From assembly GCF_006345805.1 (NCBI RefSeq), contig NC_043019.1:10105360-10169359 (forward strand): a stretch of DNA of 64,000 nt. The letters are read 5' to 3'. The stretch's first letter is position 1. Each line of letters starts with the position of its first letter. Shown here one piece after another: positions 1-64,000 of this stretch. The position numbers were made by a program, and so were the translations under genes. Below the pieces are notes generated by a model. That model worked only from the letters and a program-made list of their open reading frames with translations, did not search any database and had not been told where the DNA came from. This DNA comes from Octopus sinensis. Taxonomy: Eukaryota.

Positions 1-109
1 TTTTGCTGAGACGGATGCGTCTTCTTGAGCACAGCATGTCACCAATCATCTCAGTTGTTTCTCATCACCTTCATGAGGCTCAACATCTTCAGATTGGCCT
101 TTACTACTT

Positions 110-730
110 TCTTCCATGTCTCCCTGAATTTCTCACTTCCACAAGCTATATCCATTTAGCAAATGACACTTCTTTATACACCTATCCTCTTCCATCCACA
201 CCACACGACCATATATACACTACACCTAATGACTCTTATGCCCAATTTTTATCTCAGCATTTGCACATGCACACTGACACTGCACATGTAGCAGAACAGG
301 TTAGCTTCATTTCTTTCTAGTCTTTGCATTTCCTCTGCATTCACAGCTTCTTAACATGTAGCATTGCTGTTCATACATAAGCATAATACAATCTGCCTTT
401 CGGTCTGAGAAACAGACTTTGTTACCAACAGAGTTAACAGCTTCCTGAATTTTTCCACTTGGTTCTCATTCTGGAAGTATATCTGTCATAACATCCTCTT
501 CCATCGTTAATTAGGTTATCAAGGTAAAAGAAACTCTCAACTACTTCGAAGGATCTTCTTGGGTTTTTGAGAAAATTTATTTCCTTTGTGTTCTTGGTGT
601 TTATTGTTTCAATGCTTCTACCACAAAGTTCTCTGTTAAGCAGCCAATGATTCTACTGCAACTCTTATGTATCCACTGTTTTCACTGAAAACACCATACG
701 GAATATCTACCTGTACCTTTTCTACATACC
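110..730 (-). mobile_element. RTE-clade LINE relic
   Basis: EVVESF.YLD.LI..G.GC and KFRKLL.LL.TK-like motifs on the minus strand; explains ORF 3-320 as antisense noise. Confidence 0.65.
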
Positions 731-1715
731 AAACATCCATTTATCTGAAGGGATTAGCGTCCTGTCTGTTTCCCTACTAACCAGAACTTTAGTCTTAAGT
801 TAACTTTAAGGCCCTTTGATTACTTGGTATTTCTTTTGTAATTCTACTACAGATTTAGTTCTATGAACAGAGGAATTGCCACAGGCAACCAATCTTAAAT
901 GATCTAATCAGAATCACTTAACATTGGTGTGAAAAGACTCGAAAATATTACTCTGATTATTTCCTCAAAGTCCAAATTGTCTTTCTCCAATTAAATTATT
1001 AAAAAATAAATAAATCAATAATATCACTAAATTTTAACTATTCTGAAACTGAAGAAAAAAAAAATTCTGATACTTTTACTATTGAAAATCCAAATGTACA
1101 ATCTTCACCGTTATTAACATAAAATTCCAAAACATCTGTGAAATGTATTCCTACAATGCTGCAATGCCACCTCTAGCATAGGCACAACTATGCTTACCTA
1201 ATTGTTGATGATGTTATCTGCTTCTCAAATGCATTGGTCCCTTTCTATTGCACCAACTGCTGTGCATTTTCTTATTCTACCTTCATAATCCTATTACCTC
1301 ACAACAGTAGAAAATTGCCAGTGAATTGTTCAAAAAAGATGATCACACATTATTTATCAATTATCATTTTTGAGGAAGATCATTCTAAAATTAGGTGAAA
1401 CATTGTTCCTTGCACAAAAGAGTGCTTGGTTCTTGTTTCTTAGTCCCAAACCACAAAACTTCTTCAACTGCAGTTATGTGTGGCTCAAGACCTGGTACTA
1501 CTGCTTAATGAATTCATTACAACCTAAGAATGGTTGTTTTGATTAATATTTGTTATAAGAAACAATGTGGTTAGCAAAAGACAAGTATAAGAATCATAGA
1601 TTTTCTTGAAAAAGTCAAGACGAGAGAAGTATGAAGGTTATGGTAACATAAACAAAAAAACCATTATCACGACTAATAAGAGAAACTATCAAGAAATTCT
1701 CTTGAAGCAACATAC

Positions 1716-1857
1716 CATGTGGTGATCAGCATGCATATGAGAAATGAAAATGGCTTTCAGATTGCGTAGGATGTGGGCAGAATTTTCTTCACCATAATGC
1801 CGATAAAGTTGACCAGCAGTTCCTTCTCCACAGTCTAACAATACGTAGTTGTCTGGC
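1716..1857 (-). CDS. ELAC2: ELAC2 exon 15 (catalytic HxHxDH motif); gene continues beyond the window start
   Basis: cag|...ATG|gtatgt, 142 nt, [22 protein letters not shown]...[13 protein letters not shown]. No further exon was recognised in 1-1715. Confidence 0.97.
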
Positions 1858-2225
1858 CTGTAAACAAAATAAAAAGATTGGGAGAGAGTGAAAAAATAAT
1901 GATGAAGGGTAGATTTGTTCACAACTTATCATTTAAAATGCATTTTTACCTCAGTGAATAGAATACATAATAAAATGAACAGCAAAACTAGAATAAGGTC
2001 AAGGCAATAGTGTGTGTGTGTGTGTCAATGTTCACTGAGTTTGCATTGGGTAGATTCCAACCAGTGGAACGACAGCACTACAAACAAAAGCTAACCATGA
2101 TTGGCAATTAAGGTTTTGTCCACTGTTAATCTGTCTGTCTCTCTCTCTCTGCTTGCATTGTCTCTCAGGCTTCCCTTAAAAAGAAAGCTGATATTCTAGG
2201 AATGAACAGCTGCAATGGCACTTAC

Positions 2226-2328
2226 TCTATCTGAACCAGGATACCACTAACATTTCTCCGTTTACTTGGAACCGAAGAACCAGTTCCTAAGAACAAAATT
2301 TCAGGACCTTTGGATGTCATAGGTTCCT
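2226..2328 (-). CDS. ELAC2: ELAC2 exon 14 (motif I, PxKxRN loop)
   Basis: cag|...GA|gtaagt, 103 nt, EPMTSKGPEILFLGTGSSVPSKRRNVSGILVQI. Confidence 0.96.
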
Positions 2329-3901
2329 CTGAAATGAGAAAAAGAAAAACTTATTGCATGTTTGCTGTTAATTTAACAACTTGTAGCAAAAGTAAAAAAT
2401 ACAATAAAATAAAATTCAATCAGAGCTTGAGTTGGAGCAAAATAATAATTAAAAAAATGAAGTAAAACGGATAGTCACAGATGAAACTCCTATGAGGAGA
2501 GGTGTGCTGGATCAGGGCCAACCTGGGGTCTAAACAACAGTAGCAACAAGATATCTAATGGTGGTCAGCATCAGCTGAGGAGTTACTTTGATAAAGTTTA
2601 AAGTAGAAAATGGGTTTTATGGTCTGTTGGTCAGCAACTAAAACTCTCTTTCCTCTCAAGTTTACTTGGTAAATAAGATGAGTGAACACTGGGCACGTTT
2701 AAGAAGAAAAACCTATCAAATGATGGAAGAACAAAGAAAGAGGCAGAACATAACCAGAATATTACACCATAATTCAATTACTAAGCTGATGGGTTGACAC
2801 CCAGAGGTTGTTTCTCTTGCTATGCATTATTTCTTGAGCAAAAGAATTTTGGGCCCTGCTCTGCACAACATCAGAACCCTTTTTGTAGCACATTCGGGTT
2901 ATTCAGTTTTTTAAAAGACTCTTCAAAATGGAATAATTATTGCATCATTTCAAGGCTGGTGATGAACGACAATATCAGTAAAGTGCCACAGAAATTGGTG
3001 TTTGGCTGTATTGGTTATGTTAAGTTTTCAGTTCAAACCCTACTAAGCTTGCTCCTCTCACTTCCAAGATCAATAACAGTTAATTTAATCAACCATCCTT
3101 CAGATATAATTAATTCCCCTCTCATAACTTGTGTATCTATCCTCAATGTGAAACTACCCGTCATTCTAGGGTGCAAAACTTCATTTTTACATAATTTTTT
3201 TTTTAATTATGTTCAAAACGCTAATAATGCAAAAAAGTTATATTTCCCTAAATCCACTCAATTCTTGTCTTGCTGTTGCCGCTTCCAGTAATTTCATTCA
3301 TCACTAGGATACTTCAGAAGAATAGTAAATTGATATAACTGGTATTTGATTCTAGTAACTCAAGGAAGTTAACAAAAAGGGAACAGATCCATAAAATGCA
3401 ATCATAGCAATATTCGAACTCAGAACATAAAGATTTGTATCTAAACACCACAGGTCTTTTACTTGTACCAGTCCATTAGCAGCAGTCCACCAACTTCCTT
3501 GAGAATTTCCAAAACTAACTGAAACATATAGACAGTTGTATTTCATTAAAAATCCCATCACAAAGGAGCTAATACACTAACATAATCACCAGTTTACAGC
3601 ATTTCTCCATAAAAGCTTTTAAAATCATCATTTAACATTCTTTTTCCCAATCTTGTACAAGTTTGATGCTTCTCATGGCATCTCAGTTCTTCATCAGGCA
3701 CAAATGGCAACAGAGAAAAATTACTGAAACTTTATAGTATGTCATACACTTTTTTTTTCTGGAAGGGTGGCAAGGTTTTCTTGCTAGAATGTCCTTCTTA
3801 TCAGCCACTTTATTGTATCAAAGACGGAGTGCATTGTATTTGAATACAATCACTCAATAAGTTGTCTACAAATAAAAAGAATCAAAAATGTTTGGACTCA
3901 C

Positions 3902-4020
3902 CAAGATTCTGTGAATGTTCTTTAACTCTTACATGGAATTCTTGAAGTTGTTTTTCAAAGCCTTTCATTTTCCAAGCCTCTCTTATAAACTCACCATTAT
4001 TCAACTCTAAACATTGGTCA
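3902..4020 (-). CDS. ELAC2: ELAC2 exon 13
   Basis: cag|...G|gtgagt, 119 nt, (Y)DQCLELNNGEFIREAWKMKGFEKQLQEFHVRVKEHSQNL; phase matches exon 14. Confidence 0.88.
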
Positions 4021-4062
4021 CTGAAATCAAACATGAAAAAATAGAATCAAAATTAAAACGCC

Positions 4063-4260
4063 AGGCACAGGCATGGTTAAGAAGTCCACCATGTGACTTT
4101 GTGGTTCTGGGTTCAATCCCAATGCAAAGTTCCTCAGGCAAGTATCTTCTACTATAGCTTCAAGTAAACCAATGCCTTGCAAGTGGAATATTGCTAGTTG
4201 CAATCTACAGAAAGACAATTGCTTGTCTGATTGAGTGTGTGTGTGGAGGGGGGGGAGGTG
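4063..4260 (+). mobile_element. tRNA-derived SINE family B (other copies at ~5450, 9430-9600, 22780-22990, 32900-33060, 39200-39330, 43180-43330, 48490-48620, 55150-55290)
   Basis: Shared catgtggttctgggttcaatccca...ggcaagtgtcttctactatagc...agaaact module followed by (CA/TG/TA)n. Confidence 0.75.
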
Positions 4261-4621
4261 AAGTTGCATCCTTTTACATCAAAATATAAAACTGAATCAT
4301 TTGATAAAGAGAAAGATCAGTGAACTAAGTATTGGGCTAAGCAACTTAGGTTGCTATGGTTAAGTAAAGCCTTTTGGGATGATGTAGTAATCCAGTAAAA
4401 GAGTAGAAGGAAGAGCAAAGATGAGTGAAAACAGGAGGCAGAAGTGGCAAGAAGCAGATAGAAGATAAAGAGGAGAGAGAGAAATGAAGGCAAAGGCTGA
4501 AGAGCAAAGAAGTAAATGAGGGAAATAGAGAAATGGAAAGAGAAGGGGGCAAAAAGGATTTAAAACAAAAGTGAACAAAGGAAGAAAGTGTGAAAAAGGC
4601 TAAAGAGAATTGATTACTAAC

Positions 4622-4864
4622 TAATTGAACCCTTTCCGTGGTCGTACAAAAAATTTCAGATTAGTACTGGCCAGCTGTACATTGTCTTCTGAAGCAGTGT
4701 CATTTACTGTTATTGCCTTTGAGTTCTCAGGTCGTTGGTGATAAAGCAATGGAAAGATACTGGGACTCAGTAAATTCAACATTGCCTGAATTTTGTAAGA
4801 ACCAAAGTTAGCCACAGAGCTGGTGCTTTCATTCACAATTAGATGGCTTGTGCTGTTGGGAAAC
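4622..4864 (-). CDS. ELAC2: ELAC2 exon 12
   Basis: cag|...TA|gttagt, 243 nt, (R)FPNSTSHLIVNES...KIQAMLNLLSPSIFPLL...LKFFVRPRKGFN. Confidence 0.92.
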
Positions 4865-6408
4865 CTGAAAAGATATGGATGACAAAAACCTTGTGGTACA
4901 TGAATATTTTATAATTATTTCATATCATGCTTTTGTTTGAATAGTAGCACCATTGGTGAACAGGTTTCCTTCAGGTCAATCAGAGACTGCATTTATGATG
5001 GCCAAAGTGAGAAGAGGCTTCTGTGCAACTCAGGCATAAGAAATACCACTCACACAAGGCTTTTTTGGCTTGAAAGTATAGTTTAACAGCATTGAAAGTT
5101 TAACAAGTATTTTTGGCTAATATTTATATCTTTTACCATCATACATTATATATATTCCTAAATTTTTTTCATGTTCACATGCTCTTCCAGTCACTAGCCC
5201 TTATCTTTTCCACATAAAAGGGATTTATTTTTATTCCACCTCAAATGCGCAGAGCTGCAGGATAATTAAAAGAGAAAGTCAACAAAACACTATAGAATTT
5301 GTCTAAAGAAGAGAATATGAATATTCAGACACATTGTGAGTGGAATTGGTAATCCATGAGGATATAAGCAAATTTCTTAAGCACACAGCTATGCTGGCAT
5401 CACATGCATTTATATAGGCATGGATAGGGGCAGATGCAGTTGTACAGAGGCCAAGGAATGGCTGATTTATTTAGTTCTCTTCACAACCATGTGGCCTTGA
5501 ATTCAACCCCACTGGATGGCACCTTGGGCAAGTGTCTTCTATTATAGCTTTGAGTCAGCCAATACTTTATGAGTAAAATTTGGTAGACAGAAACTATGCA
5601 AGTTGTTGGTATTGCTGTGTAGCTCAAGTCAGCTCTGGTCGTGCAAAACCTATGATCAAATTGGAATCAATTATGACCGTCCTGTCTTTCTATACATTTA
5701 TTCTTTGTTACCCCAACCAACCTGCCTGAGACTGCTCCTGGTTTTGTGATACAAACTTCCTGCTTTAAAGTGACATGTTTCTCAATAAAAACATGGCAAG
5801 AAAAGGGTTAAAATGGTAATGCATGGCATGAAGGAGACATGGCCTTTTGTATTTACTATTTGCTGACAAAATCACTTGTTTTCTCAGATTCTACTGTTTC
5901 ACTACAACCAAGTGTGCATCCAGCAAAATTGCCAGAATGCTTACCCTAATAGCAAAAGACAGTTTTTTTCTCAGCTATATATCCATTTTCCATGTGAACA
6001 TGGGTGGGAGAAATTTTGACAACAGCATATTGGTGCAACAATTGTCTTCATAATTGGACAGAAAATAGGAACTTGTTGTCAACCAAACAACATAAACTAT
6101 GCAGCATAGTGTTACATGCCTTACACAGATACACATTGTAATAGCTATACTGGAAGTCTGAAGTAGCTAGTAACAGTCCAGTAGCAAAGACAGAAGTATA
6201 ACACTTCAACCTTATCGTCACTGAGCCTAACCGTTGCTATTCAAAAACAAAATTATTTCGGGTTGTCACATAATAAAATGACATAAATGAAAGTGCTATT
6301 AATATTTATTATCAAAAAACGAAAATGGAGCACAGCCTGTGAAACAATGAATGCTTGAAGCAATGCTTACTATGATAAACAAATGGAGGATTTCTTTTGT
6401 TTCCATAC

Positions 6409-6719
6409 CTTTTCATCCATTTTTGGTATTTGGGATGTGAAATTACTTCCACACTAGACATATGCACCACAACATCAGCAGGTAGGTGCTGGTCATCATT
6501 CTCAACTTGCAATGAAGCAAGGGACTCACTTGATAAAAGAGCATCCAAGTAGTCAATATTAGGGCATTTGGTATTTGGGATGTGAATTACTTCCAACACT
6601 AGACATATGCACCACAACATCAGCAGGTAGGTGCTGGTCATCATTCTCAACTTGCAATGAAGCAAGGGACTCACTTGATAAAAGAGCATCCAAGTAGTCA
6701 ATATTAGGGCATTCAAGAA
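6409..6719 (-). CDS. ELAC2: ELAC2 exon 11, containing a 145-bp internal tandem duplication
   Basis: cag|TTCTTGAATGC...AAAAG|gtatgg; 166 nt and in frame without the duplicate (LECPNIDYLDALL...VVVHMSSVEVISHPKYQKWMK); 311 nt and frameshifted as assembled. Confidence 0.88.
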
Positions 6720-7050
6720 CTGAGGGTAAAAAAAAAATATATATCAATATTAAAAAACAAAAAAAAAGATTTATAACTACCACCCCAAACGTTTTACCTT
6801 AAATTTTTGACGTACCCTAAAGGTCCGCGGACGCTACTTGCAAACTCTTGGTTTATTATAAACCGCTTTTGTCGTGTGCACCAAAAAACCTTTTCCATTC
6901 GTTTGTTCAGTTTGGTCACTTTTGACTTTTTCGTTGTTGTCACTCACATTGCTGCCCGCTTTTTTGCCGTTTAAAATATGAATTATTCCTTATAATAACA
7001 AATATGAATAAATTCTATTGTTGTCATCTATTGTTGACATTATTCTTATT

Positions 7051-7290
7051 AAGATGGCAGAATCGTTAGCACGCCAGGCAAAATGCTTAGCAGCATTTTG
7101 TCCATTTTTACATTCTGAGTTGAAACTTCACCGAGATCAACTTTGCTGTTGATCCTTTTGGAGTTGATAAATTAAGGACCAGTGAAACACTGGGGTCGAT
7201 GTAATCAACTAGTCCTCTCCCACAAAATTTCAGACCTTGTGTTTATAATAGAAAGGATTATTATTATTATTATATCATTATTATTATTAT
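7051..7290 (+). mobile_element. Family-A SINE
   Basis: Head tggcagaatcgttagc, common core, tail gaaaggattattatt. Confidence 0.85.
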
Positions 7291-8373
7291 TATTATGCTG
7301 TTTACAATGATGATGATCAGAGAGATCAGGCCCAATCAAGTGGTTGAAAATTCCACCAGGGTTCATAATGTCAAAGATATATTTTTTTATTATTTTTATT
7401 TCAAGGCTTGGCAATGAGTTTAGGGATTTAACTTAAGTAGGGTCTTATCTTTACACTGTTCTCAGTATCCAAAATTTTTCATTCCTTTGAGACCTTAAGG
7501 TCAGGCTTGGTTGTCAGTGGACAATTTTTGTATGTTGATGACTTGGTTCTTATAATAAAATCGGAGAGAGAGTTACATAAAAATCCTGCCTAGATATCAA
7601 CACAACAAAGACCAAAGTGCTTAGTTGGTGAAAGAGACAATACAGCTCTTCCATCTGAGGAGTCACTTTACTTAATATGTGAAGTCAGAAGTCAATTCTA
7701 AGTATTCAGGAAAAGCAATGGCTCCACAAAAGGTGCAGAAGCGTAGTTGAAGCATTCACACAATAACTGTTTAATCAGCTTTGGAGGTGAATGCAATAAA
7801 AAAAAAAGAAGAAGGAAGATCTGGCCAAAGTTTAGAACAGTTGTCTGTGGGCAACAAAGGGTCCTTTGTGAAAGGAGAACTATGAAATGTGTATGAAGTA
7901 TGATGGTGCATGGTGCGACAGGGCACAGACACGATAAAACATGAAGAGGCTATAGAGAAATAATGCAAGCAGTTTGATGTGTAGCATTGGCCTGCATGAG
8001 GATGAGGAGAGTAATTGGGTGTTTAAGCCATCTGCCAATGTGTGAAAAAGAGATTGTTGTATTGGTATAGACATGGGATGTGAATGAACAGTGAGGGTCA
8101 GGTAAAATAGATGTCATGAGCTGTTAGGAATAGAAGAGGAAGTATGATGAGGTCTTGGGAAGAGTGACAAGATCAAACTCAATTGGGACTCTAATGAAGA
8201 GTTGATGAAAGATCATAACAATTAATGATGTACTGCACAGAAAACTCGACCAAGCCATGCTAATCAGGAACTTAACATCTGTCTTTTAAGTCCCTTCAAG
8301 ACATGATAAAAAAGTGCTGAGATCTCTATTACTGGCAGATGTACACAAGTTATATAAATAGCAAACAACTTAC

Positions 8374-8425
8374 CCAATAAAGGATATGGCTTCTCAACTT
8401 CACTAAGTACTTGATCAGGATGGAT
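8374..8425 (-). CDS. ELAC2: ELAC2 exon 10
   Basis: cag|...G|gtaagt, 52 nt, IHPDQVLSEVEKPYPLL(V); joins to LECP. Confidence 0.9.
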
Positions 8426-9945
8426 CTGATGAATAATTTTAATAAATTCAACAAATAATATTAATGGCAAAATACTTAAATGATATAATTTCTAGAGGCA
8501 ATACTCTAACTCCGATTGTTACCTGTAAAATCTCAATATAAAACAACTTGAAAGTTAATCTTAGTATAGCAGGATGTTTTAAACCACATATATAAATATT
8601 ATATATACAAATATCCAATAACAAGGGGCCTCATTTTATGATGAAAATGTTATATGAATAAAATTGTGAATATAAGTAAACCTTTTTTTTTTTTACTTTC
8701 TTTTACTTGAATCAGTCATTGGACTGCAACTATGCTAGGATACCATCTTGAGGGGTTTAGTCAATTAAATTGATCCCAGTACTTATTTTAAAGTCTGGCA
8801 CTTATTCTATCAGTTACTTTTTACTGAACTATTAAGTTATGGGGTCATAATACAAAGCAACACTAGTTGACAAGAAGACACACACATGTAATGAGCTTCA
8901 GTACAATTTCCAGTGACCAATTTCAGTTACCAGGTATTGGGGCCTATAGCAGAAGATACTTGTCCAAAGTGCTGAACAGTGAGATTGAACCACTATCCAT
9001 GAGTATGAAAGTTAATTTCTTAATTATACAGCTATGCCAGCTAGAATTGTCAGCATAAAATGATATGAGACATTATCAGTATGAAACATTTCAAATTGGA
9101 ACTGAAAATGTCTCACATCACTTGATGATTCAATGCAGAAGTGAAAGAGCCTTGGACAAAATGCCAGCTGCATTTATTTGTGATCCTTTTATGTTCTGAG
9201 TTCAACTTTGCCTTTCATCCTTTTAAGGTTGCAGTCAATGTGAAAAGTACCAGTCAAATATTGCCGTCAATTAATAATTCTTTCCCACAAAATTTGTGAC
9301 CATGAGCCAATGTTAAAAGAAAATAAAAACAATGTATATATTTATATACGAGTTTCTGTATAAATGTATACAGTGAATAAAATATGAGAAAACAAAGTTA
9401 TGGAGATGTAAACAAACCAACATTAGTTAAACAGTAGTGGAACACATATACACACATATGAAGGGTTTTCACACAGATTCACCCTTAAGGCATTAGTCAC
9501 TCAGTGCCATAGTAGAAGACACTTGCCCAATGTGCCATGCAGTGGGACTGAACCCAAATTTACAGTGTTGCCAAGTGAGCTTCTTAACCACACAGTCAGG
9601 TTTACATCCATAAAAGCCAAAAACTGACATCTAATGTTTATCCTGCAAATTTAGATACTTTACAACGTTTGACCAGAACGAAAATAAAATTAGTCCACTT
9701 GGCTATTGTTTGTTTTGAAGCCAAAACAATATGGTCATTACTCCTGGCAACTTAACCTGATAACTATTCTTTGAACTAATAAGGGAACATCCATGTCACT
9801 CCAGCAGCTTGAAATGCAAATTATGTTATCATAAGAATGAGAAGATTTCGACCATCAATAGAGAAGATTAGGGTTGATCTACAACTAAAAAACAGCAGCT
9901 ACTGTGCTTCATATAACAATGAAATTATTCAAGCATCATGTTTAC

Positions 9946-10006
9946 CACAGTTCCATTATCTAGCGTCACAGAGGTTTCATTCTTTAAAATTCCCAGAAGT
10001 GGCCCT
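9946..10006 (-). CDS. ELAC2: ELAC2 exon 9 (GP motif of flexible arm)
   Basis: cag|...GTG|gtaaac, 61 nt, (V)GPLLGILKNETSVTLDNGTV. Confidence 0.93.
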
Positions 10007-10468
10007 CTGTAAAAATAGAGAAAGAGAGAAAATAAATGAATTTTAATTTCACTTCAGTAAAATGGTTTTTCATGTTTAAAGCAAAAGAAACAAACAAAAG
10101 TATATGAAACAACATTGGTTTGTTTAACATCACGATAACATTGCATCTGTAGCTAAGACATCTAACTCTACTGAAGGACTGCATATACCTTGGAGTAAGT
10201 CACCTCAGCAAATGGAGGAGGTTATTTATAATTTTAAGAATGTGTGGGTGGGGTGCACATTATCATAATTGAACTTTTGACAGCCGAACCAGAAAAATTT
10301 AATATTTGGATGGCAAAGCTGAATGAATCTACATTACTGAATGATTAATTGCATGCTTCCACTGTACTATCAAGCAGTTTTGTGTGCCTTCAGGATGTGC
10401 AGTGATTTGTTTTTGCTTCATTAGCAGTAGTGGTTCTCTTTATTATTATTATTACAAGTAGTAGTAGT

Positions 10469-10690
10469 AAGGCAAAGAGCTGACAGAATCATTAGCATGG
10501 CAGGCAAAGTACTTGGCAGCATTTCATCCATCTTCATGGACTGAATTCAAATTCTGCTGAGGTCAACTTTACCTTTCATTCTTTCAGGACCAATAAAATA
10601 TGTACCAGTTGAGCACCGGGGTCAATGTAAGAGACTTATCCCCTCACAGAAATTGCTGGCTTTGAGCCAAAATTTGAAACTATTATTATT
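10469..10690 (+). mobile_element. Family-A SINE (diverged)
   Basis: Same head, core and tail, following a (TTA)/(GTA) tract. Confidence 0.8.
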
Positions 10691-11190
10691 TCATTAGAAA
10701 ATTGGACAAAATACATGGAAGTCTTTGTTCTGGTTCTTTATATTCTCAGTTCAAATACCACTGAGATCAACTTTACCTTTCATCCTTATGGGGCTAACAA
10801 ATTATAATTCTTGTCAGGCAATGGGACTGATGTGTTGACTAATCCCCTGACCCTCAAACATCTTGTCTATGTAAGAAGGGAAGGGTCAGATACTGCATGT
10901 GTTCAATATGCTCGCAGAATAAATTAACGCTGAGCTGGTCTCAACTACAAATCCATTGATACCAAAACATTTCACCTGCTTCCTTATTGAATGAGTTTGC
11001 TTAAGCATAGCTGATCAAAGCTACTCCATTTAAAACAGCAACCATCAGAGGAATAAACTCTTAAAGTCAGCCTTTGTTGGATTTCAAAACAGTTGCAAAG
11101 TTCCTATACTGACAATAAACATGATTAAGTTTGAACCTTTTGCATAAAGAAGGATGAAGGTGAAAAGAACAAAAGCCATTTGGTACTTAC

Positions 11191-11249
11191 ACAGGAACCC
11201 CAAGATCTACACACTTCTCAAGATTCAATCGACGCCGAGCAGGATGAGG
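11191..11249 (-). CDS. ELAC2: ELAC2 exon 8 (flexible arm/exosite)
   Basis: cag|...GT|gtaagt, 59 nt, PHPARRRLNLEKCVDLGVP(V). Confidence 0.93.
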
Positions 11250-11538
11250 CTGGAAATGAAGAAACTTTTTGTTAATTTTCTTGTGACAGCATTCACATCT
11301 AATAGCAAAATCATAATCAAAGTTGGTGTGGCAAGCATCAGTACTTATAGAGTGGTATTACATTTTTGGAGAATGTAAACCACAAGCTAATTTATTCCAT
11401 TTTGCTTGTATTGTTTATTGTCTTATGAAAATATATACTTCACAGCTTTTAATTTCATTTAAAAATCTCAAACTATATATTCTATTCTATTTATGGCTGG
11501 CAATCATCATATCATCATCATTATTATTATTTTTATCT

Positions 11539-12433
11539 AAAAGCAGCAAGCTGGCAGACTCATTAGTACACCAACCAAATGCTTAGCAGCAAAGCTGGCA
11601 GTCTCATTAGAACACCAACCAAATGCTTAGCAGCATTTCTTCCAGCTCTCTGCATTCTGAGTTCAAATTCTACAATGGCCAACATTGTCTTCATCCTTTC
11701 AGGGTCAATAAAATAAGTACCAGTTGAGTACTGGGGTCAATGTAATTGACTAGCCTCCTCCCCCAAAACTGCAGGCCTTGTGCATATAGCAGAAAAAAAT
11801 AATATTATTATTATTATTAAGGCTGTGAGCTAACAGAATCGTTAGCATGTTGGTCTGAATTCTTAGCAGTAGTTTGTCTGTCTTTATGTTCTGAGTTCAA
11901 ATTCTGCCAAGATTGACTTTGCCTTTCATCCTTTCAGGGTTGATAAAATAAGTACCAGTCGAACATTGGGATCGATGTTATCGACTCATCCCATCTCCCA
12001 AAATCGCTGCCCTTGTGGCAAAATTAGAAACCATTATTGTTATAACTATTAAGGAGATGAGCTGACAAAATCATTAGCAGAGCAGGCGAAATGCTTAGCA
12101 GTGTTTCAACCGTCACTATGTTCTGAGTTCAAAATACAGGGGTCAATGCAATCAACTCACCCACTCCCCCAAAATTTCAGGCCTTGTGCCTTTAGTAGAA
12201 AGGATTACTATTGTTATTATTATTAAAGCAGCAAGCTGGCAGAATTGCTAGCACGGTGGGCAAAATGTTTTGTGGTATTTCACCCATCGCTACATTCTGA
12301 GTTCAAATTCTGCCAAGGTTGATTTTGCCTTTCATCCTTTTGGGGGTCAAATTAAGTATCAGTCAAGAACTGGGGCCAATGCGATTGACTGTCCCTCACC
12401 CCACAAAAATCCAGGGTTGTACCTATACAAAGG

Positions 12434-12465
<32 letters not shown>

Positions 12466-12872
12466 GGCAGCGAGCTGGCAGAATTGTTAGAACGCCGGGC
12501 GAAATGCTTAGCGGTATTTCGTCTGCCGCTACGTTCTGAGTTCAAATTCCGCAGAGGTCGACTTTGCCTTTCATCCTTCCAGGGTTGATTAAATAAGTAC
12601 CAGTTGTGCACTGGGGTTGATATAATCGACTTAATCCATTTGTCTGTTCTTGTTTGTCCTCTCTGTGTTTAGCCCCTTGTGGGTAGTAAAGAAATAGGTA
12701 TTTCATCCACCTCTACATTCTGAGTTCAAATTCCATCGAAGTCGATTTTGCTTTTCCTCCTTTCGAGGTTGATAAATTAAGTACCAGTTACACACTGGGG
12801 GTCAATGTAATCGACTAGTCCCCTCCCCACAAATTTCAGGCCTTGTGCCTTTAATAGACGGGATTATTATTA
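11539..12872 (+). mobile_element. Head-to-tail array of ~6 tRNA-derived SINE (family A) units separated by (TTA)n
   Basis: Repeated head aaggc(g/a)gc(g/a)agctggcaga (A-box-like), gttcaaatt (B-box-like), core ttgcctttcatcc...aagtaccag, and tails ending gaaaggattattatt. Confidence 0.9.
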
Positions 12873-13260
12873 TTGGAGAGGGAAGTGCTATCTCCCAGTT
12901 AAATTGTGAAAAGATGGGTGACTGTGGCAAAAATGGTTAATGGTCCTACTCTAAATATACACCTGTAGATGAGCAGGAGAGAGGGTTCATACTTTTGGTG
13001 GTCAGGGTAATCCGGGATCTGTGGGGTTCCTTGATTGGTCTTAGCTGGAGTTTCTCCTGTACCAGGAGGACTGCATCATTCATGTTATGACATACTTTGT
13101 ATATTATGCATACTTTTACCAGATTTCACTGCCTTTTGCATTTCTTTCCCTGCATCCTTTATGTAAATCCCTACACAAATTGTTCCCTATCCTTGTGATG
13201 CCTCCCTCATCTATACCCCTGTGGCTAATAAAATAAATTATCATTATTATTATTATTAGA
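12873..13260 (+). mobile_element. 5'-truncated Tx1/L1-like LINE 3' end
   Basis: EREVLSPS..VKRWVTVAKM C-terminus, similar to the reading at 62460-62520; 3' UTR ends cccctgtggctaataaaataa + (TTA)n. Confidence 0.6.
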
Positions 13261-14470
13261 GAGGTAAATTGGAAGAATTGGAAGAGTAGTGAATAAAATT
13301 CTTTGTAATATTTGGTTAAATTTATGTCCTGAGTTCAAATCCCACAAGAGCTGACTTTACTTTCATCTTGCCAGAGTTTTGTATGATAATTTTCTTCACA
13401 TCAAAAATGAAAGGCAGAAGAATTTGAACTCAGAACAGTCAAATCTCAGTGAAGTCAGTTTCGCCTTTCACCCGTTGGCTTTTTCATTGTCGTTACATTT
13501 CTGTCACAACTTCTGACAGAAATGTCACTCGATATTTTGAATGAGAGAATGTGGAATTTAAACTCAGAATGCACACAAATAGAACAGATACTAACAATTC
13601 AGCCAATCAACCACCATTGATTAATAATTTATTTATCATGAAAAGATGAAAACTGACTATGGCAGAACTTGAACTCAGAGCACAGACAGTTGGAACAAAT
13701 GCCACAAAACGTTCTAACTGATGCTTTAATATCTTTACCAATTCACTACCTTATGTATAACCATAAAAACCTATTAAGGAAATCACTGACTTGTTTCCTG
13801 CCACTGGCATTACACCATCCCCCTAAACAAGGCAACTCACAGGGACCCATTACCCTAATTCTAAATCAGGACTGATTATTAAGCAGTGAATACTGAGTTC
13901 AAGATCACCTTATGGGTCTGGAGAAGTTAATGTTGTTGTGTAACCCAGGTGAATCTTAACTAAGCAGATTTATGATCAAAGCCTTCCAATCATGACCATC
14001 CATTTTCGTATTTTCAAACATTATCCAATGTGTTATTTTTTCAAGACAAATGGAAGTAATCTGAAGTAGCTACTACTTCTAGCAGGTCAAATGACACTGC
14101 AGAGCAATGATTCTCAATGTCTTGTAGTTCAATGATCCCTTTCTTGGAGTAACATTTCACATATGCCTCACGCCCTATATTTTGTAATAAAAACAAATCA
14201 AACAGAATCAATAATTTTTTGCAGAGATTTATTATTCTACCCAGATATTTGCATAGACATGTAGTCCTTAATCTAAAATTTTACAGAAATTATTAAAGAA
14301 TGTGAAGATTTATACAACAAAATTATATTAGAATTTGAAGCATCAACAGTTACCTTTTGCTCACCAATAACATTAGGTTTTAACCATAATTCTAATCCTG
14401 GCAAATACTTTTTTTTGTTAAAAAATGCCTCCTATGTTTTGCATAGATAAAAAAAAAAAGCCTCACTTAC

Positions 14471-14535
14471 TGTACAAATAAAGGCCATGGCAGCATCTAA
14501 TTCTTCAACAGAAAATCGCATTTTCTTAGGAGGTG
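14471..14535 (-). CDS. ELAC2: ELAC2 exon 7
   Basis: cag|...ACA|gtaagt, 65 nt, (A)PPKKMRFSVEELDAAMAFICT. Confidence 0.92.
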
Positions 14536-15173
14536 CTGTAATGAAAGGGATCAAATATGTGAGAGAGAAGGGGGTGGGGGGCAGAAACTACATGAAAATG
14601 TCATGAAAAAGATAAATTAATAAGCAAAAACACATGAAGAACAATTTTAGAAGAGTGCAAGGGGCTGATTAGGGTGGAGAGGAGAAGAGATAAAAATAGG
14701 GATGATGAGATATTTTATGTGGACCCTCAAGATACAGGGCAAACAGAAGTTAATAAGAAAAGAAGAACCATCAATGTGGATGGGTCGCGATTGCAAGAGA
14801 ATATGGAAGAGTCGAGTGCAACGGTGAATATAATGAATGAACAAGTGTTAAGGGATACATAGAGGGGGTAGGGAAGATTAGGTGATGTTCAGCCCTTCTT
14901 CAAGCACCAATCATTCTCCATACTCTTCATTTATTCATACCAAGGTGAAGTTAAAAAACAACAGAAACTTTCTTATCTCCAGTGGTGCGTATGTTTGTGT
15001 GTGTATTTGAACTGAAAGATAAATAATGGTTTTACTTGATCATCCAGTTGCTATATCCTCACATAACAACAATGCCAATGTAAAAATGATAAAACAAATT
15101 TCATGGAGTAAAGTTTGAAATGTTTTAACAATTCTGGTTCCCTGAAAGTTGACAATGTTTAATTCTTTCTTAC

Positions 15174-15314
15174 CTGGGTCACTGTTTTCAGTCAAATTTT
15201 CTTTTAGTTTACACATCTTAACTCTTTCTGTTGCAATGGCATTTGGTAGAAGGGAAACATATTCTATCTTAAAAGCAGTGTCTTCATAAATGCCCATATC
15301 AGCTTCACGTTTTT
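15174..15314 (-). CDS. ELAC2: ELAC2 exon 6
   Basis: tag|...G|gtaaga, 141 nt, (E)KREADMGIYEDTAFKIEYVSLLP...ENSDP. Confidence 0.9.
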
Positions 15315-15451
15315 CTACACATAAAAAAAAAAGAAAGCATTGAAAGTACAAATAAAAATGATTTCTAACACTGACACAAGACCATAACAGATTGAAGAAG
15401 AGTAAAACTGAGTAGATTGATATAAAAAAGTAGATTTAGTAATAATAAATA

Positions 15452-16142
15452 TGAAATAATAATAATCTTTTCTACAAAAGGCAAAAGGCTTGAAATTTGG
15501 TGGGGAGGGGGATAGTCGATTACATCGACCCCAGTATTTGACTGGTATTTATTTCATCAACCCCAAAAAGCAGAAAGGTAAAGTCAACCTCAACGAAATT
15601 TGAACCCAGAATGTAAAGACAGATGAAATTACGGCTATGCATTTTGCCCTGTGTGCTAACGGATCTGCCACCTTATAAATAATAATAATAATAATCCTTT
15701 CTACAAAAGGCACAAGGCCTGAAATTTGGTGGAGGGGATAGTCAATTACATTGACCCCAGTACACAGCTGGTACTTATTTTATCAACCCTGAAAGGATGA
15801 AAGGTAAAACTGACCTCAGCAGAATTTGAACTCAGAACGTAGTGACAGATGAAATACCACTAAGCATTTCATCCAACATCTTAACAACTCTGCCATCTCA
15901 CCATCTTAGAAACAATAATAATGATCCTTTCTACTAAAAGCACAAGGCCTGAAATGTTGAGCAAGGGGACAAGTCAATTACACTGACCCCCCAGTGTTTC
16001 ACTGGTACTTGATTTATCACCCCTGAAAGGATGAAAAGCAAAGTTGACCTTGGAGGAATTTGATCTCAGAACTTAATGATGGGTGAAATTCCGCTGAGCA
16101 TTTCATCCAGCATCTTAACAACTCTGCCAGCTCACCATCTTA
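15452..16142 (-). mobile_element. Array of three family-A SINEs on the minus strand
   Basis: Three successive reverse-complement copies, each separated by (AAT)n. Confidence 0.9.
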
Positions 16143-17056
16143 TAATAAATAGCAATAAGAAGAAGAAGATGTTTGTAGTTCACTTGAAGTATCAGAAGTA
16201 AAAAGATGAATGAAATGAGAAATAAGGAAAGCTGCTAACACTGCAGAAAGCTTTTAAATCCTTTATATTCTGGGCACAAAAGCCTTTTCTCAAAAGAATA
16301 CAGTTAAAAAAATGTGTATTTACATAGATCCTGCCATTTTGGATATCCCAGATCAGCAATTTTAAGAGGAGGGGTTAGAAAATATGGTTCCTCATTAATC
16401 AAGGATCACTCAATCCATTTCCATCCATTTTTATTACTAATGCTCCTCAAGACCACATTTATTTCCTCCTTTAATGAAATAATATTAAGAAGTATATTCT
16501 GATCTGGAGAGGAATATTTCTGCCAAGCTGACATACCTTAAGATATCCAATATATTAAATGGAGATAAATTTTTCACAAGTCTTTCTAATGTCTTTTTTA
16601 TTTTTTGTAGTAGTTTTTAACAGAATGATGCTGAGGAAAAAGTTTTGGCATTCACAAACTGCTAGAAATAGCAATCAAATCTCCCTCAAACCACTAATAT
16701 GATCTCGAGTTCCCTGTGCATAAAAAAAAGATAGGACAGTTATGGCTGGAATGCCTTTGATTACTTGTTGGATCAACCAGTGTTAACCTGGGGTTAAACA
16801 TGATATACAAGAGAGATGAGAGAGAGAATTTAGGAAAAATAGAGAAGCGGTAGAGACAACTGATATTGTGTCAAGTCAGATGAAATCTGGATTACTAAAA
16901 GAGGTTGAATCTGAGAAAGTTCTAACTCATCAGAAGATGGCAAACACCAACAGGATTAATTTTTGTGTGGTCAATGTCTTCATTCTACATTATCAGCTTA
17001 TTTGTTGACCACTTTCATCACAGAAATTTCAATGAATATATTATAACCAACCTTAC

Positions 17057-17111
17057 CTATACAGATATTTGAATTCTCTGCAAAACTTTTGGCCATTCGA
17101 ATTGATTGTTC
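17057..17111 (-). CDS. ELAC2: ELAC2 exon 5
   Basis: tag|...G|gtaagg, 55 nt, EQSIRMAKSFAENSNICI; phase 0->1 fits both neighbours. Confidence 0.88.
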
Positions 17112-17966
17112 CTAATGAAAAGAAGGTAAACATAGACATAAGGAAAACAAATAAAAGGTTTTAAATTTGAATAAAAAGTATAATTACATTTCATTTCAGT
17201 TAAAGACATGAGATAACAATGAAGATAACAAAAAAAGAAAAAGAAATGAGATGTTTCTAAAGAGTTGCTAAAGTTTGGATTTTTCAGTGTAATGAGGACA
17301 AAATATATTGATGTCTTATTTTGGAACATTGTAAGAAAGCAGAAGAAGGAATAACAAAAGGAATTAGATTCATCAAAAGAGCTAAAAGATTGATATGCAA
17401 GTAGCAAGTTGTGAGGAGCTGAGACTTTAGTACTAAAGTGATTCCAGCCATGGTAAACAGCCAAAAGTGGAATATACCTCACAATGATGACTTCAGCTAA
17501 AAGTCTTCAGTGATAAAAACCATTAACATCTTTGGCATCACCTCTGCTTCCATAACACAAACCCACTAATTTTAAAGAATTCATATTTAAATGGAAACCT
17601 TTCATCGTAATTTTATGAAAAATCTTTTTGTTAAGTCATGTCCTAAACATTAGTTTAATAATTAAAAAAATAACTATTTCACTAAATCCTCCAAATTCTT
17701 GATTATTTCCAAATTTAATTGAAACATGTAAAACAGTATATTTTATTAGAAATATAGTCATGAAAGAGCTAAGAGATATTTTATTTCATTTTATTGAGTC
17801 CATCACTTGTCAGATATTATTTTGTAGCAGTGTATCAGATTGACAAGCACCAGAGTCCAATCAAAATATTTTAGAATCCAAAAGGACCAGCAATTCTGCC
17901 AGATATAAATTCCATTGGAATAGAAGAGAAATTTTTTATTAGATGCAGCATAAAATTCCATCTTAC

Positions 17967-18031
17967 CACTTTAAGAGGCCCATGAACTGTGATCTTAGGT
18001 ACATTAATTGCTTCAAGAGTCAGGGCTAAAC
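17967..18031 (-). CDS. ELAC2: ELAC2 exon 4
   Basis: tag|...GTG|gtaaga, 65 nt, (G)LALTLEAINVPKITVHGPLKV. Confidence 0.95.
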
Positions 18032-18569
18032 CTAAAAATATAAGAAAAAATATTCTGAAGTGTTCCTTACAGTACACTGATCTATTTAGACTAGTGTTTT
18101 TATCTTGGTTGTTCAAGTCACAAACTATCAACCATTGCACCCTTCAGCCTTCTTCAGGGATCTCTCATATTTGATAATGTTCTCATTCCATTATACATGC
18201 GAGGGAGATTTCGTATTATGATGTCGGTTACAAGCTCACACTGCATAAACCAAAGTGTTTGAAATTCTAAGAACATTACCAAATACAAGAGGCACCTGAA
18301 GAAAACCAGAGAATACAACAGTCAAAATGCTGTCACTATAAAAACTAAGATGGTGATACTAACATGAATAAATCAGCATATAATATTGATAACTCATCTC
18401 AGAAATTTAGAGAAAAATTAAAATGCTCACATTTTAAATTAAAATCTTAATCAAAAGCTAACTGAACAATGAATTCCAATTAGAATTCTGGGATTCCAGT
18501 AGGTCAAACACTAGCACTACCACATCTTCATGATTCAGTTCTATATTTAAGAGATAAGGAATTATGTAC

Positions 18570-18731
18570 ATTATTTACAATTGACAGATATTTGTCCGCA
18601 ACTTGTTTTTTGTTAATACAACATTTCAGCTGATATACCCTCCAGCCTTCATCAAGACACCTGCTGAAGGCTGGAGGGTATATCAGCCGAAATGTTGTGT
18701 TAACAACAAATATCCGTCAATTGTAAATAAT
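18570..18731. repeat. ~160-bp palindrome carrying two decayed hammerhead-like motifs
   Basis: Arms are reverse complements around a ~13-nt centre; plus-strand arm reads AGACAC-CTGCTGA-AGGCTG..CAGCC-GAAAT-GTT-GTGTT. Confidence 0.75.
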
Positions 18732-19167
18732 TGATTGTCATTGTTTTTTTTTATGCCTGCTTTTCCATGCTAAGTCAGATATATTTTTCTTGAGGAAGCA
18801 TTTTACAGCTGGATGTCCTAGACACCAACCCATTTAGTTGCTTCATACAACACTCAGGAATTCAGGGTACTTCTGTGTCAGGTAGCTTGATCCAGATGTT
18901 GGTGTAGACCAAATGGATCTCCTTGGCATAACCAAAATGGATCTTTCAGTCAGGGACTTGGCATGAGGCAGAGAGCTACAGCAATCCAAACATTTGCTAT
19001 GGATTGGATGGTGAAGAAAACATATGCAGAAAAAGAATTCTAGAGTCATAATTCTTGTCTAGGCAGATTGAAACATGTATCCAGCATATATGAAACACAG
19101 TTTGTTTTTTTTCCAGAAAAAATAACATGAATTCAGAATACATAAATCTAAAAATGGTTCCACATAC

Positions 19168-19238
19168 CAAGAAGGCCTCCAATATTGTTCCAGCTATTAT
19201 GCGTTATGAAAACATTCTCTAACCGTGATAACTTAAAT
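19168..19238 (-). CDS. ELAC2: ELAC2 exon 3
   Basis: aag|...G|gtatgt, 71 nt, (K)FKLSRLENVFITHNSWNNIGGLL(G). Confidence 0.95.
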
Positions 19239-19639
19239 CTTTCAAAAAGAAGAAGAAAAAAAAAAGAAAATGAAACATTAGAAAGCAAATTGCAAAACAG
19301 CAGAACAAAGACATAATATTTTGGCAACTAAGAAATTCAGTTTCAAAAACAACAACATTGAAAATTATCATAATCCAGCCAAATCCCACCAGTTTCATCT
19401 GAAAGTAGTTTACATCTTTATAGAAATGTTTATGGCATTACTTCTAATGTTTCCAGTAGTCTCAATTTTATCCTGTTGTATCTTGGTGATCTACAGAAGT
19501 AACACTATTTTCTATGTATATTCATAATGCAAATGCCTCTAAAGCTACAAAGGACTTGTGAAGACCATCAAATACTGCAGTTAAAATACCTTTTTACACT
19601 TAAGTAAGTCTTCATTATTCAGTTCACCTATTGCAGAAC

Positions 19640-20010
19640 TTCTCCTTCAGGTTCCATGTCCAGAATGTAGGACATAGGTGATCATGTACTACTATAATTC
19701 TGTTCTTTGTTTTCTGTAACAGTTCCATATCTTGAGTGTTAACGAGTCTTTCTTCCAACTCGTTCATCAAGCTTGAAATCCATGTCCTCCTTCTCCCTCC
19801 TCTGCTTTTTTCCTTTCAATCTTTCCATTCATCGCTGATTCTCTAGGACCACTTTAGTTGCTTGGCCCTTATCTCATGCAGCAGTTTCCTGCTGGAGATA
19901 ACATTTCTAAAAGCTATCTGCAATACTCTATGATCCTATCCCAGAAGGAGATTTACCTCTCGTCTTTTTTAAGCCCTGGTCTGCAAATGCTCTTTCTAGC
20001 TTTAGAGATA
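19640..20010 (-). mobile_element. RTE-clade LINE 3' fragment
   Basis: Degenerate RT C-terminal and G.RRRGR.R.TW-like region. Confidence 0.5.
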
Positions 20011-21249
20011 GTTACATTACAATTATACATAGAAAATAGCATTATTTCTGATGATCACAAAGGTATGACAAGATAGAGCTGAGACTAACAGAGAAAAGAT
20101 GTCTTCTTCTGTATCAAGAAAATACAATTAAGTGAACATTGGCAAAGTTTAGCATTCAGATTACTCTGTGAAATGTAATGCATATTTATTCATGTTGTTT
20201 GGAATTAATCACGCATTATCTTGTAGCTTCAAGATTTTGATGATGTGATTGTTTATTTTTAGAATGACATTTCTAAAAATAGAGTGACCAGTTTCAACAT
20301 AAAACCGGTACAAGATTTGGATTGGATTTGGCTGTTTTAAATGTGAAAAGCTTAATTGTAATCTGAGATAAACAAACTGAAGCATTGAGCCCTAATTTTA
20401 TGGAGAATTAAATAAATGGTACCAAACTATCAGAATTTTTCTACTACTAAGACATTATTTTTATTAATAACTACATAAGATAAAGCATAAAAATATTAGA
20501 ACTTAACCCTTTCATGATAATTTTTCAAAATGAGCAGACCATTTCTGTGTTCAATAAATGATACTGACTAAATCCAATCTCCCAATTTCCAGTACCATAA
20601 TGCAAGCAGGAATAGGATTGGAAATTATTTTATGCTGGAAACATAACAGCTTTTGTTTTTTTCCATCAAAAAAATCCTTAAAGGTACCTAATACTTTTGA
20701 AGTACAAGTACAGTGTTGTTGAATAGTTAAGAAATTTGCTTTGCAACCATCCTAATTTCATTTCCACTGCATGGCGTCTTGGGCAAATATCATTTGCCTC
20801 CAGTCAACCCATACCTGTGAGTGAAATTGGAGAGATAGAAACTGCAGAAAATCCTGCTGGGCAGATTGTATCCATAATCCAAAAGGAACAGCTTTGCCAC
20901 ATACTGTCTAATACTGATTACGGCTGAGAATTAAATTCAGTATACAAAATGTCTGGGGAATACTCAGCTACTTATTAAGGCGCAGGTAATTTAGTTCATT
21001 AAATGAGTAAACTCTCATCTTAAGTGATGGAGATTCCCCACAAACCATACTTGAGGAAACACTTTTTGTCCTTTTTGCTCCCTACAAATGTTTAATGGTA
21101 CACATAAAATATAAATTTCCAAAAGTGAGGAGGGACAGTCACTGAATGGTGCTTTATTTCATGAAATCCCTAAGGATGAAAGGAGAAGTCAACCTTGATG
21201 GGATTGACATTCAAAAACAAATTTATAAAAAAGAAAAAGATACACTTAC

Positions 21250-21300
21250 TTATGTTCTGATGCAATCCTCTGAGTTCCTTCACCACAATTAAATAAATAT
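21250..21300 (-). CDS. ELAC2: ELAC2 exon 2
   Basis: tag|ATAT...AA|gtaagt, 51 nt, (R)YLFNCGEGTQRIASEH(K), the conserved ELAC2 N-domain motif. Confidence 0.95.
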
Positions 21301-22359
21301 CTACATTCAAAAGATTAAAAAAAAAAAAATACAGTAAAAGAATTATCATAAAGCAGATTCAATGGCCAAGTAAATGAACTACCAGAAATTTTCTAAACCA
21401 TTAGCTTCAATATTTGTAGATGAGCAGAACAATATGTAGAAAATTAGAGTTTAGCCTCTCAAATGACTATATTTAAAAATGAATAAACTGCTTAATACAA
21501 GCAAGATTTTGGAAGAGTTTAGTGAAATATCTAACTTTATACATATCACTGAATGTCATCAGTTTATAGTTTGATCAGTAATGTTCTACATGGCTGACTT
21601 TAGCCTTAAGGATGAAAGAAGAGCAAGAATTTGTGGGCTGTAGAGGGTAGCAGAGAATGTTTCTTCAGAGATATAGTAGAGACATGTGAATGAAAAACCA
21701 AAGCTGAAGATAAGTCCAACAGGTAATAAAATAGTTGCTGCATGACTGAAAATGTTACAACTACACTTGATGTGGTGTAGTGATGTTTGCATGGATAACA
21801 GGAGAAACAGAACACAACTGAAGGTGAGCAAAAAAAAAATTAAAAAATAAAAAAAAAAAGAGACAGGCAATTGTTGGTGGCATCAATGATGCTCAGCATC
21901 ACTGGAAAAAGCAATACTGTTGAAAGGTGGCAACATCATGGAGGTCTCTAGTGAAAAGCAGATAAAGAAAATAAATGTCCAACTTCAAGGTGTATGTGAA
22001 ATAAAATGTGATGTTAACCAACTAATATCTTTTATACTCTATGTCATTCAAGAGTTGACTAAACAAGTACCAAACCTGTAAAGCATTAATTTAATTCACA
22101 CCTCAACTGATAATGTGTGGCTGTATGCTAAGGTGTGTAACCAGTTGTTTTCTAGAGAAGAGGAGTTGATTTAATCAACTATACCCTCTTCAAGCTAAAT
22201 TTCAGCCATGAGTCTAAATCTGCTTCTCCCCAAATTTGTGGTTTTGTACTTAAATTTGAAATGATTATAACTGATGTCTAACACCAACAGACAGTCACTC
22301 ATTTTGGATGCAGGTATAATCAATCCCAGCATTTGGTTAATATTTTATTTTACCAAGGC

Positions 22360-22545
22360 AGAAACATTAGCATGCTGGGCAAAATGCTTAGTGATATTTT
22401 GTCTGGCTTTATGTTCTGAGTTCAAATTCCACCAAGGTCAACTTTGCCTTTCATCTTTTCAGGGTACCAGTTGCACACTGGGGTTGATCTAACTGACTGG
22501 CCTCCTCCCCAAAAATTCCGGGCCTTGAACCTAGAGTAGAAAAGA
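22360..22545 (+). mobile_element. Family-A SINE (diverged)
   Basis: ggcagaaacattagcatg...ttctgagttcaaatt...ccccaaaattccgggccttg. Confidence 0.75.
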
Positions 22546-24030
22546 ATATTTTATCTTACCAACCTAGAAAGAGTGGAAGACAAATTTAACTTTGATGCAA
22601 TTTGAATTTTGAAATGTAAAAGGCTGTAACTAAAAACATCAAGGAATTTTGTCCAATGCCCAGCTCTGTTGAGGACATCAACAATTTTTTGGTTCATAAC
22701 TCTGCTGAACACAGTTTAAAATTTTAGTCAAGATGCCCATGAAGAAGTTTGCACTTGTCATCAGCAATGTGGTCGGGCATGTACAGATCTAACTGATTCC
22801 TGGTAGCCACCCACAACCTCCAACAAAGTAACCAGTGGTTTCTGTTACAGACCTGAGCTGACCAAAGCCTTGCGAATGGATTTGGTTGACAGAAACAGAA
22901 AGCCCACTGTGTGTGCGTGTGTTTGTATGTCCACCACCACTCCTTGACAACCAGTGGTGGTTTGTAAGTCCTGGTGGGGATAGATTTGTTTGACTAAAAC
23001 CGTTCAACGTGGTGCCCCTGCAGGGCTGCACTTATTCTCTTTGAATCTCAACATCACTGGGATCGATGTGGCAGTGGCCTTTACAAACATTCAGTTGTTA
23101 TATTGTGAGAATTTCATCGATCCAGATGTTGAGGAAAGTCACACAGAATATCGAATGTTTATAGAATCGAATGAAATGAAATTTTGAAAGAATCTTTGAT
23201 ACTCGAGATGATAAACAATTCAATCATATATTTCGAGATTTCTGTGGCGCAAAGTAACGAGAAAAAAAATTGCATCATTCCTCGTCATTAATACTTCTAA
23301 ATTACCTAAGTGTTTTTTTTCTTTTTCTTGCTTTAAATCTGGTTTTAAAACGAAGTTGTAAGTATCGCAGTTATGTATCATTACAACTTAAAATTAGTGT
23401 TTTTAAGCGAAAGTAAAGATCACATACACCTGGTGGTTAGGGTTAGGTTTAGTGGGGGGGGGGGTCACGCCGAACAGGTATTCTTTACCTCTGCCACTTT
23501 TTATAAAGTTGTTTCTACGCTTTCGTTTACCTTATTCTACCTTAAGATTAATGGGGGGGTTTGTCACTGCCGTTTCTAATGAAATATTTATAAGTTTACT
23601 AAATGTTTGTGTTCTATAAAACCTATTTGGTTTTCGTCTCGGCATTTCGGGTACACTTCATATTTTCTCGAAATTACTCCGCAATCTTCGAAACCAATCG
23701 CAGACTAAAGGCAGCATTTAATTAAATTGTTTCTGTTAAATGTGAACCTTTACATTACGACTAAGTACGGCCTTCCTACATCCATAAAGGAAATATGGAG
23801 CTCAACTGAAGTGGATAGAAAGACACAGAAATATATTTAGTGTGTATAAAAAAAAATCAAACTCTACCACCAAAGACTCTGTAAAACTACAGTTTAATGT
23901 GTCCCTACCGTTTTAAAAGAGTAAGGTGTGATAGTAGGTTGATTTGGCTGTTATTTCTAAAAGGTTGAGCGATTGTGTAGAGACTCCAAGGTTGTTATTG
24001 CGAGCAATTAGTTAGAATTCCTTTACTTAC

Positions 24031-24317
24031 CGCACATGATCCGTTGACAGTATTACAGAGCGGGGTGTACCATAACCACCGCTACCAATAACCTCCAACT
24101 CTATTTTGCCAGGAATTGGTAATTTCCCTCCGATCTGCTCCCTGTAACGCACATGTCGAAGCTTCTCCTTCGTCGTCTGGGCTTTTGGCATCTCCTGAAG
24201 GAGTCGTTTTACTTTGTTTGCGCTGGCACGAGAATGGTAGGCTGTTAACACTGATGGCGAAGGGAAAAAGTATGTAGGTTTGGCAATTTTCCAAACTGGG
24301 AATATCAATATATTCAT
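24031..24317 (-). CDS. ELAC2: ELAC2/RNase Z(L) coding exon 1
   Basis: ATG at 24317; encodes a basic/hydroxylated presequence-like N-terminus, then KEKLRHVRYRE...LEVIGSGGYGTPRSVILSTDHVR; donor CG|GTAAGT; joins in phase with exon 2 (R-YLFNCGEG). Confidence 0.93.
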
Positions 24318-24384
24318 TTGTAAGTTATAACTTCGAAAAGAAGATTCATGTCAACAACAGAAGAACATCGTGGATGGACGACAT
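24314..24384 (-). promoter_or_regulatory. uORF cluster upstream of the ELAC2 start
   Basis: uORFs 24384->24346 (12 aa), 24349->24314 (11 aa) and 24368->24351 (5 aa); the first two end in ATGA overlaps. Whether they lie in the mRNA is unknown. Confidence 0.4.
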
Positions 24385-24600
24385 TGAGTCAAGGGACGTA
24401 ACTCTCGTTGACTTATCACTTTACGAAAAAGTCAGAGTTGCACCTCGGAACACATTTTACATAAACTATTATTGTTTATTATTGTTGGTAGTTATTCTAA
24501 AATTCTAATTATATATAAAACTAGATGACTATACATAACGTCTGCACGACCGCGAGAAAATAATAGGTTTTAACCATAAAATGATGTAATATTTCACGAT

Positions 24601-24989
24601 ATTTCATATAAAATACTTTCTATGAGCTGGAATTTTTTTTAGTGGAGTCAATTTTGAGTCAACACCTTATTCTTAAGTTCATCCCTCCGCCCATTCTGTA
24701 TTCTTTATTCGTTTTCAAAATGTTTACATTATTAAACCGAACTTAATTAAATGATAATGATATTTACATAGATATTTTAACTTTTTTTCTCTTGTATATA
24801 TATTTTGTATTTCATATAAAATATTTTCTATGAGCTGGAAGTTTTTTTAATGGAGTCAACACCTTATTCTTATATTCCTCCTATTCTGTATTCTTTGTTC
24901 GTTTTCAAAATGTTTAAATTATTAAACCGAACTTAATTAATGGTAATGATATTTACATAAATACTTTTATAATTTTTTTTCTCTTGTAT
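24601..24989. repeat. Diverged ~200-bp tandem duplication upstream of ELAC2
   Basis: Copies start atttcatataaaata at 24601 and 24809. Confidence 0.85.
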
Positions 24990-26049
24990 TCTCCATTTCG
25001 TCCATTTTTCTAATTTACTATTTTTCTAACTTATGTCAGTAAAATTTTGCAATGAATTCTTTTACAATTTCAGTTTCTTAAAGAAATGACTTCCTAGCAA
25101 AGTAAATAAAACACAAAGTAAATCATTTTTTTAAAACAAAGTAAATAAAACACAAAAACACAAAGTAAAAAAAATTTTTAAACAAAGTAAATAAAACAAA
25201 AACACATAGTAAGGATCGAGTAGTCACGACTAGCTAGCGCGAGTGCACGCACTGTGACCACTTTTCTTAAGTAGTACCGGAATAGCAGATCGCCGAGAGG
25301 TTGTTGAGAATATTTTATGTTGAGTTTTTAGATTTAGTGAAGTTTTGTTAATTTCATAGGCGTTATTTTTCCATGAACTTTCATTTGACTTAAATGTTTA
25401 TAATCTTTGTTACATTTCTGATCTTTCTGATATCTAAGGATGGATATTGGTGTGCATGAGTCGTTTTTCAAATGTAGTTCTAGAGAATTGAAGAGATAAA
25501 TTTAGCTTATTTTGTCCTATTCATTTTGTCCCACCTAAATTTGTCTTTAGTATGATCAATGGGAACAGGAAATTCCTTATTATATCCTACATATACTGCT
25601 AAAAAAACAACAAGAAAAACTTTTTTGAAACATCAAGGCTATGAATTAATGATTTGAAGTAAATAAAGATATTCAGTCCACATAAATAATCTACACCTGG
25701 AATCTTATGAGAAAAGATGGGATGACAAGAAGGCACATCCATTTCACCATAGCAATGAGATCCAGGTGAGGCTGAAGTGAGTAGTGGTATGCAGTTTAAA
25801 TGATAAATGGAATGTGGCCACCAGGGGGATAAACAGTAAATTTGATGGATGAGAAAAGTAGCGGTTCGGCAAAAGAGACCGATAGAATAAGTACTGGGCT
25901 TACAAAGAATAAGTCCCGGGGTCGATTTGCTCGACTAAAGGCGATGCTCCAGCATGGCCGCAATCAAATGACTGAAACAAGTAAAAGAGTATATGTTTTC
26001 AATTCAACATCTGTTTATTGTTTAAAACTTGTTGTTTTGGACACAATGA

Positions 26050-27650
26050 TTAAAAAAAATAATAATAATTGACAGATTAATGTTCTGAACAAGCTGCTGA
26101 GAAGAAGGGAGTTTGGGAATAGGATTAGCAACTGCTAATCAACAGAGTTGTAATGTCAGGGGTACTGTGACATAGGAGGAACCTAATTTCAATGTGGGTG
26201 TACTATAAGAAATCTTTTGACTCTGTCCCTCAATTGTGGATGTTAGAAGCTTTTCAAATTGTTAATGTTCCACAGAGTATACCATAGATGACCTAACCTC
26301 ATCCTGGACTACCATCTTAAAGCTGATGAGATCCATAGCATTGATATAAAACCAAAAACATATTAACCAGCACAAATAATCTTCACACCTATAGTGACAT
26401 GGACCACCTCTACCTAAAATGAAAACAAGAAAGCAGAGGTCTAACTTCAGTTCATATCTCTTCGGCAATATCTTTTAACCACCAAGCATTGAAGTGTATC
26501 CTTAGATCAAGTCTACATACAAGGCAGGTAACATCATGAGACTTGGAAAGCAGCTTCTTGAAAAGTATTTCTTGTCTGATGACCTTGAATGTATGCCAAA
26601 GAAATTGCACAGCTTTACTGCAACATATCAGACAGAAGGATGAGTGCACATCAGCAGAAGGCTATGTATGGATACGTCAATAGAAATGACAGCAACAGTG
26701 ATAATGAAAACAGTCCATTGTGGACCAACAACCAGATCCCTAAGTCTCACTTTGAAGAGTTTTCATTTGCAATCTAGGAGCAAGAAATAACAATCAAATT
26801 CTTGGTGTACAAAAGGAACATAGACACAGAGAAAACATTGAAATACGATAGCCATTAGAGACTTTGTGAAGTTAACAGTGAAGACAACATCAACATTACA
26901 AGCTGTTGTCTGAAAATGCCATTGCATTATTATCTACCAATGAGACTTGATGATGTGACCAGGACACTGTACAATGAGATCTGTTGGAAGATAAACCTGA
27001 GACCAGAGAGATACAAACCCACAGTACAGTAAACACCATTACTACTCATAATGTAAAAGAGTATTGGTGAGGGGGAATGATTCTGTCAAAGCCTCACTAA
27101 ATACAAACATAATAGAAGAGATGTAGTGATTTGGGAGAGAAAAAAGAAACTATAAAGAGCAGCAGAAATCATTTGCCCGACTTGTGTCAATATGAAGCTA
27201 AAGATCAGCAAATCAGAGAACAACTGTGCTGAGCTACCGAGAGATTTATAGGGACTCCACCCAGATTACTAGTTCAGATTTATACTTGTAATTACTGGGG
27301 CACTGGGACATGTAACAAACTATCTCAACACCAACTTTGAAAAATTAGCATTCTCAAATTCAGAAAGGAGAAAGCTAATTAGAAAACTACATATACAAGT
27401 CATCAATGGAACTGTCAAAATATTTAAAACTTACCAGAAGTTTAGCATGTAAGTTCATATGCACAGGTTTATATATACGACTATATGCATAAGTATACAT
27501 ACATAAAACAAAACATATAAATCTGCACATGCACTAACCACAAATAATTGCACATATACACACCTACATGAACAGCTACCCTGTTGGTGCATTTGAAATT
27601 TCAATGAAGGAATCATGGATTTAGGTTAGAAACTGACTCTTTCTCCATAT
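26050..27650 (+). mobile_element. R4/Dong-like RLE-type LINE relic, internally deleted
   Basis: RT motif W.DYKK.FDSVP, thumb region, and RLE-like KHNR.DVVIW.../VITGALG fragments; 3' UTR shared with 33095-33490. Confidence 0.75.
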
Positions 27651-27729
27651 GCAAGAAATCTAGAAATAAAATTAAATAATAACAGATACACACACAACAC
27701 ACATACAAATTCTCTGAGGGCACAGATGT

Positions 27730-28500
27730 TCCAAGGTGGTTGAACTGGCTTATTCTAACAGACATGGAAAAGAAATACTCATCATACCTGCAGAAAGTTA
27801 TGCATGGGTACACATGTCACAGATTGGAGAATGCCAGAAACATTGAGAGGAATTGTAGCCTCTCCTTGACATGCAATAACTACATCACAATGCATCTCGA
27901 AGTCTATGTCTTTGCTATCCAAAAACAGGAGACAGTTACTGATCAAGAAGAGAGATGTCCCTAAGCATCAATGTTGTGATTGAAAGCAAAATTATATGAT
28001 TCCAGTTTGGAAGATATCACTCTTGCCATCAGTGGCTGCTCAAAAATATCTACAAGACATTACCTCCGCATGGGACATAATGCTGCAGCCAAGAACCAGA
28101 GAATATGTACACATTTCAAGATAAAAACACAGTTGGAAAATTCCCATAAAAACAGCCATCCAGTGTCAGCACAACAGGAGAGCTTTGGGTTGTATGGGAC
28201 ACGGAGCAAAAATCATGCACCATTGTAGAGAACGGAGCACAACAGATGTGAACTTCTCTTCAAAAACTGGAGAATGGAGAACTCTCATATTCAGGCTACA
28301 GGTTTCCAGTTGTTATTATTATTGGTGCACTGGATTATGTAACAAATGACATACAAATAAAACTAGAAATGCTTGGGTTCTCCAAAAGAGAGCAAACTGA
28401 TTTGCATTTTCCAGATTCATTCCATCACAGAAATAGTAAAAATATGTAAAACATTCCAATGATTCTCCATTTGAGGCTCCTGGGTGAACATATGCACAAA
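27730..28500 (+). mobile_element. Second R4/Dong-like LINE relic (zinc-knuckle/RLE region)
   Basis: YVFAIQKQE and EDITLAISGCSK..RHYL motifs. Confidence 0.7.
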
Positions 28501-29099
28501 AACCACATATACACACAGACACAAAATCAGAAATGAAATATACACAATTGTATTCTGTTGAGTCATGCACACATATGAGTACAAGTTTACTCATATGTAC
28601 ATGAATGTGCACAATACATACATCAACCAGTTCATGTAACCACAAACCCCAAGAGCTGTCTCGATTTGAATAAGAGAGCATTGCCACTGTTAGTGACTGG
28701 CTTGAATTCTGCAAAAGAAACACCTTAAAATTATCTCAAAGACACATACATACACACACACACAAACTGTCATTCTGTGGGTTATGAGGACAAATGTTCC
28801 AGTTGATTCAGTCAATGGAACAACCTGCTCATTAGATTAACATGTGACTGAGCATTGCACGAGCACATGTACCCTTACCATAGTTTTCAAGGAGATTCAG
28901 TAAGACACAGAATGTGACAAGATTGGCCCTTTAAATTACAGGTACAACTCACTTTTGCCAGCTGAGTGTAGCTAAGTGAACTAAAGTGTCTTGTTCAAGG
29001 ACACACTGTGCTGCTAGAATTCAAACTTACGACCTTACAATCGTGATCCAAATATCCTAACCATTAAGCCATGCACCTTCACTCTCACACACACACACA

Positions 29100-29335
29100 C
29101 ACAAGAGGTGCATTCAATAAGCATCTGACTTTATTTTTCCCCACCAAAAGTTATGCTGTGTGGGCAAAACTGTTTGGGTGGGAGCTGATTCCACCCTTCC
29201 TGCAGATACGCAAAACTTTTCATGTGGGTAGGCCATGTCAGTTGCAGACTGTTACACGTAGGGTACAGACATGTAGTGCATGCTTGTCATGAAACAATCC
29301 AGGAAATTGCTGGCGATGTGGCATACGATCAGTGC
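29100..29335 (+). mobile_element. Mariner relic (5' TIR-like end and HTH fragment)
   Basis: aagaggtgcattcaataag resembles mariner TIRs; ETIQEIAGDV...SVHSILSE-like HTH fragment. Confidence 0.55.
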
Positions 29336-29339
29336 ATTC

Positions 29340-31960
29340 CATTTTAAGTGAAGAACACCCAAGATAAACTTGCCAAACGTATTCTAATGAAATTACTAAA
29401 TGGAAGTAAGCAAGATGGAAAACAAACCTTGAAGAGTTAACAATCTTTACTTCAATATTGGATGGTTAACCATCATAATAAAATGTAGGGAGAATAAGGA
29501 GTTCACATCTCACCAATTACATCTTATCCAGAAAACTCTATAGCAACTCTTCATATGAAGCTCTTCAGGGCAATGCTAATTACTTTAAAGAACTCAGGAT
29601 GATGAGAGAAAAAACTTTGCCATAGAAAGTTTAGACAGAAGACTTTATAACCTCTCCAGCAACTTTGTATAAGAGTAGCATTATGATGTAATTTCTTGGC
29701 ATGCTTTCTGACGATCCAGCCTCTCATTACACGTTGAATGAGTTGAGCTGCATGATCTCGCCTTTTCAGATACTGCTGGAGATAACACGCAATCGTCAAG
29801 ATGGCACTCTTCTTCTTTTCAAAAAGTCTTCTTGCATAAAAAGCACGGATATTTTGAGCAAAGCAAAGATCTTGAATCATTCTGGTTTGAGATCTGGAAT
29901 GAAAAGAGATGTTTTAATCTGAATGTATCATGGCTAAACTTAGGAAAGAATACTGAACCAACATTGACAATAAAACATACAGTTGATCCAGAAACTTTCC
30001 CCATTGCCGTGGGTGATTTACAAAATGAGAAGACACATGAAAGAGACTGACTTTCTACAGAAAGGCATTAAAGTGTTCATTCAAAAGAACCACGGAAGGC
30101 CAGATTGACATAGCAAATTGGCCTCCTATAGCAGAGATGAATCTTGTAGCCAAAAATGACAATTGAGCCAGCATAAAGCTATATGCCTAAGCATGATGTA
30201 CAAGCTTTACACAAGCGATTTCAATCAACTTGTCAAGGAGTGCAATAACAAGTGAAAGACATGTGGAAAGAAGGGTGAGCAGGGGTGTGTCAAACAGCTT
30301 TGGATAACAAAGATGTGCTGTCCAAAGTAAGAAAACACTACAGAAAACTTGTGACAGTGTGGCTTGGTTATAGGAAGGCATTTGACTCTATTGCTCACTT
30401 ATGGGCTGAAGTCTCTGCGCCTGACAGAAGTATCTACAACCTTACTTGGTGGCATTGAGTGGCTCACAAAGGCCTGAGCAACAATCCTCATACTCAGAGC
30501 CCCCCACCCCTTTTTTTTGCCATTGACTCCATTATTGTTTCTGCTCCAAGAATCCAATGATTACATGCTTGGGTCTGCAACTTCAAGATACCTATGTAAC
30601 CAGTACTTTCTTTGTTGACCTCCTGAAAATTTATACTAAATCGTTTACAATGCCCCAAAATGGGTGGAATTCATTAGTAATTTTCAGCAGACATTGGAGT
30701 AGAATTTTAGGGCTGAATGTGGACTGTCAGTCCACAACCCCAGAACCTGTGCATCCATGGCCTCTCTATTTCTCCTGTTCCACACATGCAATGTTACATA
30801 TACCTAGCATTGATGAAAACATATACAAAAATGCTATAAAGGAAGTTAGAGTGATCCAAGAATATTATATCAGACTTTAAAAAAAATATAGCAGTTAGAA
30901 CTCTCCTCTTACAATATTTCACAATGCCTTTTCAGCACCAGTACTGATACCAATATCTCAAATACTTGACTGATCTGTAGAAGAAATCTACTACACTGAC
31001 ATTAAAACTAACAAGGTCCTAACATCAACTGGAAACTTCCACAGAAACAGTGATATCAACAAGCTCTACCTAAGAAGAGATGAAAGAGATTGGGGTAGAA
31101 GCTTTCTCTTCCTAACAACCTCCTATACATCTCAAAGACAGCTAGACTAACATACTTCAATTATGACCTAAATGTGTACTGCTCAGTATAATAAAAACAA
31201 AAATTCCTGCATGGGTATGTTTCTCAAAGACTTGATGACACATGGACATGAACTGCATCCTCTCTTGAGATCATGACTGCTACATCACAATCACACTTCA
31301 AAATTCCTGATAAAGAAAAGAGACATTGAAACCTCTGGTGCCCCAAGATGCCATTGAAAATGCTGATTATGTCACATTCCTCTGGAAGATATTACGTGTG
31401 ATTAGCAGCTGCCCAAAAATGTTATCAAGGTACTATTGCTTAATGTAATACAATGCTGCCACTAAAACAATATAGAATGCCTTCTGAAAACAACAACAAA
31501 ATCTACCCTGAGATAAATACAAAGAATACTCCTGTTATTGAATACATGCGTAAGCATCTACACAAGCAATATTGGTGGAATATGCCAATCAAAACTTCTT
31601 CCAAGTACAAACATTACAGGCTGAATATCATTGTTTGGGATAGAGAATCAAAAGTATGTACCGTCGTTGAGGTCAGCTGCCCTCCTGATGTGAATATCTC
31701 TTTGAAAATCAAACAGAAAGAGGATAACTATAGACAACTGCTTTGAAACCTCCAGCTTCCCTCCCCAGATTATAATCCAATTTATACCAATAATAATTGG
31801 CACACTTGGTTTTGTGAGTAATAAACCTAAGTGGCAATTTGGATAAGCTAGGGGTTTCAGAAAGAAAGTAATTAACCAGTCAACTTGCATATTACGAATA
31901 CAGTTTGTCAATGGAAATATAAAAGCATCAAATTACGAACTTGTTTTTATTATCTACGTT
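29340..31960 (+). mobile_element. Third R4/Dong-like LINE relic, interrupted by the ASPM-like fragment
   Basis: LESFWFEIWNE, MYKLYTS, YRKAFDSI, and RLE YWWN...IIVWDRESKVCTVVEVSCPPDVNI motifs. Confidence 0.8.
29641..29856 (-). pseudogene. ASPM-like IQ-repeat gene fragment embedded in a LINE relic
   Basis: 72 open codons with IQ motifs (IQRVMRGWIVRK, IQSCWRGYKV); ungapped resemblance to the last IQ motifs of ASPM as recalled; both flanks read as LINE on the opposite strand. Confidence 0.7.
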
Positions 31961-32568
31961 TCAACAATAGAGTTTTGTATTTTTGATAGTAAACAACAAC
32001 TTCCTCACAGAAGAGAACATGCATGCATCTATGCACACAACTTACACACATACAAAGTTTTTATTTAGGTTGCAATGGTCTCTGTGCAGTTAGAGGGTCA
32101 TCAGGCAGCTATGGTCTTACATATTCTTCCAAGAGTCAACACTAAACTTCTAACTTTTGTTTCAATCATGTTGGATTGTGGCCTTATTGTGGCAGCACAG
32201 TGAGGAGTTTTAGATGGACAAATCAACTCCAGTATTTTTTTTTAAGCATGATACTTTCTCTATTGGTCTCTTTCAGCTGAACCACTAAGTTATGGTAACA
32301 TAAATGAACCAACACTGGTGGTCAATTTAAACATAGAATGGTGGTGGTGCTCCAGCATAGTCACAGCCTTTGGGCTGAAACATAAAGAAGAAATATGGGT
32401 AGGTAGGTAGGTATTTAATTAGAGGATATGTTAACCTCATGAGGGGATGGCTTCATCCAAGGAAATACTGGTTCAATATCTAGTATTTTTGGGGAATGAA
32501 TTTCTTTAACATAATAAGTATATATAAAGCATATAGTTTATAACCATTTAAAAGAAGAAAATGGAGAT

Positions 32569-32859
32569 TAGGAAGTTAGTAATTGTTTATTATTAACAAC
32601 AAATAAGTCATCTTCTCTTACAGCCATTTCAATTAATACTCAATAATTTAATTACAAATTTGTACATTAAATTTACATTTATGTGACATGAGTATAATTT
32701 CATCAGAGTAAAAAAGATGTACATTTGTGTTATATGTGGGCAGCCCACATAAATTTAATGTACAAATTTATAATTAAATTATTGAGTATTAATTGAAATG
32801 GCTGTAAGAAGCGAAGATGCCCAGTTTGTTGTTAATAATAAGCAATTGTTAACTTCCTA
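32569..32859. mobile_element. MITE-like foldback element with ~105-bp inverted arms
   Basis: taggaagtt...aacttccta termini; arms ~32569-32673 and ~32750-32859 are near reverse complements; TA at both ends. Confidence 0.75.
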
Positions 32860-33094
32860 ATCTCTATTTTCTTTTCTTTTAGATAGAAAGATAGATAGAT
32901 GACAGGCTCCTTTCCATTTCCATATACTAAGTCTACTCACAAGGCTTTGGTTGGCCTGAAGATATAGTAGAAGACACTTGCCTAAGATGCAACACAGTAG
33001 GACTGAACCTAGAATTATATATTTGGGAAACAAATTTCTTACCACATCCACACTTCTGTGTGTGTGTGTAAGTAAGCATGCGTGCATGTTATAA

Positions 33095-33490
33095 TTCAAT
33101 TTTATTTCAAGATTCTTTGCCCATAGAGAAAGAGCTGGTTTCTAACCTTGATCCAAGGCTTCTTCATTGAAATTTCAATACCAACAACAATATATGTATG
33201 TATGCGTACAGATTTGTATGTTTTGTTTTATGAATGTCTTCTCATAGACTTGCATATCTAGTCATGTTCATATATACTTAAATGATAAACGTCTGGAAAG
33301 TTTTACAGATTTTTACAGTTCCAGTGATGGTTTGGATCTGTAATCTTTGAATCAGCTTTCTCCTTTCTGGTTTTGAGAAGTCTAATTTCTCAAAATTGGT
33401 ATTTAGGCAGTGTGTTACATATTCCAGGGCCCCAATATTACATAAAATTGTAACCTGGAGAGAGTAACTGCAGATTTATCAATGTATGTA
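33095..33490 (-). mobile_element. 3' end of the same RLE LINE family
   Basis: Reverse complement of the 27300-27650 tail. Confidence 0.75.
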
Positions 33491-33593
33491 GGTATGAATG
33501 CCTGCATGCATGTCTACTTTTGTCATGTTATTTACAAATAAAAACAGTGGCCGAAATTTCGAAGTTTGTTAAGCCATATCTTGTAAAGTTACA

Positions 33594-33812
33594 GGCGGCG
33601 AGCTGGCAGAAACGTTAGCACGCCGGGTGAAATGCGTAGCTGTATTTCGTCTGTCGTTACGTTCTGGGTTCAAATTCCGCAGAGGTCGACTTTACCTTTC
33701 ATCCTTTCGGGGTCGATAAATTAAGTACCAGTTACGCACTGGGATCGATGTAATCGACTTATCCGTTTGTCTGTCCTCTCTGTGTTTAGCCCCTTGTGGG
33801 TAGTAATTAAAT
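33594..33812 (+). mobile_element. Young family-A SINE, long-tail variant, with TSD
   Basis: CpGs retained; atatcttgtaaag occurs on both sides (33576-33588 and 33815-33827). Confidence 0.9.
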
Positions 33813-34299
33813 ATATATCTTGTAAAGATTAATAGAGAGAGTAAATTTATATGTATTTAAAAATATAAACACTAGACGTTAGCATTGTTGAAAAGCCAAA
33901 GACAAGGAGCAAAGAAGACATGTGTCATTCGTTAACGAGTAATGTCAAATAGAGATATATTTCTTTATTAACCTATAAAAGGTTTACATAGAGGGGACAC
34001 GACAAGGACAGACAAGGGACATTCAGGGCCCCAACTCGCTTCTTCCATACAGAGTGAAAATGTCAAATAGAGAGAATGACAAACGGAAGTTGAAACGTGA
34101 GTTATCTTCCTTGAATCGACCACAAAATATCTTCGTATTTACACGGTTTCTCTACACGTAGAACACACAAGCAATATACATACATATATATATATACATA
34201 TATATACACCACCCGAGTCCTTTTTCAGTTGGTAAAACACGCAGACTGGTGGACACTCGGTGTTTGGTTCAATAACACTAGCAGCACCACCTCTCCTAT

Positions 34300-34330
<31 letters not shown>

Positions 34331-34415
34331 CACACACACATATATATACATACGCACTCTATTGCTGTTTTCTCTCCAGTAAACACCCCCTGTTCATATT
34401 TATAAACAGTTAAAC

Positions 34416-34451
34416 ATGTTCGGCAATTCGACCGTCGTTGTTTCTGCATAA
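34416..34451 (+). promoter_or_regulatory. 11-codon uORF overlapping the TMEM18 start (TAATG)
   Basis: ATG 34416, MFGNSTVVVSA, TAA at 34449-34451 shares its last A with the main ATG. Confidence 0.45.
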
Positions 34452-34504
34452 TGAACCCTGTTGAAGTGGACGAGATCACCGGACTCGGGTCCTACCTGAA
34501 GTCG
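34451..34504 (+). CDS. TMEM18: TMEM18 exon 1
   Basis: ATG...TCG|gtaaga, 54 nt, MNPVEVDEITGLGSYLKS; locally CpG-rich; phase 0 fits exon 2. Confidence 0.82.
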
Positions 34505-36559
34505 GTAAGATTCATGATTTTCTTATAATAAATTCATTTTGAACGAGTAAAATCGTTTTGGTTTAATTTGTGTTTGATTTGTGGAACTTCATCAATCCGC
34601 TTGTTTTTGAGAAACTGGTGGCGGATTTGGGGGACGAACCCTGCACCACACATTCACCTCTGAGCAAATGAAGGAAGCCTTTATGTGGTTGCTCGTTCTG
34701 CTGGAAATAGCTACAAAATTTCCTTCTTGTGTTTAAATAAAAATTAAGGACACATCAGATAATGTTGACCTGGATATACCACAATAAAAGCGGGATCGCG
34801 TCGTGTTTTGTTTTTTTTTAATCATCGTGGGCCACTTAACGAGAAGTGACCAGCAACATAATACGAACAAATTTGTTTCTTTTTCTTTATTTTTCTAATT
34901 AGTAATGAAAGTAATTTATAACAACTTCGTTGAATTTCTTGATCTATGAATATCTTTAGAATATCTCTCTCCCTTGTGTTCATGGAACAGAACACCATTA
35001 GTTAAATACTGTTAATTGTTGTATAAAAAAAAAAAGTTTGTTGGTTAAAATAGTGATTTTGTTCAGTCCCCAGGCAGCCTTGATTGAGCAAATAAAAAGT
35101 CAGAGAGATTGTCATGGGTGGAATGTCATTCTCTAAGCCAGACATTCCAACTGTGTGTGTTTGTGCACGCTTTTTCCCTTTTTTTTTTCTTTCTGAGCTT
35201 AATGTCCCCCTGAGTACATTCTGTTTTTTTATAGGGTGTAATTTTGAAGTAGATTTTACAGCTTTCATGTCGATCGTTCATGATGGGGTGCCTGCATTAC
35301 CTGAGCTTCTCTTCAGTTAAGTGTTGGACCTTGTCTGTGGTGCCTTTATCCTTTGTATATGTATTTACTCTACTTTTGCCAGCTGTACATCGTTTTTATT
35401 TGTTTTTACATTTATATAATTTTCCGTGTCTAAAATGTCCGTAGTACTTCGTCTGTATGATGTATATTGTCCATCGTGTGTTGTGATGTTTATTGTACTC
35501 ATGTCTGTGTGTAACATCTATTGTTGTCTGTTGTACTTCGTTTACATTAAGTACAAGGTACACAATGCACTCACTTTCTCCAATTTCTTTTCTTACGATT
35601 AATTACATGGGTAGTCTTCGAGAATAGAGGTCTAAATTTAATCATCGATTTGCTTTCTCAAAAGTTAGAGCAGCTTCCATGGTCAAGGGCATTTTATTTT
35701 TTATGTATGTATGCATGATTACATTAAGTAACTTGTCCTACTTTTTTGAAGCCGGTAAGATTTGACTTGTGGCTGCGATTTCTGGCAGGTCGAGCAACCA
35801 CATAAAACCTGCATCGTTGGCAGTTGTACATTATCCTTGCTAAACAGAATGAACGGGTTAAAATTAACAATGAGAATATATTTCGTTCTTGTCATATAAC
35901 ACACACGTATACACATTCTCATGTAAACCGTTTTAATTCATTTTATGACCTTGTATACTCCTAATTTCTATATATTCTAAACTTCACTAGTATTGGCTCA
36001 ACATTAAAGGGGATTAGAATAATTGGTGGTAAAGATGTTTCTTTATCGTACACAGCTTTCCCTCTTCACAATGGCATTAATGCTGTACAGCGCAATAGAC
36101 AGATTCACAAGTGAATGTTTATAACAACAGTAATTATCTGAATGGTTTCTATTTTGGCCTCAAAACCAGCATTTTTGAAGGGAGGGGATTAGCCTTTTAG
36201 ATCAACAATAGTACTCGACTGGTATTGTATTTTATTGACTCTGGAGGGATGAAGGGCCGAGTTTACCATGGCAGGATTTGAACTCAGAAATGAAATAACT
36301 AAAAGTAAAATCGCAAGGCATTTTTTACGATGTTTAACAATTCTGCTAATCCTTTGCCTTGAGATAATGATTTATTTGTCACAGTGACATGGATGAAGAA
36401 GATACTACAAAAAACAGGTTATATGCTTTGTAAGTAGTTTACTTAAAATAAGAGAAAAAATGGAATGAAATATGATGTTACAATCATCTGATGTAGAACC
36501 ACCTATAACTAAGCCCTATCAGGGAAATGACAGAGTTGAGATCTCCTTGACTATCAAGT

Positions 36560-36960
36560 GCAAATGCTCTCCTCCAGCTGTTGTCTCCAATTTCCAGGTG
36601 CATGCTTAGAATCGTTCCTATCCACTCCATTTTTACCACTGTCATCCACCTTTTGATGAATTCACTGCGTAAGCACTTCCCTCTTCACCCACACCCTTCA
36701 TTCCAAATGGAACTTTAAACAATCATTGACCAAATAGGAAAGGGTATTTCCTTAGTCCTTTCATCATAAGTTAGTTACCTACCATGCTCTAAGAAGGGTG
36801 GCAGTGTGATTTTGAATCTGTCTTGGAAGTGGCAATAGCTGTTCAATATGATCCCTTAAATCAGCAATGTTTGAGCACTGAACAAATGTCTGCAGAATGA
36901 TTTCTTGCTTTGTGCACATCTCAAACACTCCTGCTTGTAAAACTGGGCTTCTCAAACTTT
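36560..36960 (-). mobile_element. Tx1/L1-like LINE fragment
   Basis: QEIILQTFVQCSNIADL..IEQLL resembles the zinc-knuckle region at ~62700. Confidence 0.55.
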
Positions 36961-37965
36961 TTTTTCTGGTGTACCCCTTCATGTCTGGCAGTGTTAGCAT
37001 ACCTCATCTGAAGAATATACTGTCAAATTGTTGGAATCCATAGAATAGACAATAAGGCATATAATATCTGTTATTAATTTAAAGAGTTCAGATCAACTTT
37101 TGTCCTCCTGGGTTAATAAAATATCAGCCATACACTAGGTCAGTATAATTGACTGTTTCTCACCCAAATTTCTGGCCTTGTCTGTGTAAGACATACATAC
37201 ATACATTTATTTAATTAATTTAATTTAATGTTGAATTTATAATTAGATAAATTTGCTTGGCTCTTTCTGATGAGTAACTCAAGTCTAGGCATAATTTCGG
37301 AGGGGCTTACCTTCATGTCATTTTGAATTGACAGTTTTGCATGAAATTTGGTTTTTAGTCAAAATAATAAGTGAACAAAGGCTTCCCACACATTTTTGAG
37401 ATAAAGGAGTTCTGTTCAGTTGGTTGTAATTACATAAAAATTGCATTGTTTTACAAATTCTATATACCCCTACAATTTCTCCTGTATTCCCCTTGGAGTA
37501 CACACATCCTAGTTTGAGGATCCCTGCTGTAGAGTTTGTCTTGAACCATGTCCCTGAGTAACATTGCCAGCTAAGGATTTCTGGAAGTTATGCATAGTCC
37601 TTAGCCCAGAAGAATGCCAATTGTTTTAGGAACACTTTGGCCAAAATCTTAAAACTTTGCACTTGTCAGAGTTATTGGCTGGAAATTATCTATAACTTTT
37701 CCCTGTTTGGCATCCTTTCTCAGTAGTATTACTACACTCCAGCTCAGAAAGGTAATTTTCTCTGCCTGTTTATGGTAGATGTCTGTTTAGAGGACACTAA
37801 ACATGTCTGACATATAACCATAAAGCTTACAGAGCCAACTATCCAAACGATTTACTCCTTGTGCCGCTACCCACTTCCTCCTGATTAGCCTTTTGCAGCA
37901 TCTTACACTTTATGCTGACAGTTGTTACCAGTGAAGCAAAGTGCTGCTGGAAGGCTGTGCACACC

Positions 37966-38114
37966 TGCTTGGAACTGAGCAGCACACACCTGTCTCAATC
38001 CATGCTTGGAACTGAGCAGCACACACCTGTCTCAATCCATGCTTGGAACTGAGCAGCACACACCTGTCTCAATCCATGCTTGGAACTGAGCAGCACACAC
38101 CTGTCTCAATCCAT
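37966..38114. repeat. Perfect 37-bp x4 minisatellite
   Basis: tgcttggaactgagcagcacacacctgtctcaatcca four times, with no spacers. Confidence 0.95.
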
Positions 38115-41100
38115 CAAAAGCAGAATTGTGCTTTTGTTGCCTCTGCTATCAGAGCCCAACAAAGGACCTTCATTCCCTCTTGTTTTAGCACACAAGCTTT
38201 GACTCTAACAATACAGCCTTTGTGTTTTGCACTGAAGAAATGTTCAAAAGCCCTAATAGTTTACATTATTTAAAACACTTGAGGAAAATGCTTAAGCCGG
38301 TTGTCATTACCAGATGTCCTTGAAATTCATTCTATATTGAGTGCTCGTTTTCTCTCTTTCCCCCTCTCCCTCCCCACCTCTGTGTGTGTGTGCGTGTGGT
38401 GTGTACACACACACACTCTTACACACTCACTATTTCTTCATCTGGAGCATTCAACAAAACTCTTTCTAGAATGATGTCTTGGATTAGAATTTTGTTTTAG
38501 AAAAGTTAATAACTATTCACTAATTTATTAAAAATAAAAGAAAACATGACTTAATCTATTTCTGCTCTGAAAAACGGCACAAAATGGTAAATTTTTGGAA
38601 GGTGCAGAGGTATTTAAACTGACTTCGGCACTTTAGTGGTAGTGTTTGATCAATACTGAATGAATAAAAGATGTAATAAAATAATGGTTTCTAATGTAGG
38701 CACCAGACCAAGAAATTTAGGGCAAGCAAACTTGATCCCAGAACTTGATTCCAGAGAGATGAGAGGAAAAAACTGACCTTGTTGGGATTTGAATTCTGAA
38801 TATTAAGATCCAGAAGAATTACTGCATGACATTTTGACTTCTACTCTAATATTTCTGCCAACTTTCCCTCTGGAGTAATTTAAATTGTAAGAAATTAATG
38901 TATAATAAACAGACATATTTTACAGTTTGCATATGAAAATAGAACTAATTTGTATTTATTTGTACGTATACCGTGTTTGTCTTTGTTGTGTCTGTATACA
39001 CACATCTTTTTATTGTTTTTGAGTCATTGACTGGGACACTGCCATTGAAGTGTTTTGTTGAACAAATCAAAACCAGCGCTTATATTTGAAGTCTGGTATT
39101 TGTCCTGTAGGTTGTTTTTGCCAAAATTGTTAAGTAAGAGGAATATAAACAAACCAACACTGCTGGTCAAGTGATGGTGGGGGCACATACACAAAACACA
39201 CACACATACACATTGTTTCCTTCTCCTAAATTTACTCACAAAACAATATTTGGCCCAGGGTTGTAGGAGAAGACACTTGCTCAAGGTATCGCACAATGGA
39301 ATCATTTCTACATGCACATGCGTGCATGTGTGTGTTGTCTCCTGTCATGAGATAGTTGTAAAAGAGTGTCATTATTATGAACATGGTGTCCTTTGTCCCC
39401 AATTTTCTTTGAAAATATGTCTAGGACAGTCAGATGTGATCGGAACAAAGTTTGGCTTAGTTGGCATATGTTCACTATTGTTTTGGTAAATTTTCCAGCA
39501 GAGAAATTATTCCCTTTGCTTCTTCCAGTCTCTTACTTAGTTGTGTCTGTGTATATCTGAACACATGCAAAAGTAAAGAGAAATAGTTTGTTGGGGTTTT
39601 GTCCCTGGCTTTCTCTTGTTGAAATATGATCAAAGATATTCCATCCATCATTATTCAAAACATAATTAAATACTGGAAGCATTTTGTTTGATAGTCTAAC
39701 AACTCAGAGGTGTATTAATTTTTTAAGATATGTACTTGAATTGATATCATTAACTGAAACCCTTGAAGTTGGTGTCCCACCCTGGCTGTAATTCAGTGTC
39801 TGGAACCTGTAAAACAATAAAAAAAAAAGTTAAAGTATATTGAACAGAGTAGTCCCTAATATATACTAGGGGCCTCACTAAAAAAAAAAATATGGCAATG
39901 TGTTTCCACTGGAACTTGGTTGCTATTCCTTGCAGGTCAAGCAATTGCGTAGGAAGAGATCTTTCATTAATTTGGTGTTGGCTGGTTATAAAGTGTGGAG
40001 TAGTGGCAGAGGTGTGAGAGTCAAAAGACTTCTTGACATACAAACATTTAATAAATGCTTAATCAATACAATAATTTCAATGCATTTGTGAGTATATCAT
40101 TGTTGTTGAATTCCCTCCACCTCAAGATTGAGTAGACTGAACTGTGATTAGATCTGCTCCAGCTGTGACCATCCCGTTTTCTTGTCAGACAAAGTTGAGA
40201 GATATTAATCTGCTTCAGACTGTTTCACAAATAAAACAGTCTGAATTACCAAATTTTTCTGCATTTATTGACTTCTGAATCTGTCGAACACCATGTCATA
40301 TTTTTAGTAACATTAGACAAACTTTGATTTATTGATGTTGTTTAACCCTAGGTCAATTTCTAATCCAACAGACTCATAGTCAAAAAACATTTCAGTTGTG
40401 ACCTTGTTATTGGGTTATCTGCAGTGTAATTGTAATTGATTCAACATTTTTACAGAACAGAACAGTTTTGTAAAAGTGGGAGTGGCTAACAGACACCTAT
40501 AATGTATGTTAGCCACTTCCACTTTTACAAACTATGTTACATGATTAAATGTTGAGTTGTGTGAAAAACAAGACATTGTATCCAATGCTCTTAGTAACTC
40601 TGCCAGTTTTCTATATTTTGGGATGTATATATAATATAGAATATAATTTAACACTTAGAATAAAAAAAAACATCCAGTGCCAAGTGGATGGTGTCCTATC
40701 AGTTCCTTGCAGATAATTTCCCTATTAGAGGAATTAGACTCTTATGATAGCAAGTCAATCTTATGACAAAGGTGAATTCCATTATTCTTTGGGATCTCTT
40801 TGTAACTAAGTGAATTGATGAAGCTGTTACTTCAAGAAGGTTCAGTGATAATGTAGATAAATTTGTGTTTGGTCATCAAATCTAATTGATGTTCTGTAGC
40901 CCTAGGCTAATTGTGAATAGATCCATGAGCAAAGGCTTTCAAGCTATGACCTCTTGTGTCTTTAGGGTATCCAGGACTACATCATCCAGTGTGCCCTACT
41001 CTTAAGATAGTAGACTGTGATTTGATGAAGATGTGGTTGTTTTTTCCAGTTTTTTTTCCTATTGATCATGTAGAAGCTCTGATTAGATATGTTGCACACA

Positions 41101-41462
41101 TCCCTGATCAAGTAAGCTTGGCTTGACTAATAGTTCAAACATAAGCAATGGAACCCATACAAACACACACACACACAATGTTCCTTTGAAGTTTCTTACT
41201 GTGGTCATCTCATCATTATTACGAATTGAGGAGTGTACTTTAAACACAGTTCTTCACGTGTTAAGAGATGTGGCAACCATTTGGAACATGTGAAATGATT
41301 ATATTGATGTTAATTCACTGGCTTAATGTGAGGTGCTATTTGTTATAAATAGTTTGTGCAAATAAATTTAAAGATTAAGCAAATAAAGAATCCCCACCAT
41401 CAAAAATCGGAATTATAATATTAACCATTTCGTAAGCTAAATCATATTTGTCTTGATTTCAG

Positions 41463-41580
41463 GTGGATTGGAGTGAAAGATGGTTCCTTGGACTTGGTAC
41501 CTTCCATGTTATTTGTGCTCTCCTTACTATATTTACCAAATCACATGGGACTTCTCAAACACTGCATTTTGCTGTCATGT
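41463..41580 (+). CDS. TMEM18: TMEM18 exon 2
   Basis: cag|...T|gtaagt, 118 nt, VDWSERWFLGLGTFHVICALLTIFTKSHGTSQTLHFAVM, matching the TMEM18 DWxExWLxGLxxFH motif. Confidence 0.93.
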
Positions 41581-42235
41581 GTAAGTATTTGTTTCTCTTA
41601 TTTCATCATTTTGTCTCACCATTCTTGTTTAATTTTTCTCTGAATTTGCCATTTGCCCTGATTTCTTTTTTTTTTTTTCTTTGAATTCTTCTCTCACCTA
41701 ATGCACTGTCACCTATACTTCTCGAAGAGGCCAGAAAGCTAGAATGAAATCTGCTTGACAATTTTCCCTCTTCTCTGACATCATCAACTTTTTCCCAACT
41801 TAGATTCCACTCTTTTTTTCTTATTAATACTAAACCCCACATCATTTTCCTCTCCAAGACAATTTTCTCAACTATCTATTACTCATTTCTGTTGTCTAGG
41901 TTATACCATTTACCTAAACTTCTAAAGATGGTGTCTGTATGTTACTGCAACCAGCTTGAGATTTTAACACTCTTGTTTTTAATGGATTTTGCAAAAGAAA
42001 ATCGATTCATACCAATGAATGTAAGAAATAAAATGAAGAAAGGCAAACATGTTATAAATGGATTTTTCACTCATTATTCATAATTTCAAGTCGGCTGCTG
42101 TGACTGAAGATGTAAATTTATGAACTTCAGATTTTAATACAGTTGTTTTTAAAGGATTTCACAATAAAAGATATATTCTTGAAAACAGATTTTGAAAATC
42201 TGTGTAAAAAGTGTCTTTTTCACTCCACCTTAACG

Positions 42236-42800
42236 TCATCATCATCATTGTCGTTTAACGTCTTCTTTCTATGCTGGCACAGGTTGAATGGTTTGACTGA
42301 GGGCTGGCAAGCCAGAAGGCTGCACCAGGCTCCAATTTGACCTGGCAAAGTTTCTACAGTTAGATGCCCATCCTAATGCCAACCACTCCAAGAGTGTAGT
42401 GGGTGGTTTTTATGTGCCACCGGCATGAGGGCCAGTCAGGTGGCACTGGCATCGACCATGCTCGAATGGTGGTTTTTACGTGCCACTGGCACAGATGCCA
42501 ATCAGGCAATACTGTCATCGGCCACAACAATGACTTCATTTGACTCAACAGGTCTTCTCAAGTGCAATTTATTGCCCAATAATTGAAGGGGTACTCTTAA
42601 ATGGGCCAGTAATGCTGCACTGGCATAGACCACAGTTACAGTCCCATTTGGCTTGCCTGGTCTTCTCAAGCACAGCATATCTCCAAAGGTCTCAGTCACT
42701 TGTCATCGCCTCCATGAGGCCCAGTGTTCGAAGTTCATGCTTCACCACCTCATCCCAGGTCTTCCTGGGTCTACCTCTTCCACAAGTTCCCCTTACTGCT
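42236..42800 (-). mobile_element. RTE LINE 3' end with tandem-repeat 3' UTR and (GAT)n tail
   Basis: GRGRPRKTWDEVVKHE..LGL.EAMTSD.DLWRYAVLEKTR, then repeats of tttt(t)a(c/t)gtgccac; (CAT)n at the left end; related copies at 46205-46930 and 54195-54620. Confidence 0.8.
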
Positions 42801-44229
42801 AGGATCTATACACACATGTGCTCAGTAGAGCAGCTGGTTTCATATGAGTTAGCCTTTTCCTGGAGGGACATCTTAACAAAAACCAGGTGTCTCACATTTC
42901 TACTGGGTTTACTGTGCCTACAGACACCAACCCAAGTATTTCTACATCTCTGTGCTTATACACACACACATACATGTTTATACATACACATATTCACACA
43001 CACACACACATATGCATGCACACACACACTCACACATATGAAACGTAGTTTCACAGGTAAATCAGTTGGTATTTTACTTACAATGCATTCAGCCGTGTAT
43101 TTGCAGTCTCAGTTTCAAACTTTGTTTTCAAACACATCTTTGACATTTTCAGAGATTAAGAAAAATTGCTATTTGGCTGTTGGTCAAGTGGTCAAGAAGT
43201 TTGCTTTGCAGTCAAGTTGTTGTGGGTTCTATTTACTGCACAGTACCTTGCCCAAGTCCCTTCTGTCATAGGCTTTGAGTGGACAAATGCCCTGTCAGTG
43301 AAATTTGGTTAGCAGAGATTATGTGGAAGTCTTTGTATCCCTTTGGATTACATATTTTGTCTATCTGATGAAATTCCACATAATTTCTGTCTGCCCAGTT
43401 TTACTCACAAAGCTTAGGTCTACCTGATGTTAGAAGACATCTTATCCAAGATAATGTGCTGTGGGATCAAATCCAGAACCTCATGGCTGCCAAGTGAACT
43501 TTTCACCAATTCAGCCATTCCTTTACCTATCCAAATATTCATACACGATCCTTCAGCTGTTCTGCTGCTTTTGTATTTTTACTTTAAACCACTGGTTTGC
43601 TGAAGAAATCTTGATTTTACGTTCATGTAGTTTATAAATACAATGTCAATCTGCATGGTAGATTGCACTTCTTTCCAAATTATTGAATCATGTGTCAAAT
43701 TTTGTAGGATTGTCTCTGCTATTTGGAATAAAGAATTATTTCTACTGACTTTATCTATTTACAACTAAGTGGCTTGGGGCATTTGAGAGATCTCTTGGCT
43801 GTGAGCATAGCCCCTTATTACTACTCAGCTGGCTAGTCGTCATTTGACCATCCAATTCTCTCCCTCTATTATTTACTCAGCCAACCATTCTTCTGTCTCT
43901 CCTTTCTACTCTCTGAAGACCTTAATATCTGATATAGGCTACAAGCAGTATTTGAGGACAGTTGTCAAATTATTACTGTCTTCAAACCAATGACAAGGTT
44001 TTTCTTTCTTTCTAATACTCTACTTCTGATAAAATACTAATGTTAAAAAATGAAAAGACATGCAGTCATTGTTGTCATGTGTGTGGAATAAAACAATTTA
44101 GAAATTGCTTGCAAGATATTTTGTACATAAAGTTCAGATGGAATTGCAAACGTCTGGTGGGAATATTTCAACTGCATCAAAGAAAAACATTCTAAATGTT
44201 TGGACACTTTGCTAACACTGCAGTTCATC

Positions 44230-45167
44230 CAACGGGTTCAAAACATTATCGCTAATCATCTTAGAAAATCAATGAGGATCGCTGCCAATGATCTCCAGAT
44301 GCTGGAGTGAACTATCGGAACTGTAGTAGACAAGGAAATTCAATAGAAGTCTCATCTACAGAGGAGAGACCAAGTCATGTCTGCAAAGATATTGGAAAAC
44401 CATTTGATTCATGTTAAGCTGTTGCTTAATAAGGTTAAAAGCCCTCATGAACATGGCATGCATTGGTTCTTCTCTGATGAGAAATTCTTTGACCATGACC
44501 AAAAGCCTAGCAAGAGAAATGATAGCTGGTTATGTGCAGGTCCTTGGGAAGTCCCTAAAGTGATGCACACTAAGTTTCCAGCAACTGCAATGGTTTTAGG
44601 AGTGGTGAGTAACAAAGATCATGCCATGTCACTTTACATCTTTCCACAGAATATTAATGCTGCTGGATACATTGAGGTGCGGGAGACAGTTGTTAAGCCA
44701 TGGATGGATGAAATATGCCATGGAAGGCTTTATCTGTTTCAATAAGGTTCAGCACCATCTCACAAAGCTCATGTAACCCAGTGATGAATGTCACAACCTT
44801 TATGATCGTATAACATCGAACTTGTGGCCTCCAAACTCACCAGCTTTGAATCCAATGGACCAGTATGTTTTCAGTATTGTTGAAAGAGTGACTAATCAAC
44901 CTTCTCATAATACCATAGCTTCACTGAAGGCTGCCATTATGCAGATGATGTCTGAAACGAAAAAGGGATCTTTTAGTGCAGACATGTCAATGATTCTGGT
45001 CTCACATTGAAGCAGTCAGTTGAAGGGAGATTCATAGAATCATTTTATAAGAAAGCTTATCGGGAACATGTGCACAAGTTTTATATTAAAATACATTTGT
45101 TTTTCATTAGATTAGAGTTGTTTTTATTAAATTTCTAAATGCCATCAGATGTCTCTTGGACCCTGTA
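44230..45167 (+). mobile_element. Decayed Tc1/mariner transposase, maT/DD37D-like
   Basis: WFFSDEK, VVKPW, SAPSHK and WPPNSPALNPMD motifs with stops and frameshifts; ends in a TIR-like ...ggaccctgta followed by TA. Confidence 0.85.
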
Positions 45168-45283
45168 TAATGTAAAATCATTAACAAAACAGAACTGAAT
45201 TTAGCGGCGTAAATGTCTTTTAAATAGTTAATAAGATGTTATTGTGTTATAATGATTCTTTTTATTTCTTTTTTTTTTTCCAG

Positions 45284-45338
45284 TGTTACTGGTCTATTCA
45301 GCAAAATACATAAACGAGTGGGCTGCTAAAAACTACAG
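45284..45338 (+). CDS. TMEM18: TMEM18 exon 3
   Basis: cag|...AG|gtattt, 55 nt, (L)LLVYSAKYINEWAAKNY(R). Confidence 0.94.
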
Positions 45339-46204
45339 GTATTTGCATGCATACATACATTCGTGCATATGTACATACAGTTATACATCTCATTAAGTGA
45401 ATGCTAGTGTACATGATATAATCCCAAAACTTGAAAGCCATCATTTTCTGGTTGAAAAAGTGGGGAAATAACCAAGAAATTATAATTAATTAAAATTAAA
45501 TATGAAATGGTATGGTGAGAGAGTTTGATCTTTTGTAGTATGGGGACAACTAAAGACATGTTTCAGTTTTACAGGACCTCATTAGTAAAACTTCAGACCA
45601 GAGATTGTTTAGAAAAGTGTTTAGGATTTTTGTGAATGAAGTCCGTGGTGTCCAAACTCCTAGGGATTCCTGCTACATGACAACATAAATAGCAAAGTAG
45701 GTGCTAGTTTGGGCTAAGAAATTTTGACTGTTTATTGTTTGTTGACTATTGTTGTATTGTAGCTAAAAGATTATCCATTCGGATTTCAGATTAATCCGTC
45801 ATATGTAATGCTTATTTATTCACATTGTTTTGCATTGATCCTGCATCACCTTGGAGCTTTGAGCTTTCAATGATTTTATTGTTTATTTTTAGAATGGCAT
45901 TGTAGTGTAGGTATGAGAGGTTAGATCTGACTGGTCTGTAGGTAAAACAGGTAAAATATCTGGGCCTGATATGGTCAGTTTAAATGCCAAAGGGTTAGGT
46001 TTCATGTTGAACAGGTGATTTTCAGATGGTGTAACAATGTCTGGTCAGTGTGAAACGTCAACCAAATAGCTCAGTGGCACAGGAGTCAACTCTAACAAAC
46101 AAAAATCATACATTAAACGTATACACACACACACACACATACACACACGTGCACTTTCTTTTTCCTCTTTCTTGCTCATTCTTCAATCCTCAATATTATT
46201 TTAC

Positions 46205-46930
46205 CTGTCATCATCATCATACGTCTCTTGTCCATGCTGGCATGGGTCGGACGGTTTGACTAGGGCTGGCAAGCTGGAAGGCTGCACCAGTCTCCAGTCA
46301 GTTTGGACATGGTTTCTATGGCTGGATGTCCTTCCTAATGTCAACTACTCTGAGAGTGTAATGGGTGCTTTTACATGCCACCAGCACAGGTGCCATTTGT
46401 GTGAAACTGGTATCTGCCACAAATGTGGTTTTACTTAGCTTGATGGGTCCTCTTAAGCATGGTATAATGCCAGATGATCTTGGTCCTTGCCCCCATGAGG
46501 CCCGGTGTTCAAAAAGTGCTTTTACATGCCACCAGCACAGGTCCCATTTGCATGACACCAGTAACTTACACAACTGCGATTTTACTTGACTTGATGGGTC
46601 TTCTTCTCAAGCACAACATAATGCCAAAGGTCTCAGACATTGCCTCTGTGAAGCCCAACATTTGAAAGGAGCTCGACCAGCTTGCCTTCATGAGGCTCAA
46701 CACTTGAAAGGTGCTTTTTATGTGCCACCTGCATGGGTGCCAGTTACGTGACACCAGCATCAGCCATGTCTGGGATTTCACTTGGCTTGACAGGCCTTCT
46801 CAAGCACAGCATGTCGCCAACGGTCTCAGTCACTAGTCATTGCCTTTGTGAGGTCCAAAGTTCAGAGATCATGCTTCACCACCCCATCCTATGTCTCGGG
46901 GCTACCTCTACAACAGGTTCCCTCCACAGT
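46205..46930 (-). mobile_element. RTE LINE 3' end with internal re-duplications
   Basis: Same family as 42236-42800; the tttacatgccaccagcac unit is repeated several times. Confidence 0.8.
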
Positions 46931-47689
46931 TAGGGATTGGCACTTCTTTACACAGGTGTACTCGTCCATACTAAATAACATCTCACCTTTTGGTACATGA
47001 AGTAGAATTGTGTGCAATTTTTGATGGCAGGAAGATAGGGTGGGATGAAGGTATGCAAGTCTTCTGGTAGAGAAGCAAGACAGAGCTCTGTAGGGGTTTT
47101 CGGTATTGAGAATAGATTTCCAGTATAGGTGGTGGAAGCAGGGATGGGTGGGCACATCGGGGACAGCAGTAGCCAGTTTAAAACAAAAGTGCCTACAAAT
47201 GGAAGAAACATAAGCAAAACAAGAGTGCTTATGAATTTTAAAGAACAGTGACAAAAAACCTTATGAAACTGGGAGAGAAAACTAGGGTTTTAGGGAATTA
47301 CAATTTGAAAATTACTTGAAGAATTAATTTAAATAATTACAGGTTACAAAAGTACAGGTTAGTAATATGGGTTAGATGAATGAATAAATGAAGGGATTAA
47401 AAACAAGAGAAACAGTTTGTCAGTATATGAGCTACTAGTTTTGTCAGTTCTTAGAGAAGAAAGAATTGGTCGGTCCTTAGAATTGATCACTTGATGATGA
47501 GTTTGTTGAATTAGTCAACTTGTGATAGCTTGCAGCATTGTTTGAGCAACAATGGCCTGTAGAAGCGGTTACTCTGTGACAGTCTGTTGAATAGGTTGGC
47601 TCATCCATCCATCTTCCCCAACTATTCCTGAGAGAGTCATTGTGGTAGAATCCTCACGCACCTCTTCCATGAGTTCATATCAGAAGCAA

Positions 47690-48400
47690 CTACACTTCCC
47701 TATTCAATTCCTAAGTGTAACCAACTGAAACTATGGATGTTATCCAACGATTTCATTTCTAGTCTACTTCTCATTCTTGTTGGTTTGGCCTGAAGAATCT
47801 GCCTTGCGATTCTTTCGTACAACATTCTAATCACATGTCTGTAGTATCAGAGCTCTGGCTTCTCTATGCAAAGAAGTAGTAACTTGACCTGAAGAGACTC
47901 CCTGCTTTCTGAACTATGAACCCCATTGAGTAAGGTTTCTGCAGAGATCCTTCAAAGAAACCTCATTTTGGTCACTCGTATTCACAATCGCATTCTTTTC
48001 ATCATTGCCCAACATCCATGGCCATAGGCAAGGACAAGTACAAAAGCTAAAGGGAAGATAACAAGTTGGGTTTTTTTCCCCAACCTTTTCTCTTCTGAAA
48101 ATCACATGCTGCAGCTGGTGCCTTATTGTACCAACACCTGCAGTTCTAGCATCCAATTTAACAGTCTGCTTCCATCTTACTTGAATTTGGTCCTGAGATA
48201 CTTAAACTTCTCCACTTGTCTCAGCGATGTTCCTCTAACATGCAGACTACACTGCGAAGACTTTCTTGAGAAGACCAAGGTCTCAGTCTTTGCAAGACCA
48301 ATTCTCATCTCTGCCTTGCAACACTTGGTAAAGAACCCATTGCATGTCAATCAGTTCATAAGAGCTATTTAAAGGTGGGGGTGATAACCCCTCTAGTTGA
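47690..48400 (-). mobile_element. RTE-clade LINE relic
   Basis: Degenerate RT C-terminal region (RIARQILQAKP..MR). Confidence 0.6.
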
Positions 48401-48648
48401 AATAGTTGTCTCACAATGGCATGTAGAATTGGGTGGTCAGTGATGACCTTTAAAAGCAGTCAGTGATAGCTTTTAGAACTGATGGTCCATTTATGGGCTA
48501 TTGGTCTGTCTGGGGCTGTATTAGAAGACACTTGTTGAAGGTGTGGCTCAGTGAGATTGAACCTAAGACCATGTGAATGCAAAGCAAGCTTCTAAACCAC
48601 TCAGTCATTCTTGCTCCCACACACACACACACACACACACACGCACGC

Positions 48649-48686
<38 letters not shown>

Positions 48687-50318
48687 GCACACACACGCAC
48701 ACATTATCATTGGTATCTCCCTGTATTGAAAATTTGATGACATTAGGTTTATCTGTGTTCTAAGATGGTTGTACAGGCCTGTTTTTAACCTAAATGAATG
48801 CTGACACTAAGAACAGGAGAAGTGGAGCACAGCTGGTTCCGAAGTCCTCCGTTGCCGACCTCCTTTCATGTCTGCTTCTGTCAGCCTCTTCTTTACTGTT
48901 GCTTTCAAAGAAGTTGCATCCAACGTCATGCACACACACACACATGCACGCGTGCGCACACATGTTGCTAAGAAATTAATGACTGTTAATAGTTGCATTA
49001 ATAGAAAATAACTGAATCAGATCTTACTTGTAGTTGTAATCATCTTGATTTAATCTGTCACTAATTGGATGGTAGCTGTAGTAATCTAATTGGTTGTTAG
49101 TAGTAGCAGTGACATTATAGTTAAATAATGTTAGATCAGATGTTGCCATATAAATCTGTAACCCAATTAATGACTGATCTGATAAAATAGTAAAATAAAG
49201 CTGATTCAGTGGAAGCTGCTTATTATAATCACAGAAATTTTACACCAACCAGTTATTGTTATTAAAATGATTGGTTCCAAAACTATTTATTTGCTTATTA
49301 TCAGCTGGTTATTGTTATCAGTTACTTATTATGCACAGTTGACCACGGTGGAATTTGAACTCATTTACGTTCTAAGTTCAAATTCTTCTGAGGTCGACTG
49401 TGCCTTTTCAGGGTCAATAGGATAAGTACCAGTTGTGTACTAGGGTGAGTGTCATCAACTAACCCTCTTTCCCAAAATTTCAGACCTTGTGCCTATAGTA
49501 GAAAGAATTAATATTATGATGGTTGATCGTCATCAGCATCACCATCAAAATGGTTTCGTCCCAGAAAGATGACAATAACCGGCTTCAACTGTATAAGTTA
49601 TTTTGAATGAATGAATGTCAAGAAAAGCTTTCTGAATTAAATGTTGGCGAAGAGATTGTTCAGTTGAAGGGAGGTAACTGCGACAAAGCGGTTCCTCTGG
49701 TGACAAACTGCAGTTTTGATTTTGTTGTTCCGCTCAGACCCACCGTATCTTTTCCCCACACACTTAGCGTATCCTTCACTAAGATCCCTAATTTGTTCTT
49801 TCTTTCCATTGTTATTCAGTCAGGGCAGCCTTGATTCAACAGACCCATGATCCAAGTTATTCTAGTAATCATTACCCTGTCTCTTATTCAAACATTTTCT
49901 ATCTAAGACTACATTTATATATAAGTGTTGTTGTTATAGGTGCTGTTGTTGTTTCACTAAGACAGTGCTGATTCTGTTAATGTATGGAAAAGATGTTCAG
50001 CAGTGAACAGTCATACTCAATTCAGGCACTATCTTTCCTTCTTTTTAACACCCTTCTTGTAAAGCTTGTAGAGGAATCTAAATGTTGTGCAGGAGTATTG
50101 CTATTGATAGAAGTTTCATTGCCATCATCATCATCATCATCATCATCTAACAGACATCAAGGGATGATGATGTATTTTATTGTTCCTGAAGAAATGAACG
50201 GTGAAATCAACCTTTGCAGTAGTTCAATTTGTTATTTACCAAACTAAATATTATAGAAGCAAAATCCTATTGTTTCTGCTCACTAAAGTTGATGCAGTTA
50301 TTGCTCATATTGTAGTAG

Positions 50319-50319
<1 letters not shown>

Positions 50320-50367
<48 letters not shown>

Positions 50368-50369
50368 TC
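50320..50369. repeat. (ATA)n microsatellite; others at 48618-48702 (CA/CG), 53609-53658 (TG/AG), 54642-54720 and 56383-56421 (AT), 62798-62850 (AAT/GAT)
   Basis: Read directly from the sequence. Confidence 0.95.
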
Positions 50370-50439
50370 TAATTTTGGTACAAATGTACAATTAATGGTG
50401 TTAATGTGGCTGGAACCAAAGGTGAAAGTCTTTCGCCTA

Positions 50440-51800
50440 GCAGGTGCCCTATAGTTGAGCAGTATAGGCCTGGTTGTCATCCAGAGACTGCTTGTAAACA
50501 AAGCCAGAGGCAGAGAAGAAGGTGGGAATAAGGAGGCAAACCGGACAATAATTGAATGCTGGATCAGTGGTGAACCCAACAACGAATGAAAGCAAAATGG
50601 AATGAAATACGACTCTTCGGAATAAGAGAGCAATGGTTAGCCAACCAGGCAAGAGCAATGAGAACAAAAGGGTGGTTAACAGACATGGGAATAAAAGAGA
50701 TAAAAAGGAAAGTAGAAAATAAAAATAAAGCTTCACCAACAGATAACGTGCCTTGTGAGAAGAGAAAAATGAAAAGTGGCAGTGAAGAAGTAGAGCAAAG
50801 TGTAAACGTAAATGCATTCTCAGCCAATGAAGCAGAAGTAATAGGAAGAGCTATAGCACAAGAATAAGATGATGATCAACAAGATATAATGAGGATGCTG
50901 TGCCGATATATTAGAGATGACCAGGATCAAGTACCCTTCAACCTGAGGTACACTGACCGATGCAAGCTCATGGTTGAAGCTGAAAATATAGATTCGGTTC
51001 TTGGGCTATTTCAGATGAGAGATATAACTGAAACTAACAAGATTATTTGGGCTGCAGCAGACAGAGTTGGATAGAAAAGAAAAGAAGAAACAGAATGGAG
51101 AGAACCGAACTGGCAGAGAGGAATTTGTGAGAAACGAGGTTGAAAAGACATTTAGGACAAGTTGATAGATTGAGAAGAGGGGTGGGGAATTGCAGAACGA
51201 AAGCATAAGAATAATGCTGGAAAGAACATAGAGAATAAGAGATGAAAGGTTATGATGTGATATTGGAAGAATTGAAGGAAAGTGTAGAGGCAATCAAAGC
51301 AAAACTGGAAAGATATGACAATAGGAAAAGACAGTTCAGGCAAAACAGATTGTTTGAAGCAAATCAGAAGAAACTGTTTCAGGGACCAGATGGGCAAATA
51401 CACAGACCGCCTCTGCCCCCACTCAACCACCTCAAATAATTGTGTTTGAAATAGGGACGAGTCAAATTCACATCTAATGGAATGTCATTTATTGAACTCA
51501 AACATTTCTCTGAGAGTAAAATGGCACAATGGCCGTGAGGTTGAGATGGTATAATTACCAATTGGATCACAACTTCAGATCTTACTTTGGCCAACATTGT
51601 AGAGAATTGAGCAAGTTACTTAGAGCTACCTGATTGAATAAATACCAGTTATCATTGTTGAGTGGTTAATGGTAGGAAGAGACATTCAGCTTGTGGAAAT
51701 TATTGGTCCAATAAACTAACGAAGCTGTCAAATCTCTTGCAAATCACCAGTATCTTAAGAAAGGATTACGCTGGATAATATAATCCTAAGTAGATAAATT
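50440..51800 (+). mobile_element. Dong/R4-like LINE relic (N-terminal part plus extreme C-terminus), next to (TAA)17
   Basis: MKAKWNEI..EQWLANQARAMRTKGWLTD and QFRQNRLFEANQKK motifs typical of R4/Dong ORF N-termini; (ATA)n at ~50320-50369. Confidence 0.75.
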
Positions 51801-52806
51801 TGAATAAAAAATTGGCTGGAATGTATTTGGTCTCAGGTTTGTTTGATCAGGGCTGAACTTGTGCTAAACCACGACAAATAACAGTTTCCACTTTGCAAAT
51901 GAGAGTTGAGTGTTTTTTAGTGGAAGGAAGGAGTGAAAATAATCTTATTCTGCAAATAACCATTTCACTTGTGATAAGAGGGAAGATGGCTGTAAAACAG
52001 TAAAAATAAAATACAATTTTGAAATGAGTTGATTAAAATATTGGTCTGTCTTCATTAACTTCTAAAAATCTTTTTTGCATCCTGGTCCTCATTAAGCCAT
52101 CATCTCTTTTCACACAGACTTCCACACACACATACCTTCTCCAGCCATCTCCCTGTGTTGTGTCCCAGAGAGAGAGAGGGGGGGGGGCTGGAGGGTGTTC
52201 AATGTGTAAACTGCACAAATAGGGAGTTTGAGCAATATTTAACTTCCAGATCACTTGTACTGTGCTCACAACCAAATGTAAGATATATGATATGTACGGA
52301 AAGATTAGAAATTTTCATCTGTTGAGGTTAATATTCCAGAAAACTATAATCTTTTTTAAATTAACAATGTGATTATAAGTTTGTTGATTGATTCTTGGAG
52401 CAATTAGCCAGGCACTTCACGTTCACACGATTCCAGTGAACTCAGCTGAAGAAATGAGCAGCAGTCCTCTGCTGAAGGAGCTTTCTTTCTTTGTTTTTGT
52501 AACATCCCAGATGTCTCACTGAATCAACGGTTGGAAAGAGGTTTGTGCCTGCTTCTTACGCAGAACACCTAAAACAACTGGCAAACGCTTGGCACATACC
52601 ACCAAGTCATACTTATTTGCAAGTGACAGTTTTTCATTTTTCATTTTCCTTTCTCAACACATCTTCTTTAGAATTTTCTGAAGAACAGCTTAATCCTGAA
52701 ATGCCAAAGACTCTTCCACTTCTTAATCTTTCATTGAGTCTTAAATGAAGAGTTACATTTATTTTCTCTTTGCTTTCAGTGTTGTTAAATTCATTGTTCA
52801 TTCTAA

Positions 52807-52840
<34 letters not shown>

Positions 52841-52895
52841 TGTTATTGTATTCTTCTCTATATTATTTAATATTTATTTATATGTTATTTTCCAG

Positions 52896-52989
52896 ATTAT
52901 TTGCTGAGCAACAGTACTTTGACAGCAATGGTCTATTTATCTCGCTTGTGTTCTCAGTACCAATACTTTTGAATTGTTTGGTTATAGTT
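52896..52989 (+). CDS. TMEM18: TMEM18 exon 4
   Basis: cag|...GTT|gtatgt, 94 nt, (R)[31 protein letters not shown] (YFDSxGxFISxVFS motif). Confidence 0.96.
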
Positions 52990-53179
52990 GTATGTATTAT
53001 TGCTTTTTGCTACCTTAATATTCCATAATACTGCCATCATTTAATTAGCTGTTATCATTTCTTCTATCTTAATATTCCAGTAATTATTTCACTACAAAGT
53101 GTTCTCTTGATATGTGATCAGTGCTTTAACATCGACTCGTGATGTCTCACATACCTTGAAAACCAAGTTCCCTCAATCT

Positions 53180-53600
53180 GTGATGGTCTTTGGGTGTGTC
53201 TCTAGTGAGAGTGATGTCATGCAAACCGAACTCCTTTGAAGAGGACTATAGGCTCAATTCAGACAGCTATGTGAGGCTGTGGTCAAATCCAGGCTGGATA
53301 GGGTTGCTGCTGGAAGGTTATATGTGTGGCAGCAGGATTTGGTTCCTTGCCATACCTCTGGACACAGTCAGAAATGGTTGTCAGAGAATTTCTATGACTT
53401 CAGCAGCCAACTTCTGGTCTTGTAATCCCATGGATTACTATGTATGGGTTGCAGGAGAGAAAGACAGCAACTGCTCCACCGGAAACACCAAGATCAAAGA
53501 GGTGCACTAAGATATTCCCAGGGTCACAGTGAGGAATGCATGTGTCAGATTCCAGAGCTGTCTTGAGGCCCTGGGGGAAAGTGAGGGCAGCTACTTTGAG
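53180..53600 (+). mobile_element. Second maT-like transposase relic
   Basis: YVWQQDLVPCHTS and CNPMDYYVW motifs across frameshifts. Confidence 0.75.
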
Positions 53601-53607
53601 TAATATA

Positions 53608-53661
<54 letters not shown>

Positions 53662-53914
53662 TAACTGCCTCTTTACCTTGACATTGCATAGTAGTTGAAA
53701 ACAAGTATCACCATTACACAAGCATTGCTATTTGTTTTCAGTTTTCTGTAAAAACACATATGGTTATGGGGAAATATGACCTTAATTGGAATGAAGTAAA
53801 GGTTGGTGACAGGAAAGGCATCTAGCTGTAGAAAATCTGCTTCAACAAATTCTGCCTGACTGATATGAGTATGGAAAAGTGTTAAAATGATGAGAAATAT
53901 ATATTTATGCCAGC

Positions 53915-54640
53915 ATTGCTTCCACCCTGGAAGGAGCTGCCTTAACAGCTTCTGCTGTTTTATGTTGAAACAATCTATGAATTGCTCAAATGTGGATGTG
54001 ATATATCTTGCTTTTGTAAAGGCCTTTGATAAACTTGATCATGGGATATGTCACAAGCTACAGAGACTTGGGATAGTCTGAAAACAAGGAGAGTAGATAC
54101 ATGAATTCTTAAAAAACAGAAACCAGCTTGTGGCAGCCAATGGGCAAGTGTCTTCTACTATAGCCTTAGACCAAAGCCTTGTGAGTGGATTTCATCATCA
54201 TCATCATCATCGTTTAGCATCCACTTTCCATGCTAGCATGGGTTGGACGATTCAACTGGGGTCTGGGAAGCCAGAAGGCTGCACCAGGCCAGTCAGATCT
54301 GGCGGTGTTTCTACAGCTTGATGCCCTTCCTAACGCCAACCACTCCATGAGTGTAGTGGGTGCTTTTTACGTGCCAGACGAGTCTGGCAAACGGCCACGA
54401 TCGGATGGTGCTTTTTATGTGCCACCGGCACGGGGGCCAGGCGGGGCTGGCAACGGCCACGAACGGATGGTGCTTTTTACGTGCCACAGGCACAAGGCCA
54501 GACGGGGCGGCGCTGGCAACGGCCACGTTTGGATGGTTCTCTCACATGCCACCGGCACTGGTATCACAGCTGCAATTTCCATTGATCGATTTCGATCCTG
54601 ATTCTCACTTGCCTCAACAGCAGAAACTGAAAGAAGCCCG

Positions 54641-54670
<30 letters not shown>
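53915..54670. mobile_element. Nested CR1-like RT relic > SINE B > RTE 3' UTR
   Basis: VDVIYLAFVKAFDKLDHG (CR1/L2-type RT); the SINE B is split at gagtggattt|...|cagaaactgaaagaagcccg by a (CAT)n-tailed RTE 3' UTR. Confidence 0.75.
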
Positions 54671-54680
<10 letters not shown>

Positions 54681-55433
54681 AGGTGTATGTACGCTGCTAT
54701 ATATATATATATATATATAAAAATACAAAATGGGACAAGAACGCAAAACATTCAAATAGACGATACAAAAAACATTTTTTGACTCTCTGACTATAGTTAT
54801 TTTGACTATTGAAAAGGTTGCAAGACGCAACGAAAATTTTAGGAAAATAAAAATAAGAAATAAGTGGAAATTTTACCAGTGAGTGTGTTACATTATAAGG
54901 CACAAAAGGAAAATGACCCTCCCCAGACACAACAGAATATGCTTCAACACACGAACCCATATAAAGAATCTTGCAAACCAAATCCAAAAACGAGTTATAT
55001 TTTATATATATATATATATCTTTTTACTTGTTTCAGTCATTAGACTTGGCCATGCTGGGGCACCACCTTGAATTTATAGTCAAATGAATTGACCCCAGTA
55101 CTTAATTTTGATAAGCCTGGTCCCTATTCTATTGGTCTCTTGTCAAGAAGTGGTGGGGACACATACACATATATACATACACGTTGGGCTTCTTTCAGTT
55201 TCCTTCTACCAAATCCACTCACAAGGCTTTGCTCAGTCCACACAGTGAGACTGAACCTGGAACCACGTGGTTGGGAAGCAAACTTCCTACCACACACACA
55301 CCTGCTTCTCAGTCTCTGTCCTTATATTATTTGCCTGTCGTCCAGCCATGTCCAGCCATTAATGACTATCGCCAATTTGTCTAATTTTTCTTTATACTAG
55401 TTTGTTTACTTGTCTGTCTGTTTATTTATTTAG

Positions 55434-55577
55434 ATTCTCTGGCTGTGGAATGTCGGACACTTGATTGCTGATGTGAAAAGGCTGAAATACAAAGTGAAAG
55501 CCAAATACCAAAGCAAAGTTGATAAATCAGAAAAAAACCCTGAACAACAGACAGAAGAAAGCCAAAAAGAGAAATGA
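55434..55577 (+). CDS. TMEM18: TMEM18 exon 5 (stop)
   Basis: tag|ATTCTC...AAATGA, 144 nt, ILWLWNVGHLIADVKRLKYKVKAK...EK*; basic tail; total CDS 465 nt = 154 aa. Confidence 0.9.
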   Translation: MLWLWNVGHLIADVKRLKYKVKAKYQSKVDKSEKNPEQQTEESQKEK

Positions 55578-56046
55578 ATTTAGAAAAGGGAATTAGTTTT
55601 TCTTACAAAATATTGCTGTTTAGTGTGAAAATGCACATTTTTTCAATGTCTGTTTTCAACGAATGATAGTGATTACCACTTTCAGAATTGTATTTTAAAT
55701 TTACCATTTTATGATCTTTTCTCTTTTAATCAACCTTAATCAATGAAAAAAGTCATCTACCCTTTTGGAAAATGACTGAATATATTTAGGATTTTCATAA
55801 AGAAATTTTGTAACTTATTTAGTTTTGGGAGTAAGAAAAGAAAATGAAAAAATTAATTGTATCATTGCAAAACCTATTTGTATTTTCTACAAAATGACAT
55901 TCATTTTGAGGAATTTCAAGCCAAAACAAAAAAGAGAGAAAAGAAAAAATCGTTTTATTATCAACTAAAAACTTAGATTTTATCTTACTCTTCAGAAGAC
56001 AAAATTTTGGTTTTATGCTTATGTAGTAGAAATTTTTAAAAAATGG

Positions 56047-56052
56047 AATAAA
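56047..56052 (+). terminator. Putative TMEM18 polyadenylation signal AATAAA
   Basis: AATAAA ~470 nt after the stop, followed by a U/GU-rich tract at ~56076-56096. Confidence 0.45.
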
Positions 56053-56378
56053 ATGTAATATTTTTATAGCAAATCTTTTGTATTTGTTTTTTGTTTTAAA
56101 ACAATGCTTGGTTATTGTTTAACCCTAGGCCAAGCTGGATTCAGCCTATGTGACCAAAGTTGTTTGATCAGTGACCATCTTGTCTGTGCTTAGCATATAA
56201 TGGTATCTAAGATTACATTATAATGAATACATGTGTCTTCTTTTCTTTTTTAGAAATTAGAATGTAAAAGAGAACAATTTGGCTGATGTTTGTAGCAGGT
56301 CAGGCAATTGCATAGAACTTCTATTGGTTCAAAAACATTATTTTCTTTGGAGAATGAAGATTGTATTAGTTTGAGCTT

Positions 56379-56425
<47 letters not shown>

Positions 56426-57286
56426 CATGTGTGTGTGTGTAATAGTATAATAGCGAATATAAAATTATTGCAGGTCGAATTGGTGGGCCACAGTTGGCAA
56501 TGTTGTTTTTAAGCCTAGAACAGTCTTAATTGAGCAGACCTATGCTAAAAGACATTCCACCTATGAACATCATGTTATTTTTTCAGTCCACATTATCAAA
56601 TATGTTCTTCCTTCTTTAAATTTCATAAGCTGTAAAGTGGTTGGTGTTAAGAAGTTGCATTCAACTGTAGAAACCATGCTAAAGTAGACAATGTAGCTTG
56701 TTATAGGCCTCGGGTTTGTCAGCTCCTGTCAAAGTCTCTAACCCATTCCAGCATGGAAGATCTGTTAAATAAGGATGTGATTTGAGGGAGTGTTGACTGC
56801 ATTTCTGGTAGGATGAGCAACAAGATATTGACTCCTTGTTGGCTCAGAGGCAGTGTCTAGATTAAATCTCGGGGACAAAACTGTCATTGTTGTTTGGGCA
56901 TTAAAAAATGGAAGCCATTTCTACTTCAAGACCAAATAGTTGGTGATGGAAAGAAATATTTGCTGAGTCTTTGTAGCTATTAGAAGATATGGAATTGGTC
57001 AAGTTACACCTTTCTACCATTCCAAAGACAGGTCACCAGTCAAGTTGTACTGTCATACCTTTCAGAATAGACGAGACGAGCGAACCATTCAAAAGAAGAA
57101 AGAAAAAGACTTTAAAATAAAGAAGCTGAAATAACATTAAGATAAAACCCTCAAGTTGTTTAACCTGCAAGAAATAGCAGCTAAACCTCCTTCCCATCAC
57201 AGTCTACCATTTAAAAGGAAGAACCAACTGGATCATTGCACTTATTTGAAACCAAGGCTGGATGGTGAAGTCTATAGACTCTATAG

Positions 57287-57461
57287 CAGGGGGTCTCCAA
57301 ACTTTTTAGATTATCAGCCCCCTTCATGGAATCCTTAACCCTTTAATGACCCCTAGGCATGTATTAGAAAATAAATATGTATTAGTGATAATTGAGTAGA
57401 TGTGCATTTTAGGCATCTGTCGACCCTCAGGGGTCGATATTGACCACTTTGGAGACCCTTG
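57287..57461. mobile_element. hAT-type MITE
   Basis: TIRs CAGGGGGTCTCCAAACT / ACTTTGGAGACCCTTG; 8-bp TSD ctctatag / ccctatag (7/8 match). Confidence 0.8.
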
Positions 57462-58151
57462 CCCTATAGTAAGATGGGAAGGTTTGAATTTCATGTATAT
57501 TCCCTCTACAAGAACAGCCGAGTTTCCAATCTTTAAAGTAATCTTCCTTCAAAAACAGTGTGACAAGAGTATCCCATTGAATTACAGGCACAATCCATCT
57601 TGTAATTATTGTGAAAGAGGCTGAGGATTTGACAGACACTTTTAGCCTAAGCATTATTCAATGAGGATCAATGCAATGCCTTCTGAATTTCCGGGTCATT
57701 GCATCTGGTGAGCTTCAAAGCAATTTCTGTCTTCCTCATTTCACTCAAAAACATTGGATCGATTTAAGAGGGAGAATACACTGGCCCAGAGTGTCATGCA
57801 ATGAGTTTGAAACCAAGAAATTTTGATTCTGGAATAACTCAGAAAATACGTAAAACTATTTTGAAAAATCCACTGTCAGAAATAAAGAATGTCAGAGTTA
57901 TTTCCCCTGGTAATTGTCATTTTGAATAGAAATGCCCCCGACGTTCAAACGTTTAAACCTAATTGCTGAAAAGAAACAAACCCTAAATAATTGTGATGCC
58001 CCAGCATGGCCTCAGCCTTTGGGCTACTACACATAAAACGGTAAAAATAACATTCACAACTATTTACTAAAATGATTTCACTTTGATTTACCCTGTGTGT
58101 TGCTATGTCTAACCCGATGTCTTCCTATCTTCTATCCGTACAGCTACACTA

Positions 58152-58585
58152 GCGGTGGAGGCGCAATGGCCCAGTGGTTCGGAGAATCGCGTTTTCGATT
58201 CCCAGACCAGGCGTTGTGTGTGTTTATTGAGCGAAAACACTTAAAGCTTCACGAGGCTCCGGCAGGGGGTAGTGTCGACCCCTGTTGTACTCTTTCGCTC
58301 CAACTTTCTCTCACTCTTTCTTCTTGTTTTGTCCCCGACTTCCTACGCAACCGCTGAGCCTGGATGCGCATTCATCCATCCATCGATGCTCTCGGTGTCG
58401 GGGTTGACCCGCTTTCTCTTCTGCGGGTCTTACGAATAGGAAAGGACCACGTTTCGGACTTCTCCCGCTACAGCTGGGACGAAGACCGCTTCGCTCAACA
58501 AACAAACAAGCTACACCAGCAGATTGAAGATTTAGAAATGGTTCAACACCAAAGCCTTTAACTTTTATTTCATTGTCTGTCACAA
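58152..58585 (+). mobile_element. GC/CpG-rich tRNA-headed SINE-like element (third family)
   Basis: ggtggaggcgcaatggcccagtggtt (A-box-like) and ttcgattcc (B-box-like) head; unique GC-rich body; single copy in the window. Confidence 0.6.
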
Positions 58586-58772
58586 TATTCTATTATATGA
58601 CATTCAAAATCGTGTAACTGCTTTCTACACCTGGGTTCCTTTCAATCAACACACACACACTCTCTCTCTCTCTCTCTCTCTTTCACTCACTCTCATTAAT
58701 GGCATAAAAGTGCATGCATTGAGGGAATTTCAAAAATATATAAACAAACTACACTTTTTGCTATCCAATTAT

Positions 58773-59298
58773 GGATCGTTTCCTTTTGAACGGCACACAA
58801 TTTCTAGTTAACTAAACACTTTAAAACTTCGTATACTGATAGAATGTGTCAAAATAAAACATTTTTTTTCTCTTGGCTTTCTTGATAAAATTGTAATTCG
58901 TTTGTTTAACGTAGTTTAATTTTTCGAATTTTAACCAATGAATCGCCTCTAATTGAGCTAAAATCATTTGCTGCGTCTAAAACTGAGACAACATCCTGTC
59001 ACTAACCCTAACCCTAACCCTAAATTTTAGGGTTAGGATGAGGTGTAGGGTTAGTGACAGGATGTTGTCTCAGTTTTAGACGCAGCAAATGATTTTAGCT
59101 CAATGGCGGTAATCGATTGGTTAAAATTGCTGAAATGCTCGAAATTTCAGACGAAATATCTTACAAACTATAGAATTTTCTCAATAAAACCAAGAGGAAA
59201 TGATGCTTTATAAACACATTCTACCAGTATACGAAGTTTAAAACTTTTTAGTTACCTAGAAATTATGTTACAAAGTGCTGTTCAAAAGGAAAAGATCC
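58773..59298. mobile_element. 526-bp palindromic MITE-like element with a TAACCC/TTAGGG core
   Basis: Termini ggatcgtttccttttgaacggcac / gtgctgttcaaaaggaaaagatcc; perfect inner inverted repeat of ~57 bp. Confidence 0.85.
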
Positions 59299-59499
59299 CC
59301 AGTTATTTGCAAAACTATTGATACCTCTTTGACTCACCTACGTATTACCTACCTATCCACCTACCCTACCTATCCACCTACCTACTTATGTATCTATCAG
59401 TCTGCCTCTCTGCCATCATGTTTCACTTTATCTTCCAAAATATCTTTTAAAGACAGAAATTCATAGACATGCTATATGGATTATCACGCACATTTTCTT

Positions 59500-59930
59500 C
59501 TTTTCTATTCACCACAACAATGTCAGGTTTCTGGTGTCTAATCTGATGGTTACACCAAATCATTGCATCCCACAGGATTTTGCTTTCTTCATTCTCAGAT
59601 TTAGTCTTACCACATCTTTGATCTTTCTAGGCCATAATTTCCACAGATCTCCCAATGGATCATGCTTACCACATTGTCATGCTGTCTTTCATATCCATGT
59701 TGTGCCAAATTTGGGGTTTTACTAACAATGTGCTCTGCTGTTTTATCCCTCTTACTTCTACATTAACTTCTATATTAATGGAAGGCAAGAAAATGGTCCA
59801 TAATTGTTGGCAGCTTTTCCTTTTGAGACATCCTTCAGACACAACGCTGTTTATTCTTTGGTCACCCATCATGGAATTTTGTCTGCTCCATCAATGCATC
59901 AATTTCTCTGCAATCAATAATTGGTACCTA
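59500..59930 (-). mobile_element. RLE LINE zinc-knuckle/RLE fragment
   Basis: Fragmented CCHC region and RHDNVVSMIHWEIC-like motif. Confidence 0.65.
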
Positions 59931-60269
59931 CTGAACTTTTTTTTATCTAAAATCCCTGTATACCATCATCACCACCACCATCACTGCCTCCACACCACCA
60001 CCACCATCGTCATTATTATTATTATTATTGACAGGTAAGTTCATGCCTGACTTTTGGCAGGCAGGAATTGAATTAAAGTTAGATGTGTGAAACTAGTCTC
60101 ACCTGGAAATGGGCTGAGAGGAAGATGTCCTAAAAGACCAGGAAGAGGTGCAAGTGTATTCATCATTTTTATTATTTACAGCCATCTGAGCATCACGCTT
60201 TGTCAATAGTTTTCATTTGATCAGACTGAAGTGTCTGTTCTGTCAACTTTTGTAGAAAGGATGTTTTCC

Positions 60270-60620
60270 ATGGTCAGAACATTCATCTGAGGCGAACACC
60301 TTCTGCATGGAAAGCTCAGTGTGTTATGAATGACAAGGCACAGACATATTCTAAGATTGCAGTCTCTGCAGAGATTCCTGGATCGTGAGTGGGTTGAGTT
60401 GTCTTTTGTCACAGATGTATTTCTACAGTTCGTTTCTTCTGACTGATTGAACAGCATTCCAAATGTCAGGCACCCATTTTGGTGAAGCAAAGACCAAAAT
60501 AGATGCCTGGAACTACAGACAGCTACTAGAAACTCCTGACTTGGCCCTGCTAATAGGGGGTTTTGAATAAGTCTACAGGCATGAAGTGTCAATAGCGAAC
60601 GTGGATCAAAATCCATGCAA
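60270..60620 (-). mobile_element. RTE/BovB-like LINE 3' end
   Basis: Terminal Cys-rich CRDC..RI.L motif; explains ORF 60221-60634. Confidence 0.55.
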
Positions 60621-61937
60621 AGCAATAAAACCATTCTAAATGTATTTGTTCAGTGTCTGAGTTTTGCTGAATTACATGAAATAGCTGTTGTTGTTGTTGT
60701 TGTGTAGAACAAATCCAAATATCAACAAAGTCAACCGTGAGAATCACTCCATCGTCTGCCTTCCTTTCATTAGAAATGGTCGATGGTTTTTTTTTCCTCT
60801 GTCTGGTTGCCAAAAATGAAGGCGATTTTATGGTAGATAAGACTGAAAATATTAAAAACAGATACTTTTCTTTTTAATCAAACTCCCCAGAACACATCTC
60901 AATACCCTAGAACACTTCTATGATTCTTCAGAATATTCCTATAGCAACTCAATATGTGATCAATACTTCAGAATGCATTCACAATTCCTAGCGATAACAA
61001 AATACTTACATGAGATTTGAACCTGTACACCATGAATTGGCTGTTCAGTAAATTACTTGTTTGGTCATGTGACTTTTACTTCAAGCTAATGAAGGAATCT
61101 CTATGTGGTTAAGCTGAATGCTAGAAATAATAGCAAAATCTGCCTTATTGTCATAAAAAAGTAAGAACTATTTAACAATTTGGTTGTTGATATGATAAAA
61201 GGTGGTGGTCATGGCTGGAATAACTTTTATCATACATCTGCATAATCAAAGCTGATCCTGAGTTAAACAACAGTAACAAGGATAACAGCAGCACCAACAG
61301 CAGCAACAGCAGCCTCCAGATATCTTTATCCGGTTGACTAAGTAAATCTCTTAATTACCAAAAATAATTTGTTTGCCTGCTTACGTATACAAAGAGAAGC
61401 AGGCGTACAAATGCACCAGACGCCTTGCCAACTTACACCTACCTATGCACACCACACCTACTGATCTACCTCCATTCCCCCCCCCCCCAGTAAATAAAAG
61501 TGAAAGTAAAGTTTAGGTGGATGATCAGCAACGTAGTACACAGTGCTGCTGAGATCGACCAATATTTTGCAGTCAATCAATGCCTCCTCCACCCGACTGA
61601 AAGATCAGGAAATCCATTGTAAACATAAAATGATTGTTAAGAATTCCACCCCATCAGAAAAAAAAAAATGTTTGTGGGTGTGGAGCAATCAAAGTTATTT
61701 TTCTGTGTATTTTATGACAATTTGTGAAAATAGTGTCATTGGTTCCTGGTTTCTAACAGTTTGATCAAAAGTTCACAGCATTTCACCACACAACATGCAT
61801 CCAGCTGTACACACACACACATGCAGATATAGTTGTGTGTGTGTGTGTGTATTTATATATATATATATATTAAATAAAATGAAACAACAAAACCAAGGGT
61901 GTGTGGAATTTATCGGACATTTATGAAGTGAAAGATA

Positions 61938-61985
61938 GTCTTACAGCTGTTTCTGGGATATTAGAGATATTCCTTCTTCAGAGAC
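61938..61985 (-). ncRNA. Minimal type I hammerhead-ribozyme-like motif (Penelope-element type)
   Basis: GUCU-CUGAAGA-AGGAAUAU(CUCUA)AUAUCCCA-GAAA-CAGCUG-UA^AGAC: stem I, catalytic core, palindromic stem III ACAGCUGU, GUA cleavage triplet; base of stem II imperfect. Confidence 0.6.
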
Positions 61986-62244
61986 GACGTGAGAGAGTTA
62001 ACTAGAGGGAAATAGTAGAGTTCAATATAAGGAGTTATTTTGGAAGAAAGAAGTATAAAGGGAAATAAGAGAATAAAAATAAATGTAGGATGTTACAGTT
62101 GCAATTGCATTATCTGAGGAAAGTTCTGTGTAGAATGGGTGGAGAGGCTTCTTGCCCATAGTTATGTAGATTCCGATAGGAGTTCATAGTTTGTTATTAT
62201 GAGTGGATAGTGTGGAGACATAAGTTCTGTGTGCTCTGCTGTAT

Positions 62245-62450
62245 GCAAAAGACCTGAAATTTTAGGGGAGTGTATTTGTTGATTACATCGACCCCAGTTT
62301 CTCAACTGCTATTTTTTTTATTGATCCTGAAAGGATGAAAGGCAAAGTCGACCTTGGCAAAATTTGAATGCAGAACATAGAGGCTAATGAAATAGAGTTA
62401 AGCATTTTGCCCAGCACACAAATGATTCTGTGAGTTCACTGCCTTAATGA
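62245..62450 (-). mobile_element. Family-A SINE (minus strand)
   Basis: Reverse complement of the same head and core. Confidence 0.8.
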
Positions 62451-62459
62451 TGGTGATGG

Positions 62460-62790
62460 TACTCAAGGACAGAACTTTCTTCTCCACTCCCAGTCTCTTT
62501 TTCAAGTGAATCTTGAAGAGGTCAATGAGAGCTGTCCTTATGCCTTTCTGCCTTGTCCACCATACAACCTCTTTCATCACAGCCACCAGGCAAAGAAAAA
62601 CCGCCTTGCCTGCCTAATTGATGGAAAGTGGTGGGGCAATCATCACCAGAGACTTGGCTGACAGATGGATCCATCCCACACGTGACAGCAGCTGTTTGAC
62701 TTGACCCCACAAGTCAACAATGTCTGGACACTGAACAAGTGTGTGCAGAACTGTTTCGTCACTCTGCGGGCACCTTGGACAAGCTCATCA
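62460..62790 (-). mobile_element. Tx1/L1-like LINE C-terminal fragment
   Basis: ACPRCPQSDETVLHTLVQCPDIVDLW zinc-knuckle and EVVWWTR..LFKIHLKKRLGVEKKVLS; 5' junction in (ATT)n. Confidence 0.7.
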
Positions 62791-62805
62791 GACAGCACAA
62801 TAATA

Positions 62806-62838
<33 letters not shown>

Positions 62839-64000
62839 CTAATAATAATAACTTGCAGAGTATATGAAAATTCCACATATTTTAAATATTCTTATTTATA
62901 GATCCTTGTAACATTATGTCATTATGAATAAGTTTTGGGTTTCACAGTTGAGCTTGTTAAAGACTTAACACTTTAATACATGCTGTGCCAAGCAGAATAA
63001 TACTATAAATTTTAAAGCTCAGCACCAGATCATAAATTTAAGATGAGGGAACCCAGTTGGTTCTTCAGTGGTTCTTTACAACTCACTCTAACATTAATTC
63101 AAAAATCTAAAGGAAACTATCTAAATACTTGAGAGTATTTTGTCTGTAGGCCCAGCAATTCTGCTACCACGTCCCTCTATTCAGCCAACATGTTACATTC
63201 ACCAAAGCCACTTCATTCAAACTCAAGATATCGAGGTCATAACACCACCCTGTTCACCTGGGAATATATTGAATTCACCAAATACACTACATTCATAATC
63301 AAGATGTTGATAAGCTGTAATATTTTAGTTGCTAATAAGATTAACCTATTTACATTGGTTCTTATGTTCACACTGTGGTGAGCATTAAACTCAGCTCACA
63401 CGTCAATTAATTCAATCTTAATTCAACTCTTCATTCAACTCATTCAACTCTTTCCATACAAACCACCTTGTAATCTTTTACTTTCTGAATTCAAATACCA
63501 CCAACTTTACCTTTCCTCTTTGTAGCATTCATAAAATAAAGCAAAGGCTAAATAACGGGGTTATTATTGTAGTTTTCTATAATGTTGTAGTTCTCAAATG
63601 GTGCACCATGTTGCACTGGTATGCAACTAATTTTTTAAAACATCATCATCATCATTGTCATTGTTGTCGACGTCATCGCTGTCATCATCATCATCAACAA
63701 CAACACATTAATATCCACTTTCTCCTGCTTGCATAGATGGAAGCATTTTATTGATACAAACTTTCTACAACAGCCATTCCTATTGTCAACCTTCATCTGT
63801 TTCCAAACAAGGTAATATTTCACTCATGGCTGTACATCTGATTGCAGAATATTGGAAATGAATGCCGTGATTAACTATGCAGGTAATTAGCCCTTATCCT
63901 ACCTTACTGAATATTTTGAATATTTCAGCCGTGATTCTGGATGGACCAGGGGTTTTCCTGGTCTTTATGTCCTTAATTGCCTTATCTACCATACTACTGT

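What the first reader, a model, noticed from the sequence alone, without database searches (positions are those of the whole stretch)
29641..29856. Intact ASPM-like IQ-motif fragment inserted antisense within a dead LINE
Seen: 72 stop-free minus-strand codons, QNIRAFYARRLFEKKKSAILTIACYLQQYLKRRDHAAQLIQRVMRGWIVRKHAKKLHHNATLIQSCWRGYKV. On the plus strand, LINE-like protein runs up to the left edge (HRKFRQK) and resumes at the right edge (EQSKDLESFWFEIWNE). There is no poly(A) or obvious TSD. Against my unverified recollection of the last IQ motifs of human ASPM (..RAASVIQKAVRHFLLRKK..IQALWRGY), it aligns without gaps at roughly 23/72 identities. Inference: a piece of a mitotic-spindle gene was captured recently, since it is intact while the host LINE is decayed, either as a templated insertion at a break or as cargo of a chimeric LINE. 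The antisense orientation argues against a simple template switch.
Basis: partly seen in the sequence, partly recalled or inferred. Interest (0 to 1): 0.7.

Follow-up and report, generated by a model that had tools for sequence, protein, structure and literature searches.

The report
Spliced ASPM gene scrap in octopus DNA
A 217-base, intron-less scrap of the octopus ASPM spindle gene's messenger RNA was pasted backwards into old junk DNA upstream of the ELAC2 gene; it is a real but ordinary dead gene fragment, not a working gene.

Summary
The 72 stop-free codons are real and carry significant IQ motifs (Pfam IQ 33.6 bits, cut-off 20.3). The window is Octopus sinensis chromosome CM016881.1.

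The stretch is a copy of the last IQ repeats of the octopus ASPM gene. It is 94.7% identical in DNA to one complete 192-bp ASPM exon, joined directly to the first 24 bp of the next exon. The 1.1–1.4 kb intron between them is missing, so the template was spliced RNA.

ASPM lies on another chromosome, and no other ASPM exon is in the window. The same fragment with identical junctions is in the independent O. vulgaris assembly, which rules out misassembly. It lies 5.3 kb upstream of ELAC2, with no annotated gene over it. It has no poly(A) tail, no target-site duplication and no splice sites.

Its substitutions are mostly amino-acid-changing. An open frame this short is expected by chance after this much change (P about 0.6–0.8).

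The right flank is a badly decayed reverse-transcriptase element whose 3' part is also present in O. bimaculoides, so it is probably older than the insert. LINE sequence on the left flank is plausible but unproven.

Best reading: an RNA-templated patch at a chromosome break, now a neutral pseudogene fragment. Interest is low.

The parts
29665..29857 (-). Copy of one complete internal ASPM coding exon (192 bp in the parent, here with one extra A in an A-run). It encodes (S/T)NIRAFYAR...ATLIQ, which includes the last full IQ motifs of ASPM.
   Evidence: blastn gives 94.7% identity over 190 bp to L001 33537-33726 (O. bimaculoides ASPM) and to L002 45738-45927 (O. vulgaris ASPM). Parent exon limits are L001 33535-33726, L002 45736-45927 and L003 34030-34221.
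29641..29664 (-). First 24 nt of the next ASPM exon (AGTTGCTGGAGAGGTTATAAAGTC, encoding SCWRGYKV), joined directly to the previous exon with the intron removed.
   Evidence: In the parents, a 1337-bp (O. bimaculoides), 1366-bp (O. vulgaris) or 1085-bp (A. hians) intron separates the two exons. In the window they are contiguous. The flank beyond 29641 has no significant similarity to the rest of that exon (P = 0.11).
29551..29880 (-). 109-codon ATG ORF (plus stop) that contains the ASPM piece. Its extensions on both sides are antisense translations of flanking non-ASPM DNA.
   Evidence: the ORF listing. The stop-free stretch is 29554-29913. No identical or similar short protein is on record. 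No gene is called here in the O. sinensis or O. vulgaris annotations.
29858..31900 (+). Right flank: a decayed non-LTR (LINE-like) reverse-transcriptase element in plus orientation, head-to-head with the ASPM piece. It has many stops and at least 5 frame changes.
   Evidence: By-eye motif order in the three plus frames: ESFWFEIWNE, NWPPIAEM, MYKLYTS, EQGCVKQL, WLGYRKAFDSIAH, DINKLYLRRDERDWGRSF, IVWDRESKVCTVVEVSCPPDVNI, IPIIIGTLGFV. There is no Pfam or PDB hit. Its 3' part (31135 onward) is orthologous to O. bimaculoides L004 7342-8814 at 86-89%.
29105..29640 (+). Left flank: possibly the more 5' part of the same LINE-like element (for example ...DDERKNFAIESLDRR in the same frame as the right-flank ESFWFEIW). 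Unproven.
   Evidence: Frame reading only. No database hit and no other copy of the element in 340 kb of fetched octopus DNA.
24030..24317 (-). First coding exon of ELAC2 (tRNase Z), the nearest gene, 5.3 kb downstream on the same strand. The fragment lies in the ELAC2-TMEM18 intergenic region.
   Evidence: tblastn of O. bimaculoides ELAC2 (P0270) against the window finds exons from 24317 down to 1716.

Best explanation
**What it is.** The stretch is a dead, retro-copied fragment of the octopus ASPM gene.

**Proposed sequence of events.**
1. A spliced ASPM messenger RNA, transcribed on another chromosome, was reverse-transcribed over about 217 nt. That span is one whole internal exon plus 24 nt of the next.
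2. The resulting cDNA patch was joined, in the orientation opposite to the neighbouring LINE-like element, into a chromosome break. The break lay in already old, decayed LINE-like DNA, 5.3 kb upstream of ELAC2.
3. This happened in the germ line of an ancestor of O. sinensis and O. vulgaris. It most likely followed that lineage's split from O. bimaculoides.
4. Since then the fragment has drifted neutrally. Its open frame and IQ motifs are inherited from the parent and have simply not yet been hit by a stop.

**Shown:** ASPM origin, spliced template, interchromosomal copy, presence in two species, and absence of poly(A), TSD and annotation.

**Inferred:** the break-repair route (class-2-type templated insertion), that the LINE is older than the insert, and that the insert lies inside rather than beside the LINE.
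For: **ASPM origin**
- The peptide matches XP_052827235.1 (O. bimaculoides ASPM homolog, CH + IQ domains) at 64/72 residues and O. vulgaris ASPM at 65/72.
- DNA identity to the parent exon is 94.7%.

**Spliced template**
- Exon N and the first 24 nt of exon N+1 are contiguous in the window. They are 1.1-1.4 kb apart in three parent genes.
- The flanks show no similarity to the parent's neighbouring intron or exons.

**Isolated, interchromosomal copy**
- No other ASPM exon is in 64 kb.
- In O. vulgaris the parent is on OX597814.1 and the fragment on OX597836.1.

**Real sequence**
- Junctions are identical in the O. sinensis and O. vulgaris assemblies, with one SNP inside the fragment.

**No LINE-type insertion marks**
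- No poly(A) and no TSD. This matches the published definition of class 2 templated sequence insertions (PMC5110952).

**Neutrality**
- Of the 4 window-specific changes, 3 change the amino acid. Counting the two further sites shared with O. bimaculoides, it is 4 of 6.
- O. sinensis and O. vulgaris differ at 1 of 216 sites in the fragment, the same rate as the flanks (99.5%).
- P(no stop) is 0.6-0.8.
- No gene is annotated over it.

**LINE older than the insert**
- The LINE's 3' part is orthologous in O. bimaculoides at 86-89%.
- The fragment groups with the O. vulgaris parent: 4 informative sites against 2 and 1, RELL 0.73.
- The fragment is only 4.7-5.1% from either parent.
Against: - No empty site is available. 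O. bimaculoides lacks the whole 6-kb segment 25086-31134 and has 642 unrelated bp instead. So junction microhomology or deletion cannot be read, and the insert cannot be shown absent before the split.
- The topology test does not reject a pre-split origin (p-AU 0.18-0.26).
- LINE identity of the left flank is unproven. The ASPM piece may therefore sit exactly at the truncated 5' end of the LINE, which would suit a LINE-linked mechanism.
- The fragment's 5' end coincides, within 0-2 nt, with the first base of the parent exon. That is roughly a 2-3% coincidence, and simple break repair does not explain it.
Confidence: 0.6

Rival explanations
1. The ASPM piece was made in the same retrotransposition event as the LINE. 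During target-primed reverse transcription, the second DNA end primed on a bystander ASPM mRNA (a twin-priming-like event) or the enzyme switched templates. That would leave an inverted cellular cDNA at the LINE's truncated 5' end.
For: The ASPM piece abuts the first recognisable LINE residues (29858) head-to-head. This is the geometry twin priming gives (own knowledge of L1 5' inversions). The left flank is not proven to be LINE. The topology test cannot reject a pre-split age.
Against: The LINE's 3' part is shared with O. bimaculoides. A co-formed ASPM piece would then have to predate the split. Yet it shares 4 derived sites with the O. vulgaris parent. It is also only about 5% from either parent, whereas at least 7-9% would be expected from a neutral branch since the split. 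The left-flank frame and motif order look like a continuation of the LINE.
Confidence: 0.15
2. The fragment is a second-hand DNA copy. A longer processed ASPM pseudogene, or an ASPM-carrying repeat, exists elsewhere, and a piece of it reached this site by DNA-level duplication, transposition or filler capture.
For: Nothing in the data excludes it. The tools cannot search the octopus genomes for other copies. The odd ends (one exactly at an exon boundary, the other in mid-exon) do not identify the immediate donor.
Against: No second copy was seen in the window or in 340 kb of fetched octopus loci. The piece is about as close to the functional parent (10 of 214 differences) as expected for a direct copy of that age.
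Confidence: 0.12
3. The fragment is functional: a spliced exon of an unannotated gene, or a small IQ (calmodulin-binding) protein made from the 109-codon ORF.
For: The frame is open in both species, the ORF has an ATG, and the IQ motifs are significant.
Against: The parent's acceptor site is gone and no AG precedes the piece. No good donor follows it. No gene is called here in two annotations. Substitutions are mostly non-synonymous, and the only sinensis/vulgaris difference is non-synonymous. The open frame is expected by chance. No similar short protein exists in 5.8 billion sequences.
Confidence: 0.03
4. Assembly artefact: a chimeric read or cDNA contamination.
For: None beyond the general possibility.
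Against: The same 12.3-kb region, including both junctions, is present at 99.2% identity in an independent assembly of a different species. That copy carries its own SNP inside the fragment.
Confidence: 0.01

Closest known systems
Class 2 templated sequence insertions (TSI/TSIP; Onozawa and Aplan, PMC5110952)
   Same: A short piece copied from a distant locus and derived from spliced RNA. It has no target-site duplication, no poly(A) tract and no polyadenylation signal. It is heritable, that is, germ-line.
   Different: Those were described in human genomes and cell lines. Here the junction signatures of end joining (microhomology, microdeletion, untemplated bases) cannot be read, because no empty site is available. 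The event is old and fixed in two species rather than polymorphic.
Classical processed pseudogene / retrocopy made by LINE machinery (class 1 type)
   Same: Intron-less copy of a cellular mRNA on another chromosome, decaying neutrally.
   Different: It covers only about 217 nt from the middle of an mRNA with a coding sequence of about 8-9.6 kb. It is not anchored at the 3' end and has no poly(A) tail and no target-site duplication.
LINE 5' inversions by twin priming, and LINE-cellular RNA chimeras by template switching (own knowledge of mammalian L1 biology)
   Same: A cellular cDNA lies directly against the 5' side of a LINE, in inverted orientation.
   Different: The LINE appears older than the ASPM piece. 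LINE-like sequence probably continues on the other side. No composite TSD was found.
ASPM / abnormal spindle (asp) protein family
   Same: The encoded peptide is 89-90% identical to the last IQ repeats of octopus ASPM and carries significant IQ motifs.
   Different: It is only 72 of about 2,700-3,200 residues. It has no ASH domain, no CH domains and no C-terminal region, and it is not in a gene.

Membership tests
IQ calmodulin-binding motif (Pfam PF00612) | Score above the Pfam gathering threshold | tested here: met
   33.6 bits against a cut-off of 20.3, two matched stretches.
ASPM-derived sequence | Closest relative is an ASPM ortholog with the family architecture (ASH, CH, IQ array) | tested here: met
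   Best specific match is XP_052827235.1 (O. bimaculoides ASPM homolog) at 64/72 residues; O. vulgaris ASPM matches at 65/72. Pfam finds CH and IQ domains in the parent, and ASH is among the precomputed Pfam domains listed for the O. vulgaris protein. DNA identity to the parent exon is 94.7%.
ASPM gene (functional member) | Other ASPM exons or domains present at the locus | tested here: not met
   tblastn of the 2672-aa parent against the 64-kb window finds only this piece. ELAC2 occupies the downstream DNA.
RNA-derived (retro) copy | Parent intron precisely absent at an exon-exon junction | tested here: met
   Exon N and exon N+1 are contiguous in the window. Introns of 1337, 1366 and 1085 bp separate them in three parent genes.
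LINE-mediated processed pseudogene (class 1) | Poly(A) tail at the 3' end of the copy | tested here: not met
   No run of 6 or more A or T at the junction. The copy ends in mid-exon.
LINE-mediated processed pseudogene (class 1) | Target-site duplication of at least 5 bp flanking the copy | tested here: not met
   The only shared 5-mer lies 38 and 32 nt from the junctions. Nothing of 6 nt or more was found.
Class 2 templated sequence insertion | Template from a distant locus, with no TSD, poly(A) or poly(A) signal | tested here: met
   Different chromosome. No TSD or poly(A). The definition is from PMC5110952.
Class 2 templated sequence insertion | End-joining marks at the junctions (microhomology, microdeletion, untemplated bases) relative to the empty site | not testable with these tools
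   No empty site: O. bimaculoides lacks the whole 6-kb segment. No LINE consensus could be obtained.
Insertion inside a LINE | Sequence of the same LINE on both sides, adjacent in the family consensus | tested here: inconclusive
   The right side has an ordered series of RT-like motifs but no Pfam or PDB hit. The left side rests on frame reading only.
Spliced exon of a live gene | Acceptor and donor sites, plus a gene model over it | tested here: not met
   No AG precedes the piece and no consensus donor follows it. No gene is called upstream of ELAC2 in L005 or L006.

The most novel reading that the evidence does not exclude
The fragment starts at the very first base of an exon and ends 24 nt into the next. 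This could mean the template was not ordinary mature mRNA but an exon-delimited RNA species, such as a splicing- or decay-related intermediate. Alternatively, octopus germ cells may routinely patch chromosome breaks with short reverse-transcribed pieces of mRNA. If many such exon-delimited patches exist in cephalopod genomes, they would record RNA-templated break repair in an invertebrate germ line.
Probability: 0.08. Interest if true: 0.5.

Novelty: new member of a known kind. Interest (0 to 1): 0.22.

Why it matters
It matters little on its own.
- It is a clean, dated example from a cephalopod of a short spliced-RNA-derived patch without LINE insertion marks. That kind of event is so far documented mostly in human genomes.
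- It is shared by O. sinensis and O. vulgaris, so it could serve as a presence/absence marker within the O. vulgaris species complex.
- It is a cautionary case for annotation. An open frame with a significant domain hit in repeat-rich intergenic DNA can be a neutral gene scrap.

Tried and rejected
1. **Real ASPM exon with large introns:** rejected. No other ASPM exon is in 64 kb and ELAC2 sits immediately downstream.
2. **Myosin-V origin:** PDB's best hits were myosin Va IQ regions at E = 5e-5. This is generic IQ similarity, superseded by the 90% match to octopus ASPM.
3. **Other copies or short ORF homologs:** the exact ORF look-up and a homology search both found nothing.
4. **Other copies of the LINE**, to define its consensus across the insertion point: none in the window or in seven fetched octopus loci, by blastn, tblastx and motif scans.
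5. **Pfam and PDB on LINE pieces:** no hits.
6. **O. bimaculoides ortholog as an empty site:** unusable, because a 6-kb segment is replaced by 642 unrelated bp. The A. hians ortholog is too diverged.
7. **Homology continuing beyond the fragment** into the parent's next-exon sequence, upstream intron or previous exon: not significant (P = 0.11, 0.87 and 0.31).
8. **Chimeric transcript from a LINE inside the ASPM intron**, spliced to exon N: rejected, since there is no such LINE in the O. bimaculoides or O. vulgaris ASPM loci.
9. **tRNA-derived SINE at about 28990-29105:** not supported by ARAGORN or Rfam.
10. **Recalled human ELAC2 sequence:** used only as a local guide to find ELAC2 exons. The result was then verified with database proteins.

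Full report
**Observation.** The stretch lies inside a 120-codon stop-free run (29554-29913) and a 109-codon ATG ORF (29551-29880). Pfam's IQ model scores 33.6 bits against a gathering cut-off of 20.3. It is the only IQ-like stretch in the 64-kb window. Against solved structures, the best matches are the IQ necks of myosin Va at E = 5e-5, which is generic IQ similarity.

**Identity of the fragment.** I ran a full HMMER scan of 1.84 billion representative proteins with the 120-residue stretch. It returned long multi-IQ proteins.
- P0003 is XP_052827235.1, 'abnormal spindle-like microcephaly-associated protein homolog' of Octopus bimaculoides. It has CH domains and an IQ array.
- The window peptide matches its residues 2343-2414 at 64 of 72 positions.
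- It matches O. vulgaris ASPM (CAI9716381.1) at 65 of 72, and Argonauta hians ASPM at 54 of 72.
- tblastn of the whole parent protein against the window finds nothing else of ASPM.

**Spliced origin.** I fetched the parent gene loci: L001 (O. bimaculoides), L002 (O. vulgaris) and L003 (A. hians).
- Window 29665-29854 is 94.7% identical to one complete 192-bp coding exon, at L001 33535-33726 and L002 45736-45927.
- Window 29641-29664 continues directly with the first 24 nt of the next exon.
- In the three parent genes, an intron of 1337, 1366 or 1085 bp with canonical GT...AG ends separates these exons.
- The template was therefore spliced RNA.
- Beyond both ends, the window shows no significant similarity to the rest of the next exon, the upstream intron or the previous exon (P = 0.11, 0.87 and 0.31).
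- The copy is thus about 217 nt, one exon plus 24 nt.
- Its 5' end falls within 0-2 nt of the first base of the exon. With exons of about 190 nt this is roughly a 2-3% coincidence, and I cannot explain it.

**Where the window comes from, and whether the sequence is real.** ELAC2 (tRNase Z) exons run on the minus strand from 24317 to 1716. I joined the exon-bearing stretches into a rough ELAC2 query and retrieved the octopus ELAC2 proteins. I then fetched their loci with 10-kb flanks.
- The window is 100% identical to Octopus sinensis GCA_006345805.1, chromosome CM016881.1 (L005).
- The O. vulgaris locus (L006, OX597836.1) is 99.2% identical over the same 12.3 kb.
- Both junctions of the ASPM piece are identical in the two assemblies.
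- The single difference inside the piece is a CpG transition that changes Arg to His.
- Misassembly and contamination are therefore excluded, and the insertion predates the O. sinensis / O. vulgaris split.
- In O. vulgaris, ASPM is on OX597814.1 and the fragment on OX597836.1, so the copy is interchromosomal.
- No gene is called between the locus edge and ELAC2 in either annotation.
- The fragment lies 5.3 kb upstream of the ELAC2 start codon, in the ELAC2-TMEM18 intergenic region.

**Junction features.**
- There is no A or T run at either junction and no target-site duplication of 6 nt or more.
- The copy ends in mid-exon, far from the ASPM 3' end.
- The parent's acceptor site is absent, and no consensus donor follows the piece.
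- These features fail the definition of a LINE-made processed pseudogene. They fit published class 2 templated sequence insertions: short reverse-transcribed RNA patches, sometimes spanning spliced exons, used to repair double-strand breaks without TSD or poly(A) (PMC5110952).

**Neutrality.**
- Over 214 aligned sites the fragment differs from the O. vulgaris parent at 10, from the O. bimaculoides parent at 11, and the two parents differ at 13.
- Four changes are private to the fragment, and three of them change the amino acid (R to C, R to H, V to A).
- Simulation shows that a 72-codon copy with 4, 6 or 10 random substitutions stays stop-free in 81%, 73% or 60% of trials.
- Intactness is therefore no evidence of selection or extreme youth.
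- Between O. sinensis and O. vulgaris the fragment has diverged as much as its flanks, 99.5% in both cases.

**The surrounding element.** To the right, the plus strand carries an ordered series of reverse-transcriptase-element motifs. In order they are ESFWFEIWNE, NWPPIAEM, MYKLYTS, EQGCVKQL, WLGYRKAFDSIAH, DINKLYLRRDERDWGRSF, IVWDRESKVCTVVEVSCPPDVNI and IPIIIGTLGFV.
- These motifs are spread over at least five frame changes and many stops.
- This is my reading from knowledge of such elements. No piece reached significance in Pfam or PDB.
- The element's 3' part (31135 onward) and the DNA beyond it are orthologous in O. bimaculoides at 86-89% (L004 7342-8814). The element therefore predates that split.
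- In O. bimaculoides, the segment 25086-31134 is missing and is replaced by 642 unrelated bp. That species therefore offers no empty site.
- To the left of the ASPM piece, the frame that carries ESFWFEIW on the right reads ...DDERKNFAIESLDRR. This looks like the preceding part of the same protein, but I could not test it.
- No other copy of the element exists in the window or in about 340 kb of fetched octopus DNA, and the protein-search quotas were exhausted.

**Relative age.**
- Site patterns favour the fragment grouping with the O. vulgaris parent: 4 informative sites against 2 and 1.
- In a likelihood comparison this tree has RELL support of 0.73, but the alternatives are not rejected (p-AU 0.26 and 0.18).
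- The fragment's distance to either parent is about 5%. That is lower than expected if it had drifted neutrally since before the O. bimaculoides split, because neutral divergence at this locus is 11-14% in total.
- Together these points make the insert probably younger than the LINE. That argues against co-formation with the LINE (twin priming or template switching) and against LINE cargo, but the evidence is moderate.

**Conclusion.** The identification is secure. This is an intron-less, about 217-nt fragment of ASPM mRNA, copied to another chromosome, fixed in O. sinensis and O. vulgaris, unannotated and drifting neutrally. The most likely route is an RNA-templated patch at a chromosome break in old repeat DNA (confidence about 0.6). 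A LINE-linked origin (0.15) and a second-hand DNA copy (0.12) remain open because the octopus genomes could not be searched. It is a new example of a known kind of event and of low general interest.

Noticed in passing
window 6422-6713: A 145-bp tandem duplication (98% identical) covers part of an ELAC2 coding exon. Two copies exist only in the O. sinensis assembly (L005 27607-27896). O. vulgaris and O. bimaculoides have one. Since 145 is not a multiple of 3, this is either an assembly artefact or a species-specific duplication that splicing must avoid.
   Followed up: partly
window 25086-31134 versus L004 8815-9456: In the orthologous ELAC2-TMEM18 intergenic region, O. bimaculoides lacks this 6-kb segment and has 642 unrelated bp instead. 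One breakpoint lies inside the LINE-like element.
   Followed up: partly
window 29855-29857 / parent exon start (L002 45736): The 5' end of the ASPM copy coincides with the first base of the parent exon (within 0-2 nt), and its 3' end lies 24 nt into the next exon. The exon-boundary coincidence is unexplained.
   Followed up: partly
window 32546-32881: An inverted-repeat (palindromic) element. It gives a sub-threshold Rfam mir-5014 hit on both strands (33 bits against a gathering score of 101), so it is probably a MITE-like repeat rather than a microRNA gene.
   Followed up: no
window 44347-45007 (+): Remnant of a Tc1/mariner-like transposase. Two stop-free stretches read ...WFFSDEKFF... and ...NLWPPNSPALNPMD.... 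Identified by eye only.
   Followed up: no
window 53869-54078 (+): A second, unrelated reverse-transcriptase remnant (…VIYLAFVKAFDKLDH…). Identified by eye only.
   Followed up: no
window 1716-24317 (-): The ELAC2 (tRNase Z long form) gene runs off the left end of the window. Its exons are 87-100% identical at protein level to O. bimaculoides ELAC2. The protein is identical between O. sinensis and O. vulgaris.
   Followed up: yes
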